Source: an uncultured Acidobacteriota bacterium
GTDB lineage: Bacteria > Acidobacteriota > Thermoanaerobaculia > Multivoradales > SZUA-115
Assembly (NCBI GenBank): GCA_963805975.1
Contig: CAWDVR010000005.1
Span: 320,001-384,000 of the forward strand
Reading direction: 5' to 3'
DNA length: 64,000 nt
How positions within the stretch are numbered: position 1 is the stretch's first letter; every line of letters begins with the position of its first letter. Shown piece by piece: positions 1 to 64,000 of the stretch. Below the pieces are notes generated by a model that searched no databases, was not told where the DNA came from, and worked only from the letters and a program-made list of their open reading frames with translations. The position numbers were made by a program, and so were the translations under genes.

Positions 1-1038
1 GAGCCCGCGGCCCTCGGCCGAGAGCGGGTAGTCCAGCAGCATCCAGGCCGAACGGCGGTGGAAGCCGGGGCGCGCCGGCGGCGTGCGCTCGGGGTTGGGA
101 GCGCCCTCGTAGAGCACGCCGTCCGGGCCTGCCGCCCAGCTGCGCCGCACCCCGCTACTTTCCAGGGCGAGCTGGAACCAGCGAAAGCGCAGCAGCTTGG
201 CGCATTCGGCACGGATCTGGTCGGCGAGCGCCACGAGCTGCGGGCTGCCGGTGATCACCCGCTGGCCGGCGCGGCTCACTTCCTCGAGCTCGGAGGCCCG
301 CTGCTCGGCGGCGAGGACGCGCCGGCCGTTGCGGAAGGCCTCGAGCGAGAGCAGGGCGAGCACGGCGGCGAGGGCGAAGGCGAGGCTCGGGTTCTGCTCT
401 GCGCCGCCGCCGGCCGCCACGGTGGCGAGGGCGGCGCCGGCCCAGAACCCGCCGAGATCGAGGCCCAGCGGCGCGGCGACGGAGAGCGCTTCCGCCGGCT
501 CGCCGGGACGGTGCATGCGGTGGTCGAAGAAGCGCACGCCGATCGAGACCAGCAGATAGGCGGCGGCCGCGGCCGCCGTGGCGTCGAAGAGGATCGGGTT
601 GGCGGCCCCCGTCTCCCCCGCGGCGAGGTTCCAGGCGGCGCCGGCGGCGAGGGTGGCGAGCGCGGTCTGGAGAGCCGCGACTAGGGTGCGGCCCGGGTGC
701 CGCCGCTCGGGGGGCAGCAAGGGGTTGCTCCTCGCCAGGCCGCGGTGGACGAGCTCGATCGCGGTCACGGCGCCGCCGGCGGCGAGCGCCGCCGGCAGCA
801 CGCCCAGGAGCGTGAAGGCCGGCGGCAGCACCAGGGTACCGAGGCCCAGCCCCGAGCCCGCGAACGGCCGGTGCAGTCCGGCGGCGAGCGCCAGCCCGAG
901 GACGACGAAGAACTGCTCGACGCTGCCCAGGGCGCCGCGCGGCGCGAGCGAGGGCACCTGGCTCGCACCCGCCAGGGCGAGAGCGGTCAGGCCGCCCAGC
1001 GCCAACGGCCCCCAGGCACGGCGAGAGGGGACCTTCAC
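1..1038 (-). CDS. Multi-pass membrane sensor protein, probably followed by a GAF-like/signalling domain; runs off the window edge
   Basis: Manual translation from GTG 1038, which overlaps the lpxL stop (GTGA): VKVPSRRAWGPLALGGLTALAL..., several hydrophobic helices, then a soluble segment (EQRASELEEVSRAGQRV...). No stop before position 1. Confidence 0.55.
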   Translation of the reverse strand, partial: MKVPSRRAWGPLALGGLTALALAGASQVPSLAPRGALGSVEQFFVVLGLALAAGLHRPFAGSGLGLGTLVLPPAFTLLGVLPAALAAGGAVTAIELVHRGLARSNPLLPPERRHPGRTLVAALQTALATLAAGAAWNLAAGETGAANPILFDATAAAAAAYLLVSIGVRFFDHRMHRPGEPAEALSVAAPLGLDLGGFWAGAALATVAAGGGAEQNPSLAFALAAVLALLSLEAFRNGRRVLAAEQRASELEEVSRAGQRVITGSPQLVALADQIRAECAKLLRFRWFQLALESSGVRRSWAAGPDGVLYEGAPNPERTPPARPGFHRRSAWMLLDYPLSAEGRGL

Positions 1039-1925
1039 CCGCTCTCCTTCCACCGCCGGTGCATCCACATCCATTCCGCCGGCCGGCCGCGGATCTCGCG
1101 CTCGGTGGCTTCCAGGTAGAGGCGGGTCATGGCGAGGACGGCGGCCTCGTCCTTGGCGTCGCCCTCGGGCTCGATGGCCGGCCGCGCCACGAAGCGGTAG
1201 CGGCCTCCCGGCTCGCCGAAAGCGAAGATCGGCACCACCGGCGCTCCGGAACGGAGCGAGAGCCGCGCCAAGACCGGGGTAGCGAGCGACGGCCGGCCGA
1301 AGAACGGCGCCACGATGCCCTCGCTCGGCCGCACCCGCTGGTCGATCAGGATGCCCACGATGCCGCGCTCCTCGAGCGTCCGCAGCATGCCGCGCGCCGC
1401 GCCGCGCTTGGACAGGGTCAGATTGCCGAAGCGGCGCCGGAAAGCGGTGAGCTCGCGGTCGAGGTGGGGGTTGTCGAGCGGCCTTCCCACCACCGACAGG
1501 GGCCCGAAATAGGCGCCGGCGACGTGCGCGGCGATCTCCCAATGACCCAGGTGCGCCGAGAGGACGAAAAAGCCCCTGCCTCGTCCCTTGGCCTCGGCCA
1601 GGTGCTCCCACCCCTCGAGGGCCAGGCGCCGGCACAGAGCCGCCAGGTCGAAGCGCATCGCCGACAGGGTGTCGCAAAGGTTGGCCCCGAGATGCCTGAA
1701 GCTCTCGCGGGCCAGCCGCTCGCGCTCGTCTGCCGGAAGCTCCGGGAAGGCCAGGGCGAGGTTGGCACGTGTGACCTCGCGCCGGGACCCCGCCGCGAGC
1801 CAGGTGAGGTCGCCCAGGCGGCGGCCGAGGCCGCGTGCCGTCTGGTGCGGCAGGAGCCGCAGCAGGCCTCGCACCGCGAGGTAGGCGCCGTGCTCCAGGC
1901 GGTGGCGCACCGGGGCGTCCTTCAT
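1035..1925 (-). CDS. lpxL: Lipid A biosynthesis (lauroyl) acyltransferase
   Basis: SAHLGHWE (HxxxxE) and ILIDQR motifs, W-M-W-M-H-R-R-W-K C-terminus; operon with lpxK and waaA; start MKDAPVRH. Confidence 0.88.
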   Translation of the reverse strand: MKDAPVRHRLEHGAYLAVRGLLRLLPHQTARGLGRRLGDLTWLAAGSRREVTRANLALAFPELPADERERLARESFRHLGANLCDTLSAMRFDLAALCRRLALEGWEHLAEAKGRGRGFFVLSAHLGHWEIAAHVAGAYFGPLSVVGRPLDNPHLDRELTAFRRRFGNLTLSKRGAARGMLRTLEERGIVGILIDQRVRPSEGIVAPFFGRPSLATPVLARLSLRSGAPVVPIFAFGEPGGRYRFVARPAIEPEGDAKDEAAVLAMTRLYLEATEREIRGRPAEWMWMHRRWKESG

Positions 1926-3010
1926 CGGCTGTCCTTCGCCCCGTCCCGGCGGTCGAGGATCGAGCCCAGGCGCTGGTCGAGCCAGGCCCAGAAATCGGGC
2001 TCGGGCTCGGCGGCCATGGGCAGCTCGGCGAGGGGCACGGCGAGCGCCGCGCCCGCGAGCTTCACCGCGTCCTTCTCGGTCACCAGCACCGCGCGGGCGC
2101 CGGCCGCCGCGAGCTCCGCCTCGATCCGGTGAAGGCTCGCCCGGGGAAAGGCATGGTGGTCGGGAAACACGAGCTGACCCGCCACCTCGAAGCCCAAGCC
2201 CTCGGCCGCGGCGCGGAAGGCGGCCGGCCGCGCGATGCCGCTCGCGAGCAGCACCCGCGTGCCGGCCGGGAGCGGCGAGCCGTCGAGCTTGCGCACCGGT
2301 CCAAAGCGCGCCGGCGCCGCAAAGGCCGGTCCGCGAAAGCCGAAGCCGGCGAGCGACGCACCGAGCCCGCGAGCGTCCTCCGCGCACACGCCGGCCCCGG
2401 TCAGCAGGGCGGCGTCCGCCCGCGCCGCGGAGGAGAGCGGCTCGCGCAGGCGGCCGGAGGGCGGCAGCCGTCCGCCGCCGAAAGGGTCGGCGGCCGGGAA
2501 GGCGAGGAGGTCGAGATCCCGCCGTAGCGCCAAGTGCGAGAAGCCGTCATCGAGAAGGAAGACATCGGGCGGCGGCGACAGGCTGTCGAGCGCGGCGAGC
2601 CCGGCCCGGTAGCGGTCGGCGCCGACCACGACCGCGACTCCGGGGAGCGCCCGCGCCAGGAGCACGGGCTCGTCACCGGCCTCGCGGGGCGTGAGGAGAG
2701 GTCCGCGCTCGAAGGTCGAGACCCAGCGGATGCCCCGGCCGCTCCCGCCGTAGCCGCGGGACAGGATGGCGACGCGGTGGCCCCCAAGACCGGCGCCCGA
2801 ATCCCGCACGTGGGCGGCGAGGGCGGCGACCAGCGGTGTCTTGCCGGTGCCGCCCCAGTGCAGGTTGCCCACCGAGAGCACCGGCCGCGGCAGGGTCCGC
2901 GCGCGCGCCGCGTACCAGCGGCGGCGCAGGCGGTGTGCGCTGCCGTACAGCCTCTGCCAGGGCGAGCGGGGCTCGGCCGGCGCCGCGAAGGCTCTGGTGG
3001 GCTCGCTCAT
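1922..3010 (-). CDS. lpxK: Tetraacyldisaccharide 4'-kinase
   Basis: VGNLHWGGTGKTP, LSRGYG, GDEP, LDDGFSH, LREP, FPDHH and TEKDAVK motifs. Confidence 0.95.
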   Translation of the reverse strand: MSEPTRAFAAPAEPRSPWQRLYGSAHRLRRRWYAARARTLPRPVLSVGNLHWGGTGKTPLVAALAAHVRDSGAGLGGHRVAILSRGYGGSGRGIRWVSTFERGPLLTPREAGDEPVLLARALPGVAVVVGADRYRAGLAALDSLSPPPDVFLLDDGFSHLALRRDLDLLAFPAADPFGGGRLPPSGRLREPLSSAARADAALLTGAGVCAEDARGLGASLAGFGFRGPAFAAPARFGPVRKLDGSPLPAGTRVLLASGIARPAAFRAAAEGLGFEVAGQLVFPDHHAFPRASLHRIEAELAAAGARAVLVTEKDAVKLAGAALAVPLAELPMAAEPEPDFWAWLDQRLGSILDRRDGAKDSR

Positions 3011-4341
3011 CCGGCGGCGCGGCGCGGTACGGGGGCCTGAAGAAAGGGGGCCAGCAGCTCGAGGGTCCGCGCCAGGGCGCCGCGGTTCGCCTCGAGGAGC
3101 GCCGCGGCCCTGGCGCCCAGCGCTCCGGCGGCGGCCGGGTCGTCCAGCCACCCGCGCCAGGCGACGGCGAGCTCGGCGGCGGTCGCCACCCGCTGCCAGG
3201 CCTGCGCCTGGTCGAAGCGCTCGGCCATGTCGCGGAAGTTGTCCATCGCAGGGCCCACCGCCACCGGCACGCCGAAGCGGGCCGCCTCCAGGGGGTTGTG
3301 ACCGCCGGTGGGCACGAGTGTACCGCCGATGAATGCGCCGGCCGCCAGGCGATAGAGCGCGGCGAGCTCGCCCACGGTATCGAGCAACAGAGCGTCGAGC
3401 CGCACGGCATCGGTCACGGGCGCAGCCCGGGTTCCGAGCGCGCTGCGCCGCGCGGTGACGAGACCGCGTTGGAGGAGCAGCCGCTCGACGTCAGCGAAGC
3501 GCTCCGGATGGCGCGGGGCGAGGACCAGGAGGGCCCGTGACCCGCCCCCGGCGCCCGCGAAGGCGTCGAGCACGGCCTCCTCCTCGCCCGCCATGGTCGA
3601 GCCCGCGACCAGGATCGGCCGGCCGGCGGCGAGCTCGGTAAGGCGCGCCTCGAGGTCCGGCCGGGCCGCCGGCTCCGGGGTCTCGAACTTGAGGTTGCCG
3701 GTCACCGTCACCCTCTCGGCGGCGACTCCCAGGGCCAGCAGGCGATCTCGGTCGGCGTCCGTCTGCACCCCGAAGCGTTCGACCGTTCCAAAGAGCGGCC
3801 GGAGGAGCCGCGGCGCGCGGCGGGCCAGCCAGGAGAGGCGCGGAAAGCTCCGGTCGCTCAGCCGGCCGTTGACCACCGCCACCGGCACGCCGCGCTCGCG
3901 GCAGCGAGAGAGGAGGAGGGGCCAGTAGTCACCCTCGACCAGGATCAGGGCGCGCGGCGAATGGCGCCGGAGAAAGCGGCCGACGGGCAGGCCGAGGTCG
4001 AAGGGCAGGTAGGCGACCTCGGCCCGCCCGCCGAAGGCGGCCCTGGCCCGCTCCTGCCCGGTGGGGGTGATGGTGGTGATCAGGAGCGGCAGCTCGGCCG
4101 GCAGGGCGCGGGCCAGGGTTGCGGCCACGCCCACCTCGCCCACCGACACGGCATGGATCCAGAGCGGTTGCCGGTCCGGGGCCATCCCGGGCCGTCCGGA
4201 GCCCTGCCGGCGCCCCCCTTGCCAGCGCTCGGGGATCGTCCCCCAGTAGTGACGCCCGCGACGGGCCAGCTGGACCGGTCCGGCCAGAATCATGGCGACG
4301 GCCATCGCGGCCTGGTAGAGGACCCACAGGGCTCGCTGCAT
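3007..4341 (-). CDS. waaA: 3-deoxy-D-manno-octulosonic acid (Kdo) transferase
   Basis: WIHAVSVGE, TGNLKF, APRHPERF, DTVGEL and GGHNPLEAA motifs. Confidence 0.95.
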   Translation of the reverse strand: MQRALWVLYQAAMAVAMILAGPVQLARRGRHYWGTIPERWQGGRRQGSGRPGMAPDRQPLWIHAVSVGEVGVAATLARALPAELPLLITTITPTGQERARAAFGGRAEVAYLPFDLGLPVGRFLRRHSPRALILVEGDYWPLLLSRCRERGVPVAVVNGRLSDRSFPRLSWLARRAPRLLRPLFGTVERFGVQTDADRDRLLALGVAAERVTVTGNLKFETPEPAARPDLEARLTELAAGRPILVAGSTMAGEEEAVLDAFAGAGGGSRALLVLAPRHPERFADVERLLLQRGLVTARRSALGTRAAPVTDAVRLDALLLDTVGELAALYRLAAGAFIGGTLVPTGGHNPLEAARFGVPVAVGPAMDNFRDMAERFDQAQAWQRVATAAELAVAWRGWLDDPAAAGALGARAAALLEANRGALARTLELLAPFLQAPVPRRAAG

Positions 4342-4364
4342 CGGGAGGTTCCGTCGAGCCGGCG

Positions 4365-4372
4365 AGTATAAT
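4365..4372. promoter_or_regulatory. Overlapping divergent -10 boxes (TATAAT on +, TATACT on -)
   Basis: AGTATAAT in the short intergenic region between divergent waaA and the ECF sigma gene. Confidence 0.45.
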
Positions 4373-4416
4373 CGTCCTCTTTCGCGCTCGTCCGGGCGCG
4401 CATCCGAGCCCCTAGC

Positions 4417-5145
4417 GTGAGCGATAGCGACGAAACTACCCAGTCGGGCCCGCCCGCCGAGCCTAGACGGCCCCCGGAAGAGGACCGTACAAAGGAGCGA
4501 GGCCGAAATTTGCCCGAGCTAGCCTATTCATCCCACCGCCACCGCGTCGCCTGGTCCCAGGCGAGCGACCGCGACCTCCTGCTCGGTTTGAAGCAGGAGG
4601 ACGAGGCGGCGCTGAACGAGCTCATCAACCGCAAGACAGCGCCCCTGCTGCAGCTCGTCCAGCGCATCGTGGGCGACAGTGAGGAGGCCCGGGACGTCGT
4701 CCAGGTCACCTTCTTCAAGCTCTGGGAGAACCGCGACAAGTTCGACGAGCGCTGGAGCCCCAACACCTGGATCTACCGCATCGCCTCCAACCTGGCCATC
4801 GACCACTTCCGTTCCCGGCGCAGCCGCGAGCGCGTCGCCGAGCCGGTGCGCCATCACCTGCGGGCGGTGGCCGACGGGCAGTCGGGCAACGACCTGGCCC
4901 GGATCTCCGAGGCCGAGGTGGCGGGCATCTTCCGCGAGCTCTCCGCCGACCTGTCCGAGAAGCAGCGCCTGGTCTTCCTGCTGCGCGAGGTCGAAGGCCT
5001 GCCTTCGAACGAGGTCGCCGAGATCGCCGGCTGCCAGGAGTCCACGGTCCGAAATCATCTGTTCAACGCCCGCAAGCACTTGCGGACGGCGCTGATCCGC
5101 CGCTACCCCGAGTATGCGAGCCGCTGGCGCGGGGAGGAAGCGTGA
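4417..5145 (+). CDS. ECF-family RNA polymerase sigma factor
   Basis: Region 2 (EARDVVQVTF...WIYRIASNLAID) and region 4 (LSEKQRLVFLLREVEGL...STVRNHLFNARKHL). Confidence 0.92.
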   Translation: MSDSDETTQSGPPAEPRRPPEEDRTKERGRNLPELAYSSHRHRVAWSQASDRDLLLGLKQEDEAALNELINRKTAPLLQLVQRIVGDSEEARDVVQVTFFKLWENRDKFDERWSPNTWIYRIASNLAIDHFRSRRSRERVAEPVRHHLRAVADGQSGNDLARISEAEVAGIFRELSADLSEKQRLVFLLREVEGLPSNEVAEIAGCQESTVRNHLFNARKHLRTALIRRYPEYASRWRGEEA

Positions 5146-5726
5146 GCTGCCCCGACTGGCGCCATCTGGTGGCGGAGCGGGAGGCGGGAGCGGGCGACGC
5201 GGGCCCGGCCTGGGCCGCGGCCCGCCAGCACCTGTGCTCCTGCCCGCGCTGCCGCGAGGTGGCCCTCGCCGCCGATCCGACCCTGATCTTCCTGCGCCTG
5301 CCGGCGCCCACGGTCCCGGCCGCCGAGGTCACGTCCATGCAGCAGGGGGTCGCGGCCATGATCCGCGCCAGCCGGGTCCGTGCCAGTGGGGTAACGACCG
5401 TTCCCGCCGGGCGCCTGTTCGACCCGCGGCCGGCCCACCGCTTGGGCGGTGCGATGCGCTGGGCACGCCCCGCCGCGGCCGCGGCTCTGTTCGCGATCGG
5501 CGTGCTCCAGGCCCCGGTGGCCAGAGAGAGCGTGGCGAAGAGCTTCATCGCTCGTTCCCCGGCCTCGTCCCTGGTAGAAACCGGCTCGGGGCGCTCGTTC
5601 CCGGCCGTTGCCGCCTCGACCGGCTCGATCCTAGAGGATCTCGACCTTCCCGACGCGCGGGTCTACGAGGTCGCCTCCGAGGAGATGCAGGTGGTGATGG
5701 TCGTGGATTCGAGCCTGGACCTGTGA
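5142..5726 (+). CDS. Putative zinc-binding anti-sigma factor
   Basis: N-terminal C...HLxxCxxC (HLCSCPRC) motif, one TM helix, coupled to the sigma gene by a GTGA overlap. Confidence 0.7.
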   Translation: MSCPDWRHLVAEREAGAGDAGPAWAAARQHLCSCPRCREVALAADPTLIFLRLPAPTVPAAEVTSMQQGVAAMIRASRVRASGVTTVPAGRLFDPRPAHRLGGAMRWARPAAAAALFAIGVLQAPVARESVAKSFIARSPASSLVETGSGRSFPAVAASTGSILEDLDLPDARVYEVASEEMQVVMVVDSSLDL

Positions 5727-6499
5727 TGCCATCCCTATCCACGAGCGGCCGGCCTTTCGCGGCGGCCGGGCCCTTCATGTGCTCTCGCCGCACACCCGGA
5801 GCGCTGATTCTGGCGCTCGCCCTCGCTTTCGGGGCCGCCGCCGCTGGGGCGGCTCCCAAGGTGCCGCCGGCGCCGAGGATGGAGCTCTACGCCTACGAGC
5901 TGGAGCACCAGCGGGCGGACGAGGCCTTCGCCGTGGTCCAGCCGCTCCTCTCCTCCTCGGGCACACTCGAGCTGCGGCCCAAGGACAACACGCTGGTGAT
6001 CCGCGACACCCGCGCGACGCTCGGCAAGGTGGTGGCGGCGCTCAGGGCTTTCGATCATCCGTCCCGTGATCTCGAGATCGAGGTCACCATGGTGCAGGCG
6101 ACGCGGGCCTCCTTCTCGCCGCTCCTCGCCGACCAGGCGCTGTCGCCCGAGCTCGCCTCACGCCTCAAGCTGATGCTCCCCTTCTCCAATTACCGGGTGC
6201 TGGCCACCACCCTCCTCCATGCCCGCGAGGGCGAGGAGGTCACCTACGAGATCGGCGAGGGCTTCAGCGTCCGGTTCCGTACCGGTGTGGTGCGCCCCGG
6301 GGTCGGCGGAGAAGGCCACCAGATGCTCAAGCTCAACGGCTTCCGCCTGTCGCGGGAGGGCGGCGGCGCGCCGAAGTCGCTGCTGTCGACCACCATGAGC
6401 CTGCAGCTCGACAAACCCATGGCCCTGACCTTGGCCGGCAGCGAAGCCTCGAGCACCGCCCTGGTAGTGGTGCTCGAGCCCCGCCTGGACGGGAACTGA
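5726..6499 (+). CDS. Exported protein with a single secretin-N (NolW-like) domain and no secretin barrel
   Basis: Signal-like hydrophobic stretch, then YELEHQRADEAFAVVQPLLS...NTLVIRDT...LRAFD, typical of Secretin_N repeats. Confidence 0.65.
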   Translation: MPSLSTSGRPFAAAGPFMCSRRTPGALILALALAFGAAAAGAAPKVPPAPRMELYAYELEHQRADEAFAVVQPLLSSSGTLELRPKDNTLVIRDTRATLGKVVAALRAFDHPSRDLEIEVTMVQATRASFSPLLADQALSPELASRLKLMLPFSNYRVLATTLLHAREGEEVTYEIGEGFSVRFRTGVVRPGVGGEGHQMLKLNGFRLSREGGGAPKSLLSTTMSLQLDKPMALTLAGSEASSTALVVVLEPRLDGN

Positions 6500-6547
6500 G
6501 CCCGAGCCCGGCATCCGCCGCGAAGCGTCCTTTCTACCCAGCCCGCC

Positions 6548-7765
6548 ATGCAGTATCTCTGCCGCTTAGGTTTGCCCGACGGCCGCGTCGTCGAGGAGAT
6601 CCATCAGGGTCGCGACGAGAGCTCGCTGGTCGCGGAGCTCGAGCGCCGGGGCCTGCACGTCTTCGAAGCGCGTCCGCGCGGCATCTCGCTCGCCCGCCTG
6701 GTGCCCTCCGGGCGGCGCTCGAAGAAGGTTCTGTCGCCGACCGAGTTCCTGATCTTCAACCAGGAGCTGGCGGCGCTCCTGAAGGCCGGCCTGCCGCTCC
6801 TCCAGGCGCTCGAGCTGATGCTGGAGCGCATGCGTCCCGGCCGCTTCCGGGAGATCCTGACCGACGTGCGCGAGCGCATCAAGGGGGGCGAGGAGCTGTC
6901 CGACGCGTTCGAGACCTACGGCGAGTTCTTTCCTCGCCTCTACCCGGCCTCGCTCAAGGCGGGCGAGAAGAGCGGCGAGCTCGAGAAGGTGCTGCGCCGC
7001 TTCGTCCGCTACCTGAAGCTGGTGACCGACGCCCGGAAGCGCATGGTCTCGGCGCTGGTCTACCCGGCGGTCCTGGTCGGCCTGTCGGGCGCCATGATCC
7101 TCACGCTGTCGATCGCGGTGGTGCCGCAGTTCCAGGACTTCTTCGACCAGATGAAGGTCGATCTGCCCCTGATCAGCAAGATCACCCTCGGGGTCTCGCT
7201 CTTCCTGGTCCACAACCTGGTGCTGATCGCGAGCGTGCTGGCAGTGAGCATCTTCCTCTTCCTGCGCTGGAAGCGGACCGCTGCCGGCACCGTGGCCCTC
7301 GACCACGCGAAGCTCCGCCTGCCGCTCCTGGGCTCGGTGCTGCACCGCTTCTCGCTGTCGGAGTTCTCCCGCTCGCTGTCGACGCTTCTCGCCGGCGGCA
7401 TCCCGCTGGTCGCCTCCTTCGAGATCGCCACCCGCGCGGTGAGCAACCAGTACGTGCGCCGGCGCCTCGAGCCGGCGATCGACCGCGTGCGCGAGGGCCG
7501 CGCCTTCCACATCGCGCTCGAAGAGAGCGGCGTCTTCCTGCCGCTCGGCATCGAGCTGGTGAAGGTGGGGGAGTCGACCGGCGCCCTCGACGAGATGCTG
7601 GGGACGGTGTCGGACTTTTTCGACGAGGAGGTGGAGACCCGGATGCAGCGCCTGCTGTCGCTGGTCGAGCCCCTGATGCTGGTGTTCCTGGGGCTGGTGA
7701 TCGCCATCATCCTGATCTCGATCTACCTGCCGCTCTTCGCCTCGCTGTCGCAGTCGCAGTTCTAG
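6548..7765 (+). CDS. pilC: T2SS/T4P inner-membrane platform protein (GspF/PilC)
   Basis: LKAGLPLLQAL, AGEKSGELE, ALVYP, GESTGAL and LVEP motifs; two T2SSF repeats. Confidence 0.92.
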   Translation: MQYLCRLGLPDGRVVEEIHQGRDESSLVAELERRGLHVFEARPRGISLARLVPSGRRSKKVLSPTEFLIFNQELAALLKAGLPLLQALELMLERMRPGRFREILTDVRERIKGGEELSDAFETYGEFFPRLYPASLKAGEKSGELEKVLRRFVRYLKLVTDARKRMVSALVYPAVLVGLSGAMILTLSIAVVPQFQDFFDQMKVDLPLISKITLGVSLFLVHNLVLIASVLAVSIFLFLRWKRTAAGTVALDHAKLRLPLLGSVLHRFSLSEFSRSLSTLLAGGIPLVASFEIATRAVSNQYVRRRLEPAIDRVREGRAFHIALEESGVFLPLGIELVKVGESTGALDEMLGTVSDFFDEEVETRMQRLLSLVEPLMLVFLGLVIAIILISIYLPLFASLSQSQF

Positions 7766-7837
7766 GGCGCCGCTAGACGCCCCGTGACCAGGCTTCGTTA
7801 GTAAGATGGAACGTCTGTCCGACCCCGAGAGAGCCCC

Positions 7838-9475
7838 ATGGCCGTCAACCTGACCCTAGCCGAGCCCGAGACCATCGAACAGGCGCAGGAGCGCCTGGCG
7901 CGCGAGCGCCGGGAGGCGGCGGAGATCGCTCACCGCTACGGGCTCGATCTGGTGGACATGGCGGCCTTCCGCATCGACAACGACCTCTTCCGCTCGATCC
8001 CCTTCGACCTCATGCTGCGCTACGGGTTCCTGCCCGAGGCGCAGCTCGCCGGGCGGCTGGCGGTGGTCATGGCCGACCCCACGGACGTGGTCAAGCTCGA
8101 CGAGATGGAGCTGCTCCTGGGCCAGCCGGTCGAGGTCAAGGTCGGCGCCCGCTCGGCGATCGACGAGATCCTGCAGAAGTCGGAGAGCACCCAGCGGGTG
8201 CTCGACGAGGCGACCGAGGACTTCCGCATCCAGCTCGTGCAGGAGGACGAAGAGGGCGAAGAGGTGCTGTCGATCGACAGCATCACGGCCGACACCAGCC
8301 CGATCATCAAGCTCATCGACTCGACGGTCTTCAACGCCATCCAGCGGCGGGCGAGCGACATCCACATCGAGACCCGCGACACCGAGGTGATCATCAAGTA
8401 CCGCATCGACGGCGTGCTCTACCAGGCCATGGAGCCGATCGACAAGCGGCACCACCAGACGATCATCAGCCGCATCAAGGTGATGTCCGAGCTCGACATC
8501 GCCGAGAAACGGATCCCCCAGGACGGCCGCTTCAAGCTGCGGCTCAAAGGCCGCACCATCGACTTCCGCGTCTCCGTGATGCCCTCGGTGCACGGCGAGG
8601 ACTGCGTGATCCGAATCCTCGACAAGGAGTCGATGAACAAGGAGTTCAAGAACCTGCGGCTGGACATCCTGGGCTTCGACGAAGAGACCATGCGCAAGCT
8701 GCGCAAGTTCATCCGCGAGCCCTACGGCATGGTGCTGGTCACCGGACCGACCGGCTCCGGCAAGACCACCACGCTCTACGCCGCGCTCTCCGAGATCCAG
8801 AGCTCCGAGGACAAGATCATCACCATCGAGGACCCCGTCGAGTACCAGCTGCGGGGCATCACCCAGATCCCGGTCAACGAGAAGAAGGGCCTGACCTTCG
8901 CCCGCGGCCTGCGCTCGATCCTGCGCCACGACCCGGACAAGATCATGGTCGGCGAGATCCGCGACGAGGACACGGCGCAGATCGCCATCCAGTCGGCGCT
9001 CACCGGCCACCTGGTGTTCACCACCGTGCACGCCAACAACGTGGTGGACGTGCTGGGCCGCTTCCTCAACATGAAGGTCGACCTCTACAACTTCGTCTCG
9101 GCCTTGAACTGCGTGCTGGCGCAGCGGCTGGTGAGAAAGATCTGCCCGCACTGCAAGAAGCCGGTGAAGGCCAGCCGGCAGCTCCTCGAGGAGAGCGGCA
9201 TCGACGTCGACAAGTACGCCGGCCAGACCTTCCACGAAGGCAGCGGCTGCATCGAGTGCAACGGCACCGGCTTTCTCGGCCGGCTGGCCATCTCCGAGCT
9301 CCTGGACCTCTCCGACCGCATCCGCGAGCTGATCCTCGAGCGGCGGCCGGCGTCCGAGATCAAACGCGCCGCCAAGGAGGAAGGCATGGTCTTCCTCCGT
9401 GAGTCGGCGCTCGAAAAGGTACTGGGCGGGATCACCACACTGCGTGAGATCAATAAATTTACCTTCGTGGAGTGA
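7838..9475 (+). CDS. pilB: T2SS/T4P assembly ATPase (GspE/PilB)
   Basis: ASDIHIE, PQDGR, Walker A GPTGSGKTTT, TIEDPVE, LRHDPD, MVGEIRD, TGHLV and tetracysteine CPHC...CIEC. Confidence 0.95.
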   Translation: MAVNLTLAEPETIEQAQERLARERREAAEIAHRYGLDLVDMAAFRIDNDLFRSIPFDLMLRYGFLPEAQLAGRLAVVMADPTDVVKLDEMELLLGQPVEVKVGARSAIDEILQKSESTQRVLDEATEDFRIQLVQEDEEGEEVLSIDSITADTSPIIKLIDSTVFNAIQRRASDIHIETRDTEVIIKYRIDGVLYQAMEPIDKRHHQTIISRIKVMSELDIAEKRIPQDGRFKLRLKGRTIDFRVSVMPSVHGEDCVIRILDKESMNKEFKNLRLDILGFDEETMRKLRKFIREPYGMVLVTGPTGSGKTTTLYAALSEIQSSEDKIITIEDPVEYQLRGITQIPVNEKKGLTFARGLRSILRHDPDKIMVGEIRDEDTAQIAIQSALTGHLVFTTVHANNVVDVLGRFLNMKVDLYNFVSALNCVLAQRLVRKICPHCKKPVKASRQLLEESGIDVDKYAGQTFHEGSGCIECNGTGFLGRLAISELLDLSDRIRELILERRPASEIKRAAKEEGMVFLRESALEKVLGGITTLREINKFTFVE

Positions 9476-10427
9476 GCGCCTGCTGGGCATCACGCCCGTG
9501 CCGGTGCCGCCGCACGCCTTCGGCGTGGACGGCGAGCGCCTGTCCTACCTGCGCCTCGAGCGCGGTGGCGGCGGCCTGACGGTGGCGGCCTTCCGCTCCG
9601 TGGACCTGCCGCCGGAGGCCTTCCACGAGGGTCTGCTCGGTGGCACCTTGAAAGAGGTGCGCGGCTTCCGCGACGCGCTGGCGGCACTCGTCCGGCAGCT
9701 TCCGGGAACGGTGAAGGCGGCCTCGCTGGTGCTGCCCGACGCCTGGCTGCGAGTGGCCTTCACCGAGAGCGGCGATCTGCCGGCAAGCGGCCGGGCGCTC
9801 GACGACGTGCTGCGCTTCAAGCTCCGGCGGCTGGTGCCCTTCCGGGTGGACGAGCTGCGCGTGCGGGGGATCGAGATCGAGCCTCTGCCGAGCCAGGCCG
9901 AGCCGCGGCGCCTGCTCCTGGGGTTCGGCCTCGAGCAGCTCCTCGCGCAGCTCGAGGACGCCTTCGAGGCGGTCGGAGTGCAGCTCGGCCAGATCACCGG
10001 CGAGAGCCTCGCCCTCTTGGGCGCAGTCCACGGCGGAGAGGCCGACGGCGGCCTCCAGAGCCTGGCCCTGGTGGGCCCGGCGGGCTACTCGACGGTCTTC
10101 GCGCGGGGCGGAAAGCCGGTCCTGGCGCGCTACAAGGCGGCGGCCTCCGACCTGGCTGTCGAGGCCCGTGCCTCGATGGTGCGGCGCGACATGCGCCTGA
10201 CGCGCTCCTTCGTCGACGAGCAGCTCCCGGACCTGGCCCTCGGGCCGCTGCTCCTGGCCGCGCCCGCCGAGCTCGGCGGGCCCTGGGGCGAGTGGCTGGC
10301 CGAAGGGCTTGGCGTGCCGGTCGAGCCGCTCGCGCTCCGCCACCTGCCGGCGGTCGCCGGCCTTGCCGACCTCGACCTCTGGCGCGTGGCGCCACTCCTG
10401 GGCGCCGCCACGCAGGAGGTCGCATGA
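9444..10427 (+). CDS. PilM/GspL-like cytoplasmic alignment protein
   Basis: Position after the ATPase and before PilN/PilO-like genes; actin-like alternation (SLVLPD, LRRLVPF). Start codon uncertain. Confidence 0.6.
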   Translation: MRSINLPSWSERLLGITPVPVPPHAFGVDGERLSYLRLERGGGGLTVAAFRSVDLPPEAFHEGLLGGTLKEVRGFRDALAALVRQLPGTVKAASLVLPDAWLRVAFTESGDLPASGRALDDVLRFKLRRLVPFRVDELRVRGIEIEPLPSQAEPRRLLLGFGLEQLLAQLEDAFEAVGVQLGQITGESLALLGAVHGGEADGGLQSLALVGPAGYSTVFARGGKPVLARYKAAASDLAVEARASMVRRDMRLTRSFVDEQLPDLALGPLLLAAPAELGGPWGEWLAEGLGVPVEPLALRHLPAVAGLADLDLWRVAPLLGAATQEVA

Positions 10428-11059
10428 GCGTTCCGATGATGAACCTGGCGCGGCGCCATTTCGTCAACAGCCGGCCGGTGACGCGGCTCGCGGTGGGGCT
10501 CTGGCTGCTCTCGGTCCTGGCGCTCGCCGCCAACGTCTGGCTGTACAAGAGCTACTACCAGGGAAGCGGCGCCCGCGCCCGCCGTCTGGCCGAGATCGAG
10601 CAGGCGCTGGTGAAGGAACGCAACTTCATCGCCGAGCGCCAGGCCGTGCTCGAGCCGCTCCGCCTCGCGCAGCAGAACGCCACCGTGGACTTCCTCAACC
10701 GCAAGATCTCGGAGCGCGCCTTCTCCTGGAGCCGGCTCTTCGAGCGCCTCGGCGAGGTGATGCCCGACCGCGTGCGCCTGACCTCGCTGGGCCAGGACCA
10801 GAAGGCCGAACGCAAGGCCGGCCCGGTCGAGGCAGAGGCGTCCCAGGAGAAGGTCGTCCACTTCCAGATCTCCGGGCAGGCCGACGAGGACGGGGCGCAC
10901 CTGGCCTTCGTCGACGCTCTGTTCGAGCACCCGAACTTCCGCGATCCGAACCTGCTCCGCGAGTCGCAGCGCGAGGGCGACTTCGTGAGCTTCGACGTCT
11001 CCGTGGACTACCTGCCGGCGCGCCCGGTCGCGAGCGCTGCCGGCGAGGGTGCGCCGTGA
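10424..11059 (+). CDS. PilN-like protein
   Basis: NLARRHFVN N-terminus, single TM, coiled coil, SWSRLFERLGEVMPDRVRL motif. Confidence 0.75.
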   Translation: MSVPMMNLARRHFVNSRPVTRLAVGLWLLSVLALAANVWLYKSYYQGSGARARRLAEIEQALVKERNFIAERQAVLEPLRLAQQNATVDFLNRKISERAFSWSRLFERLGEVMPDRVRLTSLGQDQKAERKAGPVEAEASQEKVVHFQISGQADEDGAHLAFVDALFEHPNFRDPNLLRESQREGDFVSFDVSVDYLPARPVASAAGEGAP

Positions 11060-11655
11060 GCACCTGGGTCGAGGTCTTCCGCCGGCGGCCGGTCCTGTGG
11101 GTGCCGCCGCTCGCCTTCCTGGTCTTGAACATCGTGGCCCTGGCCTTCTACCGCTTCAACTTCGCCAGCGAGTCGGCCGGTGTTGCCGAGCGCCTGGTCG
11201 TGAAGGAGCGGCAGCTCGAGAGCGTGACCGCGGAGCGCCGGCAGCTCGACGCCTTCGTCGAGCGCGCCGAGGTCAACCGCCGCCTGGTCGACGAGATCTA
11301 CCGCGAGCGGCTGGCCACCCGCCGCCAGCGCCTGACGCAGGTGACCGAGGAGGTCAAGACGCTCGCCCGCCGCGCCGGGCTCGACCCGCGCTCGATCACC
11401 TACCCCGAGGAGGCGATCGAGGAGTTCGGCGTCGTCGAGCGCGCCTTCGTGTTCTCGGTCTCGGGCACCTACGCCGAGCTGCGCAACTTCATCAACTTCC
11501 TCGAGCTCTCGCCGTCGCTGCTCACGCTCAAGAAGGTGGACCTCTCGGGCGACCGCGAGGGCAGCGGCGAGCTCGCGATCAGCCTCGAGCTGGCGACGCT
11601 GTTCGCGGTCGAGAGCCCGGCACCCGCGGCCGCAGGCGGAGGGCCCTCGACATGA
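11056..11655 (+). CDS. PilO/GspM-like protein
   Basis: TM plus coiled coil plus VSGTYAELRNFINFLE motif. Confidence 0.75.
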   Translation: MSTWVEVFRRRPVLWVPPLAFLVLNIVALAFYRFNFASESAGVAERLVVKERQLESVTAERRQLDAFVERAEVNRRLVDEIYRERLATRRQRLTQVTEEVKTLARRAGLDPRSITYPEEAIEEFGVVERAFVFSVSGTYAELRNFINFLELSPSLLTLKKVDLSGDREGSGELAISLELATLFAVESPAPAAAGGGPST

Positions 11656-12290
11656 GCCCGCGCCTGAAGATGCTCCTGGGCGTGCTCGGGGTGGCGGCGG
11701 TGATCTTCCTGTGGAGCCAGCTCAGGCCGCAGGACGAGGTGCCCGCGGCCGCCGTCTCGCCGCTCGACAGGAAGATCGGCGGCACGACGCCTGGCCGCAC
11801 GGGGTCGAGGACCGGCGGGCGCTCCGGCGGGCGCCGGGATGCGCCGGCGGTCACCACCGTCTCCGAGCTGCGCCTGGCCGATCTCGAGCCGGCGACCGGC
11901 GGCTTCCACACCGGCCGCAACCCCTTCGCCTTCGTGGCGGCGCCTCCTCCGCCCCCTCCTCCTCCGCCCCCGCCGCCGACCAAAGAGCAGATCGCGGCGC
12001 GGCTGGCGGCCGAGGAGGCGGCGCAGCGGGCGGCGGCAGCGGCAGCGGTCGAGGCGACCAAGCCCAAGCCGCCGCGGATCACCTTCTCCTACCTCGGCAG
12101 CTTCGGCCCGCCGTCGCGGCGGATCGCCGTGCTGTCCCAGGGCGAGACGACCTACAACGCCATGGTCGGCGACGTGATCGAGGGCAAGTTCCGTCTGGTG
12201 GCGATCGGTTTCGAGTCGGTGGAAATTGGTTTCGTCGATTTTCCAAACCAGCCCCCGGCGCAGTTGCCGGTCGGCGAAAAGGGAAGCTGA
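11652..12290 (+). CDS. PilP/GspC-like proline-rich periplasmic linker protein
   Basis: N-terminal TM, GRNPF motif, poly-Pro, small C-terminal beta domain (GDVIEGKFRL); lies directly before the secretin. Confidence 0.6.
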   Translation: MSPRLKMLLGVLGVAAVIFLWSQLRPQDEVPAAAVSPLDRKIGGTTPGRTGSRTGGRSGGRRDAPAVTTVSELRLADLEPATGGFHTGRNPFAFVAAPPPPPPPPPPPPTKEQIAARLAAEEAAQRAAAAAAVEATKPKPPRITFSYLGSFGPPSRRIAVLSQGETTYNAMVGDVIEGKFRLVAIGFESVEIGFVDFPNQPPAQLPVGEKGS

Positions 12291-12292
12291 AG

Positions 12293-14809
12293 ATGCGTGA
12301 GAGAAAAGTTCTGCTAGGCGCGCTGCTGGCGCTCGTCGTCTTCAGCTCCTGTACCAGTTACCGCAACTACCGGCGGGCGCAGATGGCCGCCACGGCCGAG
12401 GACTGGGACCAGGCCGTCGTCTTCTACATGAAGGCGGTGGACGAGAACCCGGGGAACATCACCTACAAGGCGGCCCTGCTCAGGGCCAAGATGCGCGCCT
12501 CGCAAGAGCACTTCAACAAGGCGCGCCGCTACCAGCAGACGGAGGTGCTCGAACGCGCCCTGATCGAGTACCAGCAGGCGGTGGCCCTCGACCCTTCCAA
12601 CCAGTCGGCCGCCGTCGAGCTCGAGAAGGTGCGCCTCGCCCTCGTCGCCCAGCGCGAGAACCGCAAGTCGGACGACACCCTCGACGATCTCAAGCGCCGG
12701 GTGAGCCTGGAGAGCCAGCCGCCGCAGCTCAACCCGCGCTCCAACGAGCCCATCGATCTCGAGTTCCCGGAGCCGGTGTCGATCATGGACATCTACCGGG
12801 CGCTGGGGCGCGCCTTCGGCATCAACATCCTCTTCGACCCCAACTTGAAGGACCAGGAGCTGGGCGTCGAGCTCAAGCAGGTGCGGGCCCAGGACGCGCT
12901 CGAGTTCCTGATGCGCGCCGCCAACCACTTCTACAAAGTGCTCGACCCGCAGACCATCATCATCATCGCCGACACGCCGCAGAACCGCCGCAACTACGAG
13001 GACCTGGTGATCAAGACCTTCTTCCTGTCGAACGCGGAGGTGAAGGACGTGGTCACCATGCTGCGCAGCCTGATCGACGCCAAGAAGATCGCCACCAATG
13101 ACCGGTTGAACGCCATCATCCTGCGCGACACCGCCGACAAGGTGAAGGTGGCCGAGCGCATCATCACCGCCAACGACAAGGCGCGGGCCGAGGTGGTGGT
13201 CGACGTCGAGCTGCTGCAGATCAACACCACCAAGCTCAAGGACCTGGGAGTCACCTGGCCGAGCCAGATCTCGACCGGCATCGACCTCGGTGAGGACGTG
13301 CCGATCCGGCTCTCCGACCTCGAGTTCCTGAACCAGAGCAACTGGACGATCACCATCCCCAACTTCGTCTACGACTTCGTCAAGACCTCGACCGACGCCC
13401 AGCTCCTCGCCAAGCCGCAACTGCGCATCAGCGAGGGCGAGAAGGCGAGCCTGGTGATCGGCGACCGGGTGCCGATCCCGGTGACCAGCTTCAACACCGC
13501 CAACACGGTGGGCAGCAACATCGTGCCCATCACCTCGTTCCAGTACCAGGACGTCGGCATCAAGATCAACCTCGAGCCGCGCGTGCACCACAACAAGGAA
13601 GTCACGCTCAAGGTGATGGTCGAGGTGTCGAACCTCTCCGGCCAGGTGCAGAGCGGCGGCAGCTCGCAGCCGATCATCGGCACCCGCACCATCGAGTCGA
13701 CCATCCGCTTGAAGGACGGCGAGACCAACTTCCTGGCCGGCCTGATGCGCACCGACGAGACGGTCTCCGACAGCGGCGTGCCGGGCCTCTCGGACATCCC
13801 GGTCCTGGGCCGCCTGTTCTCGAAGAACCGCAACCAGAACCAGCGCACCGACGTGATCCTGACCTTGACGCCGCACATCATCCGTTCGGCCGACATCACC
13901 GAGGAGGACCTGCTGCCGATCTGGGTGGGCACCGAGGCCAACGTCACCTTCCGCGGCGGCAGCCCGCGGGTCGAGTCCGAGGTCGAGGGGCCGTTCGAGG
14001 AGGAGGTCGAGCCCACCACCGGCGAGGACATCCGCGAGCTCATCCAGAAGCGCATCCAGCAGCTCCCGGGCGGCTCGCCCGAGGAGCAGCAGAAGCCGGC
14101 GCCGCCGTCGGGCATCGACCTGGTGCCGGGAGGCCCGGGCAACGTGCTCCAGCCGCAGCCGCCGGCGGAGGAGCCGGTCTTCGAGCCGCCGCCGTTCGGC
14201 GTGCCCTCCGAGGAGGAGATCCCGCCGCCGGACGGACCGGGGTTCACGGGCGGCGGCGGCGGTGGCGGCTTCGCGGGCGGCACCTCGTCCTCGACCTTGC
14301 AGCTCGTCCATCCCTACCCGCAGGTGGTCCACGCCGCGATCGGCAACGCCGCCGTGGCCCTGCACTTCGCGCCCCGGCAGATGACCGTGGTGGCCGGCGA
14401 CACCTTCGAGCTGACGCTCGCCGCCGAGGCCCACCGGCCGGTCTCGCACCTGCCCGTCACCCTGGCCTACGACCACCGGCGGCTGGAGGTGGTGGCGGTG
14501 CGCGCCGGCGATTTCCTGGGCGACTCCTCCAAGGGCCAGGTGCTGGCGGACTTCTCCCGCCCCGGCGAGGTGGTGATCGGCGCCAGCCGGCTGGGTGCCG
14601 TGCCCTCGGTTTCCGGCCGCGGCTCGGTGGCGGTGATCACCTTCCGCGCGCTCTCCCACGGCACCACCGAGGTGCGCTTCCGGCAGGCGCAGGCGCTCAG
14701 CGTCGATCTGGCGCCCCTGGCCCCGGTCTCCGCCGAGCCGGCGCGGATCGAGATCCGGGTCGACCGGCCGGTGAACGAGCGCCCACCGAGACCGCCGCAG
14801 GAGACCTAG
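12293..14809 (+). CDS. Lipoprotein secretin (GspD/PilQ family) with N-terminal TPRs and a C-terminal cohesin-like domain
   Basis: Lipobox FSSC, TPR-like helices, secretin core (QYQDVGIK, GVPGLSDIPVLGRLF, TPHII), Pro/Gly linker, then a beta-sandwich. Confidence 0.88.
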   Translation: MRERKVLLGALLALVVFSSCTSYRNYRRAQMAATAEDWDQAVVFYMKAVDENPGNITYKAALLRAKMRASQEHFNKARRYQQTEVLERALIEYQQAVALDPSNQSAAVELEKVRLALVAQRENRKSDDTLDDLKRRVSLESQPPQLNPRSNEPIDLEFPEPVSIMDIYRALGRAFGINILFDPNLKDQELGVELKQVRAQDALEFLMRAANHFYKVLDPQTIIIIADTPQNRRNYEDLVIKTFFLSNAEVKDVVTMLRSLIDAKKIATNDRLNAIILRDTADKVKVAERIITANDKARAEVVVDVELLQINTTKLKDLGVTWPSQISTGIDLGEDVPIRLSDLEFLNQSNWTITIPNFVYDFVKTSTDAQLLAKPQLRISEGEKASLVIGDRVPIPVTSFNTANTVGSNIVPITSFQYQDVGIKINLEPRVHHNKEVTLKVMVEVSNLSGQVQSGGSSQPIIGTRTIESTIRLKDGETNFLAGLMRTDETVSDSGVPGLSDIPVLGRLFSKNRNQNQRTDVILTLTPHIIRSADITEEDLLPIWVGTEANVTFRGGSPRVESEVEGPFEEEVEPTTGEDIRELIQKRIQQLPGGSPEEQQKPAPPSGIDLVPGGPGNVLQPQPPAEEPVFEPPPFGVPSEEEIPPPDGPGFTGGGGGGGFAGGTSSSTLQLVHPYPQVVHAAIGNAAVALHFAPRQMTVVAGDTFELTLAAEAHRPVSHLPVTLAYDHRRLEVVAVRAGDFLGDSSKGQVLADFSRPGEVVIGASRLGAVPSVSGRGSVAVITFRALSHGTTEVRFRQAQALSVDLAPLAPVSAEPARIEIRVDRPVNERPPRPPQET

Positions 14810-15324
14810 TGTCGTCCGGGAACCCAAGACCGGCGTTCATGCCAAGCCTCGTTGTGAGAGAACGGAGCGCCGGCAGCTCCGCCGGGTTCACGCTGGCGGA
14901 GCTGGTGATGGTGGCCATCATCCTCATCGTGCTGGCCGCCGCCACCTTCCCGGTGGTCAAGTTCGCCAGCCGGCGGATGAAGGAGTCCGAGCTGCGGCAC
15001 GACCTCAGGAGCATGCGCCTCGCCGTCGACGAGTACAAGCGCTACAGCGACGCCGGCCTGATCCCCATCGACCTCGGCAGCGAGGGCTACCCCAAGGACC
15101 TGGAAACCCTGGTCGAGGGCGTCGACCTGGTCGGGCAGGTGGACAAGAAAGCCCGCTTCCTGCGCCGCATCCCCATCGATCCGATGACCAGCGAGGCGGA
15201 GTGGGGGCTGCGCAGCTTCCAGGACGAGCCCGACTCGGACTCCTGGGGGGGCGAAAACGTGTTCGACGTCTACTCGCTGTCCGAAGGCGTGGGCCTGAAC
15301 GGCGTCCCCTACCGAGAGTGGTGA
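14809..15324 (+). CDS. GspG-like pseudopilin
   Basis: Prepilin site AG|FTLAE; FLRRIPIDPMT. Confidence 0.85.
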   Translation: MSSGNPRPAFMPSLVVRERSAGSSAGFTLAELVMVAIILIVLAAATFPVVKFASRRMKESELRHDLRSMRLAVDEYKRYSDAGLIPIDLGSEGYPKDLETLVEGVDLVGQVDKKARFLRRIPIDPMTSEAEWGLRSFQDEPDSDSWGGENVFDVYSLSEGVGLNGVPYREW

Positions 15325-15800
15325 GCGGCATGGACAGAATGATCGGGATCAGACGACGCCTCTTCGGGGGCCGCGGCAAAGACCGCAGCCAGGGCGGCTT
15401 CACGCTGCTCGAGATGATCATCGTGGTGGGCATCATCGGCATCCTGGCCGGCATCATCATGCCCAACCTGATCGACCGGCCGCGGCGGGCCAAGGAAGCC
15501 GTGCTGCGCCAGAACCTCTTCACCCTGCGCGACGTGCTCGACCAGTACTACGGCGACAAGGGGCACTACCCGGAGGAGCTGACCGACGTGGTGGACGCCG
15601 GCTATCTGCGGGCGGTGCCGGTCGACCCGATCACCGGCAGCAACGAGACTTGGGTGGTGGTCTACGAGGAGGAGGATCCGGACAATCCCGGTCCCGAGAG
15701 CGACGAGGGCGAGGACGGCGAAGGCGGCCCGGGGATCATCGACATTCACTCCGGCTCCGAGGAGCTCTCCCTCGACGGCGAGCCCTACGGCGAATGGTGA
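15321..15800 (+). CDS. GspG-like pseudopilin
   Basis: Prepilin site GG|FTLLE; YLRAVPVDPIT. Confidence 0.85.
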   Translation: MSGMDRMIGIRRRLFGGRGKDRSQGGFTLLEMIIVVGIIGILAGIIMPNLIDRPRRAKEAVLRQNLFTLRDVLDQYYGDKGHYPEELTDVVDAGYLRAVPVDPITGSNETWVVVYEEEDPDNPGPESDEGEDGEGGPGIIDIHSGSEELSLDGEPYGEW

Positions 15801-16657
15801 GCCCGCGTCTCTCTCGCGCGCCGCAAAGCCAGGCCGGCTACACCCTGGCGGCGCTGGCCATCGCCGTGACCGTGATGTCCATCCTCACGGCGGTGGCGCT
15901 GCCGGTGTGGAGCAAGGCCATCCAGCGCGAGAAGGAAGAAGAGCTGATCGCCCGCGGGCTCCAGTACGCGGAGGCGATCCGCGTCTTCAGGAGCAAGTTC
16001 GGGCGCGCGCCGGTGCGGCTGCAGGAGCTGATCGAGGTCGAGCCGCGCACCATCCGCCGGCTGTGGCCGGACCCCATGATGGAGGATGGCGAGTGGGGCC
16101 TGCTGCTCGAAAACGCACAGCAACTGCAGCCCGTTCCAGGCATTCCACCCGGCCAGGCTCCAGGCTCCCGACGGGAGGACAACGGCCGGGGCTCGGACGA
16201 AGGTGAAGAAGGCAGGCAAGACGAGGAGGGCAAGCTCCCCGACGGCACGCCGCCGATCCCGGTGTCCAACCTCTTCGGCGAGGACAGCGAGGCCGGCACC
16301 CAGGTCACCATCGGGCCGATCATGGGCGTCGTCAGCCGTAGCAAAGAGGAGTCGCTGAAGGTCTTCCTCGACACCAACCGTTACGACCAGTGGAAGTTCA
16401 ACTACCAGATGCTGGCCGCCACCACGGGCTTCAATCCCCCGGGCGGCGGCGCCAATCTCGCCGTGGGCACCCGCCCGCAGTGGATCGGCCGGCCCTGGCG
16501 GCCGGGCATCGTGCCCCCCGGCTTCGGCCAGGTGCCGGGCCAGCAGCCGGTGATGCAGCCCGGGGGCGAGGGCTTCGGCATCCCCGGCGGCCAACCGCTC
16601 CCCGGCGGCAAGCCCGGCGCAGCCGTCAAGCCTGGCTCCGGCGGCGAAGAACAATAG
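15794..16657 (+). CDS. Minor pseudopilin lacking Glu5 (GspK/PilX-like)
   Basis: AG|YTLAA followed by a hydrophobic helix; REKEEELI; IRRLWPDPM. Confidence 0.7.
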   Translation: MVSPRLSRAPQSQAGYTLAALAIAVTVMSILTAVALPVWSKAIQREKEEELIARGLQYAEAIRVFRSKFGRAPVRLQELIEVEPRTIRRLWPDPMMEDGEWGLLLENAQQLQPVPGIPPGQAPGSRREDNGRGSDEGEEGRQDEEGKLPDGTPPIPVSNLFGEDSEAGTQVTIGPIMGVVSRSKEESLKVFLDTNRYDQWKFNYQMLAATTGFNPPGGGANLAVGTRPQWIGRPWRPGIVPPGFGQVPGQQPVMQPGGEGFGIPGGQPLPGGKPGAAVKPGSGGEEQ

Positions 16658-16662
16658 CGGCC

Positions 16663-17124
16663 GTGAGCCCGCCGTCTCCGCTCCGCGTCCGCCTGCGGCG
16701 CCTGCCCCACGCCACGGACCTGCCTCTTCCCTGCCCCGCCTCGCCCGGCAGCGCCGGCTGCGATCTGCGGGCGGCGATCGCCGCCGAGATCACCCTCGCA
16801 CCCGGCGCTCGGGCGCTCGTTCCCACCGGCCTGGTGCTCGAGATCCCGCCCGGCTTCGAGGGCCAGGTACGGCCGAGAAGCGGCCTCGCCATCCGCCACG
16901 GCCTCACCATGGTGAACGGGCCGGGCACCATCGACAGCGACTACCGCGGCGAGGTCGCCGTGCCGCTCATCAACCTCGGCCAGGAGCCCATCACCCTGCG
17001 CCACGGCGACCGCATCGCCCAGCTCCTCGTGACCCCCGTGCTGGCGGTGGCGTTCGAGGAGGCGGAAGAGCTGTCCGAGAGCGAGCGGGGCGAGGGCGGG
17101 TTCGGGTCTACGGGGGTGGGGTAG
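16663..17124 (+). CDS. dut: dUTP diphosphatase
   Basis: AGCDL, RPRSGLA, GTIDSDYRGE, RIAQL and RGEGGFGSTG motifs. Confidence 0.96.
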   Translation: MSPPSPLRVRLRRLPHATDLPLPCPASPGSAGCDLRAAIAAEITLAPGARALVPTGLVLEIPPGFEGQVRPRSGLAIRHGLTMVNGPGTIDSDYRGEVAVPLINLGQEPITLRHGDRIAQLLVTPVLAVAFEEAEELSESERGEGGFGSTGVG

Positions 17125-17414
17125 GGAGCGAGGCCGGCGACCAGCCTCGTCCGCAACGACAAGCCTCCTGCGCCAGGCTGCCCACCACGAAGTCGCCCGA
17201 CTCGCTCTTGCAATCGAGGTCGAGGGAGAACTTCACCTCCTCCACGAAGTCGAGGTCATGGGTGCCTACGGTAGCAATGGCCGCCGGACGGCAACCTTCC
17301 CAGTCCCTCTTCGGCCACCCGGTCACACTACACGGGAAAGAGCTCAATCAACCACGAAAGACGGCCTGCGCGGTCTCAGCCGCGAGCCCACGCGCCTGCC
17401 GCGAAAGGAAGATC

Positions 17415-19292
17415 ATGCCCTCGTCGATCCGCAGCTCGAGCGTCCTCGCGCTCTCCCTGGAGACGGTCGCCTTCCTGGCTGCGGCCGGGACGGCCCGGTT
17501 CACCGAGGCCGGCTCTCCCACCACCGCCCTGCCGAGCTTCTTCCCGCCCGCCGCTGCGGTGGAGCTGCGGAAGCTGGCGCCTTCGACCAGCGGGGCCACC
17601 GTGGAGCTCACCGCCGTTCTGGACGCCGCGGGGATCACGCGCCTGGCCCAGATCACCGGGCAGCGTGCGCTCGCTCACGTCGTGGTCGGCGGGCAGCGGC
17701 TGGTGTTGCACGACGACGGGCAGGCAGGCGACCGCATGGCCGGCGACGGCAGGTTCACGGCGCTGACTTTTCTCGACCCCAACGACGTCCTGGCGCGGGC
17801 CGCGCTCGAGGAGCGCCTCGCCGCCGCCGGCCACCTCGATCGCCTGCCGGTCTTCCGCGACCGCGAGCTGGTGGGCCGCGAGTCCCGGCGGCCCCTGTCG
17901 GCACGGGATTTCGCCGCCGGCCTGCCGGTCGAGATCAAGCCCCTGCCGGCGGGGCCCGAGGGCAATGGCTCGAACCAGGACTTCGAGAATGCGGTCATCT
18001 ACTCGCTGTTCATCTCCAACAACCTCCCGAGCGGCTTGCCGCCGCCGGTGTTCTGGGACCTCACCCGCATCTACGATCCTTGCTTCGAGGAGGGCAACGG
18101 GGACGGGGTGTGGACCTTCGGCCACCTGATGCGGCAGATGGCGAGCGGTTCGGGGTTGTCGGCCGAGGAGTTCACCGAGCAGTGGCTGACCCTCTACACC
18201 GCGGACCAGACGACAGACCTCACGAACCAGTTCACCGTCCCGGCGGTGTCCGGCGCGCAACAGTTCATCGCGGATTGGAAAGCGGCCGGCGGAGGCCAGA
18301 TCGACCTCGATCACCCACCCTTCCGGTTGCAGGCCATCGTGCCGCGCGTCGATCTGCGCAAGGGAGCCTCGAGCCCCTATGGCGGCACCCACGACGGCGG
18401 CGAGCTGCGGTTCATCTTCGGCGCCGTCCAGCCGCTCGATAGCTGTACGCCGATCGATTTCTCGGTGATCGTCGAGTACGGCGTGCCGATCGACGACTGC
18501 TTGACCCTTCGCCAATGGGCCCGCGGCTGGCGCGACCTAACCGCCCTCGGGCTCGACCTGGAGAACGAGGAGCCCTATCTCTCGGCGCTCGAAGCGCTCA
18601 CCACCCAGATCACCGAGGCGGGAAGCGATCCGGCCAACCCCAACGGCAGCGCCCTCAACCAGTTGCGTTCCAACGAGCTCGACCTGGGCTCCAATTGCTG
18701 CTGGCGGATCCGCGAGTTCCACCTCGAGGGCTCCGGCCTTCTCGAGTAGGCCACCACCGCGGACACGCCGGATGCGATCTTCCGCTTCGGCATTCCCCAG
18801 CACAAGGTCTTCGATGCGCTGGTCCTCTCGCCCTCGACGCCCGGCGCACCGGCCTTCATGACCGATCCGATGAGCGGGCAGCAGGTCCGCTTCCTCGGTG
18901 CCGAGGCGATCGTCGGCTTTCCGCACGACGGGCCGGCCTGGGGCTCCACCAGCGACCTCGACTTCTCGTCGGAGGCGATGAGCGATCAGCGCCATCGGCG
19001 GGGATTGCAGACCTGCAGCGGCTGTCACGGCACGGAGACCGGGACGCTCAGGGCGCACATGATTCACCCGGTCACGGGTGAGATGTCGCCCTTCCTGATC
19101 GGCGCGGATTTCCCCGACACCGACAGCCCGAAGACCGTGTTGGACCCGGTGGCGCCGGTCAATACTCCGGGCTCGAAGTACCGCTCGTTCTTCGATCTCC
19201 TACTCCGGTACAACGACCTCAACACAGCCGCCAACCGGCTGTGCGCGGTCGTCGCGGTGGACGAGCTTGCGCTCGCCCAGCTCGAGGAATAG
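17415..19292 (+). pseudogene. Large exported protein with a choice-of-anchor-X-like motif and a CxxCH heme motif, interrupted by an in-frame TAG at 18747-18749
   Basis: LHDDGQAGDRMAGDGRFT motif. The reading frame continues past the TAG (GLLE*ATTADTP) into TCSGCH and ends at 19292. Confidence 0.6.
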
Positions 19293-19798
19293 CCGCCTTG
19301 TCGGGAGCTCCTGAGGGCTCCCACCGGCGAGGCCGGTGGCCGGCTGGCGCTGGTAGTGATCCACTCGGACGCGGTGGTCAAGGCCTCGGGCAGCTCGCGG
19401 TACGGCCGCTACGACCTCTTCGTCCGCACCCGGCTGGATGACCGGATCGAGGGCGAGATCCGCGAGGGCCTCGAAAAGGCGATCGTCGGGGCTCGTGCGC
19501 GCGCCGCGAACCTGGATCTGCCGGCGATCGAGGCGGTCTTCGAGGTCGGTGGGGTGCGCTCGGCCATGGTGACGACCGAGGGAGAGAGCGAGACGAACGA
19601 GATCGCCACCGTCATGCTGCCCGCGGGTTTCATGGTGCTGCTCCTGGCCTGGCGCAGGTCTGGCTGTCGATCGCGATCGGCGTGGCGGGCGTCTACGCCG
19701 CGCTGTGGGCGGCGGCCAAGATCTTCCGCATCGGCCTCCTGATGTTCGGCAAGCCGCCCAACTTCGCGACCTTGATTCGCTGGATCAGGATGGCGTGA
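19293..19798 (+). pseudogene. Remnant of an ABC-2/NatB-type permease with missing 5' end and an internal deletion
   Basis: Extracellular loop plus first TM (MLPAGFMVLLL) joined out of frame to the typical C-terminus AAKIFRIGLLMFGKPPNFATLIRWIRMA*. Confidence 0.6.
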
Positions 19799-19801
19799 GG
19801 G

Positions 19802-20824
19802 TCACCCGGTCCCGCCGGCCGGTGCTCGCCGGCTGTCCATTTTCTCGATGAGAGTCCGTTCCTCATAGGCGTACTCGGCGAGGACGCCGGTGGTGAACGC
19901 CCACACGCAGACCAGCCAGAGGACGATCTTCAGGGGCAGCGCGAGCGTGGTGGCAAAGAGCTGGATCACCGGGTCGTCGAAGGAGCCGGCGGCGGGCTGC
20001 ATGATCGCGTACACGTAGAGCACCCCGATGGTGCCCGGGCCTGGGTTGAGGTGTTTGCTGCCGAGGCCGCCCACCACCAGCGCCAGGGCCACACCGCTCA
20101 GCATGCCGATGCCCGTCTCGGCCACTCGGATGAGGCTGGGCAGGGTCTTTCCGTATCCGAACCAGGCAGGCACCACGAAGAGCAGGACGATCCCGGTCGA
20201 TACGAAGCGGCTGAACAGCGGCTCGTGAGCAGCGCCCAGCAGGCCCTTCTGCCTGGGTCTGTCGGCTGGCTGCTCCGCGATCGTGATCTCCGCGAGCTCC
20301 AGGTAGAGCCAGAAGACCAGGAGCGCGGTCACCGAGCTCAAGGTGGTGATGAAAGCGCTGTCGAACTCGTTCGGCTGGTTTTGCAGGCTGAGGCCCATCA
20401 CGAGGTAGTGGACCGACCAGAAGAGGAACACGGCGACGAGGTTGAGCTGGATTCTCCGGCATGCCTTCTCGGTCACCCTTCTACGCTCCGGCGGGATCCT
20501 GACGCTCAACCGGAGGCCCGCGGGGTTGGCCTTGGGAGTGAAGAGCGCCAGCACCAGGCACACGGTCGCCTGCAAGAACATGAGAGTGGCGCGCGCCGGC
20601 CTCAGCGTCTCGAGGCGCGCCTCGATCTCGTCCAGGCCCAACGACAGCCACTGAGCCGGCTCGAGCAGGCCGACGGCACCTCCTGCCAGGGCCAGAGCAA
20701 TGACGCCCACGACCTTGTAGCGCGCCTGCGCACGGAGCGAGAAGACCCAGGCCAGGAACGTGGATTGAGAGGGGCCTCGAGAGGTCTCCTCACCCGGTCG
20801 ATCCTCGTCTTTGGACTCACTCAT
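19802..20824 (-). CDS. Uncharacterised polytopic membrane protein
   Basis: ATG 20824 with a GAGGAG RBS; roughly 8 hydrophobic segments. Confidence 0.65.
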   Translation of the reverse strand: MSESKDEDRPGEETSRGPSQSTFLAWVFSLRAQARYKVVGVIALALAGGAVGLLEPAQWLSLGLDEIEARLETLRPARATLMFLQATVCLVLALFTPKANPAGLRLSVRIPPERRRVTEKACRRIQLNLVAVFLFWSVHYLVMGLSLQNQPNEFDSAFITTLSSVTALLVFWLYLELAEITIAEQPADRPRQKGLLGAAHEPLFSRFVSTGIVLLFVVPAWFGYGKTLPSLIRVAETGIGMLSGVALALVVGGLGSKHLNPGPGTIGVLYVYAIMQPAAGSFDDPVIQLFATTLALPLKIVLWLVCVWAFTTGVLAEYAYEERTLIEKMDSRRAPAGGTG

Positions 20825-20952
20825 GGTGACTCCTCTCGCGGCGGTCGCTGGCCTGGGGGGCGCAGCGGCCACGAGACCGAGGCGCCAGCGAGGGGTTGCG
20901 CGCTCAGACCTTCCAAGAAGATTGCGGCATTCTAGAGCAAGGCCCTCATGTG

Positions 20953-22149
20953 TCAACGCGTGGCGCGCACCTTCTCCGCCACCCTCCGGTACGCCTCCCG
21001 AAACGGAACGCCCTCTTCCACCACCAGCCGGTAGGCCTCCTCGGCGGCGAAGAGGGAGGGGTCGAGCTGGGTTCGTTCGGGGTGGAAGCGGAGGCCGGGG
21101 AGGGCGTGGGCTAGGACGTCGAGGGTGGCCGTCGCGAGGTCGATGCCGCGGAAGAGCGGCGCTTTCAGGAGCTGGAGGTCACGGTGGTAGCCGGAGGGCA
21201 GCTTGGCGGTGACGGCCAGGGCCTCGACCAGGCAGGCGAGGGCCGTGGCGCCCCGGCCGCGCACCAGCTCGAAGACGTCCGGGTTCCGCTTCTGCGGCAT
21301 GATCGAGGAGCCGGTGGTCATCTCCTCGGGCAGGGTCACGAAACCCAGCTCCTGCATCGAGAAGAGCACCAGGTCCGCGGCGAGCTTCCCCAGATCCTGC
21401 ATCAGGAGCGTGATCTCGAAGAGGAGCTGCGCCTCGGCCTTGCCGCGGGAGAGCTGCACGGCGGTCACCGGCTCGTGGACCTCGGCGAAACCGAGCCGCG
21501 TGCGCGTCGCCTCGCGGTCGATCGGCAGCAGCGGCACGCCGTAGCCGGCCGCCGAGCCGAGGGGGTTCTTGTCCGCCCGGCGCGCCGCCGCCTCGAGGCC
21601 GACGGCGTCGTCCTCCAGCTCCGCGGCGAAGCCGCGCGCCCAGAGCGCCACCGAGCTCGGCATGGCGCGCTGCTGGTGGGTGTAGCCGGGCAGCAGCACC
21701 TCGCCCTGGCCCACCGCAATCCCTGCGAGCGCCGCCGCCACGGCGCGCGTACCGGCCGCGAGCCGCGGGATCGCGGCCTTCAGATACAGCCGCAGGGCGG
21801 CGAGCACCTGATCGTTGCGCGAGCGGCCGAGGTGGATGCGCCCGCCCGCCTCGCCGATCCGCGCCGTGAGCCGGTTCTCGAGCGCTGTATGCACGTCCTC
21901 GTCCGCCAGCTCGATGGCCCACTCGCCGCGCGCGTGCTCTCGGGCCAGCGCTTCGAGCCCGCCGCGGATCGCGTCGAGGTCCGCGGCCGAGAGCAGGCCC
22001 CGCTCGGAGAGCATCTCGGCGTGGGCGATCGAAGCGAGGACGTCGTAGAGCAGGAGCCGCGCGTCGAGCAGGTGGTCCTCGCCCGCGGTGTAGCGCAGGA
22101 CTTTTTCGTCGAGGCCGAGCTCGCCTTCCCTCTGCCAGAGCCGCGCCAT
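20953..22149 (-). CDS. argH: Argininosuccinate lyase (short form)
   Basis: EDVH, HLGRSRNDQ, LPGYTHQQ, TGSSIMPQKRNPDVFE and SGYHRDLQ motifs. Confidence 0.95.
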   Translation of the reverse strand: MARLWQREGELGLDEKVLRYTAGEDHLLDARLLLYDVLASIAHAEMLSERGLLSAADLDAIRGGLEALAREHARGEWAIELADEDVHTALENRLTARIGEAGGRIHLGRSRNDQVLAALRLYLKAAIPRLAAGTRAVAAALAGIAVGQGEVLLPGYTHQQRAMPSSVALWARGFAAELEDDAVGLEAAARRADKNPLGSAAGYGVPLLPIDREATRTRLGFAEVHEPVTAVQLSRGKAEAQLLFEITLLMQDLGKLAADLVLFSMQELGFVTLPEEMTTGSSIMPQKRNPDVFELVRGRGATALACLVEALAVTAKLPSGYHRDLQLLKAPLFRGIDLATATLDVLAHALPGLRFHPERTQLDPSLFAAEEAYRLVVEEGVPFREAYRRVAEKVRATR

Positions 22150-23225
22150 CAGAGGGGCCCCTGCGAGAGCCGGAGCACCAGCTCGATGTAGAAGCGCGCG
22201 CCGTCGAGGACCTCCTCCTCGTACACGTGCTCGTCGATGGTGTGCGAGCGCTCGCTCTGTCCCGGCCCTACCTTGATCGCCGGGATGCCGCCGAGGAGCG
22301 CCCAGTCGGAGAGCGTGGCCGAGCCGTAGGTCCGGGCTGCCGGCCGCGCGGCCCTGGCGGCTTGGAAGACGGCCGAGCCCTCCGGCGTCTCCCGCGGCGC
22401 GAAGCGCTCCGAGGCGATCCGTACCTCGCCCTGGACCAGTGCCTGGAGGCGGGCGATGACCTCGTGGGGCGGCAGAGCTGGCGTGGTGCGCACGTCGAGG
22501 ATCGCCGAGGCATGCGCGGGCACCGCGTTCCGGGCCTCGCCGGCCCGCACTACCGTGGGCTCGAGGGTGGTGGCGCCGAGCCAGGGGTGGGCGGGCTCGA
22601 GGTCGAGGGCCTCGAGCGCCACCAGGTCGCGCGCCAGGCGACGGGCGGCGTTGACCGCCCCGAGCTTCGCCGCATGCGCCGCGTGGCAAGCCTCGCCCTC
22701 CGCCACCAGCTCCAGGACGAGGAGGCCCTTCTGCGCCACGGCCAGGTCGAGCCCGGTGGGCTCGCCGATCACCGCCGTGCGTGGCTCGCGGCCGGTCGCC
22801 CGCAGATGCATGAGCACGCTCTCGGTGCCCACGCTCCGCGTCTCCTCGGCCTCGACCAGCGCCAGCGCCAGAGTGAAGGGCGGCGGCTCGTCGAGAAAGG
22901 CGAGAAACGCCGCGGCCATCGCCGCCACCGAAGCCTTGGCGTCGTTCGCCCCGAGGCCGATCACCTTCCCGCCTTCGCGGCGTGGCGTGAAAGGGTCGGC
23001 CGTCCAGCCGGGCGCCGGCGGCACGGTGTCGAGGTGGGTGTCGAAGAGCACCAGCGGCCCTCGGCCCACCGTCGCGAGCAGGCTCGCGCCCAGCCGCTCG
23101 ACCCTCGCACCTCGCTCCGTGAGCCAGCTCTCCATCCAGTCGGCGATCGGCCCTTCGCCGCCGGAGACCGAGGGGATGCCGACCAGCGAGCGGTGCAGCG
23201 CCAGGATCTCCTCGTCCGGGATCAT
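22149..23225 (-). CDS. argE: M20 acyl-ornithine/acyl-citrulline deacylase
   Basis: HLDTV, GLGANDAK, AEE, GEPT and SHTIDE metal-binding motifs; lies in the arg operon. Confidence 0.85.
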   Translation of the reverse strand: MIPDEEILALHRSLVGIPSVSGGEGPIADWMESWLTERGARVERLGASLLATVGRGPLVLFDTHLDTVPPAPGWTADPFTPRREGGKVIGLGANDAKASVAAMAAAFLAFLDEPPPFTLALALVEAEETRSVGTESVLMHLRATGREPRTAVIGEPTGLDLAVAQKGLLVLELVAEGEACHAAHAAKLGAVNAARRLARDLVALEALDLEPAHPWLGATTLEPTVVRAGEARNAVPAHASAILDVRTTPALPPHEVIARLQALVQGEVRIASERFAPRETPEGSAVFQAARAARPAARTYGSATLSDWALLGGIPAIKVGPGQSERSHTIDEHVYEEEVLDGARFYIELVLRLSQGPL

Positions 23226-24130
23226 CCTTCTGCCCCCGCCGAGCCGTGCGTGGACGGCGCGGCCATGTTCTCCACCACCATCGTGCCGCAGCCCTCGTTG
23301 GTGAACACCTCGACCAGCAGGCTGTCCGCACCGGCGCAGGAGACCACGTGCGCGCGCTGGACCCCGCCGCGGATGGCGGCCGCGAGCGCCTCGGCCTTGG
23401 GCAGCATGCCGCCCGACAGCGCGCCGCGGCGCTGCAGATCGGCGAGGCCGGCGAGGTCGGTGTAGGAGACGAGAGAGCCGGGGTCGTCCAGGCGCTCGAG
23501 GATGCCGGGAGCACCGGTCAGGAGGATCAGCTTCTCGGCCCCGAGGGCCACGGCGAGCGCCGCCGCCACGGTGTCGGCGTTGACGTTCAGGAGCGTGCCG
23601 TCGTCGGCCGCGGAGAGCGGGGAGACCACCGGCAGCAGGCCGGCGTCGAGCAGGGTGGTGAGCACGCGCGGCTCGACCCGGGCGATGTCGCCCACCAGGC
23701 CGAAGTCCACCACCTCGGAGCCCACCGCGACCGGCGGCCGGCGGCGGGCGCGCACCAGGCCGGCGTCGACGCCCGAGAGGCCCACGGCCGGCAGGTCGAG
23801 GCCGCGGCAGAGAGCGAGGAGCCGGGTGTTGACCGAGCCGTTCAGCACCATCGCCGCCACGTCCAGGGCCTTCTGGTCCGTCACCCGACGGCCGGCCACG
23901 ATGCGGGGCTCGGAGCCCAGGGCCCACGCCAGCTCGGTGGACTGCGGGCCGCCGCCGTGCACCAGCACGACGCGGATGCCCACGCGCCAGAGGACCTCCA
24001 CCTGCTCCAGGAGCCTCTGGGCGCGCCCTTCCTCGACGAACGCCTCGCCGCCGGCCTTGAGCACGAAGGTCTTGCCCTGGAACATGCGGAGGTAGGGCAC
24101 GGCGTGCCGCAGCCCGGCGATCTCGGTCAT
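23222..24130 (-). CDS. argB: N-acylglutamate kinase
   Basis: KAGG, VHGGGPQ, GRRVTD, NVNADT and GGMLPK motifs; no fused GNAT domain. Confidence 0.92.
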   Translation of the reverse strand: MTEIAGLRHAVPYLRMFQGKTFVLKAGGEAFVEEGRAQRLLEQVEVLWRVGIRVVLVHGGGPQSTELAWALGSEPRIVAGRRVTDQKALDVAAMVLNGSVNTRLLALCRGLDLPAVGLSGVDAGLVRARRRPPVAVGSEVVDFGLVGDIARVEPRVLTTLLDAGLLPVVSPLSAADDGTLLNVNADTVAAALAVALGAEKLILLTGAPGILERLDDPGSLVSYTDLAGLADLQRRGALSGGMLPKAEALAAAIRGGVQRAHVVSCAGADSLLVEVFTNEGCGTMVVENMAAPSTHGSAGAEG

Positions 24131-25137
24131 GGTCGAACCTCCCCCAGCAGGCGATGGAGCACGGCCATCTGCACCCAGAGCCGGTTGTGGGCCTGTCGGA
24201 CGACGGCGCTCCGCGGGCCGTCGAGCACCTCGTCGGCCACCACCACGTTGCGCCGCACGGGCAGGCAGTGCAGGAAGCGGCACTCGGGCGCGGCGCCGGC
24301 GAACCACGGCTCCGCCACGCACCAGCCGGCGAGGCCGGCCCGGAGCTCGGCCTCGCGCGCCGCGTCGCCGTAGCACTCGGCCGAGGCCCAGGACTTGGCG
24401 TAGACGACGTGCGCCCCGGCGAGCGCTTCCACGCGGGAGGAGGTCTCGGCGAGCGAGCCGCCGGAGGCCGCCGCGGCGCGGCGCGCCTTCTCCATCACCG
24501 GCGCCGGCAGGGAGTGGGACTCCGGCCGCAGCACCGTCACATCCATGCCCCGCGCCGCCGCCATGTGCACCACGGCGGCGGGCACGGCGAGCGGCAGCGG
24601 CTTGGGGTGGTGGGCCCAGGTGAGGACGAAGCGGCCGCCGCGCGCCGGGACGCCCAGATCGTCCAGCGTCTTCCAGTCGGCGAGCGCCTGGCAGGGATGG
24701 TTGGCGGCGGACTCGAGGTTGACGAGCGGCACGGGGCAGAGGTCCGCGATGGTGCCGAAGGTGCGCTCGGCGAGGTCGACCTCCAAGTCCTCGAGCCCGG
24801 CGAACGAGCGCACGCCGAGCACGTCGGCATAGCCGGCGAGCACCGGGATCGCCTCGCGCACGTGCTCGGCCGCGGCGCCGTCCATCTTCACTCCCGGGCG
24901 CGTCTCGAGCTTCCAGCTTCCCTGGCCGGGCGCGATGACGAACGACGAGCCGCCCAACCGTGCCATGGCGGACTGCATCGACGCCAGCGTGCGGAGCGAC
25001 GGGTCGAAGAACAGGAGCCCCAGCACCTTGCCGGCGAGCGCTGCGGGCTCCGGCTGCTTCTCCAATCGCGCCGCGAGCGCCAGCAGGCCTGCGATCTCTT
25101 CTCGGCCGAGGTCGGCCAGGTCGAGGAAGCTCTTCAT
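24127..25137 (-). CDS. argF: N-acyl-ornithine transcarbamylase (ArgF'; AOTCase/SOTCase family)
   Basis: PSLRT, MDGAAAEH, HPCQ, TWAHHPKPLP and HCLPVRRN motifs, which differ from canonical OTCase. Confidence 0.92.
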   Translation of the reverse strand: MKSFLDLADLGREEIAGLLALAARLEKQPEPAALAGKVLGLLFFDPSLRTLASMQSAMARLGGSSFVIAPGQGSWKLETRPGVKMDGAAAEHVREAIPVLAGYADVLGVRSFAGLEDLEVDLAERTFGTIADLCPVPLVNLESAANHPCQALADWKTLDDLGVPARGGRFVLTWAHHPKPLPLAVPAAVVHMAAARGMDVTVLRPESHSLPAPVMEKARRAAAASGGSLAETSSRVEALAGAHVVYAKSWASAECYGDAAREAELRAGLAGWCVAEPWFAGAAPECRFLHCLPVRRNVVVADEVLDGPRSAVVRQAHNRLWVQMAVLHRLLGEVRP

Positions 25138-25147
25138 GCCAGGCTCC

Positions 25148-26332
<1,185 letters not shown>

Positions 26333-26351
26333 GGCGGCTCCTCGCGGGCTG

Positions 26352-27440
26352 CTACACCCAACCGAGGCCGGGCTGGGTGAGGCCGGTCGACTCGGGCAGG
26401 CCGTAGAGACGGTTCATCCACTGCACGGCGCCACCCGCCGCGCCCTTCACCAGGTTGTCGAGGGCCGAGAACGCCACCAGCGTGCCGTTCGCCACCGCCA
26501 GGCCGATGCGGCAGCGGTTGGTGCCCACCACCTCGGTGAGGCGCGGCGGCTCGGCCGAGACCGAGACGAACGGCGAGCCGGCGTAGAAGCCGGCCACCGC
26601 CGCCACGGCCTCCTCGGTGGTGAGGTGCCGGGCGGTCTGCGCCGTGAGCGTGGCGTAGATGCCGCGCGCGAACGGGCCGGACTGCGGCACGAACAGGATC
26701 TCGGCCGGCACCGTGGTCGCGGCCCGGATCAGGGCGCGCATCTCGGGCTGGTGGCGGTGGGCGAGCGGCTTGTAGGCGAAGAGGTTGGCGTGGCGCTCCG
26801 GGTGGTGGGTCGACGGACCCGGCGTGCGGCCGGAGCCGGTCGAGCCGGTGGTGGCGACCACCGTGATCCGCGGCTCGACCAGGCCGAGCGCCACGAGCGG
26901 CACGGCGGCGAGCACCACCGCGGTGGTGAAGCAGCCGGGGTGGGCGGCGTGGCGCACGTTGGCCTCTCCCAGGTGCTCGGGCAGCGCGCAGGTGAACTCG
27001 GCCAGGCGGTGGGGCGCGCCGTGCGCCTGGCCATAGACCTGCTCGAACTCCGCGGCCGAGGCGTAGCGGAAGTCGGCGGAGAGATCGACCACCGCGGCCT
27101 CGCTGCCCGCGGCCTCGGCGGCGCGGAGCAGGCGATCGACCAGCGGCGCCGAGGTGCCGTGCGGCGTGGCGGAGAACACGGCCACCCGCGGCCTCGCGGC
27201 CACCAGCTCTTCGAGCTCGGCGAGGGCGTGGAACCTGGCCTGCGGCCAAGCCGCGGCGAGGTGCGGGAAGGCCGCGGCCACGGCCTGGCCGGCCTGGCTC
27301 TCGGACACTGCCGCGACCTCGCCCAGCAGCGGATGCCCGAGGACCGGGTGCGCGGCGAGGAGACGCAGCAGCTCCCCGGCCACGTAGCCGGAGCCGCCCA
27401 GCACGATCGTCTGGACGCCGTCTGCCGCGGGCGCGGTCAC
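26352..27440 (-). CDS. argC: N-acyl-gamma-glutamyl-phosphate reductase
   Basis: GGSGYVAGE, ATPHG, DLSADFR, HPGCF, HRHQPE and DNLVKGAAG motifs. Confidence 0.94.
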   Translation of the reverse strand: MTAPAADGVQTIVLGGSGYVAGELLRLLAAHPVLGHPLLGEVAAVSESQAGQAVAAAFPHLAAAWPQARFHALAELEELVAARPRVAVFSATPHGTSAPLVDRLLRAAEAAGSEAAVVDLSADFRYASAAEFEQVYGQAHGAPHRLAEFTCALPEHLGEANVRHAAHPGCFTTAVVLAAVPLVALGLVEPRITVVATTGSTGSGRTPGPSTHHPERHANLFAYKPLAHRHQPEMRALIRAATTVPAEILFVPQSGPFARGIYATLTAQTARHLTTEEAVAAVAGFYAGSPFVSVSAEPPRLTEVVGTNRCRIGLAVANGTLVAFSALDNLVKGAAGGAVQWMNRLYGLPESTGLTQPGLGWV

Positions 27441-28573
27441 GAAGCCAGCTCCGTGGCAGCCTTGGGCGCGACCGGGCCTTCGGCCGGGGGCGCGGCCGGC
27501 GCGGCCCGGCGCGAGGGGAAGAGGCGCGCCAGCACCCGCTCCGCCAGCTCCTCGGCGTGCGTACGTGCGTTGATCGCCGGCACGCCGGCCGTCTCCTCGA
27601 TGATCCGCGTGCCCGCCAGGTTGTCGCTCGCCGGCCCGGTCACGGCCAGGGGGCTGAGGCCGTAGCGGTCGGCGAGGAGGCGCACGCCGCCCCAGGCGGC
27701 CACCGGGTCGTTGGCCGCGAGCAGCACGGCGGAGAAGGCGGCGCGGACCTCGGGATCGGCGAGGATCGCGTCCACGCCGTAGGCGCCGAGGAGCCCGTCC
27801 CCCAGCTCCACCACGATCACGTCCGGCCCGCCGGCCGCGAGGTCGGTCAAGAGCGTGCGGGTGATGGCCGCGGCGTTGGCGGCGGTGGTCGAGACCACGC
27901 CGAGGTCGGTGAAGAGCGCCGTCTTCCGGGCGCCGGCGTCCTCCATTGCCAGCACGTCGCGGTAGAGCGAGACGCCCGTGGCCTTGAAGGCGTCCACCGT
28001 CAGGCCGGCGTGGGCGAGCCGCTGCACCAGCGCGCAGGCGGCGGCCGTCTTCCCCGAGTTCATGCACGAGCCGACGATCGCCACCACCGGCACGCTGCGC
28101 CCGTCGGGCCGAGCCAGGTTGAGGCGCGGCGCCGCGGGCAGCGGGCGCTCGCCCACGCGGGCCGGTACCCCCACCCGCTCGGCGAGGAACGGGAAGGAGA
28201 GCACCGCGCCGAGCACCTCGCACTCGAAGGGCTGCCCGAGGTCCGGGTTGATCGAGTCGCAGTGGCCCAGCACGCCGCCGGTGTTGAGCACCTGGACGCG
28301 GTCACCCGGTGCCAGGCTCGTCGGCAGGTGCCCGGAGTAGCCGAAGAGCGCGTTGCGGTGCCCCAGAGCACCGGCCAGCACGTCGCCGCGCTTCACCAGC
28401 GCCAGCCGGCCGCTCGGCAGCTCGAGCTGGTTGTAGGTGCTCTTGTCGGAGAGCACGCGGACCGCCACCACCACACCCTCCTCGCAGGGGATGCGCGCGT
28501 CCACCAGCACCTCCCGCTTCAAACGGCAGGCGCGGGTCACGGAGGCGATCTTGTCGAGCAGCACCGGCTTCAC
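27437..28573 (-). CDS. DUF1611/DgcN-like P-loop protein embedded in the arg operon
   Basis: IVGSCMNSGKT, KATG, DAGA...DLGVVST and VELGDGLLG motifs; start and stop overlap argG and argC. Confidence 0.7.
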   Translation of the reverse strand: MKPVLLDKIASVTRACRLKREVLVDARIPCEEGVVVAVRVLSDKSTYNQLELPSGRLALVKRGDVLAGALGHRNALFGYSGHLPTSLAPGDRVQVLNTGGVLGHCDSINPDLGQPFECEVLGAVLSFPFLAERVGVPARVGERPLPAAPRLNLARPDGRSVPVVAIVGSCMNSGKTAAACALVQRLAHAGLTVDAFKATGVSLYRDVLAMEDAGARKTALFTDLGVVSTTAANAAAITRTLLTDLAAGGPDVIVVELGDGLLGAYGVDAILADPEVRAAFSAVLLAANDPVAAWGGVRLLADRYGLSPLAVTGPASDNLAGTRIIEETAGVPAINARTHAEELAERVLARLFPSRRAAPAAPPAEGPVAPKAATELAS

Positions 28574-29799
28574 GACGGACCCTCCGCACCGGCGCGGCCC
28601 GCCTTGGACCCAGCACGAGAGTAGAGCTGGCCGGGGAGGCCCAGCAGGCGCGAGAAGCCGCGCGCGTCCTCGGCCGTCCACTCGCCGGCCGCTTCGCCGT
28701 AGGTGCCGCGCGAGGCGGCCATCAGCGAGTGCGGCGAGGAGACGCCCTCGACGAACAGGCTCCCCGGCCGCAACAGCAGGAAGACCTCGCCCGTCACCCG
28801 CGCCTGGGAGGAGGTGAGCAGCGCCTCGATGTCGCGGCAGGCGGGCTCCAAGTGCTGGCCCTCGTGCACCAGGTCTCCATAGATGGCGGCGACGCCGTCC
28901 TTCACCCGCTGCTGGCGGCCGGTCAAGGTGAGCTTCTCGAGCTCGCGGTGGGCGGTGATCAGCACCTCGGCGGCCGGCGCCTCGAAGGCGACGCGGCCCT
29001 TGGAGCCCAGGATGGTGTCCCCGAGATGGATGCCGCGGCCGATGCCGTAGGGCCCCGCCTCGGCCTCCACGCGCTCGATGAGCGCCACCGGCGAGAGCGC
29101 CTCGCCGTCCCAGGCCACGGGGACCCCCTGCTCGAAGAAGAGGATGTGGCGGGACGGCGGCAGGGGGCTCTCGAAAGCGCCGCGCGACAGCACCCAGGCC
29201 TCCTCCGGGATGGAGGCCGCGCTCCCCAGCGTCTCCCGGCCGCCGATCGTCACTCCCCAGAGGCCACGGTTGATCGAGTACGCCGAGCCCCGCTGCGGCA
29301 CGGCGAGGCCGCGCGCCTCGAGGTAGGCCACCTGCTCGGCACGCGGCTTGGGATCGTCGCGCACCGGCGCCAGGATGGTGAGCTCCGGCGCCAGCGTCGA
29401 GAGTGCCACCTCGAAGCGCACCTGGTCGTTGCCGGCCGCGGTGCAGCCGTGGGCCACGGTGGTCGAGGAAAGCTCGCGCGCGGCGCGCGCCACCTCCTGC
29501 GCCTGGATCACCCGCTCCGCGCCCACCGACAGCGGGTAGAGCTGGCCGCGCCGCACGTTGCCGGCGACGAGGTGACGGAGCACGCGGTCGAAGAACATCT
29601 GCCGCGCCTCGACGCGCAGGTGGCGGACGGCCCCCAGCGCCGCGGATTGCGCCGCGAGTCGCTCGGCGGCCTCGCCGTCGAGCCCGCCGGTGTCCACCGT
29701 CACCGTGACCACCGGCCGCCGGTGGGTCTCGGCCAGCCAGGGCACGCAGTAGGAAGTGTCCAGCCCGCCCGAGAAGGCGAGGACGATGGGCTCGGTCAT
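28570..29799 (-). CDS. argG: Argininosuccinate synthase
   Basis: LAFSGGLDTS, YPLSV, HGCTAAGNDQVRF and KGRVAFEAP motifs. Confidence 0.96.
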   Translation of the reverse strand: MTEPIVLAFSGGLDTSYCVPWLAETHRRPVVTVTVDTGGLDGEAAERLAAQSAALGAVRHLRVEARQMFFDRVLRHLVAGNVRRGQLYPLSVGAERVIQAQEVARAARELSSTTVAHGCTAAGNDQVRFEVALSTLAPELTILAPVRDDPKPRAEQVAYLEARGLAVPQRGSAYSINRGLWGVTIGGRETLGSAASIPEEAWVLSRGAFESPLPPSRHILFFEQGVPVAWDGEALSPVALIERVEAEAGPYGIGRGIHLGDTILGSKGRVAFEAPAAEVLITAHRELEKLTLTGRQQRVKDGVAAIYGDLVHEGQHLEPACRDIEALLTSSQARVTGEVFLLLRPGSLFVEGVSSPHSLMAASRGTYGEAAGEWTAEDARGFSRLLGLPGQLYSRAGSKAGRAGAEGPS

Positions 29800-30260
29800 G
29801 GTGAGGGCTCCGGGGCCTGGGTGAGGAGCAGGCCGAAATGGTCCAGGAACCGCGCCTGGGCGCGGGCGTTGGCGGTGGCGACGAAGATCGTGTCGTCGCC
29901 GGCGATGGTGCCCGCCACCTCCGGCCAGCCGGCGCGGTCGATGGCGAGCGCCACGGTCTGCGCGGTGCCCACCGCCGTTTGCACCACCGCCAGGTGGGGC
30001 CCGGCCGGCCGCACGCGGCGCGCGAACCGCGCGGCGGAGGCGAGATCCTCGTCCGAGCCGCGCTCGCCGCCCGGGGGCAGGTAGCGGCCTCCCACCTTGC
30101 CCACCCCCAGGTAGCGGAGGTCCCGGCTGACGCTCGACTGCGTGGCCTCGATGCCGCGCTCGCCGAGCATCGCAACCAGCTCCTCCTGGCTCGTCACCCG
30201 GCGGGTGCGGAGCAGGTAGATGAGGGCTTCGCGGCGGGCTTGATGAAGGTCGGGTTCCAT
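29796..30260 (-). CDS. argR: Arginine repressor
   Basis: SQEEL, TQSSVSRDL and GTIAGDDTIF motifs. Confidence 0.95.
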   Translation of the reverse strand: MEPDLHQARREALIYLLRTRRVTSQEELVAMLGERGIEATQSSVSRDLRYLGVGKVGGRYLPPGGERGSDEDLASAARFARRVRPAGPHLAVVQTAVGTAQTVALAIDRAGWPEVAGTIAGDDTIFVATANARAQARFLDHFGLLLTQAPEPSP

Positions 30261-30267
30261 GGCGCCT

Positions 30268-30314
30268 CGCGTAAGTATGCGAACAATGGTGCATGAGATT
30301 GCATTTTAAGTCAA
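30268..30314 (-). promoter_or_regulatory. Tandem ARG-box-like operators overlapping a putative promoter
   Basis: CGCGT-aagt-ATGCG (30268-30281) and TGCAT-gaga-TTGCA (30290-30303), 22 bp apart, in an AT-rich patch; TTGACT on the minus strand at 30309-30314. Confidence 0.55.
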
Positions 30315-32260
30315 GGGGCCGAGGCCTCGCTCGACGAGCAACCGGAGTCTTCGCTCTCCCTCGGCCGCGAGGAGATCGAGAACCTGCCCCACCTCGGCGG
30401 GGACGTGTTCCGGGCCACCTCGCTCCTGCCCGGGGTGGCGGCCAACGACGTCTCCGCCCAGTTCAGCGTGCACGGCGGGCGCCGCGACGAGGTCAAGGTG
30501 CTGCTCGACGGGCAGGAGATCTACGGCACCTTCCACCTCAAGGACTACGACAACGCGCTGTCGATCGTCTCCTCCCGCATCCTCGCCGGTGCCGACCTCT
30601 CGACCGGCGCCTACCCGGCGGACCACGGCGACCGCATGAGCGGGGTGCTCGATTTGACGACCACCGAGCCCGCGGGCGGCAGGCAGTTCGTGCTCGGTCT
30701 CTCGGTGCTCGACCTGCAAGCCTCGGCCGCGGACCGCTTCGCCGAAGACCGCGGCGCCTGGCTCGCGACCGGCCGCCGTGGCTCCCTCGATCTCGCCGGT
30801 GATGCGATCGGCAAGGAGAACCCGCGGTTCTGGGACCTGTTCGGCAAGGTCTCGCTGGCGGGCGCTCTCGGCCAGGTGAGCGGCCGCGTGCTCGCCGCGG
30901 GCGACGGGCTGGCGATCGACACCGAGGCGGAGGACGGCTTCGAGCGCCTGGCGAACGACTATCAGAGCACCTACGGCTGGCTCAACCACCAGGCCGGGGG
31001 CAGGCGGCTGCTGGTCGAGACCCTCGCCTCGTGGTCCGGGATCGACACCGACCGCGGCGGCGCCGGCAGCGACGAGGAAGGCGGCCACCAGCTCGTGGAT
31101 CGGCGCGACCTCGAGGTGCTGGCGCTCGCCCAGACCTGGAACCTCGAGATCGCGTCGCGGCACCTCGCCCGCTGGGGATGGGAGGTCCGCGGCTACGACG
31201 TCGCCTTCGACTACGCGAAGCGGCTGGACCCGGACGTAGTGGTGATCGCGCCCTTCTCTCCTCCCCGCCGCATCGAGCACGGCCTCTCGGGTCGCTCTCG
31301 GGCGAGCACCTGGGGTTCTGGGCGAGCGACCGCTTCTCTTGGCGCAACCGGCTGACGGCCGAGCTGGGGCTACGCTACGACCGCCACACTGCCACCGACG
31401 ACACGCTGCTTTCCCCGCGCGTGAACCTGGCGTGGCAGTTGGGGGAGCGGAGCGTGGTGCGGGCGGCCTGGGGGCGGTTCTTCCAGAGCCAGCGCCCGTA
31501 CGAGCTCGAGGTCGAGGACGGGGAGAGCACGCTCTCCCGGCCGAGCGCGCGGCGCACTCGGTGCTCGGCTACGAAGCCCTGCTGCCGGCTAACCGGCTCG
31601 GCCTCGAGGCCGTCGGGTCGAGCTCTTCCGGCGCGACGTCGAGGATCCGCGCCCGCGCTACGAGCACCTGCTCGAGCCGGTGAACTTCTTCCCCGAGATC
31701 GAGCCCGACCGGGTGCGCATCGCCCCCGAGCGCAGCGCGGCCGAAGGGATCGAGCTGCTGGTGAAGGGCAGCCACGGCGAGCGCTTCGACTGGTGGCTCG
31801 CCTACTCCTACGCCCGCGCCAGGGACCGGCTGGCGGGCGAGAAGGTACCGCGATCGCTCGACCGCGGCACACGTTGAACGTGGCGCTCAACGACCGGCTG
31901 GGGAAAAGCTGGTGTTGAACCTCGCCTGGCGGTACCACACCGGCTGGCCCACGACCCCGGTCGAGGCGCGCCTGGTGCCGGACCCCGAGGATCCGGAGGA
32001 GCTCGAGCTGGTCGGGGTGTTCGGGCGTCTGAACAGCCGGCGCCTGCCCGCCTACCACCGCCTGGACCTGCGCGCTGAGCCGCCGCTGGGAGCTCTCCGC
32101 GAGCCGGCTGACGGCCTATCTCGACGTCCAGAACCTCTACGACCGCAGAAACCTCGCCGGCTTCGACGTCTCGCTCGACGAGGGCGCGGGCGTGGTGGAG
32201 CTCGAGAACGAGGACTGGCCGGGGATCTTTCCGTCGGTGGGTATTACCTGGACTTTTTAG
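30311..32260 (+). pseudogene. TonB-dependent receptor, 5'-truncated and multiply frameshifted
   Basis: Plug (LPHLGGDVFR..LLPGV, SVHGG), LSPRVNLAW, RLPAYHRLDLR and terminal GITWTF* are spread over several frames. Confidence 0.75.
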
Positions 32261-32275
32261 AGGGGGCCTTCTGAG

Positions 32276-33334
32276 TCAGCGCCGCCGCACGATCAGCGTT
32301 CCGCCTGCGAGCTCTCCCTCGAGCCCCGCGCCGGGGAGGACGACGAAGGGGGCCTGGTCCGGCCGCAGCCCGCCGATCCCTCCGCGGAGCACGATCTCGC
32401 GCGCCGGGCGGGCCAGCTCTTCGTTGGCGAAGCGGATCTGCCAGCCGGTCTCGCGCGCCACCCAGTCGAGGAAGTCCCCGACCTTCCGGCCCTCGACCTC
32501 GAAGCGGGCGGCGGCGAGCACCCAATCCCACTCCGGGCCGTAGGGGGCGCGCGCGCGCCGCGCCTCGGTTCCGTCGCGGTAGAGCACCAATTCCTCCCCG
32601 GCGGGCGCCACGCGGGTGCTCCCGTCGCGCTCCACCTCCACCGCCCCGTCGCGGACCTGGACGGAGAGCGCACCGCCTTGGCCGTCGACGCGGACGGCGA
32701 ACCGCGTGCCGATGTCGCGCGCCGTACCGAGCGGCGTTTCTACGGCGAGGCGCGCGCCCGCCCCGGCCCCGGTGTCGGCATAGACCGCTCCCTGCGCGAG
32801 GGAGATCTCGGTGGCCGACACGAAGTGCAGCCGGGTGGTCTTGTCGAGGCGCACGGAGACCCCGCTCGCGAGTGTCAGCAAGGCCCGGCTCGCGGGCTCG
32901 CCGGCGCCGGTCGAGAGGGCGGCCCCGGTGGGGATCGCCTCGCCCGGCGCGAGGGCGCGCGGCGTGCCGCCCGCGACTTCCATGGAAACCGGGCCGGTCG
33001 CGGCCTCGAGGCGGGCGACGCTCTGAACCTGGGCTCCCTGGGATCGAGTTCCGGGCGACACGCGCTCGCGTTGGGAGAACCACCACCAGCCGAGGCCGGA
33101 GGTGAGGGCGAGGGCGGCCGCCAGGGCCGCCGCGAGGGGCCAGGCCGGGCGGCGCCGGGTGGTGCGGGCGTGCCGCCGGAGCTGGAACCGCCAGGCGGAG
33201 CGCAGGTGGGCGTTGATCTCGTCGAGGTCCTCCTGCGGGATGGGCGGGCGCGGTCCGGCTCTCTCGAGCAGGCTCCGGACCTCGGCTTCCTCGGGGTCCG
33301 CGAAACGCCCGGCCGTGGTTTTTCTCTCATCCAT
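32276..33334 (-). CDS. FecR-like transmembrane anti-sigma/sensor
   Basis: Single TM; VRLDKTT, TPLGTARDIGTRFAV and VRDGAVEV FecR motifs. Confidence 0.85.
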   Translation of the reverse strand: MDERKTTAGRFADPEEAEVRSLLERAGPRPPIPQEDLDEINAHLRSAWRFQLRRHARTTRRRPAWPLAAALAAALALTSGLGWWWFSQRERVSPGTRSQGAQVQSVARLEAATGPVSMEVAGGTPRALAPGEAIPTGAALSTGAGEPASRALLTLASGVSVRLDKTTRLHFVSATEISLAQGAVYADTGAGAGARLAVETPLGTARDIGTRFAVRVDGQGGALSVQVRDGAVEVERDGSTRVAPAGEELVLYRDGTEARRARAPYGPEWDWVLAAARFEVEGRKVGDFLDWVARETGWQIRFANEELARPAREIVLRGGIGGLRPDQAPFVVLPGAGLEGELAGGTLIVRRR

Positions 33335-33911
33335 GGTCCCGCTCCTCGGCCCGCAGGCTCTCGTAGGTCCGCCGGAACGCCTCCCGTGCCCGGGTCAACA
33401 GCGACTCGGCCGCTTTCGGCGCCACTTCGAGGCGGGAGGCGATCTCTTTGACCGGCAGCTCTCCGACGTACTTCCACTCGAGCGCCCGCGCGTAGCGGGC
33501 TGGCAGCACGTCGAGCGCCATGTGCACACGCCGGGCCTCCTCCCGCGCGAGGAGCGCCGTCTCGGCATCGCCGGTCGAAGAGCGGCCGAAGCCGGGCTCC
33601 GGCTCTGCTTCGAGCTCGACCTCCGGCGGCGCCGTCCGCTGCCGCCTGAAGTGCATCAGCATCTCGTTACGGCAGCAGGCGCAAAGCCAGGTCAGGAGCG
33701 ACGCCTCGGCGCGATAGCCGTCGAGCTTCGAGAGCGCCTTGAGCATCGTCGTCTGCACCAGCTCGCGCGTCAGCTCGCGGTCGCCCGCGAGCCGGGCGTG
33801 GGCGAAGCGGTAGACGGCTGCCGTATAGCGCCCGCCGAACGCTTCGAAGGCGTCCTCGTCGCCCGCCAGCATGCGCCGGACGAGCTCCAGGTCTTCGAGA
33901 TGGTCGCCCAC
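33327..33911 (-). CDS. ECF sigma factor
   Basis: GDEDAF, LLTWL and region 4 (KEIASRLE..PKAAESLLTRAR); coupled to the FecR-like gene. Confidence 0.9.
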   Translation of the reverse strand: MGDHLEDLELVRRMLAGDEDAFEAFGGRYTAAVYRFAHARLAGDRELTRELVQTTMLKALSKLDGYRAEASLLTWLCACCRNEMLMHFRRQRTAPPEVELEAEPEPGFGRSSTGDAETALLAREEARRVHMALDVLPARYARALEWKYVGELPVKEIASRLEVAPKAAESLLTRAREAFRRTYESLRAEERDHG

Positions 33912-33927
33912 GCCTCGCCTCGAGCTC

Positions 33928-34287
33928 TCAGTCGCGCTCGAAGTCGGTGAGCGTCAGATCGTTGTCGATCACCAACCCCACCTCCGGGCAGTAGACCTTG
34001 ACGCTCTCCGCGCCCGGCTCGAGCGGCGTGGTCTCGAGCACTCCGACGCAGTCGTCGAAGGTCTCGTCCGCGGCGTCGACCACGAGCCCCATCTCGACGT
34101 GCTCGGCGCGGTCGAGAGCCACGCCGGGAGCGATCTCCTGGAAGTAGCGCGAGCCCAGGAGGAAGCGGGCCGGGAAGATGATACCCGGCTGCGCGCCGCC
34201 GACACCGGCCTGCCAGGAGCCCTCGTGCGAGACGATCTCCCCGTCCTCGTAGAAATCGACCGCTTCGCCGAAATAGAAGACGTCGTT
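33928..34287 (-). pseudogene. 3' fragment of an uncharacterised protein (YFGE...GSWQAG..GAQPG family)
   Basis: Open frame NDVFYFGEAVDFYEDGEIVSHEGSWQAGVGGAQPGII...YCPEVGLV with no valid start. Confidence 0.55.
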
Positions 34288-34431
34288 GGTTGAACGGATG
34301 GTCTTGGTGCTCTTGGGTGATCCTCCGTTGAATAGCCGAGGCTCTGAAGAAGTCCATCGAGGCCGGCAGGTCTTTGACGGGCAGGTTGACGAAGATCTTG
34401 GTGCTCATGGGTGGTCCTCCTGTTGGATAGC
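34288..34431 (-). repeat. Degenerate ~48-bp direct repeat covering the RBS and start of a truncated VOC/glyoxalase gene
   Basis: 34384-34431 and 34288-34336 both read approximately gctatycaac-ggaggayyacccawgagcaccaaga...tcaacc on the minus strand; the first copy gives MSTKIFVNLPVKDLPASMDFF. Confidence 0.6.
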
Positions 34432-34439
34432 GTCGCTCA

Positions 34440-35146
34440 TCCAGCGCCATGATACCGGCAACGACTACGAGGACGGCCAGATCGTGGGCCACGGCGGCGC
34501 CTGGCGGGCCGGCGTCGACGGCGCCAAGCCCGGCATCATCATGCTGGGCTCGCCGGTGGTGGGTGCCAGGTACTACCAGGAGCTCGCCCCCGGCGTGGCC
34601 GAGGACCGCGGGGAGGTGACGGGGATCGACGGCGAGGCCGAGGTTCCGGCCGGGACCTTCGACCACGTGCTCAGCATCGTCGACACCAACCCCTTGAGCC
34701 CGGGAGGCAGCGGGGACCTGAAGCTCTACGCCCGTGGCGTGGGGATCATCGCGGACGAGGCGCTGGAGCTGGTGGAGATCACTCCTCCGCCCTGCCAGCC
34801 GGACGCCACCACGCACTGCCTGCAGAACGGCCGCTTCGAGGTGCAGGTCGAGTGGGGGGCCGCCCAGGGCACGAGCGGAGACGGCCAGGCCATCCTCGCC
34901 GCGGCCGACAGCGGCGAGTTCTGGTTCTTCAACGCCAACAACACCGAGCTCTTGGTCAAGGTGCTCGACGCCTGTGCCCTGCCCGAGTTCAACTCCTACT
35001 GGGTGTTCGCCGCCGGGCTGACCAACGTCGAGGTGACTCTGACCGTCACCGACACCAAGACCGGGGCCACCAAGGTTTACGAGAACCCGCAGGGCCGGAA
35101 CTTCAGGCCGGTGCTCGACACCGCGGCCTTCGCCACCTGCCCCTGA
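34440..35146 (+). pseudogene. 5'-truncated paralog of the 33928-34287 fragment, fused to a C-terminal 'CLQNGRF...ELLVKVLDAC' domain
   Basis: YEDGQIVGHGGAWRAGVDGAKPGII...YYQELAPGVAEDR, followed by the Cys-flanked domain ending FATCP*. Confidence 0.6.
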
Positions 35147-35160
35147 AGAGGAGAGGCCGC

Positions 35161-35191
35161 AAAAGAAAAGGGGACCGCTTGGGCGGTCCCC
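35161..35191 (-). terminator. Intrinsic terminator of the TonB receptor gene
   Basis: GGGGACCGC-ttgg-GCGGTCCCC stem-loop followed by TTTTCTTTT on the minus strand. Confidence 0.85.
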
Positions 35192-35220
35192 TCGTGTGGC
35201 CCGACGATGCTGCCGGAGGC

Positions 35221-38200
35221 TCAGAAGGTGAGGCGCACGCCGATCTTGGCCTGCCAGCGGGAGCGCAGGTCGTCGGCGGAGAAGCGGGCGTCGGGGTTGG
35301 TGACGGTCAGCCGGTAGATCGGCTTGCCGGTGGCCGCGTCGACGCCGGCCAGGTTGACGGGCGAGATCTCGTCGAACTGCACGTAGCGCACCCGGCCCGA
35401 GTCGCTGTCGAACACGTTGGCGAGGTTCAGCAGGTCGAGGATCAGGCTCAAGCGGAAGCGGCTGATCGGGATCGACTGCTCGACGTGGACGTCGAGCTGG
35501 TGGAACCAGGGGGCACGCGAGGCGTTGCGCTCGACGATGCCGCCACGGGCGTCGGACAGGCCCTCGTCGGCGTTGACGTAAGAGTTGAACAGCGCCCACT
35601 GCGAGTTCTGGATCGCGGCATCACGGGTCTGAGCGGCGCAGGTCGCCGCCACGGTGCTGGTGCAGAACAGCACGTCGGACTGGCTGCCGGGCACGAAGAG
35701 CAGGTCGTTGTCGTTGGCGTCGCCGTTGATGTCGTTGGCGAACGTCGTCGAGTACGGCCGGCCGGACTGGGCGTTGTAGAAGAACGAGAAGGTGGTGGGA
35801 GCCTTCTCCCAGAACCGGGCCTGGTAGGAGGCTGAGGCGTTGAAGCGGTGCTCGATCTCGTAGTCCGAGGTGGAGAGCGCCGGGTTGTTCGGGTCGCCGG
35901 GCACGTAGACGAAGCGCCAGTTCGAGACCGCCTGGCTGGAGTTGCCGTCGTTGATCGACTCGGCGTCGCCGAAGGCGTAGGAGACGGACGCCGCGATGCC
36001 GTTGCGGAACGGCCGCTCGAGCTTCAGGGCGGCCGTCAACTGGTCGCCCTCGGAGGTATTGGTGAGGAGGATCACGTCGCTGAAACGCGCGTCCTTGCGG
36101 CGGAAGGTCGGCCGGCCGTCGAAGCCCAGACGGTTGCCGGTGGGGATCACGTTGAGGTTCTCGTAGGCGATCTCTTCCTCGTTCTGCGAGTAGATCACCT
36201 CGGCCGAGGCGACCAGGCCCCAGAGGCCGAGGTCGTAGTCATAGGCCAGGTTGGTGCGCAGCACCTGCGGGAACTCGAAGTCGGGGTCGGTGAAGTCGAC
36301 CTCGTTGGTCACCGCGCCGCCGATCGAGGTCGGCTGGTTGAAGGGATCGGGGTTGAAGGGGATGTTGTTGTTGGCCGAGACCGTGCCGTTGACGCGGAAG
36401 GTCAGGCGGGTGAACTCGACGCCGGTGTTGCCGTACTGGTTCGAGAGCCAGACGTAGGGGGCGCGGCCGGAGAAGATGCCGACGCCGCCGCGCAGCTGCT
36501 GCTTGCCGTTGCTCGCCAGGTCCCAGTTGAAGCCGATGCGGGGCGACAGCAGCAGGTTGCCGTCCGGCAGCTCGCTGGTCGAGTAGCCGAAGACCTGCGA
36601 GGCCGTGGCGTTGAACGACGGCTCGTCCGGGAAGAAGGGCACGTCGGCGCGCACACCGAGGGTCAGCGTGACGTTCGGGCGCACGGTCCAGCGGTCACCG
36701 ACGTAGAGGCCGTACTGCTGCACGTCGAACTTGGCGGCCTGTTTGGGATTGCCGGTGTTCGAGAAGCTGTAGTCGTACTGCACGGCCCAGCCGTTCTCGA
36801 AGTCGGAGAGCGTGTTGAAGGTGTAGGCGCCGAAGTTGTCGCGGATGAACAGGTTCTCGAAACCGAAGAACTCGTTGTGGGTGCCGATCGTCAGCGTGTG
36901 GTCACCGGTGATCCAGGTGATGTCGTCGGTGATCTCCAGGATGTCCTGGTCGAGCGCGTTGGCCGCCGAGAAGCGCTCGGTGCCGGCCTCGAAGATGCGC
37001 GCGCCGGGCGTGCCGTTGACGTTCGAGATGCCGCGCACCTGCACGAAGGGGAAGGGATCGTTGCCGACCCGCGTGTCCTTGATCGTCTGGTAGGTGATGC
37101 GCGCCTCGTTGAACAGCGAGCCGCTGAGCACGCTGTTGAGCTGCAGCACGCTCGAGTTGGTCTCGTCCGTGAAGTGGTAGACGTCGTCCGGGAAGCGGTA
37201 GGTGGTCGCGCCCTGGAACAGGATGTCGTTGGTGGCGTCGATGTAGTTGTGGCGCAGCGTGAGCTGGTTCGAGGCGTTGGCGTTGAAGTCGAGGCGGCCG
37301 AAGATCATGTCGTTGTCGGTGGTGCGGGTGACCTCCGAGAAGCCGCCTGGATCGTAGCCGTAGCGGTTGACCAGCGTGTTGCGGAAGCGGGTGGCCTCGG
37401 CCACGGAGCCGAAGTTGACGCCGCTCGAGCCGTCGATCGAGAAGCCGCTCGGGCGGTCGCGGCGGTTGAGCTCGCCGTTGGCGAAAAAGAAGAGCTTGTC
37501 GCGGAGGATCGGGCCGCCGATCGACAGGCCGTACTGCGACTCCTCGAAGGTGCCGAACTCGCGGTCGTCGGGCCCGTCGCCCACGTAGTCTTCGCTGCGG
37601 GTGTAGTAGTAGGCCGAGCCCTGGAAGGCGTTGGTGCCGCTCTTGGTGATGGCGTTGACACCGCCGCCCGAGAAGCCGCCCTGCCGCACGTCGTAGGGCG
37701 CCACCAGGAGCTGCAGCTCCTGGATCGCGTCGAGGCTGACCGGCTGCGTCTCGGCCTGGCCCCCGGGGTTGCCCTGGGCGGCGAGACCGAAGAGGTCGTT
37801 GTTCACCGCGCCGTCGATCTGCACGTTGTTGTAGCGGTTGTTGCGCCCGGCGACGGTCAGGGCGGCAGGCCCGTCGTTGTCCGAGTTGGTGGAGAAGAAG
37901 GGGTTGGTGCGGGCGAAGTCCTCGATGCCGCGCGATACCGTGGGCAGGCTGACGATCGCCTCCGACGACACGTTGGAGGAGGCACCGGTCTTCGCCGGGT
38001 TGATCAGCGAGCTGCTCTCGCCGACCACGGTCACCGTCTCCTCGATGGTGGCGATCGGCAGCCTGAAGGTGAGGCTCTTGTCCTCGCCGAGGTTGACGAA
38101 GACGTCCGCCTGCTCCTGGTTCTTGAAGCCGTCGATCGCGACACTCACCGTGTACGGGCCGCCGACGCGGACGTTGAGCATGGAGAACCGGCCGTCGTCA

Positions 38201-38436
38201 CGCGTGGTCGCGGTGTACACGGTGCCGGTGGGCTGGTGGATGGCGGTCACCACCGTGCCGGGAAGGGCGGTCTCGCCCTCCTCGTCGGTGATCAGGCCGG
38301 AGAGAGTGCCCGTGGTGGAGCCCTGGGCAAAGGCCACCCCGGTCCAGCCGAGGGCCAAGACCAGGGCGAGGGCTAGGCAAGGCAGGAGCCTGCTGAGCAG
38401 GGCCGCCGGCCGAGGGTGAGTCAGGCTCGAATGCAT
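35221..38436 (-). CDS. Oar-like TonB-dependent receptor with an N-terminal carboxypeptidase-regulatory-like domain
   Basis: AGGAGG RBS, signal peptide, VGGPYTV, IDGAVNND, NAITKSGTN, SPRIGFNWD and terminal RLTF. Confidence 0.92.
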   Translation of the reverse strand: MHSSLTHPRPAALLSRLLPCLALALVLALGWTGVAFAQGSTTGTLSGLITDEEGETALPGTVVTAIHQPTGTVYTATTRDDGRFSMLNVRVGGPYTVSVAIDGFKNQEQADVFVNLGEDKSLTFRLPIATIEETVTVVGESSSLINPAKTGASSNVSSEAIVSLPTVSRGIEDFARTNPFFSTNSDNDGPAALTVAGRNNRYNNVQIDGAVNNDLFGLAAQGNPGGQAETQPVSLDAIQELQLLVAPYDVRQGGFSGGGVNAITKSGTNAFQGSAYYYTRSEDYVGDGPDDREFGTFEESQYGLSIGGPILRDKLFFFANGELNRRDRPSGFSIDGSSGVNFGSVAEATRFRNTLVNRYGYDPGGFSEVTRTTDNDMIFGRLDFNANASNQLTLRHNYIDATNDILFQGATTYRFPDDVYHFTDETNSSVLQLNSVLSGSLFNEARITYQTIKDTRVGNDPFPFVQVRGISNVNGTPGARIFEAGTERFSAANALDQDILEITDDITWITGDHTLTIGTHNEFFGFENLFIRDNFGAYTFNTLSDFENGWAVQYDYSFSNTGNPKQAAKFDVQQYGLYVGDRWTVRPNVTLTLGVRADVPFFPDEPSFNATASQVFGYSTSELPDGNLLLSPRIGFNWDLASNGKQQLRGGVGIFSGRAPYVWLSNQYGNTGVEFTRLTFRVNGTVSANNNIPFNPDPFNQPTSIGGAVTNEVDFTDPDFEFPQVLRTNLAYDYDLGLWGLVASAEVIYSQNEEEIAYENLNVIPTGNRLGFDGRPTFRRKDARFSDVILLTNTSEGDQLTAALKLERPFRNGIAASVSYAFGDAESINDGNSSQAVSNWRFVYVPGDPNNPALSTSDYEIEHRFNASASYQARFWEKAPTTFSFFYNAQSGRPYSTTFANDINGDANDNDLLFVPGSQSDVLFCTSTVAATCAAQTRDAAIQNSQWALFNSYVNADEGLSDARGGIVERNASRAPWFHQLDVHVEQSIPISRFRLSLILDLLNLANVFDSDSGRVRYVQFDEISPVNLAGVDAATGKPIYRLTVTNPDARFSADDLRSRWQAKIGVRLTF

Positions 38437-38695
38437 GGTGAATCCTCCTGGTATGCGGGGGCGTGGTCGTTCGGGCGGTATTCGGCTCGCCTGGGGAGCT
38501 TGCACATAGAGAGCGGGAGCTCCGAAGATGGACAGCGCAGGCCTCGGCGTCCTGCTAAGAGAAAACGGATCGGGGCGGAGCTTATACAGGTTCCCCGCCG
38601 CCTGGGAAGAGCCATTTCTTGAACGCCGTACGCCGGCTTCGTGGCAGGGGTGTGACGGCGCGGGCTAACCTACGATGGCCGCTGTCTTTTCGCTC

Positions 38696-39467
38696 TCAGG
38701 TGGCCTTGCGGTGCAGGTGGTGGGCGGTGGCCTGGTCGCGGGGGCGGACCACGATCTCGTCCACGTTGACGTGCGGCGGGCGGGTCGCCGCCCAGACGAT
38801 GCAGTCCGCCACGTCCTCGGCGGTGAGCGGCGTCAGGCCGCGGTAGACCGCCGCGGCGCGCTCGGCATCGCCCTCGAAACGGACCAGCGAGAACTCGGTT
38901 TCGACCAGGCCTGGGGCGATGTCGGTCACCCGCACCGGCTGCCCGAGGAGCTCGAGGCGCAGGGTGCGGGTGAGGGCGCGTTCGGCGTGCTTGGCGGCGG
39001 TGTAGCCGGCGCCGCCGGCGTAGGTCTCGAAGCCGGCGATCGAGCCCACGTTCACCACGTGCCCGTCCCCCGAGGCGAGGAGCGCCGGCAGCAGGCCACG
39101 GGTCATGCGGAGCGTGCCCAGCACGTTGGTGTCGAACATCTGCCGCCACTTGGCCTCGTCGGCCTCGCCGATCGACTCGAGGCCCACCGCGCCGCCGGCA
39201 TTGTTGACCAGGAGGTTCGACCGCCGGCACCGCCGCCGTGAAGGCGGCGACGCTCGCCGGGTCGGTGACGTCGAGCGGCAGGGCCCGGCCGCCGATCTCG
39301 GCCGCCAGCTTCTCCAGGCGGTCGAGGCGCCGGGCGCCGGCCACCACCTCGAAGCCCGCCGCGGCCAGGGCACGGGCGGTGGCCGCGCCGATGCCGGAGG
39401 AGGCCCCGGTCACGACCGCCACCTTGCGCCCCACGACCTTGTGTTGCGTCTCGCTCCCGCCGGGCAT
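38696..39467 (-). CDS. SDR oxidoreductase (YdfG-like) with a single frameshift near 39218
   Basis: TGASSGIG lies in one frame; NNAG and YTAAK lie in another. Confidence 0.8.
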
Positions 39468-39479
39468 CGCGGCAGTCTA

Positions 39480-39941
39480 TCAACCGGGCAAGCTGCCGCC
39501 GGCGGCGGCAGGGGCCTCGGCGTCGAGGCGCCGGGCCGCCGCCACCACTCCGCGCTCGTTGTCGAAGGTGATGCGGGCGAGCGCCTCCTCCCACGGCATC
39601 CAGGCGGCGCCCGAGACCTCGCGGCGGTCGAAGTTCCGGCAGTCTCCCTCGACGTACGAGAGCAGGAAGTAGTGCACCCGCTTGTGCACCCGCACCACGC
39701 GGCGCTCGACGAACCAGTACTCGATCTCGGGCAGGGGAAGGAGCACGCTGCCGGAGACCCCGGTCTCCTCGCGCACCTCGCGCACCGCCGCCTCCGGCGG
39801 CGTCTCGCCGGCCTCGACCCGGCCCTTGGGGAGCTGCCAGCGCCGGCCGCCGGCGGTCGAGATGAGCAGCACCTCGCCGCCGCGCACCACCAGCCCGCCG
39901 GCCGACACCTGATGCTCGTCGTTCATCGCTACGGGGTTCAT
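39480..39941 (-). CDS. NUDIX hydrolase
   Basis: Nudix box PKGRVEAGETPPEAAVREVREETG. Confidence 0.92.
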   Translation of the reverse strand: MNPVAMNDEHQVSAGGLVVRGGEVLLISTAGGRRWQLPKGRVEAGETPPEAAVREVREETGVSGSVLLPLPEIEYWFVERRVVRVHKRVHYFLLSYVEGDCRNFDRREVSGAAWMPWEEALARITFDNERGVVAAARRLDAEAPAAAGGSLPG

Positions 39942-39986
39942 GACTGGGCAGGGAAACGCGGCGAGCGCGCTCGCCGGCTCGGCTCT

Positions 39987-40574
39987 CTAGTTGGCGTTGC
40001 CGTCTCCGGCCGGAGGGGTCCAGGCCGGCAGGCTCCCGGGATCGATACCCACCGAGCGCACCGCCACCTCCCAGCTCGCGGCCCCCTCGGCGCCGAACAC
40101 CAGCTCGTGCGACACCGGCGCGGTCAGCCAGTCGTTGCGCAGGATCTCGTCGATCAACTGGCTCGAGCCCCAGCCGGCGTAGCCCAGGAACATGCGAAAG
40201 GCCTTGGGTGGCACGGCGGCGAGCTTGGCGAGGTCGCCCACGTGCTGGGTGATGGCGAGGCCCGGCAGCAGCTCGGCGGCGCCTTCGGGCTCCGGCCCCT
40301 CGCCGCCGGCCGGCGAGAACAGGATGCTGCCGAGCTCGGTCTGCACCGGGCCGCCGAAGTGGATCACCTCGCCGGGGTCGCCCTGCCAATCGATCTCCAT
40401 GCGCTCGAGGATGTCCGTGACCCGGATCTCCATCGGCCGGTTGACGATGAAGCCGAAGCTCCCTTCTTCGTCGTGATGGATCAGGAGGACCACGCTGTGC
40501 TGAAAAAAGGGATCGAGGACCTGCGGCATCGCCAGCAACAGCACGGGCGCCTTGAGTGCGGCGTCGGTGGCCAT
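39987..40574 (-). CDS. YqgE/AlgH family protein
   Basis: LLAMP..DPFF, GFIVNRP, GGPV and GYAGWG..QL..E motifs. Confidence 0.92.
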   Translation of the reverse strand: MATDAALKAPVLLLAMPQVLDPFFQHSVVLLIHHDEEGSFGFIVNRPMEIRVTDILERMEIDWQGDPGEVIHFGGPVQTELGSILFSPAGGEGPEPEGAAELLPGLAITQHVGDLAKLAAVPPKAFRMFLGYAGWGSSQLIDEILRNDWLTAPVSHELVFGAEGAASWEVAVRSVGIDPGSLPAWTPPAGDGNAN

Positions 40575-40684
40575 TTCGCGGCCATCTTAGCTCGAACCGG
40601 CTGCCATCCGCGCTTTCTTTGCGCTATCGTTTGGCCGCCGTTCGATAGGATTTGCGACCCGCCTTCGACCCCGAGGAGCTCAAG

Positions 40685-43441
<2,757 letters not shown>

Positions 43442-43456
43442 AGGGGAGGCTGCGGC

Positions 43457-43999
43457 GTGGCAGGGGTCGTCACCGCGGTCAGCGTCGGCTCCACGCACGC
43501 CTTCAGCAAGGTGAACGTGGGCAGTGTTCGGCTCCTTGCGGGGAAGGGCGTCGAAGGCGACGCGCACATGGGCGAGACGGTGAAACACCGCTCGCGCGTG
43601 GCCCAGGACCCCACCCAGCCCAACCTCCGCCAGGTCCACCTGATCCACGCCGAGCTGCACGACGAGCTGAGCGCCGCCGGCTTCGACGTGGCCGCCGGAC
43701 AGATGGGCGAGAACATCACCACCCGCGGCATCCGCCTGCTCGAGCTGCCCACCGGCACCGGGCTCCGGGTGGGCGACACGGCGGTGATCGAGGTCACCGG
43801 CCTGCGCAACCCCTGCGCCCAGTTGGACCACTTCCAGCAAGGCCTCCTCGCCGCCGTCCTGGGCCGTGACGAGGACGGCAACCTCGTCCGCAAGTCCGGG
43901 ATCATGGGTGTAGTGAGGGCCGGTGGAGAAGTGCGGCCTGGAGATGCGGTACAAGTCGAGCTGCCTCCGGAGCCGCACCAGGCGCTGGAGCGAGTGTGA
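43457..43999 (+). CDS. MOSC domain protein
   Basis: GVEGDAH, RQVHL, GENITT and RNPC motifs. Confidence 0.9.
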   Translation: MAGVVTAVSVGSTHAFSKVNVGSVRLLAGKGVEGDAHMGETVKHRSRVAQDPTQPNLRQVHLIHAELHDELSAAGFDVAAGQMGENITTRGIRLLELPTGTGLRVGDTAVIEVTGLRNPCAQLDHFQQGLLAAVLGRDEDGNLVRKSGIMGVVRAGGEVRPGDAVQVELPPEPHQALERV

Positions 44000-44158
44000 G
44001 CGCGTTTCCGGGGACGCCTTATCCGGGTCCTCGACGGCGACCTGAAGAGCTATTCCGGGTCTTTCTCTCGCGTTCTGACCGCGGCCGAGGGACGCGGAAG
44101 TTGGGTTGCTGGTAGGGTGCGGGCTTCAGGCCCAAAGCTCAACCTCCAGGAGCCCCCA

Positions 44159-44713
44159 ATGTCCATCCTCAGCAACCGCTTCGAGAACGCCGCCGCCGAG
44201 GCTGTCGAGTACGTGGCCATGCTGCGCGATGCCCTGGGTTCCCGTGACCCTCTGGAAGTCCTCGAGTCCACGCCTGCTGCCGTCGGGCGGGCGGTGATCG
44301 GGCTCTCCGTGGAGCAGGAGGCGACGCCCGAGGCGCCCGGGAAGTGGTCGGTGCGGCAGGTGGTGCAGCACCTCGCGGACTCGGAGCTGGTGGGGGGCTT
44401 CCGCTTTCGGATGGTGCTCGCCCACGAGGCGCCGGAGCTGCCGGGCTACGACCAGGATCTGTGGGCGGAGCGCCTGGGGTACCGGGACGCGGACATCCCC
44501 ACGACTCTGAACGACTTCGCGGTACTGCGGCGGGCCAACCTCCGGCTCCTGCATCGAGCCTCGCCGGAGGATCTCCGGCGGGTGATGCGGCACCGGGAGC
44601 GGGGCGACGAGCCCCTGGGGCAGATGATCTGGATGTACGCCGGGCACGACCTCGTGCACCTGGCCCAGATCGACCGCATCCGGCGGGCGGTCGGGGCGGC
44701 CGAGGCTATCTAA
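44159..44713 (+). CDS. DinB/YfiT-family protein
   Basis: GKWSVRQVVQHLADSE, YDQDLW and GHDLVHL motifs. Confidence 0.88.
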   Translation: MSILSNRFENAAAEAVEYVAMLRDALGSRDPLEVLESTPAAVGRAVIGLSVEQEATPEAPGKWSVRQVVQHLADSELVGGFRFRMVLAHEAPELPGYDQDLWAERLGYRDADIPTTLNDFAVLRRANLRLLHRASPEDLRRVMRHRERGDEPLGQMIWMYAGHDLVHLAQIDRIRRAVGAAEAI

Positions 44714-44734
44714 CAGGGGCGGGTGGGGGACCTA

Positions 44735-44862
44735 GAAAAAGCCCCGTGTCGTGGAGGGATACGACACGGGGGGAGGAGAGGGAGCTGAAAGAGTTTGGCA
44801 AAGCCCGAAGGCCTTGAAGGCGGGCTCAGCTCCCACTGTTCCCGCCTCGCTGGATCATAACA
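44735..44862 (-). ncRNA. Candidate ~110-nt sRNA with its own promoter and terminator
   Basis: Minus-strand TGtTATGAT (44854-44862), nested stem 44780-44834, 11-bp terminator stem 44742-44771 followed by a T-tract; no minus-strand CDS here. Confidence 0.5.
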
Positions 44863-44915
44863 GCCGGCCTCGGCGTTCCGATTCCCGCTGCCTCCGGGCG
44901 GGTACAATCTCTCCC

Positions 44916-45890
44916 ATGCGCATCTTTCTGACCGGCGCCACCGGCTACCTGGGTGGCGCCCTGGCCCGGCGGCTGGCCGCCGACGGGCACGAGGTCCGGG
45001 CCCTCGTCCGCCCCGGCCGAGACCTGCAAGCTCTTGTCAATGCTGGGGTTACGCCGTGTACCGGCGACATCGCCGACCGCGCGTCGATGCGCGAGGGCAT
45101 GTCCGGGGCGGACTGGGTGATCCACGCCGCGGCCTACGTGGAGCTGGAAGGGCCGCGGGAGGCCATGGAGCGGGTGAACGTCCAGGGAAGTGAGAACGTC
45201 GCCTCCCTGGCACACAAGCTGGGGGTGGGCCGGTTCCTCTCCGTCTCCTCGATCGCCCAGTTCGGCGGCAGCCCGGAGGACGGCTCGGCCGGCCACGAGA
45301 GCTCGCCGGTGCTCCGCCCGTTCCCCAGCCTCTACAGCGAGACCAAGCACGCTGGCCAGGAGCGCATCCGCCAGTGGACGCGCCAGGGCCTGGCCCTCAA
45401 TACCGTCTTCCCGTCGCTGATCTACGGCCCGCCCGGCAAGCGCCTGGGCTCGAACGCGGTGCTGCGTACCATGGCGCTGGGCCGGTTCCCGGCGCTGGTG
45501 GGGGGCGACCGCAAGACGAGCTGGGTCTTCCTGGACGACGTGGTCGAAGCGATGCTGCGGATCGTGACCCAAGCCCCGGCCGGCCGGGACTACGTGCTCG
45601 CCGGCGAGATCACCACCGTCCGCGACCTCACCCACCAGGTGTGCCGGCTGGCGGGGGTGAAGCCGCCGCGGCTCGAGCTGCCGCTCGCGCTGGCACGCGC
45701 CGCGGTGGCCCTCGGCGCGCCGCTGGCGAAGCTCTTCGGTGCCCGGCCGCCGCTCACGCCCGGCCAGCTCGCGAGCCTCTCCCGGCACTGGGCCTTCGAC
45801 GACACACGGGCCCGCCAGGAGCTCGGCTGGGCCCCGCGCCCGCTGGCCGAGGGGCTGCCACCGACCGTGGAGTTCCTGCTGCGCCCATAG
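44916..45890 (+). CDS. NAD-dependent epimerase/dehydratase (extended SDR)
   Basis: TGATGYLG, HAAA and YSETK motifs. Confidence 0.9.
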   Translation: MRIFLTGATGYLGGALARRLAADGHEVRALVRPGRDLQALVNAGVTPCTGDIADRASMREGMSGADWVIHAAAYVELEGPREAMERVNVQGSENVASLAHKLGVGRFLSVSSIAQFGGSPEDGSAGHESSPVLRPFPSLYSETKHAGQERIRQWTRQGLALNTVFPSLIYGPPGKRLGSNAVLRTMALGRFPALVGGDRKTSWVFLDDVVEAMLRIVTQAPAGRDYVLAGEITTVRDLTHQVCRLAGVKPPRLELPLALARAAVALGAPLAKLFGARPPLTPGQLASLSRHWAFDDTRARQELGWAPRPLAEGLPPTVEFLLRP

Positions 45891-45900
45891 AATCACGTCC

Positions 45901-46269
45901 ATGTTCACGATCTTCAAGGACTACGACTTCGCCGCCGCCCACGCCATCCGCGGCCATCAGGGCGGCTGCCAGAACCTGCACGGCCACAACTACCGGGTGC
46001 GCGTCCACGTCGCCGCCCGCACCCTCGACGCGCTCGGCATGGTGGTCGACTTCGCCGACTTGAAGAAGGTGCTGGCCGAGGTGCTCGACCCCTTCGACCA
46101 CCAGGTCATCAACGAGGTGCCGCCGTTCACCGAGCGCAACACCACCGCCGAGCTCCTGGCCCAGTACGCTTACGAGGAGACGGCCCGGCGTCTCGACGAC
46201 GGCCGGGTGCGCGTGGCCAAGGTCGAGGTCTGGGAGAACGACAGCTCCTCGGCCGCCTATGAGCCCTGA
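45901..46269 (+). CDS. queD: 6-carboxytetrahydropterin synthase
   Basis: FAAAH, CQNLHGHNY, DF..LK, TTAE and VWE motifs. Confidence 0.93.
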   Translation: MFTIFKDYDFAAAHAIRGHQGGCQNLHGHNYRVRVHVAARTLDALGMVVDFADLKKVLAEVLDPFDHQVINEVPPFTERNTTAELLAQYAYEETARRLDDGRVRVAKVEVWENDSSSAAYEP

Positions 46270-46275
46270 GCTCCT

Positions 46276-46974
46276 ATGAGCCCCGAGATGGCGGCCGGCG
46301 CCGCTGGCACGGCGCAGGCCCTGCCCAGGGAGCGGCGGGTGAAGGTCAACGAGATCTTCTACTCGCTCCAGGGCGAGTCCACCTTCGCCGGCCGGCCCTG
46401 CGTGCTGGTGCGCCTGACCGGCTGCCAGATGCGCTGCACTTGGTGCGACAGCGAGCACAGCTTCTACGAGGGCCGCTGGATGGGCCTCGAGGAGGTGCTG
46501 GCGGAGGTGGCGGGCTTCGGCTGCCCGCTGGTCGAGCTGACGGGCGGCGAGCCCCTGCTGCAGCCGGGCGCGCTGCCGCTCCTCGCGGCGCTCGCCGATG
46601 CCGGCTACGAGGTGCTGCTCGAGACCGGCGGCGGGCTCGACGTCGCGGGCGTCGACCCGCGGGTGCGGCGGATCGTCGACGTCAAGTGCCCGGGGAGCGG
46701 CGAGGCGGCGAACAACCACTGGCCGAACCTCGACCTCCTCACCCGGCGCGACGAGCTGAAGTTCGTGCTCGCCTCCGAAGAGGACTACCGCTGGGCGCGC
46801 GACCTGGTGCTGGCGCGTGGCCTGGCGGCGCGTTGTGAGATCCATTTCTCACCCGTCTGGGGCGCGGTCGAGCCGCGCCAGCTCGCGGCCTGGGTGCTCG
46901 CGGACCGCTTGCCGGTGCGGGTGCAGGTGCAGCTCCACAAGCTGCTGTGGGGGGCCGACGCGCGGGGCGTGTGA
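46276..46974 (+). CDS. queE: 7-carboxy-7-deazaguanine synthase (radical SAM)
   Basis: EIFYSLQGE, CQMRCTWCD, TGGEP and QLHK motifs. Confidence 0.93.
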   Translation: MSPEMAAGAAGTAQALPRERRVKVNEIFYSLQGESTFAGRPCVLVRLTGCQMRCTWCDSEHSFYEGRWMGLEEVLAEVAGFGCPLVELTGGEPLLQPGALPLLAALADAGYEVLLETGGGLDVAGVDPRVRRIVDVKCPGSGEAANNHWPNLDLLTRRDELKFVLASEEDYRWARDLVLARGLAARCEIHFSPVWGAVEPRQLAAWVLADRLPVRVQVQLHKLLWGADARGV

Positions 46975-47060
46975 GGCGTGACGAGACGGGAACAGCCGGC
47001 TCTTTTCCTTGCGTGCTCGCTTGCGGCAAAGGTAAGATCGCGAGCGAGGGAGACTCCGAG

Positions 47061-48335
<1,275 letters not shown>

Positions 48336-48336
48336 A

Positions 48337-48648
48337 TCAGGCGCTTCTCTTGAACCGTCGGCGCAGCCAGCGGTGGGTCTTGAGGCGCAGGCCCCGGACC
48401 CGCCGCCAGGCCTGCGGCCAGCGGGAGAGGAGCTTCCCCAGCCCCTCGTAGATGAGCTCGGAGACCACCGACAGCAGGGCGGCCCCGAGGACGATGGTCA
48501 GCACTCCCTGGATACCCGGCAGCACCAGGCCCGCCACGCCGACCAGCACCAGCACCCAGCCGACCAGAAACACTCCCACGCGCACGTAGAGCGGCAGGCG
48601 TGGCAGCCGGCGCTTCTTGCGGGTCGGGCTCTTGGAGTGGGCGTCCAC
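48337..48648 (-). CDS. PGPGW-like small membrane protein
   Basis: GVAGLVLPGIQG TM hairpin. Confidence 0.75.
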   Translation of the reverse strand: MDAHSKSPTRKKRRLPRLPLYVRVGVFLVGWVLVLVGVAGLVLPGIQGVLTIVLGAALLSVVSELIYEGLGKLLSRWPQAWRRVRGLRLKTHRWLRRRFKRSA

Positions 48649-48671
48649 CGGCGTGGCGAGAGAGTGCGAGG

Positions 48672-49685
48672 TCAGGGACGCGGCGAGGCACCGACCGTGG
48701 GGCCTGCCAGCTCTCCCCAGTGATACTCGACGAGCAAGGGGCGGCTGGCGCCGCTGCCCAGCAGCCAGAGCACCGCCGGCCGCGGCGTGAGGTTGCCGAG
48801 CCGGAGCTGCCCGGCCCGGCTGCCGGTGGTGAAGAGGATGGAAGCCAGGGCCTGTGCGTCCACGGCGAGCTCGGTCGAGGCCAGCACGGCGACCACGCCT
48901 TCGGCCGGCCGGCCCTTGCGCAGGTCGACGTAGGGCGCGAAGCGCTCGCCGCCGGCGCCCAGCGTGTGGTCGTCCATGCTCGCGGCGGCCAGCGAGCGGT
49001 CGCGCAGCCAGAGCTCTTCGAGCGGCTCCACGAGCCCGGGAAAGACCAAGGGCGAGATAGGCCAGCCGCGCCCCCCCGGGCCCGGCCCGAAGGTGCGGGC
49101 CACGGTGCCGATGGTGACGAAGCCGTTGTCCACGCCCGCGGCGCGCAGCGCGTCCACGGCACGGTCCACCGCGAAGCCAGTGGCGAAGCCCCAGAGGTCG
49201 ATCTGGCTGCCCGCTCCCAGCTCGGCCGCCCCCGGTGTGCGATTCACCTCGAGCCGGTCGCAGGTGGCGCTCTCGCGAGCCTCCTCGAGATCCGCATCTC
49301 CCGGCAGCGCCGTGATCGGCTCGCGCAGCCCCCAGAGCCCGTAGAGCCGGCCGCCGAGCGGGCCGCCGATGCCGTCCGACCAGGTGCAGAAAGAGAGTGC
49401 GCGCGCCAGGATCTCGAGCACTTGCGGGTCGGTGGGCTGAGGCCCGCCGCCGGCCGCCGCGTTGAGACGGCCGATTCCCCCCTCGGCAGCGCCCCGAGCG
49501 TCGAGCAGGCTCTCGACCGCGGACACTGCCACCGTGGCCCGGACCAGCGCCGCGTCCGCGGTCTCTTTCGAGGCCGCGAGCACCTTGATGGTCCCGGGTC
49601 GCGAGAAAGCCTGGAACCGGGTCTCGGTGAGGTCGCCGCCGGCGGCCGAAACCACCAGCAGGGCGAGGACGGCAAGAGCGCTCAT
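48672..49685 (-). CDS. apbE: ApbE-like FAD:protein FMN transferase
   Basis: IDLWGFATGFAVD and YVDLRKGRP, plus DAQALAS; several catalytic positions look divergent. Confidence 0.75.
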   Translation of the reverse strand: MSALAVLALLVVSAAGGDLTETRFQAFSRPGTIKVLAASKETADAALVRATVAVSAVESLLDARGAAEGGIGRLNAAAGGGPQPTDPQVLEILARALSFCTWSDGIGGPLGGRLYGLWGLREPITALPGDADLEEARESATCDRLEVNRTPGAAELGAGSQIDLWGFATGFAVDRAVDALRAAGVDNGFVTIGTVARTFGPGPGGRGWPISPLVFPGLVEPLEELWLRDRSLAAASMDDHTLGAGGERFAPYVDLRKGRPAEGVVAVLASTELAVDAQALASILFTTGSRAGQLRLGNLTPRPAVLWLLGSGASRPLLVEYHWGELAGPTVGASPRP

Positions 49686-49754
49686 CGCGTGCAATCGTAG
49701 CGCGAAATGGCTATGAACCCGTGCGCCGGACTCGTGCGCACGGGCTCTCGGTCC

Positions 49755-50585
49755 CTACCACGCCGGCCGCGGGTGGAGCTGGGCGGCTTCGGGGGTCAGG
49801 GTTCCGTGCGCCAGGATGCGGGCGTCTCCGGCCAGGGACCAGCGGTCGGGAAGCTGGTGGGGCGGCCCCTCGCCTTCGACCGTGAGCTCGAAGCCGCCGC
49901 GGGTGAGCGCCACGACCGGCAGGGCCGAGCGGCGGATCAGGAGGCCCACGACGGTCGCCGCCATCACGCCCGTGCCGCAGGCGAGGGTCTCGGCCTCGAC
50001 GCCACGCTCGAAGGAGCGGATCTCGAAGCGGTGGAGGTCCGCGTAGCGCACGAAGTCGACGTTGGTGCCGGCGGCACCGAAAGCGGGATGGCGGCGCAGC
50101 CGCGGCGCCTCGGCCATCGGCGCCTCGGCGAGGTCTTCGGTCGTCGGCAGCACCAGGTGGGGCACGCCGGCCATCACCAGGAACCCCTCCCACAGCCGGC
50201 CGCCGTCGTCGATCGTGATCTCTCGCGGCGGCTGGCCCACGGTGGGCAGCTCGACCGCCACGCGGGTCTCGCCCTGCCGCCGGGCCGGCAGCGTCCCGGC
50301 TCCGGTCTCGATCTCGGTCTCGTCTCGCGCCCAACCCAGGTGGAAGGCGAGCCGCGCCGCGCAACGGGTGCCGTTCAGGCAGAGGTCGGCGGGCAAACCG
50401 TCGGAGTTGAAGTAGTCCATCTTCACGCGGCCGCTCTGGCGGGAGAGGACGAAGAGGCCGTCGGCCCCGAGCGAGAGCCCGCGCGTGCACCAGGCCCGGA
50501 TCTCCTCGGGCGAGGGGGGCACAGCGGGCTCGATCAGGGCGAGAAAGTCGTTGCCGCCACCCGAGACGCGGAAGAACTCGGTCAC
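49755..50585 (-). CDS. dapF: Diaminopimelate epimerase
   Basis: GNDF, GADG, FNSDG..CLNGTRC, GVPH and ERGVEAETLACGTG motifs. Confidence 0.93.
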   Translation of the reverse strand: MTEFFRVSGGGNDFLALIEPAVPPSPEEIRAWCTRGLSLGADGLFVLSRQSGRVKMDYFNSDGLPADLCLNGTRCAARLAFHLGWARDETEIETGAGTLPARRQGETRVAVELPTVGQPPREITIDDGGRLWEGFLVMAGVPHLVLPTTEDLAEAPMAEAPRLRRHPAFGAAGTNVDFVRYADLHRFEIRSFERGVEAETLACGTGVMAATVVGLLIRRSALPVVALTRGGFELTVEGEGPPHQLPDRWSLAGDARILAHGTLTPEAAQLHPRPAW

Positions 50586-50613
50586 GCTGTGCCCGCCTTG
50601 CGGCGCCAGGGGC

Positions 50614-51714
50614 TCATTGGGGCACGACGGCCTCGACCTCGGGGGAGGGCGGGCTCTCGTTGCCGGTCGAGTCCACGGCCGTGACCCGGAAGGCGTAGGC
50701 CCGGCCGGCCGTCAGGCCCTCAGCCGCGAACGAAGTCTCGGGCGCAGGCTTCTGGGTCAGGCGCAGCCACTCGCCCGCGGCGGTGTCCCGCCGGTAGACG
50801 TGGTAGCCGGCCACTCCGGGCTCCGGGTTCGGCGTCCAGGTGAGGCGGACGCGGCCCGGCTCGGTGAGGGCGATGGGCACCGCGGGCGCCCCCGGCGGGA
50901 AGCGGTCGCGGTAGTCGATCTCCTTCTCGGCGGCGAAGGTGCTCTCCGAGCCTTCGGCCCCTTCCGCCACCGCGGTCACGGCATAGAAGTAACGGCGGTC
51001 GAAGGCGGCGCCCGCATCCAGATGGCTGGTCTCCGCGGCCCCCACCGCGGCGAGCGGCGCGCCATAGCCACGCTCTTCGGCCAGGCGGCGATAGACGCGG
51101 TAGCCGCCGGCGCCCGTGCTCGCGGCCCAGCGCACCTCGACGCCACCCGCCTTCCCCGCGACGGCGAGGCCGGTGGGCGGGGCCGGCGGTGGGACGAAGG
51201 AGAGCGTCACCAGGTTCGAGAAGTCGGAGCGCTCGCCGCCGCGGTCGGCAAAGCGTACGCCGAAGGTGGTGGCCTGGCGCTCGGCGGCAGGCGGCGTGCC
51301 GGGCAGGCGGAGCTGGAGGTGCTCGCCCAGGACACCGGAGGAGAGCTCGGTGCCCGAGACCCGGCGCGTCAGCTTGGCGCCGGCCGCGAACTGCCGGGGG
51401 TCGACGGTGGGCAGGGCGCCGCTCGCGGAGAGCGGCTGCTCGAGCTGCCACAGCTCGACGGCCTCGAGGCCGGGCAGGGCCATGCCGTTGGTCGCCACCT
51501 TGGGGTAGGCCACGCGCAGCACCAGCTCCGAGCCCTGCTGGCGGACGGCGAGGTCGGAAGCGGCCCGCGGCACGTAGACGAGCGGTGGCAGCGGGTCGCC
51601 CTTCTTGCCGCAGGCGAACGACAAGAGAGCCATGCCGAGGAGCATGGCGCGGCCGGCCCCCTTGCCGGCCGCAGGGGTGCGGGCCAAGGAGCGGGTTCGG
51701 GTCTCAGAGCACAT
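50614..51714 (-). CDS. Lipoprotein with fibronectin type III domains
   Basis: Lipobox SFAC followed by GKKGDPLPP; GYRVYRR, YAVTAV and [11 protein letters not shown]3 patterns. Confidence 0.8.
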
Positions 51715-53077
51715 AGCGGCTCAGGTCCTGGTCCTTGATGATGCTCGCCAGGGTGCGTTTGACGTAGGTGGCGTCGATCTTCACCGCCACGCCGTGCATG
51801 TCGGGGGCTTCGAAGGAGATCTCGTCGAGCAGGCGCTCCATCAGCGTGGCGAGCCGCCGGGCGCCGATGTTCTCGTTCTGGGAGTTGACCTGGACGGCCA
51901 TCCGGGCCAGCTCGGAGATGGCGCCGGAGGTGAAGTCGACCGCGACGCCCTCGGTCGAGAGCAGGGCGGCGTACTGCTTGGTGAGGGCGGTCTCGGGCTC
52001 GGTCAGGATGCGGACGAAGTCGGACTCGGAGAGGGCGTCGAGCTCGACGCGGATCGGGAAGCGGCCCTGGAGCTCGGGGATCAGGTCCGAGGGCTTCGAG
52101 ACGTGGAACGCGCCGGCGGCGATGAACAGGATGTGGTCGGTCTTCACCATGCCGTACTTGGTGTTGACGGTGGTGCCCTCGACGATCGGCAGCAGGTCGC
52201 GTTGCACGCCCTCGCGCGAGATGTCCGGGCCGCGGCCGCCCTCGCGGCCGGCGATCTTGTCGATCTCGTCCAGGAAGATCATGCCGCCCTGCTCCACACG
52301 GTGGCGGGCCTCGCGCGCCGTCTGCTGGCGGTCGATGAGCTTCTCGGCCTCCTGCTGCAGGAGGATCTCTCTCGCCTCGGCCACGGTGACGGTCTGCTTC
52401 TTGCGCCGCCCGAAGAGGTTGGGCATCACCTCGCGCAGGTTGAAGCCCACCTCTTCGACGCCCTGGGGGGTGAACATCTCCATGCTCGGGAAGGTCGACT
52501 CCTCGACCTCGATCTCCACCTGGCGGTCGTCGAGCACGCCGGAGCGCAGCTTGGTCCGCATCTTCTCGCGGGTGTCGCCCAGCTTGGGGTCCTTGGCCTC
52601 GGAGAAGCCGGTCAGGGCGGGCGGTGGCAGGAGGAGATGGAGCAGGCGGTCCTCGGCGCGGTCCGCGGCCATTTCGCGCACCAGGGCGCGCCGCTCCTCG
52701 CGCACCATGGAGAAGGCGATCTCCACCAGGTCGCGCACCATGGACTCGACGTCGCGGCCGACGTAGCCCACCTCGGTGAACTTGCTCGCTTCGACCTTCA
52801 GGAAGGGGGCCTTGGCGAGCCGCGCCAGGCGGCGGGCGATCTCCGTCTTGCCGACCCCGGTGGGGCCGATCATCAGGATGTTCTTGGGCACGATCTCTTC
52901 GGCCACCTCGGCAGAGAGCTGCTGGCGGCGCCAGCGATTGCGCAGCGCGATGGCCACCGCGCGCTTGGCCGCCGCCTGCCCGACGACGTACTTGTCGAGC
53001 TCGGAGACGATCTCCCGTGGCTTGAGATCTTCCAGCGAGAAGGTAGAGGCCCCTTCGCTGGCCGGCTTGGCCCCCAT
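51704..53077 (-). CDS. hslU: HslUV protease ATPase subunit
   Basis: [23 protein letters not shown] and QGRFPIRV motifs. Confidence 0.97.
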
Positions 53078-53111
53078 GACGCGCACTCCTCCTGGTCCCC
53101 GCTGGGGAGCC

Positions 53112-53666
53112 TCAGAGCTCCTCGACGATGACGGATTCATTGGTGAAGATGCAGATCTCGGCGGCGATGCCCATCGCCTTCCTGGCGATCTCGGCCGCCT
53201 CGAGCTCGGTGTGGCGCATCAGCGCCCGGGCGGCGGCGAGCGCGAAGTTGCTGCCGGAGCCGATCGAGAGCACGCCGTCCTCGTCCGGCTGCAGCAGGTC
53301 GCCGGCACCGTTCAAGAAGAAGCTCTTGTCGCGGTCGGTCACGATCAGCATCGCCTGCAGTTGCCGCAAGGCCCGGTCGGTGCGCCATTCCTTGGCCAGC
53401 TCGACCACGGCACGTTCGAGGTTGCCGTGGAACTCATCGAGCTTGGCCTCGAGGCGGCCTAGGAGCGCCAGCCCGTCGGCGCCGCCGCCGGCGAAGCCCA
53501 CCAGCACCTGGCCGTTGCCCACGCGACGCACTTTGCGGGCGTGGGACTTGACCACCGTGTTGTTGAGCGTCACCTGGCCGTCGGCGGCCATGGCGACCTT
53601 GCCGTCCCGCCGTACCAGGATGACGGTGGTGGAGTGCATGATGTTCTCGTGGCCTCGTCCGCTCAT
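53112..53666 (-). CDS. hslV: HslUV protease peptidase subunit
   Basis: HSTTV, DGQVT, WRTDR and IGSG motifs. Confidence 0.96.
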
Positions 53667-53825
53667 CGCGGCGGGATTGTAGCAGTGGAGCGAGGCGGCC
53701 CAGCGCCCCCGCGGCCTTTTACCCGGTGTCCCTCGTTGCGCTGCTCGAGCTCCTCGGGCGGCCTGCGCTGCTCACGAGGGTCACCCCAGGCGAGAGGCTA
53801 CGCCTTTCACCACACGGAGGGGCTT

Positions 53826-54790
53826 TCAGGGACTTCGCCTGGCTCTCGGGTGCGCCTCCCGTAGACGGCCAGCAGGCGTCGATCTCGACGTGCGCTGGGT
53901 GGTGGCGAGCGAGCTGTGGCCCAGGAGCTCCTGGATGGCCCGCAGGTCGGCGCCACCTTCGAGCAGGTGGGTGGCGAAGGTGTGGCGCAGGGTGTGGGGA
54001 TGGACGCCGGGGGCGATCGCCGGCTCGCGTTCACGTAACGGTCGACCACTCGCCGCACCGAGCGTGCCGACAGCCGCCACCACGGAGGTTGAGGAACACG
54101 GGCTCCTCCTCGCTGGCCCGGCCTGGCGCGGCACGATCGAAGCCGGGCACGGACTTCCTCCCAGTCCGCGAGCCAGGCCTTGAGCGCTGCCGCCGCCGGC
54201 TTGCCGAAGGGCACCATTCGCTCCTTGCCGCCCTTGCCCACGACGCGCAGCACCCGGGACCGTAGAGGTCGAGGTCGCGCCAGTCCAGGCCGACGAGCTC
54301 CGAGACCCGCAGGCCGCTCGCGTAGAGCAGCTCGAGGATCGCCCGATCGCGCCACGGCAGCGGTTCGTCTGTCGGAGGCGGCCTCCAGGAGCGTCTCGGT
54401 CTCGCCCGGCCGCAGGTGCCGGGGCACAGGCTCTTCGGCAGCCTGGGCGTGCGCACCGCCGGCGCCGGGTTGGCCGGCAGTGAGGCCTCTCGCGGCAGGC
54501 GAACCGGAAGAGCATCCGCACCGCGGACAGAGCCCGGCCGCGGTTCGAGCGCTTCGCTGCGGCTGCGCGGCGCCAGCGAGGCGACGAACGAGCGCACGGC
54601 GAGGCGTCCACCTCGTCGACCGTGCACGCTCCGGGGCTGTCCTGCAGGAAGGTCGACCGCAGGAAACTCGAGGAAGCGGTCGAGATCGCCGCGGTAGGCA
54701 CGCAGCGTGTGGGCGGAGTAGTTACGCTCCTCGCCGAGGTGGACGAGGAAGCGCTCGACGACTTCGGCGAGTGGCGGTTGCGGGGCTCAC
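53826..54790 (-). pseudogene. xerC: Tyrosine recombinase XerC, heavily frameshifted
   Basis: [40 protein letters not shown] and [29 protein letters not shown] fall in different frames; conserved trmFO-xerC-hslVU context. Confidence 0.85.
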
Positions 54791-54795
54791 CGTCG

Positions 54796-56172
54796 CTATG
54801 CCGGGCCGCTACGTGCCGCCGTGGCGGGCTCGGGCGCCTCGGCGGCCGGAGGCGAGAACGGGATGCCGGCCGCCCGGGCCCAGGCCGCGAGGTCGCCCCA
54901 GGCCCGGTCCACGAAGGCGGCGCGACGGTCCAGCTTGCGGAACGCACCCGGCAGCTCCTCGAAGAGGCCGTAGTTGACGTTCGCGGGCTGGAAGTGCTCG
55001 GGGTCGGAGCCGGTCAGGTGGCGGGTGAGGGACCCCAGTGCGGTGGTCGCCGGGAAGGCCGGAGCGTTCCAGCCCTGGCGCTCGAGCGAGAGGTAGAGAC
55101 CGATCGAGAGCCCGGTGGCTGCCGATTCGAGATACCCCTCCACCCCCGTGATCTGGCCGGCCAGCCGCAGCCGCGGCGCGGGGCGCAGGCGGTAGAACGC
55201 GTCCAGGTGACGGGGCGAGTTGACGAAGGTGTTGCGGTGGATCTGCCCCAGGCGCACGAACTCCGCGCTCTCGAGGCCGGGGATCAGCCGCAGCACCCGC
55301 TGCTGGTCCCCCCACTTCATGCGCGACTGGAAGCCCACCAGGTTGAAGTGGCTCTTGGCCAGGTTCTCCTGCCGCATCTGCACCACGGCCCAGGGGCGGC
55401 GGCCGTCTGGGCCGCGCAGGCCGACCGGCTTCATGGGGCCGAAGCGCAGCGTGTCGACCCCGCGCCGGGCCAGCTCCTCGATCGGCAGGCAGCCCTCGAA
55501 GAAGAGCCCTTGCTCGAAGTCGTGCAGGGGGAGCACCTCGGCGGCGACCAGGGCCTGGAAGAAGGCCGCGTACTGGTCGCGGTCGAGCGGGGCATTCAGG
55601 TAGTCGGCGCTGCCTCCCTTGTCGTAGCGCGAGGCCCAGAAGAGCTTGCCCAGGTCCAGGCTCTCGGCGTCGACGATCGGGGCGATGGCGTCATAGAAGT
55701 AGAGGTGCTCGGAGCCCAGCAGGCCCTGGAGGTTCGCCGCCATCGCCGGCGAGGTGAGAGGCCCGGTGGCGATCACCACGTCGCCCGCCGGCAGCTCGGT
55801 CACCTCGCCGCGGGCGAGCGTGATCTCGGGGTGCGACGAGAGCGCGGCCGTGACGGCGGCGGCGAAGCGGTCGCGGTCCACGGCGAGGGCGCTCCCGGCC
55901 GGCACCGCGGCCCGGCGCGCGGTGCCGATGATCAGCGAGCCGAAGGCCTCCATCTCGCGCTTGAGGAGCCCGGCGGCATGGTGGGGATCGTCGCTGCGCA
56001 GCGAGTTCGAGCACACCAGCTCCGCCAGATCGCCGCTCTTGTGCGCCGGCGTCTGCCGCTCCGGTCGCATCTCGTAGAGCACCACGCGCACGCCGCGGCT
56101 CGCGAGCTGCCAGGCGCACTCGCAGCCGGCTAGGCCGCCGCCGATGACGTGGACGGGATCTTCCAAGGGCAC
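54796..56172 (-). CDS. trmFO: tRNA (uracil-5-)-methyltransferase
   Basis: [30 protein letters not shown] and [10 protein letters not shown] motifs. Confidence 0.96.
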
Positions 56173-56196
56173 GTGAGGATTATAGGTGCCAGGCGC

Positions 56197-57300
56197 TCAG
56201 ACCAGCCGCCGGCAATAGCCCCCTCCCGGCAGGCGCCGCACCCGGCCCTGGAGCTCGTGCTCCAGGAGCTCGGACATCACTTGGGGCAGGGGCCTGCGGA
56301 GCTCGGCCGCGAGGTCTTCCGGCATCCGCTCCTCGGCGGGTGGCAAGGCGGCGAGGAGCGGATCGGTCTCTCCGGCCTCGGTCTTCGCGGCAGCGGCTTT
56401 CTCGCGGCAGGCGAGAGGCGGCTTCAGGTGCTCCAGGATCTCACGCGGGTGCTGCACCGGGTAGGCGCCGTCGCGGATCAGCGCGTTCGGCCCCTGGGAG
56501 CCTTCCTCGAAGATGCGGCCCGGCACGGCATACACGTCGCGCCCCAGCTCCAGAGCGTGGCGCACCGTGATCAGCGAGCCCGAGCGCGCGGCGGCCCGCA
56601 CCACCAGCGTCGCCTGGGAGAGCGCGGCGAGGATGCGGTTGCGGACCGGGAACTGCCACTGCGCCGGGGGCGTGTCCGGCGGGAACTCGGAGATTCTGGC
56701 GCCGCGGAGAGCGATCTCGCGACCGAGCTTCGCGTGGCCGCGTGGATAGTCGACGGCGAGGCCGCAGCCGAGCACCGCCACCGTCCTGCCCTCGGGCGCG
56801 GCGAGCGCCGCGCGATGGGCGGTGGCGTCGACCCCGTAGGCGAAGCCGGAGACCACGATCGCCCCGGCCGCGGCCAGCTCAGAGGCGAAGAGCTCGGCCA
56901 CCTCGCGGCCGTAGAGGTCCACGCGCCGTGAGCCCACGACCGTGACCGCCGGTCCCGGCGGCAGCCGGCCCTGGACGTAGATCGCGGGCGGCGGCTGGGG
57001 CAGGTCGGCGAGAGCGGCGGGATAGCCCTCGTCGGCCGCGCTCAGGATCTCGGCCCCCACCTCGGCCGCGCGCTGCCGCGCTTCGGCCGCGAGCTTCCCC
57101 GCCCGGCGGCGGATCCGCTCCGCCACCGTGAGGATGTCCCGGTCGACCCCGAGCGTGGCGGCCAGAGCTGGATCGGCGGCGGGTGCCGGGTGCTCCGCCC
57201 AGGAAGCCACGCCCAGCGCGAGACGGCACGCCTTCTCTCTCGGCAGCCAGGGCGAGGCGTTCAGGGCGACCAGCAGGTCGGGGACGGCGACAGCTCTCAC
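56197..57300 (-). CDS. dprA: DNA-processing protein
   Basis: VVGSR, VSGFAYGVD, FPVRNRI, SGSLIT and VPGRI motifs. Start codon uncertain. Confidence 0.93.
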   Translation of the reverse strand: MRAVAVPDLLVALNASPWLPREKACRLALGVASWAEHPAPAADPALAATLGVDRDILTVAERIRRRAGKLAAEARQRAAEVGAEILSAADEGYPAALADLPQPPPAIYVQGRLPPGPAVTVVGSRRVDLYGREVAELFASELAAAGAIVVSGFAYGVDATAHRAALAAPEGRTVAVLGCGLAVDYPRGHAKLGREIALRGARISEFPPDTPPAQWQFPVRNRILAALSQATLVVRAAARSGSLITVRHALELGRDVYAVPGRIFEEGSQGPNALIRDGAYPVQHPREILEHLKPPLACREKAAAAKTEAGETDPLLAALPPAEERMPEDLAAELRRPLPQVMSELLEHELQGRVRRLPGGGYCRRLV

Positions 57301-57492
57301 GCGGGCACTCCTCTCGGTTTTCTCTCTGGCACCCAGGTTGCACTTCCCTCCCGCGTGCTTTCCTCGGACAAGAAGACGGAAATCGGTGGCCGGACCTTGC
57401 ACCGGCAGTGGGCCGAGGCTCGTCCGGAGGGCTCGAGGCGGTCGTATATACTGGCGACCATTCGTTTTTCGGGGTGGCGGAGGAGCTCTCTC

Positions 57493-57927
57493 ATGGGTCT
57501 CGAACGAGCACGAAACATGAGCCGGGTAGTGGGTGCCGCAGCCGTGCTGGCAGCCGCGCTGTGGGTCGCGGGCGCGGCCGACGCGAAGCCCGCGCCGGCC
57601 GGCGCGCAGCTCTCCTTCGGCGTCCAGATGGCGCGCAGCGGCCTATGGAACGAGGCTTTTTTCCGCTTCCAGCAGGCGGCGCAGCTCGATCCGGGAAACC
57701 CGCGGATCCTCAACAACCTGGCGGTCGCCTCCGAGGCGCGGGGAGACTTCGAGGGAGCGCTGCGCTTCTATCAGGAAGCGCTCAGGATCAACTCCAACGA
57801 CGCCGAGGTCAAGCGCAACTACGCGCGCTTCGTCGAGTTCTACCAGAGCTTCAAAGCCGGCGGCCAGGAGGCCGATCCGGAGGCGAAACCGGAGGCTGCC
57901 GCCGAGTCCGGTACAGGGGACGGCTGA
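57493..57927 (+). CDS. Small exported TPR protein
   Basis: Signal peptide; LWNEA.FRF, NNLAVA.E..G.F..A..Y..AL TPR repeats. Confidence 0.8.
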   Translation: MGLERARNMSRVVGAAAVLAAALWVAGAADAKPAPAGAQLSFGVQMARSGLWNEAFFRFQQAAQLDPGNPRILNNLAVASEARGDFEGALRFYQEALRINSNDAEVKRNYARFVEFYQSFKAGGQEADPEAKPEAAAESGTGDG

Positions 57928-57960
57928 GTCCTCAGCGGGGAACAACGGCACTCGACAAGG

Positions 57961-58007
57961 CTCGTGTCCCAGGAACCTCGTGTCCCAGGAACCCGTGTCC
58001 CAGGAAA
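57961..58007 (+). repeat. Triple tandem 15-16 bp repeat
   Basis: CTCGTGTCCCAGGAAC twice, then CCGTGTCCCAGGAAA. Confidence 0.9.
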
Positions 58008-58029
58008 AGGTTGGAGCGGAGGTCGGATC

Positions 58030-58725
58030 ATGTTGAAAGGTAAAGCGCTCCTCGTGGCGCTCTCGCTGGTCGCAGCGGCGTCGCCCCTGGCGGCCGGCAC
58101 CACCGAGGTCCGGCTGAAGCTCCCGCAGCGGGCGAAGCTCGACCTCGCCGGCCGCAAGACCATCGCCGTGGTGCCGTTCCTGGTGGTGAGCCAGGAAGGG
58201 CAGGAAAAGGTCCGCGGCCGGGACATCAACGTGCAGCAGGAGTTCGAGCGCTACCTGCTCAAGGTGCTGCGCCGCGACACCGACCTGAAAGTGGTCGAGC
58301 CCGGTCCCGTCCAGTACCCGGTGTTCGATCTCGAGCGGCTGGCCAAGGAGCAGGATTTCTGGGCCGCGCTGGGCGAGCGCAGCCAGGCCGACGTCATCCT
58401 CGCCGGGAGCCTCGACTTCGACATCCAGGACCGCACCGGCTACCGCACCGAGGAGTACACCATGCCGTTCGACGGCCGCACCTACCGGCGCCAGGTGCTG
58501 GTGGAGCAGACCGGCTTCGAGTACGACATCCTGATGCAGGTCTACGACGGCAGGAACGGCAAGCTCATGTACACCGACAACTTCAAGGACTTCCAATCGA
58601 TCGAAGGAGAGGACGCCGATCCTCTGAAGGGCATGTTCGAGAACCTCTTCGCCTTGGAAGACCGCATCGTCAACGTCTTCACGCAGAAGAGCGTCGAGGC
58701 CGCCCGCATCCTGTTCACGGATTAA
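58030..58725 (+). CDS. Exported alpha/beta protein (TolB-N/CsgG-like fold suspected)
   Basis: Signal peptide; TIAVVPF...ADVILAGSL pattern. Confidence 0.6.
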   Translation: MLKGKALLVALSLVAAASPLAAGTTEVRLKLPQRAKLDLAGRKTIAVVPFLVVSQEGQEKVRGRDINVQQEFERYLLKVLRRDTDLKVVEPGPVQYPVFDLERLAKEQDFWAALGERSQADVILAGSLDFDIQDRTGYRTEEYTMPFDGRTYRRQVLVEQTGFEYDILMQVYDGRNGKLMYTDNFKDFQSIEGEDADPLKGMFENLFALEDRIVNVFTQKSVEAARILFTD

Positions 58726-58738
58726 AAGGAGACCTCCC

Positions 58739-61657
58739 TTGGCTCGTCCACGCCCCTCGAGCTTCGCCCTCTGTCTCGCCGCTCTCGCGCTGCTGGCGCT
58801 GGCCGGCGTGCCGCCGGCCGCGGCCCAGTTCCGCGGCTTCGGCAAGAACAAGGTCCGCTACGACGACTTCCGGTGGCAGGTCTACCACTCGCCGCACTTC
58901 GACGTCTACTTCTACCCGGAAGAGGAGCACCTGCTGCAGAAGGTGGTCTCCTTCGCCGAGAGCTCCTACGACCAGCTCTCGCGGGAGTTCGACTTCCAGA
59001 TCCAGGAGCCGACGCCGCTCATCTTCTACCGCACCCACGCCGAGTTCGAGCAGAACAACGTCATCCTGAACTTCATCCCCGAGAACATCGCCGCCTTCGC
59101 CTCGCCGGCGCGCAACCGCATGGTGATGCCGGTGGGCATGCCGGACCGCGACCTCTACGAGCTCATCACCCACGAGCTGACCCACATCTTCCAGTACCAC
59201 ATCCTCTTCCAGGGGAGCCTCTCCCGCGCCGCCACGCTCCGGCCGCCGCAGTGGTTCATGGAGGGGATGGCGAGCTACATGGCGAACGACGAGGACGCCT
59301 ATGCCCGCATGGTTCTGCGGGACGCGGTGGTCAACGACTTCATCCCGTCGGTGGCGGAGGGCAACGCCTCGGGCTACTTCGCCTACCGCTTCGGCCACGC
59401 GGTCTTCGACTACATCGAGGAGCGCTGGGGCAAAGAGGGGTTCCGCGATTTCATGTACGAGTTCAGGAACACTCTGGGCGGCCGTACCGGCCGCGCTCTC
59501 GAGCGCTCGTTCCGCATCCAGCCCGAGGACTTCGATATCGAGTTCCGCCGCTGGCTGCGCCAGAAGTACCTGCGCCAGCTGGTCGAGACCGGCGAGCCGA
59601 GCGACTTCGGCAAGCCCTTCCGCGTCGAGGACCTTCCCGGCACCCAGGAGCTGTCCGCCATCGCCTCGCCCTCGGGCGATCTCGTCGCCTCCTTCAGCGC
59701 CCAGCGGGGCGACCTCGACATCGTGCTCTTCGACACCCAGAAGCGGCGCCAGATCAAGAACCTCACCAAGGGCCTGTCCACCTCCTACGACTACCTGGTG
59801 GTGCAGGCGGCGACCGTCGGCCGCCGCATGGGGCGCGACCTCGCCTTCTCCCCGGACGGCAACTTCATCGGGGTCTTCGCCCGCCGCGACGCGGGACGGG
59901 AGCTACTGCTGTTCGACGTGCTCAAGGGAGGCATCGCCCGCTCGATCGAGATGGACGTCGATCAGCAGACCGGCCTCTCCTGGAGCCCGGACGGCAAGAA
60001 GATCGCATTCTCCGGCGCCCGCAACGGCCACTTCGACATCTACCTGCTCGACCTGGACACCAACGAGATCACCCCGGTCACCAGCGACCCGATCTTCGAC
60101 GGCGCTCCCGCCTTCTCGCCGGACGGCAAGTCGCTGGTCTTCAGCTCGGAGGTCGGCGGCCACGCCAAGCTCTTCCGCATCGACTTCGCCGATCCCGGCA
60201 AGCGCTTCCAGCTCACGGGCGGCGAATCCGAGGACAAGGACGCCATCTACTCGCCCGACGGCAAGCGGATCTACTACACCTCGGAGCGCGACGACTACGA
60301 CAACATCTTCGTCCTCGACCTCGAGAACAACGAGATCCGACAGTACACGGACGTGGTGACGGGTTGCTTCCAGCCCGCCGTGCTGCCGCGGCCCGAGGGC
60401 AGGGAGAGCCTGGTCTTCGGCGGCGTCTGGGCCGGCCAGCACAAGCTCTACCTCTCCGACCTCGAGCAGGCGGTGGGCGAGCCGCAGAAGCTCGAAGCCC
60501 CCACTCCGCCTGCCGCGGCGGACGAGCTGGCCAAGTTCGAGCCCTCGATCGAGGTCTCGATCGACGACGCCAACAAGGACAAGTACGGCGGCTACAAGTT
60601 CTTCCTGACCGACGCCCAGACCTTCCTCGGCGTCGACGACAGCCAGACCTTCCTGGGTACCGTCGTCCTCACCTTCTCCGACTACCTGGGCGACAAGCAG
60701 ATCTTGGCCGTGCTCTCCTCCTACGACGCGCTGTCGAACTTCTACGGCCGCTACACGGACCTCTCGAACCGCCTGCAGAAGTACGTGGCGGTCTACGACG
60801 ACCGCGACTTCCTGTTCCTGCTGCGCGACTCGCAGACCGGCCAGATCCTGGCCCGTGACGGCGAGATCCGCCTGACCGGTGTGCAGGCGGGTGTCAACTA
60901 CCCGTTCGGCCTGAGAACCCGGGCCGAGGCCGGCATCGGCTACGTGTACCGGAAGTTCCCGGTGGAGGTGGCTACGCCCGGGGGCGGAGTGGGCCTGCTG
61001 GAGATCAAAGACGACTTCCCGTACGTGGAGGCGGCGCTGGTCGGGGACTCGGCCCTCTTCACGTCGTTCGGGCCGGTGGCCGGCCGCCGCTGGCGGCTCG
61101 ACGGCAACTATGCCCCGGACCTGGATGGGAGCGGCACCCTGACCTCGGAGCTCTCCGGCGACTTCCGCCAGTATCTGCCGACCTCGTTGCGCTCCGGCTT
61201 CGCGCTGCGCGCTTTCGCCGGCGCCCGCTTCGGCAACAACCCGACGCCGTTCCGCATCGGCGGTGAGAGCATCCGGAGCTTCCGTTTCCGCGAGCTGTCC
61301 GGCGATCGCGCCTTTTTCACCACTGCGGAGTTCCGTTTCCCGCTGATCGACGAGCTGCGCACCCCTGCGGTGCGATTCCAGAACATCCGCGGCCGGGTGT
61401 TCCTCGACGTGGGAGCGGTGTGGTACGACGAGTTCGGTGTCCTGGTGCGGCAGCCCGACGGCTTCTTCGCCTTCCAAGACTTCGAGTTCTGGGACAGCGA
61501 AGAGAACCGGCTCCGGGACGGGGTGGCGGTCTACGGCATGGGGTTCACGTTGCAGTTCATCGGTCTCGACCTCAACTGGGACATTGGCAAGCGCTTCGAC
61601 GGCAAGGACACGCTCTCGGACTTCACTACTACGTTCACCATCGGTACGCGGTTCTAA
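58739..61657 (+). CDS. Outer-membrane Omp85-family protein with an N-terminal gluzincin-like domain and a PD40 propeller
   Basis: HELTH plus WFMEGMA, repeated xSPDGK motifs, EFRFPL and FLDVG barrel motifs, terminal TIGTRF. Confidence 0.85.
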   Translation: MARPRPSSFALCLAALALLALAGVPPAAAQFRGFGKNKVRYDDFRWQVYHSPHFDVYFYPEEEHLLQKVVSFAESSYDQLSREFDFQIQEPTPLIFYRTHAEFEQNNVILNFIPENIAAFASPARNRMVMPVGMPDRDLYELITHELTHIFQYHILFQGSLSRAATLRPPQWFMEGMASYMANDEDAYARMVLRDAVVNDFIPSVAEGNASGYFAYRFGHAVFDYIEERWGKEGFRDFMYEFRNTLGGRTGRALERSFRIQPEDFDIEFRRWLRQKYLRQLVETGEPSDFGKPFRVEDLPGTQELSAIASPSGDLVASFSAQRGDLDIVLFDTQKRRQIKNLTKGLSTSYDYLVVQAATVGRRMGRDLAFSPDGNFIGVFARRDAGRELLLFDVLKGGIARSIEMDVDQQTGLSWSPDGKKIAFSGARNGHFDIYLLDLDTNEITPVTSDPIFDGAPAFSPDGKSLVFSSEVGGHAKLFRIDFADPGKRFQLTGGESEDKDAIYSPDGKRIYYTSERDDYDNIFVLDLENNEIRQYTDVVTGCFQPAVLPRPEGRESLVFGGVWAGQHKLYLSDLEQAVGEPQKLEAPTPPAAADELAKFEPSIEVSIDDANKDKYGGYKFFLTDAQTFLGVDDSQTFLGTVVLTFSDYLGDKQILAVLSSYDALSNFYGRYTDLSNRLQKYVAVYDDRDFLFLLRDSQTGQILARDGEIRLTGVQAGVNYPFGLRTRAEAGIGYVYRKFPVEVATPGGGVGLLEIKDDFPYVEAALVGDSALFTSFGPVAGRRWRLDGNYAPDLDGSGTLTSELSGDFRQYLPTSLRSGFALRAFAGARFGNNPTPFRIGGESIRSFRFRELSGDRAFFTTAEFRFPLIDELRTPAVRFQNIRGRVFLDVGAVWYDEFGVLVRQPDGFFAFQDFEFWDSEENRLRDGVAVYGMGFTLQFIGLDLNWDIGKRFDGKDTLSDFTTTFTIGTRF

Positions 61658-61658
61658 C

Positions 61659-61745
61659 GGGACGGCCGGCACAGGTCCGGCCGCTACGGGCTCTCCGGTC
61701 ATCGTTGGTTCCAGACGTAGCGGCCGGACCTGTGCCGGCCGTCCC
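61659..61745. repeat. Perfect 30-bp inverted repeat forming a GTAG-family REP doublet (REPIN-like)
   Basis: 61659-61688 is the exact reverse complement of 61716-61745; each arm contains GTAG-CGGCCGG-acctgtg-CCGGCCG. Confidence 0.8.
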
Positions 61746-61793
61746 TCTCAGGTTGTAGGGCTTGCCCGAACGGCGCTACAATCCGATCAACCT

Positions 61794-62558
61794 ATGCAGA
61801 TTCGCGTATTGGGCTGCTACGGCGGCGAGAGCCGGGACTGCCACACCACCTGCCTGCTGATCAACGAGGCCCTGGCGCTCGATGCGGGCTCCCTGACCCG
61901 CGTCCTCTCCCTCGAGCAGCAGCTTGCGATCCGAACCGTCGTGCTCTCTCACGCGCACGTCGACCACACGAGCTGCCTGCCGTTCTTCGTCGAAAACTCC
62001 TACGGTGCGCTCGAGGCTCCGGTCGACGTCTATGCGGGCGGCGCCACGATTGCCGCGCTGCGCAGCCATCTGTTCAACGACGAGGCGTGGCCGGACTTCA
62101 CCCGCCTGCCGAACGCCTCGGCGCCGGCCGTGCGCTTCCACGAGATCCGCGCCGGCGAGTCGTTCGAGCTCGCGGGCGTCTCGTGGACGCCGATCCCCGT
62201 CCATCACCCCGTGCCGACGTTCGGCTTCCTCCTCGCGGACGCCTCCGGCTCCGTGCTGTGGTCGAGCGACACCGGGCCCACGGACGAGCTGTGGCAGGCG
62301 GCCAACCGGGCGACCGATCTCAAGGCCGTGTGCCTGGACACCAGCTTCGACAACGCGCTGCAGAAGGTGGCCGACGCTTCCGGGCACCTCACGCCGCTGG
62401 CGCTCGAGCGCGAGCTCGAGAAGCTCGAGCGCCAGGTGCCGGTGCTGCTGCACCATCTCAAGCCGCCTTCGGTGGCGCGCATCCACGAGGAGGTCCGGCG
62501 GCTCGGCAACCCGAACCTGGGCTACCTGGAGCAGGGCGAGAGCTACGATTTTTCGTGA
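61794..62558 (+). CDS. Class II cAMP phosphodiesterase-like metallo-beta-lactamase-fold hydrolase
   Basis: VLGCYGG, LDAG, SHAHVDH, HLFN...WPDF, SDTGPT, HLTP and HLKP motifs. Confidence 0.85.
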   Translation: MQIRVLGCYGGESRDCHTTCLLINEALALDAGSLTRVLSLEQQLAIRTVVLSHAHVDHTSCLPFFVENSYGALEAPVDVYAGGATIAALRSHLFNDEAWPDFTRLPNASAPAVRFHEIRAGESFELAGVSWTPIPVHHPVPTFGFLLADASGSVLWSSDTGPTDELWQAANRATDLKAVCLDTSFDNALQKVADASGHLTPLALERELEKLERQVPVLLHHLKPPSVARIHEEVRRLGNPNLGYLEQGESYDFS

Positions 62559-62591
62559 TACCGTTGCCCGCGACGGAGGCTCCCTTCCCGC

Positions 62592-63467
62592 TTGCAGCAG
62601 TCGCTCTTCGACACCCCAACGGATCCGTCTTACCCCGGCCTCCCGGCCGCGGTCTCCAACTGTCGGCCTCGCACCCCTTCTGACTCGCCGTTACGGCTCG
62701 TGGTCCTGGGCTCCGGCTCGGGTGGCAACGCCGTCGTCGTCGAAGCCGACGGGCGCCGCCTGCTGCTCGACGCCGGCTTCTCCTGCCGTGAGATCGAGCG
62801 CCGCCTGGCCCGGATGGGCCTCGCGCCCACGGCCTTCGACGGCCTGGTGCTGACCCACGAGCACGTGGATCACGTGCGGGGCGCCGACCGCTTCTGCCGC
62901 CGCCACGGCGTGCCGCTCTTTGCCACTGCCGGCACCCTCCAAGGAGTGGCGCTCTCGGAGGCGACGGGGCGCGGCGCGACCGTGATCCGTTCGGGCGAGC
63001 CCTGGGAGATCGGCGGCTTTCGGCTCGAGGCGTTCGGCATTCCGCACGACGCGCGCGAGCCCGTGGGGCTGGTGCTCGAGGACGCCCACGGGCGGCGCAT
63101 CGGCCTGGTGGCGGATCTCGGCACCCGGAGCCGCCTCGCCTGGGGCCGGCTGGCCGAGCTCGACCTCTTGCTCCTCGAGACCAACCACGACCTCGAGATG
63201 CTGCGCAACGGCCCCTATCCCTGGCCGCTCAAGCAGCGGGTGGCCGGGCGCCATGGGCACCTCTCGAACGCCGATGCCGCCGAGGGCCTGGCCGAGCTGC
63301 TCTGCGATCGTCTCCAACGGGTGGTGCTCTACCACCTCTCGCGCACCAACAACCTGCCGGCCCTGGCCGCCGCCGCGATCGGCGAGGCGCTCTCCCGGGA
63401 GGGCTCGCCGGCCACGCTGGTGGTCAGCGAGCAGCACCAACCGACCGACTGGCTGGAGATCCCGTGA
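62592..63467 (+). CDS. YycJ/WalJ-like MBL-fold hydrolase
   Basis: GSGSGGN, THEHVDH, PHDA, ETNHD, GHLSN and HLSRTNN motifs. Confidence 0.9.
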   Translation: MQQSLFDTPTDPSYPGLPAAVSNCRPRTPSDSPLRLVVLGSGSGGNAVVVEADGRRLLLDAGFSCREIERRLARMGLAPTAFDGLVLTHEHVDHVRGADRFCRRHGVPLFATAGTLQGVALSEATGRGATVIRSGEPWEIGGFRLEAFGIPHDAREPVGLVLEDAHGRRIGLVADLGTRSRLAWGRLAELDLLLLETNHDLEMLRNGPYPWPLKQRVAGRHGHLSNADAAEGLAELLCDRLQRVVLYHLSRTNNLPALAAAAIGEALSREGSPATLVVSEQHQPTDWLEIP

Positions 63468-63489
63468 AGCACCGCCCAGGAGAAGCGCC

Positions 63490-63750
63490 ATGAGAGCCCG
63501 CGTCACCGTCTATCCCCGGCCCGAGATCCTCGACCCGCAAGGCAAGGCGATCCGGGACGCCCTCGCCCGCCTGGGGTTCGACCAGGTTCTCGATCTGCGC
63601 GCCGGCAAGAGCTTCGACATCGAGCTCGCCGGGACGGACCCCGCCGCCGCCAGGGCCGACCTCGAGGAGATGTGCCGGCGCCTGCTGGCGAACCCCCTGG
63701 TCGAGAGCTATGCCGTCGAGCTCGCCACGCCCGAGGATGCAGCGCGATGA
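63490..63750 (+). CDS. purS: Phosphoribosylformylglycinamidine synthase subunit PurS
   Basis: LDPQGKAI, RAGKSF and LLANPLVE motifs. Confidence 0.93.
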   Translation: MRARVTVYPRPEILDPQGKAIRDALARLGFDQVLDLRAGKSFDIELAGTDPAAARADLEEMCRRLLANPLVESYAVELATPEDAAR

Positions 63751-64000
63751 GGTGTGGCGTCGTCATGTTCCCGGGCAGCAACTGCGACCACGACGTCTAC
63801 CACGTGCTCAAGCACGTTCTGGGGCAGGACGCGACCTTCCTCTGGCACCAGGACGACTCGCTCAAGGCCTGCGAGCTGGTGGTGGTGCCGGGGGGCTTCT
63901 CCTACGGCGACTACCTGCGCGCCGGCGCGCTCGCCGCCCAGTCGCCGATGATGGCGGCCATCCGCCGCCACGCCGCGGCCGGCGGCCTGGTGCTCGGCGT
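63747..64000 (+). CDS. purQ: Phosphoribosylformylglycinamidine synthase subunit PurQ (partial)
   Basis: FPGSNCD and PGGFSYGDYLRAG motifs; runs off the window edge. Confidence 0.93.
   Translation, partial: MRCGVVMFPGSNCDHDVYHVLKHVLGQDATFLWHQDDSLKACELVVVPGGFSYGDYLRAGALAAQSPMMAAIRRHAAAGGLVLG

Follow-up and report, generated by a model that had tools for sequence, protein, structure and literature searches.

The window, a stretch of 64,000 nucleotides of DNA from an uncultured Acidobacteriota bacterium, carries an arginine operon of nine genes on its minus strand (20953-30260), in the order argR-argG-X-argC-argD-argF'-argB-argE-argH (Table 1). Gene order and coordinates agree with an earlier note on this DNA, made from the sequence alone. 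Its observation that stop and start codons mostly overlap also holds: six of the eight junctions overlap, five by 4 nt and one by 1 nt, and the remaining two are gaps of 19 and 10 nt. Four of the nine products (ArgC, ArgF', ArgB and ArgH) score above NCBIfam cut-offs; ArgR, ArgG and ArgD find their own families as best match, yet below the cut-offs. ArgE is an M20 hydrolase that lies far below every NCBIfam cut-off, and its name rests on context. Upstream of the operon, a sigma-70 scan returned no full promoter. An ARG-box pattern, with at most two mismatches allowed, occurs in 63 of 74 argR upstream regions; it turned up in 54 of 320 coding controls and in 208 of 1480 shuffles.

Table 1. Features of the arginine operon and the basis of each assignment.
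Feature	Positions	Strand	Basis
Putative promoter/operator	30268..30314	-	Sequence: TTGACT hexamer 30314-30309; ARG-box-like palindromes 30303-30290, 30281-30268
argR, arginine repressor, 154 aa	29796..30260	-	PF01316 and PF02863 above cut-off
argG, argininosuccinate synthase, 409 aa	28570..29799	-	PF00764, PF20979; TIGR00032 261 bits, cut-off 268
X, candidate N-succinylglutamate synthase, 378 aa	27437..28573	-	Model, fold matches, orthology, context
argC, N-acyl-glutamyl-phosphate reductase, 362 aa	26352..27440	-	TIGR01850 284 bits, cut-off 233.6
argD, N-acylornithine aminotransferase, 394 aa	25148..26332	-	PF00202; best NCBIfam NF002874, below cut-off
argF', N-acylornithine carbamoyltransferase, 336 aa	24127..25137	-	NF003384 349 bits, cut-off 288; alignment to 3L02 and related chains
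argB, N-acylglutamate kinase, 302 aa, without NAT fusion	23222..24130	-	TIGR00761 205 bits, cut-off 151; PF00696 only
argE-like M20 hydrolase, inferred N-acylcitrulline deacylase, 358 aa	22149..23225	-	PF01546, PF07687; named by context
argH, argininosuccinate lyase, 398 aa, without GNAT fusion	20953..22149	-	TIGR00838 307 bits, cut-off 279.5

The earlier note had seen a hole at the first step of the pathway and had proposed a genome search for argA, argJ and short GNAT-type NAGS genes. As far as tested, the hole is real: in the genome (5.36 Mb, six contigs, 96.35% complete) we found no match to ArgJ (PF01960), to NAT (PF04768, which did match the positive control, genome G104), to the short-NAGS models PRK07757 and PRK07922, or to LysW. 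The sole match to the ArgA model TIGR01890 is the operon's own ArgB, below cut-off, and a domain scan confirms that neither ArgB nor ArgH carries a GNAT or NAT domain. Two further candidates were rejected. An argH-like gene at C5:175535-177139 is by eye a lyase without a GNAT tail and lies in another cluster, and a LysW-carrier route was ruled out on the lack of a LysW match and on ArgB and ArgF' being of the N-acyl type.

The step might instead be performed by an unrecognised GNAT elsewhere, with X serving as an accessory nucleotide-binding protein (an activator or scaffold of ArgB or ArgC) or as a deacylase. GNATs number at least 16 in this genome and most of them are unassigned, Campylobacter ArgO and the Bacteroidetes GNAT-type succinylglutamate synthase were covered through a general GNAT survey only, and proteins of the SRP, HypB and ApbC types lie near X by fold. 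Such an arrangement nevertheless seems quite improbable, as ArgB and ArgC run without X in genomes having ArgJ or an ArgB-NAT fusion, the 16 PF00583 frames all lie outside the operon with none approaching a NAGS cut-off (at best 26 bits, where the cut-off of the CG3035 family is 280), and the roughly ten top recurrent neighbour clusters scanned from 80 X loci include no GNAT.

X itself is bound closely to arginine genes. Each of 80 loci places it inside an arg cluster, and argC follows immediately in 78 of them, the other two loci ending at X. The phyletic comparison with argJ that the note had called for shows complete exclusion: among 201 Acidobacteriota genomes, 53 have arg-type X, 51 have ArgJ and none has both, where 13 would be expected under independence, an expectation that disregards kinship among the genomes. 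A further 25 X genomes include none with ArgJ or ArgA. Within Acidobacteriota the exclusion of ArgA (TIGR01890) is weak, with ArgA in only 1 of the 201 genomes. In six of seven fetched loci from X genomes that lack ArgF', X is paired with argC-argD-argB or with argD-argB alone (L112, L113, L115-L117, L119), which ties it to the early steps. One X-ArgB fusion is known to us, P0209, the only one among 48 matches; nine X proteins are longer, and the ones among them labelled ArgG, ArgD or ArgC were left uncounted as probable read-throughs from one overlapping gene into the next. Genome G104 combines an ArgB-NAT fusion and an ArgF' bearing Glu92, and has no X. In genome G171, argC-D-F'-B are present while searches for X and for NAT both came back empty, which counts against our reading. 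The family, to which 6749 of 7999 scored proteins belong at E 0.001, still carries the label 'hypothetical'. The conserved arg context, the exclusion of ArgJ and ArgA and the X-argC-argD-argB core seen elsewhere support the note's choice of X as the best candidate for step 1, and we consider it likely that X has this role.

The nature of the acyl group can be approached through ArgF', in which position 92 sets acyl specificity, the acetyl type having Glu and the succinyl type a small non-Glu residue. Aligned to 3L02 and related chains, the ArgF' of this operon has Ala90 at the position of Xanthomonas Glu92, and X-linked ArgF' proteins have A, S, V or P there in 74 of 74 cases and Glu in none. 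An Ala at this position thus suggests succinylated intermediates, and with such an ArgF' the acyl group is very probably succinyl rather than acetyl.

X matches no Pfam or NCBIfam family above cut-off, and searching the PDB by sequence and by profile gave nothing significant. Its predicted model (pLDDT 91.5) comprises a beta-rich N-terminal domain (residues ~1-150) and a P-loop domain (~160-350); the former, modelled alone without an alignment, reaches a pLDDT of 35. The GNAT, NAT and ArgJ domains of the known NAGS types (ArgA, NAGS-K, ArgJ, S-NAGS, ArgH(A) and C-NAGS) are absent from X, whose fold is of the P-loop kind. By fold, X matches CTP synthase (Z 17.1, rmsd 4.5, 197 aligned), DUF1611 (Z 16.7, rmsd 2.9, 181 aligned; a second structure, Z 16.3), BioD (Z 16.0, rmsd 3.1, 181 aligned) and DgcN (Z 15.1, rmsd 3.1, 182 aligned), with SRP and HypB within 2 Z units. 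The DUF1611 and DgcN matches, with 181-190 residues aligned at an rmsd of about 3, have the C-terminal P-loop fold in common with X, and an atlas search returned only unnamed or 'putative DUF1611' clusters. In profile comparison X is a little closer to DUF1611 (probability 90%) than to BioD (71-84%), an observation that we counted against a ligase; the N-terminal domain and the N-terminal region of DUF1611 match at a probability of 1%. PF07755 (DUF1611) does not match X at E 0.01 and has no match in the genome, and two distant relatives of X reach about its cut-off. TIGR00347 (BioD proper) likewise has no match in the genome.

The P-loop of X reads GSCMNSGKT, compared with G-T-D-x-x-x-G-K-[R/M] in DUF1611. 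Among 150 diverse representatives, counting those that cover each site, the conserved positions are K175 (114/116), T176 (112/115), K197 (110/113), D206 (105/109) and E256 (93/95). K175, T176, K197 and E256 align to K15, T16, K37 and E115 of BioD, which we take to be its catalytic positions; the match of the near-invariant D206 to BioD D54 shifted between alignments. A review passage treats the P-loop and Lys37 of BioD. The Walker A Thr is replaced by Arg or Met in 13 of 13 DUF1611 proteins and in 2G0T, 2OBN and DgcN 7XRJ (16/16). These P-loop residues are also kept in non-ligase GTPases and ATPases such as SRP and HypB, and thus indicate nucleotide binding at most. The retention in X of the Walker A Lys-Thr, the second Lys and the Walker B Glu, with the Thr lost in DgcN, points to an ATP-dependent ligase, and we tentatively predict X to be an ATP-dependent succinate:L-glutamate ligase.

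All the evidence for the step-1 role and for the succinyl group applies equally to a succinyl-CoA:L-glutamate N-succinyltransferase resembling the distant relative DgcN, whose P-loop would serve to bind either the diphosphate of CoA or a nucleotide with a regulatory role. DUF1611 comes first by profile and ranks among the top matches by fold, X and DgcN have an F-[K/R]-A-T-G motif in common (DgcN has Arg at the K197 position), the step-1 enzymes in the part of a review that deals with them use acetyl-CoA or acetylornithine, the LysW carrier route excepted, and a transferase is what the relevant text of GapMind 2024/2026 (PMC13759103) implies. We nevertheless rate this main rival somewhat below the ligase, given the near-universal Walker A Thr of X against its loss in all 16 DUF1611-type sequences seen, the failure of X to match PF07755 and the 1% profile probability for the N-terminal domain. 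DgcN, described as an acetyltransferase, indicates that the fold can acylate glutamate without the Walker A Thr, and was also counted against a ligase.

The note's claim that ArgE discards the acyl group stands in part. Context in the operon favours it here, but most X genomes checked lack an orthologue of this ArgE (clear in only 6 of 51 searched, a sample that was not random), and argE is present in 20 of the 80 X loci; this leaves a second gap in the pathway and speaks against a simple picture. ArgE is missing in S. denitrificans too, according to a passage of PMC13759103. DapE and other M20 enzymes occur elsewhere in X genomes lacking argE and could act as desuccinylases. The rarity of ArgE and the mutual exclusion of X and ArgJ would both suit an ArgJ analogue, in which X would pass to glutamate the acyl carried by N-succinyl-citrulline or -ornithine, alone or beside de novo synthesis, and so cover step 1 and deacylation together. 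We think this quite improbable: the M20 hydrolase would drain such a cycle, DapE-type enzymes could desuccinylate in its place, transacylation has no need of an intact Walker A site, and Cys170, the candidate nucleophile, is kept in only 77 of 117 representatives and was ruled out as an acyl-enzyme nucleophile.

Granted a step-1 role, the balance tilts towards a ligase X that, in the manner of dethiobiotin and formyl-THF synthetases, would activate succinate as succinyl-phosphate at its Mg-ATP site, with the glutamate amine then attacking within a homodimer to give N-succinylglutamate. ArgB, ArgC, ArgD, ArgF', ArgE, ArgG and ArgH would complete the path, so that the operon would run arginine synthesis on N-succinylated intermediates with X supplying the first step and ArgR as repressor. 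The homodimer model of X scores 0.48 against 0.01 for the best control, and so passes a threshold that 20 of 30 solved dimers attain but only 1 of 23 monomers; contacts agree by at least 93% between runs, with pLDDT of at least 91, and one of the three runs scored only 0.12. The predicted interface takes in P-loop residues 168-173. This pass may stem from likeness to solved complexes.

Our proposal, which we advance with less than even confidence, is of a CoA-independent entry into arginine synthesis, in which a P-loop ligase akin to dethiobiotin synthetase and CTP synthase would make N-succinylglutamate from succinate, glutamate and ATP, taking the place of ArgA and ArgJ in roughly one in four of the Acidobacteriota sampled and also in some lineages of Gammaproteobacteria, Gemmatimonadota and Myxococcota. 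If X is an ATP-dependent ligase, arginine synthesis would begin with a chemistry new to that step, which an assay supplied with acyl-CoA only would overlook.

A step-1 prediction for the family is already in print: S1B Text of GapMind 2024/2026 (PMC13759103) lists Steroidobacter ACG33_RS14135 as a predicted alternative N-succinylglutamate synthase, with the evidence entry 'no'. In the passages on the family the argument is from acetyltransferase likeness and ATP use goes unmentioned; the main text has no occurrence of 'P-loop'. The supplement includes plasmids for Steroidobacter and E. coli argA, and Table 5 of the paper shows no argA strain. By sequence, X is an orthologue of this protein (A0A127FCT3), an assignment chained through the X copy L065, which is 59-60% identical to X and, by eye, equals the pALF12 plasmid insert of the same paper's supplement in 55 of 60 N-terminal residues and in the P-loop motif. 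X has the traits of that family, namely an arginine operon, no ArgA found in the genome and an ArgF' with A/P/S/V at position 92, so that the operon type and the ArgF' argument are the same; the copy here differs in belonging, to judge by its nearest named homologues, to a Thermoanaerobaculia-like Acidobacterium and in having argE inside the operon. What is new here is that X falls outside DUF1611/DgcN by Pfam and motif and keeps ligase-type nucleotide residues.

Among characterized folds, DgcN, a D-glutamate N-acetyltransferase of DUF1611 type, and its relatives (7XRJ, 2OBN, 2G0T) resemble X in their two-domain size, in the P-loop fold of the C-terminal part (Z 15.1-16.7) and in a role in amino-acid N-acylation, predicted for X, and DgcN also in the [K/R]ATG motif. 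They differ in having GK-R/M for GKT, in PF07755 and, going by profile, probably in the N-terminal domain, and DgcN serves D-Glu catabolism whereas X stands in a biosynthetic L-Glu context. The ligase domains of BioD, CTP synthase and formyl-THF synthetase are similar in fold (Z 13-17) and in the Walker A Lys-Thr, a second Lys 21 residues on and the Walker B Glu, and the predicted X dimer involves the region aligning to the GxINH segment of BioD; they are set apart by 14-21% identity, the lack of a TIGR00347 match, other substrates and the extra beta-rich N-terminal domain of X. Xanthomonas-type operons differ in their ArgB-NAT fusion and Glu92 (as in G104), and the Bacteroides pathway has a GNAT-type succinyltransferase; neither arrangement was found here, for the latter within a general GNAT survey. 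Both the acetyl-citrulline pathway of Xanthomonas and the succinyl-citrulline pathway of Bacteroides are like the present one in that ArgF' carbamoylates acylated ornithine ahead of deacylation.

The nine-gene arg operon described in the earlier note was borne out in gene order and coordinates and lies on the minus strand (see table); six of its eight junctions overlap. Four genes (argC, argF', argB and argH) pass NCBIfam cut-offs, while argR, argG and argD lie below theirs and carry the correct Pfam domains; the M20 hydrolase is named argE by inference from context. ARG-box-like palindromes lie upstream, and the scanned pattern, which we take to be that of the ARG box, matches 63 of 74 related upstream regions versus 14–17% of controls. 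The genome (5.36 Mb, six contigs, 96.35% complete), in which the window spans C5:320001-384000, encodes the carbamoyl-phosphate synthase large subunit on a separate contig. The nearest named homologues of X, the product of the third gene, are from Thermoanaerobaculia. As for features nearby and elsewhere on the contig, the membrane protein following argH probably starts near 20821, the overlapping ORFs beyond argR may reflect frameshifts or assembly errors, and the second lyase-like gene and its PLP-like neighbour are probably part of a secondary-metabolite cluster.

Coordinates of the arg operon, other features of the genome and comparison loci
Feature	Location	Strand	Observation
argR, argG, X, argC, argD, argF', argB, M20 hydrolase, argH	window 30260 to 20953	-	
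X	window 27437-28573	-	378 aa
ArgH	window 20953-22149	-	short, 398 aa vs 455-position model; matches in related operons likewise short
Predicted membrane protein	window 19802-20956	-	immediately 3' of argH; no Pfam match
Overlapping ORFs	window 30405-32274	+	different frames; by eye resemble fragments of one outer-membrane receptor gene
Second argininosuccinate-lyase-like gene	L148:2536-5225 (G000:C5:175535-178224)		38% to ArgH; then PLP-enzyme-like reading
GNAT	L133:2-562 (G000:C2:182451-183011)		above aminoglycoside 6'-N-acetyltransferase cut-off (NF043067, 148 bits vs 140)
argC-argD-argF'-argB of G171	L205:7955-12172		Thr at ArgF' position 92
M20 genes of X genomes without operon argE	L191:5567-6706, L192:5362-6486, L194:5570-6601		best M20 match DapE or within dap cluster

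That step 1, N-acylglutamate synthesis, lacks a recognizable enzyme was upheld by profile searches of this genome, about 4% of which may be missing: the models for ArgJ, LysW, the NAT domain and short NAGS (two models) all came back empty, and the only match to the ArgA model was the operon's own ArgB. Positive controls matched for each of the models that came back empty, that for NAT in genome G104 only and that for PRK07922 only below the cut-off. NCBIfam was also run on each of the 16 PF00583 frames found, and no frame came near a NAGS cut-off; this general GNAT survey is what covers ArgO and the Bacteroidetes enzyme. Known NAGS types are listed in PMC4490483.

The distribution of X also agrees with the earlier note's proposal of X as the step-1 candidate. 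X lies in arg clusters at all of the best 80 of 527 loci. Its profile matches 60 of 201 Acidobacteriota genomes (a tally including one unpublished genome, G023), of which 53 count here as arg-type: 52 match at E 1e-57 or better, and G052 has a partial match adjoining argF'. The remaining seven hold distant relatives. ArgJ, present in 51 of the 201, co-occurs with none of the 53 and with two of the seven, counts that do not amount to a statistical test because related genomes are not independent. ArgF' exceeds its cut-off in 45 genomes, 42 of them with X. The exceptions are G104, with Glu92 and an ArgB-NAT fusion; G174, whose contig starts inside argC; and G171 (98% complete, about 40 contigs), with Thr92 and no match to X, ArgJ, ArgA or NAT, so that either step 1 is still unaccounted for there or the assembly has a gap. 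ArgF' is absent from 11 X genomes. At six of seven loci fetched from such genomes (clear or partial calls), X accompanies argC-argD-argB or argD-argB alone, and the four genomes checked each have two other carbamoyltransferases. Loci L112–L119, L127, L048, L055, L059 and L070 carry X and argC-argD-argB with no argF' nearby.

The acyl group is probably succinyl if ArgF' is a guide. The operon ArgF' has Ala at the Glu92 site of Xanthomonas AOTCase, its best PDB match (3L02) being a chain with Ala there, and all 74 X-linked ArgF' aligned over the site, the window's own loci excluded, have Ala (67), Ser (4), Val (2) or Pro (1). These residues switch specificity to N-succinylornithine, as quoted in the GapMind paper (PMC13759103). 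The same paper predicts the X family (Steroidobacter ACG33_RS14135) to be an alternative N-succinylglutamate synthase, citing the context in operons, an exclusion pattern with the ArgA of Pseudomonas and a weak Foldseek resemblance to DgcN, and lists the evidence as 'no'. The insert cloned there matches the X homologue at L065 in 55 of 60 N-terminal residues, read by eye, and that homologue is 59–60% identical to X. The operon is real and the earlier note's inference from it is sound, but the X family is in print already, with its likely role given as a prediction. What we add is a testable change of mechanism, to an ATP-dependent ligase, a reading that we did not find in print in a literature short of most subscription papers, including that on DgcN.

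The X model (pLDDT 91.5) combines a beta-rich N-terminal domain with a P-loop domain, and its closest solved folds, CTP synthase, DUF1611, BioD and DgcN, are effectively tied (Z 15–17). What sets X apart is the loop, which reads GKT, with Lys 21 residues on and E-x-G-D-G downstream, aligning with K15-T16, K37 and E115 of E. coli BioD; of these BioD features, PMC8659263 confirms the P-loop and Lys37. These sites are 97–98% conserved among those of 150 representatives covering each, and nearly so in six distant relatives, a conservation as compatible with regulatory as with catalytic nucleotide binding. A CoA transferase, which we consider rather unlikely, would suit the profile comparison, which places X slightly nearer DUF1611 (90%) than BioD (71–84%; six of ten BioD loci fit the pattern used), and the DUF1611-type DgcN, a fold match of X, has Arg at the position of K197. 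However, X lies outside PF07755, both in a Pfam scan and in the genome's profile search, and it keeps the loop Thr that is replaced by Arg or Met in three solved DUF1611 members and 13 further proteins (14 loci entered, one without a pattern match).

We therefore lean, tentatively, towards X as an ATP-dependent ligase, as its sequence and modelled fold suggest. In BioD, CTP synthase and formyl-THF synthetase, ATP phosphorylates a substrate oxygen and an amine then displaces the phosphate. By the same steps, ATP would phosphorylate a succinate oxygen in X and the glutamate amine would displace the phosphate, yielding N-succinylglutamate. A homodimer modelled together with ATP and Mg scored 0.48, against 0.01 for the best control, and so passed a mark that 20 of 30 dimers and one of 23 monomers reached and whose calibration applies only roughly to this run; the modelled interface comprises residues 74–80, 106–111, 168–173, 260–264 and 287–299. 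Two of the six distant-relative loci lie beside M20 hydrolases and two beside ATP-grasp proteins, which loosely fits amide chemistry. These relatives (L121–L126) share the GKT of X as well as its Lys, Asp and Glu, and have no arg genes nearby; the M20 hydrolase is accompanied by flavin reductases, whereas the ATP-grasp genes, YheC/D-like and 7TM-fused, come together with one for an HlyD protein.

Deacylation bears on another role. Only six of 51 X genomes (hand-chosen, 20 from loci without argE) have a clear orthologue of the operon ArgE; the other 45 gave nothing better than E 1e-47, and five of eight ArgJ controls fell at 1e-31 to 1e-35. This scarcity keeps open a role for X in acyl recycling, which we regard as improbable, an accessory role being less probable still. 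Two of the best M20 matches in X genomes without a clear ArgE orthologue are DapE, over its cut-off, and this enzyme might also serve as desuccinylase in the arginine pathway where the operon has no argE.

An X domain also occurs joined to a kinase: P0209, a 626-residue protein on four contigs and the sole example when a second was looked for, combines X with an ArgB-like kinase domain, much as in NAGS-kinase fusions.

Follow-up and report, generated by a model that had tools for sequence, protein, structure and literature searches.

A P-loop protein predicted to acylate glutamate in the arginine operon of an uncultured Acidobacteriota bacterium, tentatively read as a succinate:L-glutamate ligase

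Introduction

The first step of arginine synthesis is taken in described systems by classical ArgA/NAGS, the short GNAT ArgA, ArgJ or LysW/LysX; the GNAT, Ntn hydrolase and ATP-grasp folds of ArgA, ArgJ and LysX are unrelated to that of the protein considered here. A further family was predicted by Price et al. (bioRxiv 10.1101/2024.10.14.618325; PLoS Genet 2026, PMC13759103), whose GapMind analysis gives the first-step role to a Steroidobacter protein on four grounds: its location in an arg operon, its mutual exclusion with ArgA, a weak Foldseek similarity to DgcN (PDB 7XRJ) and a residue of the accompanying ArgF'. The predicted family is found in 109 genera; no experimental evidence for the predicted alternative ArgA is listed in their table, no acyl donor is named, and the appendix and supplements mention neither ATP dependence nor a P-loop (PMC13759103). 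DgcN acylates glutamate and is called an N-acetyltransferase in the title of PDB 7XRJ (see also the GapMind text, PMC13759103, and excerpted text of PMC10845958). DgcN acts in the context of D-glutamate catabolism, whereas the gene described here stands among genes of arginine biosynthesis.

A second group for comparison comprises the ATP-dependent C-N ligases BioD, CTP synthase and formyl-tetrahydrofolate (formyl-THF) synthetase, with CobB and CobQ as related ATP-dependent C-N ligases. In Mycobacterium tuberculosis BioD, the ADP-Mg pocket includes K15, T16, K37, D49 and E108, according to the excerpted text of PMC9932657.

Here we analyse gene X, found in a 64,000-nucleotide stretch of DNA from an uncultured Acidobacteriota bacterium (the window). 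Our main reading, to which we give a probability of about 0.4, is that X is a succinate:L-glutamate ligase driven by ATP. Such an enzyme would let arginine synthesis begin without CoA and would reuse the succinate set free by ArgE, and it would be the first functionally assigned member of its clan.

Results

Gene X within the arginine operon

Pfam and NCBIfam assignments give an operon of the order argR-G-X-C-D-F'-B-E-H (Table 1), within which neither library finds an acetylglutamate synthase. The sequence-only reading of this DNA had singled out a 378-aa gene overlapping argG and argC, and this description holds: X overlaps the stop of argG and the start of argC by 4 bp each (GTGA), has GGAGG immediately 5' of its GTG start, and has a GC3 of 0.96, on par with its neighbours. 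GC3, conservation and model quality all speak for a gene, and a shadow ORF was rejected on these grounds. The full-length model (pLDDT 95.5) consists of a near all-beta N-domain and a P-loop C-domain; folded alone and with no alignment, the N-domain reaches a pLDDT of 38. Conserved features of the N-domain are LGHRxALxGYSG and C105, and an Atlas search with it returned no named family. The three C-domain motifs picked out from the sequence (GSCMNSGKT, KATG and ELGDG) are all present. Among Pfam and NCBIfam models, X has no match to GNAT ArgA, ArgJ or LysX, and its scores for MobB fall far under the cut-off, on which ground that identity was rejected.

Table 1. Gene X, its domains and motifs, and the genes of its operon (positions in the window).
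Feature	Position	Strand	Basis
argR, arginine repressor	29796..30260	-	Pfam/NCBIfam
argG, argininosuccinate synthase	28570..29799	-	Pfam/NCBIfam
gene X (378 aa, predicted first-step enzyme)	27437..28573	-	GTG start, model, family conservation
gene X N-terminal domain (~residues 1-130), nearly all beta	28184..28573	-	model secondary structure, pLDDT 96-98
gene X Walker A loop G168-S-C-M-N-S-G-K175-T176 (GSCMNSGKT, 168-176)	28046..28072	-	sequence, family conservation
gene X K197-A-T199-G200 (KATG, 197-200) ... D206	27956..27985	-	aligned to BioD K37, T41-G42, D48 (M. tuberculosis numbering)
gene X E256-L-G-D-G (ELGDG, 256-260)	27794..27808	-	aligned to BioD EGAGG, DUF1611 EGQG
argC, N-acyl-glutamyl-phosphate reductase	26352..27440	-	TIGR01850 over cut-off
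argD, acylornithine aminotransferase	25148..26332	-	Pfam/NCBIfam
argF', N-acylornithine carbamoyltransferase	24127..25137	-	NF003384 over cut-off; Ala90 codon 24868-24870
argB, N-acylglutamate kinase, no fused GNAT domain	23222..24130	-	Pfam/NCBIfam
argE-like M20 deacylase, candidate N-succinylcitrulline desuccinylase	22149..23225	-	Pfam/NCBIfam
argH, argininosuccinate lyase	20953..22149	-	NCBIfam

Upstream of argR, where putative ARG boxes had been noted, two overlapping ARG-box-like sites (30290..30313, minus strand) each have one mismatch to the ARG-box consensus, and they overlap a TTGACT hexamer. By the same consensus, such a site lies 5' of argR in 103 of 108 loci, as against 10.8% of shuffles; a simple promoter scan returned no site. 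By eye, a receptor-like gene and a short-chain dehydrogenase-like gene (30293-32274 and 38670-39467) are split over several frames, suggesting assembly indel errors or pseudogenes; unlike these, the arg operon itself is intact. Also by eye, ECF sigma-like and FecR-like genes and a 1094-aa TonB-dependent-receptor-like gene occupy 32276-33911 and 35221-38505.

Homologues of X in arginine operons

At least 544 metagenome homologues (of 600 candidates listed) and at least 595 genome homologues (of 600 listed) were confirmed, the closest named relatives being Thermoanaerobaculia at ~75% identity. The loci examined were the best 80 metagenome matches, the best 80 genome matches and 20 relatives including the window's own, a non-random set of 180 top-scoring matches with a few duplicates. 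An arg gene adjoins X in all 180 of these best-scoring loci, so that the expected clustering with arg genes is borne out; the next arg gene downstream is argC in 172, the contig ending there in the other 8. In a quick FastTree tree of 96 sequences of at least 300 aa, the arg-operon sequences form a single clade (support 0.999), and its sister clades, at ~30% identity, sit outside arg operons.

The deacylase step varies among these operons. In the window's genome and in its order, argE is retained within the X operon, and argE is absent from S. denitrificans; among the genome-contig loci, complete operons most often take a form that has no argE (28 loci). Close homologues of the window's ArgE were found in none of 36 X-bearing genomes outside the order (best 28-35% identity). 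In X operons without argE, the deacylase step is a second gap, which the GapMind paper had also pointed out (PMC13759103). Loci L127-L185, mostly gammaproteobacterial X operons, have no argE within the operon.

Distribution against the known first-step enzymes

Within the host's order, 31 of 61 genomes have argC, and every one of these has a candidate for amino protection: a close X homologue in 22 (all the genomes of the order with such a homologue), ArgJ in 7 of the remaining nine, and LysX beside argC in the other 2. Classical ArgA, the short GNAT ArgA, ArgJ and LysW/LysX thus share a pathway position with X and are distributed in a complementary way. Full-length ArgA (TIGR01890) was over its cut-off in none of 42 X-bearing genomes, where the strong matches below the cut-off are ArgB, and NF005840 in none of 41; ArgJ occurs in 1 of 78 further X-bearing genomes. 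PF04768 had no match in control genomes, and its search is hence uninformative; NF005921 put no control over the cut-off. The genomes counted are related and many are incomplete, so these figures describe a pattern of non-independent counts and carry no statistic. X and ArgJ occur together in 2 genomes, in which argJ lies in a lysine dap operon. At L268:6706-7980 and L269:6088-7419, a lysine cluster (asd, dapA, dapD and an aminotransferase, with dapB in L269), and not an arg operon, begins with an argJ-family gene, and these argJ-family genes may have a role in the diaminopimelate pathway.

The window's own genome (96% complete) has a single copy of X, and a profile search put none of ArgJ, ArgA, short ArgA and LysX over the cut-off; its 16 GNAT matches all lie outside the arg operon. 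Given the arg context, the complementarity with ArgJ and LysX and the lack of ArgA, ArgJ and LysX in the genome, X is very likely to carry out the first, glutamate N-acylating step of arginine synthesis. The proposal of a non-orthologous replacement for ArgA is in this respect supported, as a predicted role.

The acyl group

Ala90 of the window's ArgF' aligns with Glu92 of the X. campestris AOTCase, and the best PDB match of this ArgF' is an AOTCase variant with Ala at that switch position. Among 96 ArgF' proteins neighbouring X, the residue is Ala in 91 and Ser in 5, with Glu, the acetyl-type residue, in none. GapMind Appendix 2 (PMC13759103) cites a rule under which A, P, S or V at position 92 marks succinylated intermediates, and the Ala and Ser found here therefore point to such intermediates. 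If X takes the first step, the group that it attaches would with good probability be succinyl. Of the earlier suggestion of succinyl-CoA as donor, the succinyl half is favoured by Ala90, and CoA chemistry appears somewhat less likely than ligation with ATP.

Kinship of X to DUF1611 and DgcN

The sequence-only reading had labelled X a DUF1611/DgcN-like protein. PF07755 (DUF1611) matches X with 14.5 bits (E 0.024, residues 158-200; cut-off 25) and matches 15 of 92 X homologues weakly (best E 1.3e-5). PF17396 (DUF1611_N, Rossmann-like), present in 19 of 19 DUF1611 proteins, has no match among the 92; DgcN has this Rossmann-like domain at its N-terminus, and X has the beta domain in its place. The remote kinship of the C-terminal P-loop domain is upheld and membership in the family is not: X is a SIMIBI relative of DUF1611.

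A structural search with the X model ranks two DUF1611 entries first (2g0t, Z 17.0; 2obn, Z 16.4), followed by BioD (15.8), CTP synthase (15.7), DgcN 7xrj (15.4) and formyl-THF synthetase (13.3), with matches that run essentially through the C-domain only. The likeness to DUF1611/DgcN consists of a SIMIBI-class P-loop domain (Z 15.4-17.0, rmsd ~3 A over ~180 residues, 13-14% identity), of the common elements GK, Thr-Gly, xD (FxD/LD) and E-G, and of a glutamate substrate, which for X is inferred. In Foldseek, SRP GTPases come out on top and 2obn is at rank 50. Profile comparison with hhalign, again through the C-domain only, scored X at 93.5% against 19 DUF1611 proteins and 83.4% against 8 BioD proteins. 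Among PDB sequences, phmmer found no match to X, and an X profile matched P-loop stretches only. The comparison with DgcN that had been proposed as a check thus recovers the P-loop fold, but in a tie with BioD and CTP synthase. DUF1611_N itself matches a SucD-like CoA-binding domain weakly (probability 4.5%, E 0.009; X control 0.25%), which offers a lead only on its identity.

The P-loop and its surrounding residues

The P-loop had been described as degenerate; X in fact has an intact GxxxxxGKT of the BioD type, and the Thr after the Lys is missing from the DUF1611/DgcN proteins instead, which have Arg, Met or Leu there (GK-T in 0 of 19, a second Lys in 0 of 19). The motifs differ along the domain, GTDxxxGK[RM]T and TGQT in DUF1611/DgcN as against GSCMNSGKT and KATGVS in X, and DgcN itself reads GKMYT and FRATGQTG, with Arg at the place of K197. 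K175, T176, K197 and E256 of X align exactly with K15, T16, K37 and the EGAGG glutamate of M. tuberculosis BioD, and D206 aligns with D48, one residue off D49. In BioD, these positions are those of the Walker A Lys-Thr, of the second Lys after strand 2 and of acidic Mg ligands. BioD, CTP synthase and formyl-THF synthetase share the fold of X, and their K-T / K / D / E set aligns with it; compared with BioD, X has an extra N-terminal beta domain, ~16% identity and different inferred substrates, and TIGR00347 has no match in the window's own genome.

Each of the 183 arg-operon loci has all five residues (K175, T176, K197, D206 and E256) unchanged, and 90-91 of 92 wider homologues keep them. C170 and M171 are likewise identical in 183 of 183 loci, C170 being specific to the arg clade and closer relatives. 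X keeps Mg-ATP residues (T176, K197 and D206) that DUF1611 proteins lack, and for this reason ATP ligation is read as likelier than CoA transfer; given the first-step role, we put it at slightly better than even. The simplest reading would be that DgcN lost the use of Mg-ATP and X kept it.

Discussion

The idea that X takes the first step, which the sequence-only reading had thought to be undescribed, was already in print: Price et al. predict it on the same grounds (PMC13759103). For the family to which a Steroidobacteraceae-titled record belongs, each of 61 genomes carries an X homologue at 57-66% identity, and in Steroidobacteraceae-titled loci the homologue is the unnamed gene of the arg cluster. 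Judged from the genomes of that family, X and the A0A127FCT3 (ACG33_RS14135) of Price et al. almost certainly belong to one family. The Steroidobacter-type alternative ArgA and X furthermore both have the same set of arg genes around them, both resemble DgcN 7XRJ remotely, both exclude ArgA and both accompany a succinyl-type ArgF'. The first-step idea is likely to be correct, with X almost certainly a member of the predicted family, and since it had been published our result on that part is a confirmation. The family would close a real pathway gap and is common in Thermoanaerobaculia and Steroidobacteraceae. For an ATP-dependent succinate-glutamate ligase, a literature search at the level of listings, covering few subscription papers, found no description, and a search on DUF1611 returned unrelated papers only.

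As a succinate-glutamate ligase, X would bind Mg-ATP at its P-loop through K175 and T176, while D206 and E256 would coordinate the Mg. Succinate would be activated to succinyl-phosphate, held by K197, and the amino group of glutamate would attack it to give N-succinyl-L-glutamate, ADP and phosphate, as in BioD and formyl-THF synthetase. ArgB, ArgC, ArgD, ArgF' and ArgE would then process the succinylated intermediates as far as citrulline, freeing succinate that X could reuse. Were X to use ATP and free succinate, arginine synthesis would here begin with a step of a new type, and an assay offering only acyl-CoA would miss its activity.

Several observations weigh against ligation with ATP. The two top fold matches are DUF1611 entries, which also give the better profile match; the Thr-Gly and FxD/LD elements are common to X and DUF1611, with the DgcN Arg standing at the place of K197; and D206 is aligned one residue off the pocket aspartate of BioD. 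Moreover, a Pta-like BioD-type domain (L225), which we take to be regulatory, keeps the same K/K/D/E set, and these residues therefore indicate nucleotide binding, not ligation. Lastly, the invariant C170 is a possible acyl-enzyme nucleophile. Much of this would suit a succinyl-CoA:L-glutamate N-succinyltransferase, in which, as in a DgcN-like enzyme, the P-loop would hold the CoA pyrophosphate; this was the mechanism first suggested for X and is the natural reading of the GapMind prediction. The same operon context and distribution speak for it, as do the kinship to a family whose member DgcN acylates glutamate and C170 as the would-be nucleophile. X has, however, no DgcN-like Rossmann domain, keeps Mg/ATP residues unlike DUF1611, and is no more similar to DgcN than to BioD or CTP synthase, and we consider a CoA-dependent transferase somewhat less likely than the ligase.

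It is less probable still that X makes N-acetylglutamate from acetate or acetyl-CoA. The NCBIfam name of the ArgF' family, N-acetylornithine carbamoyltransferase, and the acetyl group used by DgcN would be in keeping with such a product; the consistent lack of Glu at the switch of the neighbouring ArgF' proteins argues against it.

X might instead bind NTP as a helper or regulator of the pathway, acting for instance with ArgC or ArgB, and the first step would then fall to a stray GNAT protein. Many SIMIBI proteins are regulators or chaperones, and the window's own genome has 16 GNAT matches. Yet X is complementary to ArgA, ArgJ and LysX, with argC genomes that have ArgJ or LysX doing without X, and many of its polar residues are invariant, so that a helper role seems distinctly improbable.

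Least probable of all is an ArgJ-like transacylase that would pass succinyl from N-succinylcitrulline to glutamate through Cys170 and so fill the ArgA and ArgE gaps together, a reading to which the frequent operon form without argE, the lack of close ArgE homologues in the 36 X-bearing genomes from outside the order and the restriction of C170 to the arg clade and closer relatives lend some appeal, but for which the intact Mg-ATP site would be unneeded, while the window's genome and order keep argE in the X operon and an unrelated deacylase elsewhere could cover the ArgE gap.

If X is a succinate-glutamate ligase, its wider clan may consist of acid-amine ligases with a beta domain and a BioD-like domain, with other clades in phosphonate and peptide-modification clusters, and a function would be suggested for many proteins that at present bear the label DUF1611 or dethiobiotin synthase. 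Longer forms of X were considered as true fusions and set aside: they amount to 11 matches, nearly all single-member clusters, and one (P0026) reads as frameshifted. In another protein (P0086, 626 aa), a distant X homologue (43%) runs without obvious frameshift into an amino-acid-kinase domain that terminates in the ArgB/ArgA-like EILTDDGCGTM, a possible X-ArgB fusion of single occurrence.

Among the sister clades, one homologue lies on a Priestia megaterium plasmid (NZ_CP085446; L266:4781-13469). The annotation of its cluster names a PEP-mutase-family protein, two TPP enzymes, two ATP-grasp proteins, an ornithine carbamoyltransferase, an M20 peptidase and an LLM oxidoreductase, and the cluster looks like one for a phosphonopeptide. 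Members of a second sister clade (L264, L265, L267 and L272) sit just 5' of an ABC transporter, two of them after an alpha/beta hydrolase; RefSeq labels them 'DUF1611 domain-containing protein' or 'dethiobiotin synthase', and they retain the GKT, the second Lys, the Asp and the Glu and lack Cys170. A third sister clade (L211:1061-3321, L273:6152-8688 and L212:7323-8450) adjoins an M20-like peptidase (by eye) or an ATP-grasp protein, and in its L212 copy neither the P-loop Lys-Thr nor the second Lys nor the Glu remains.
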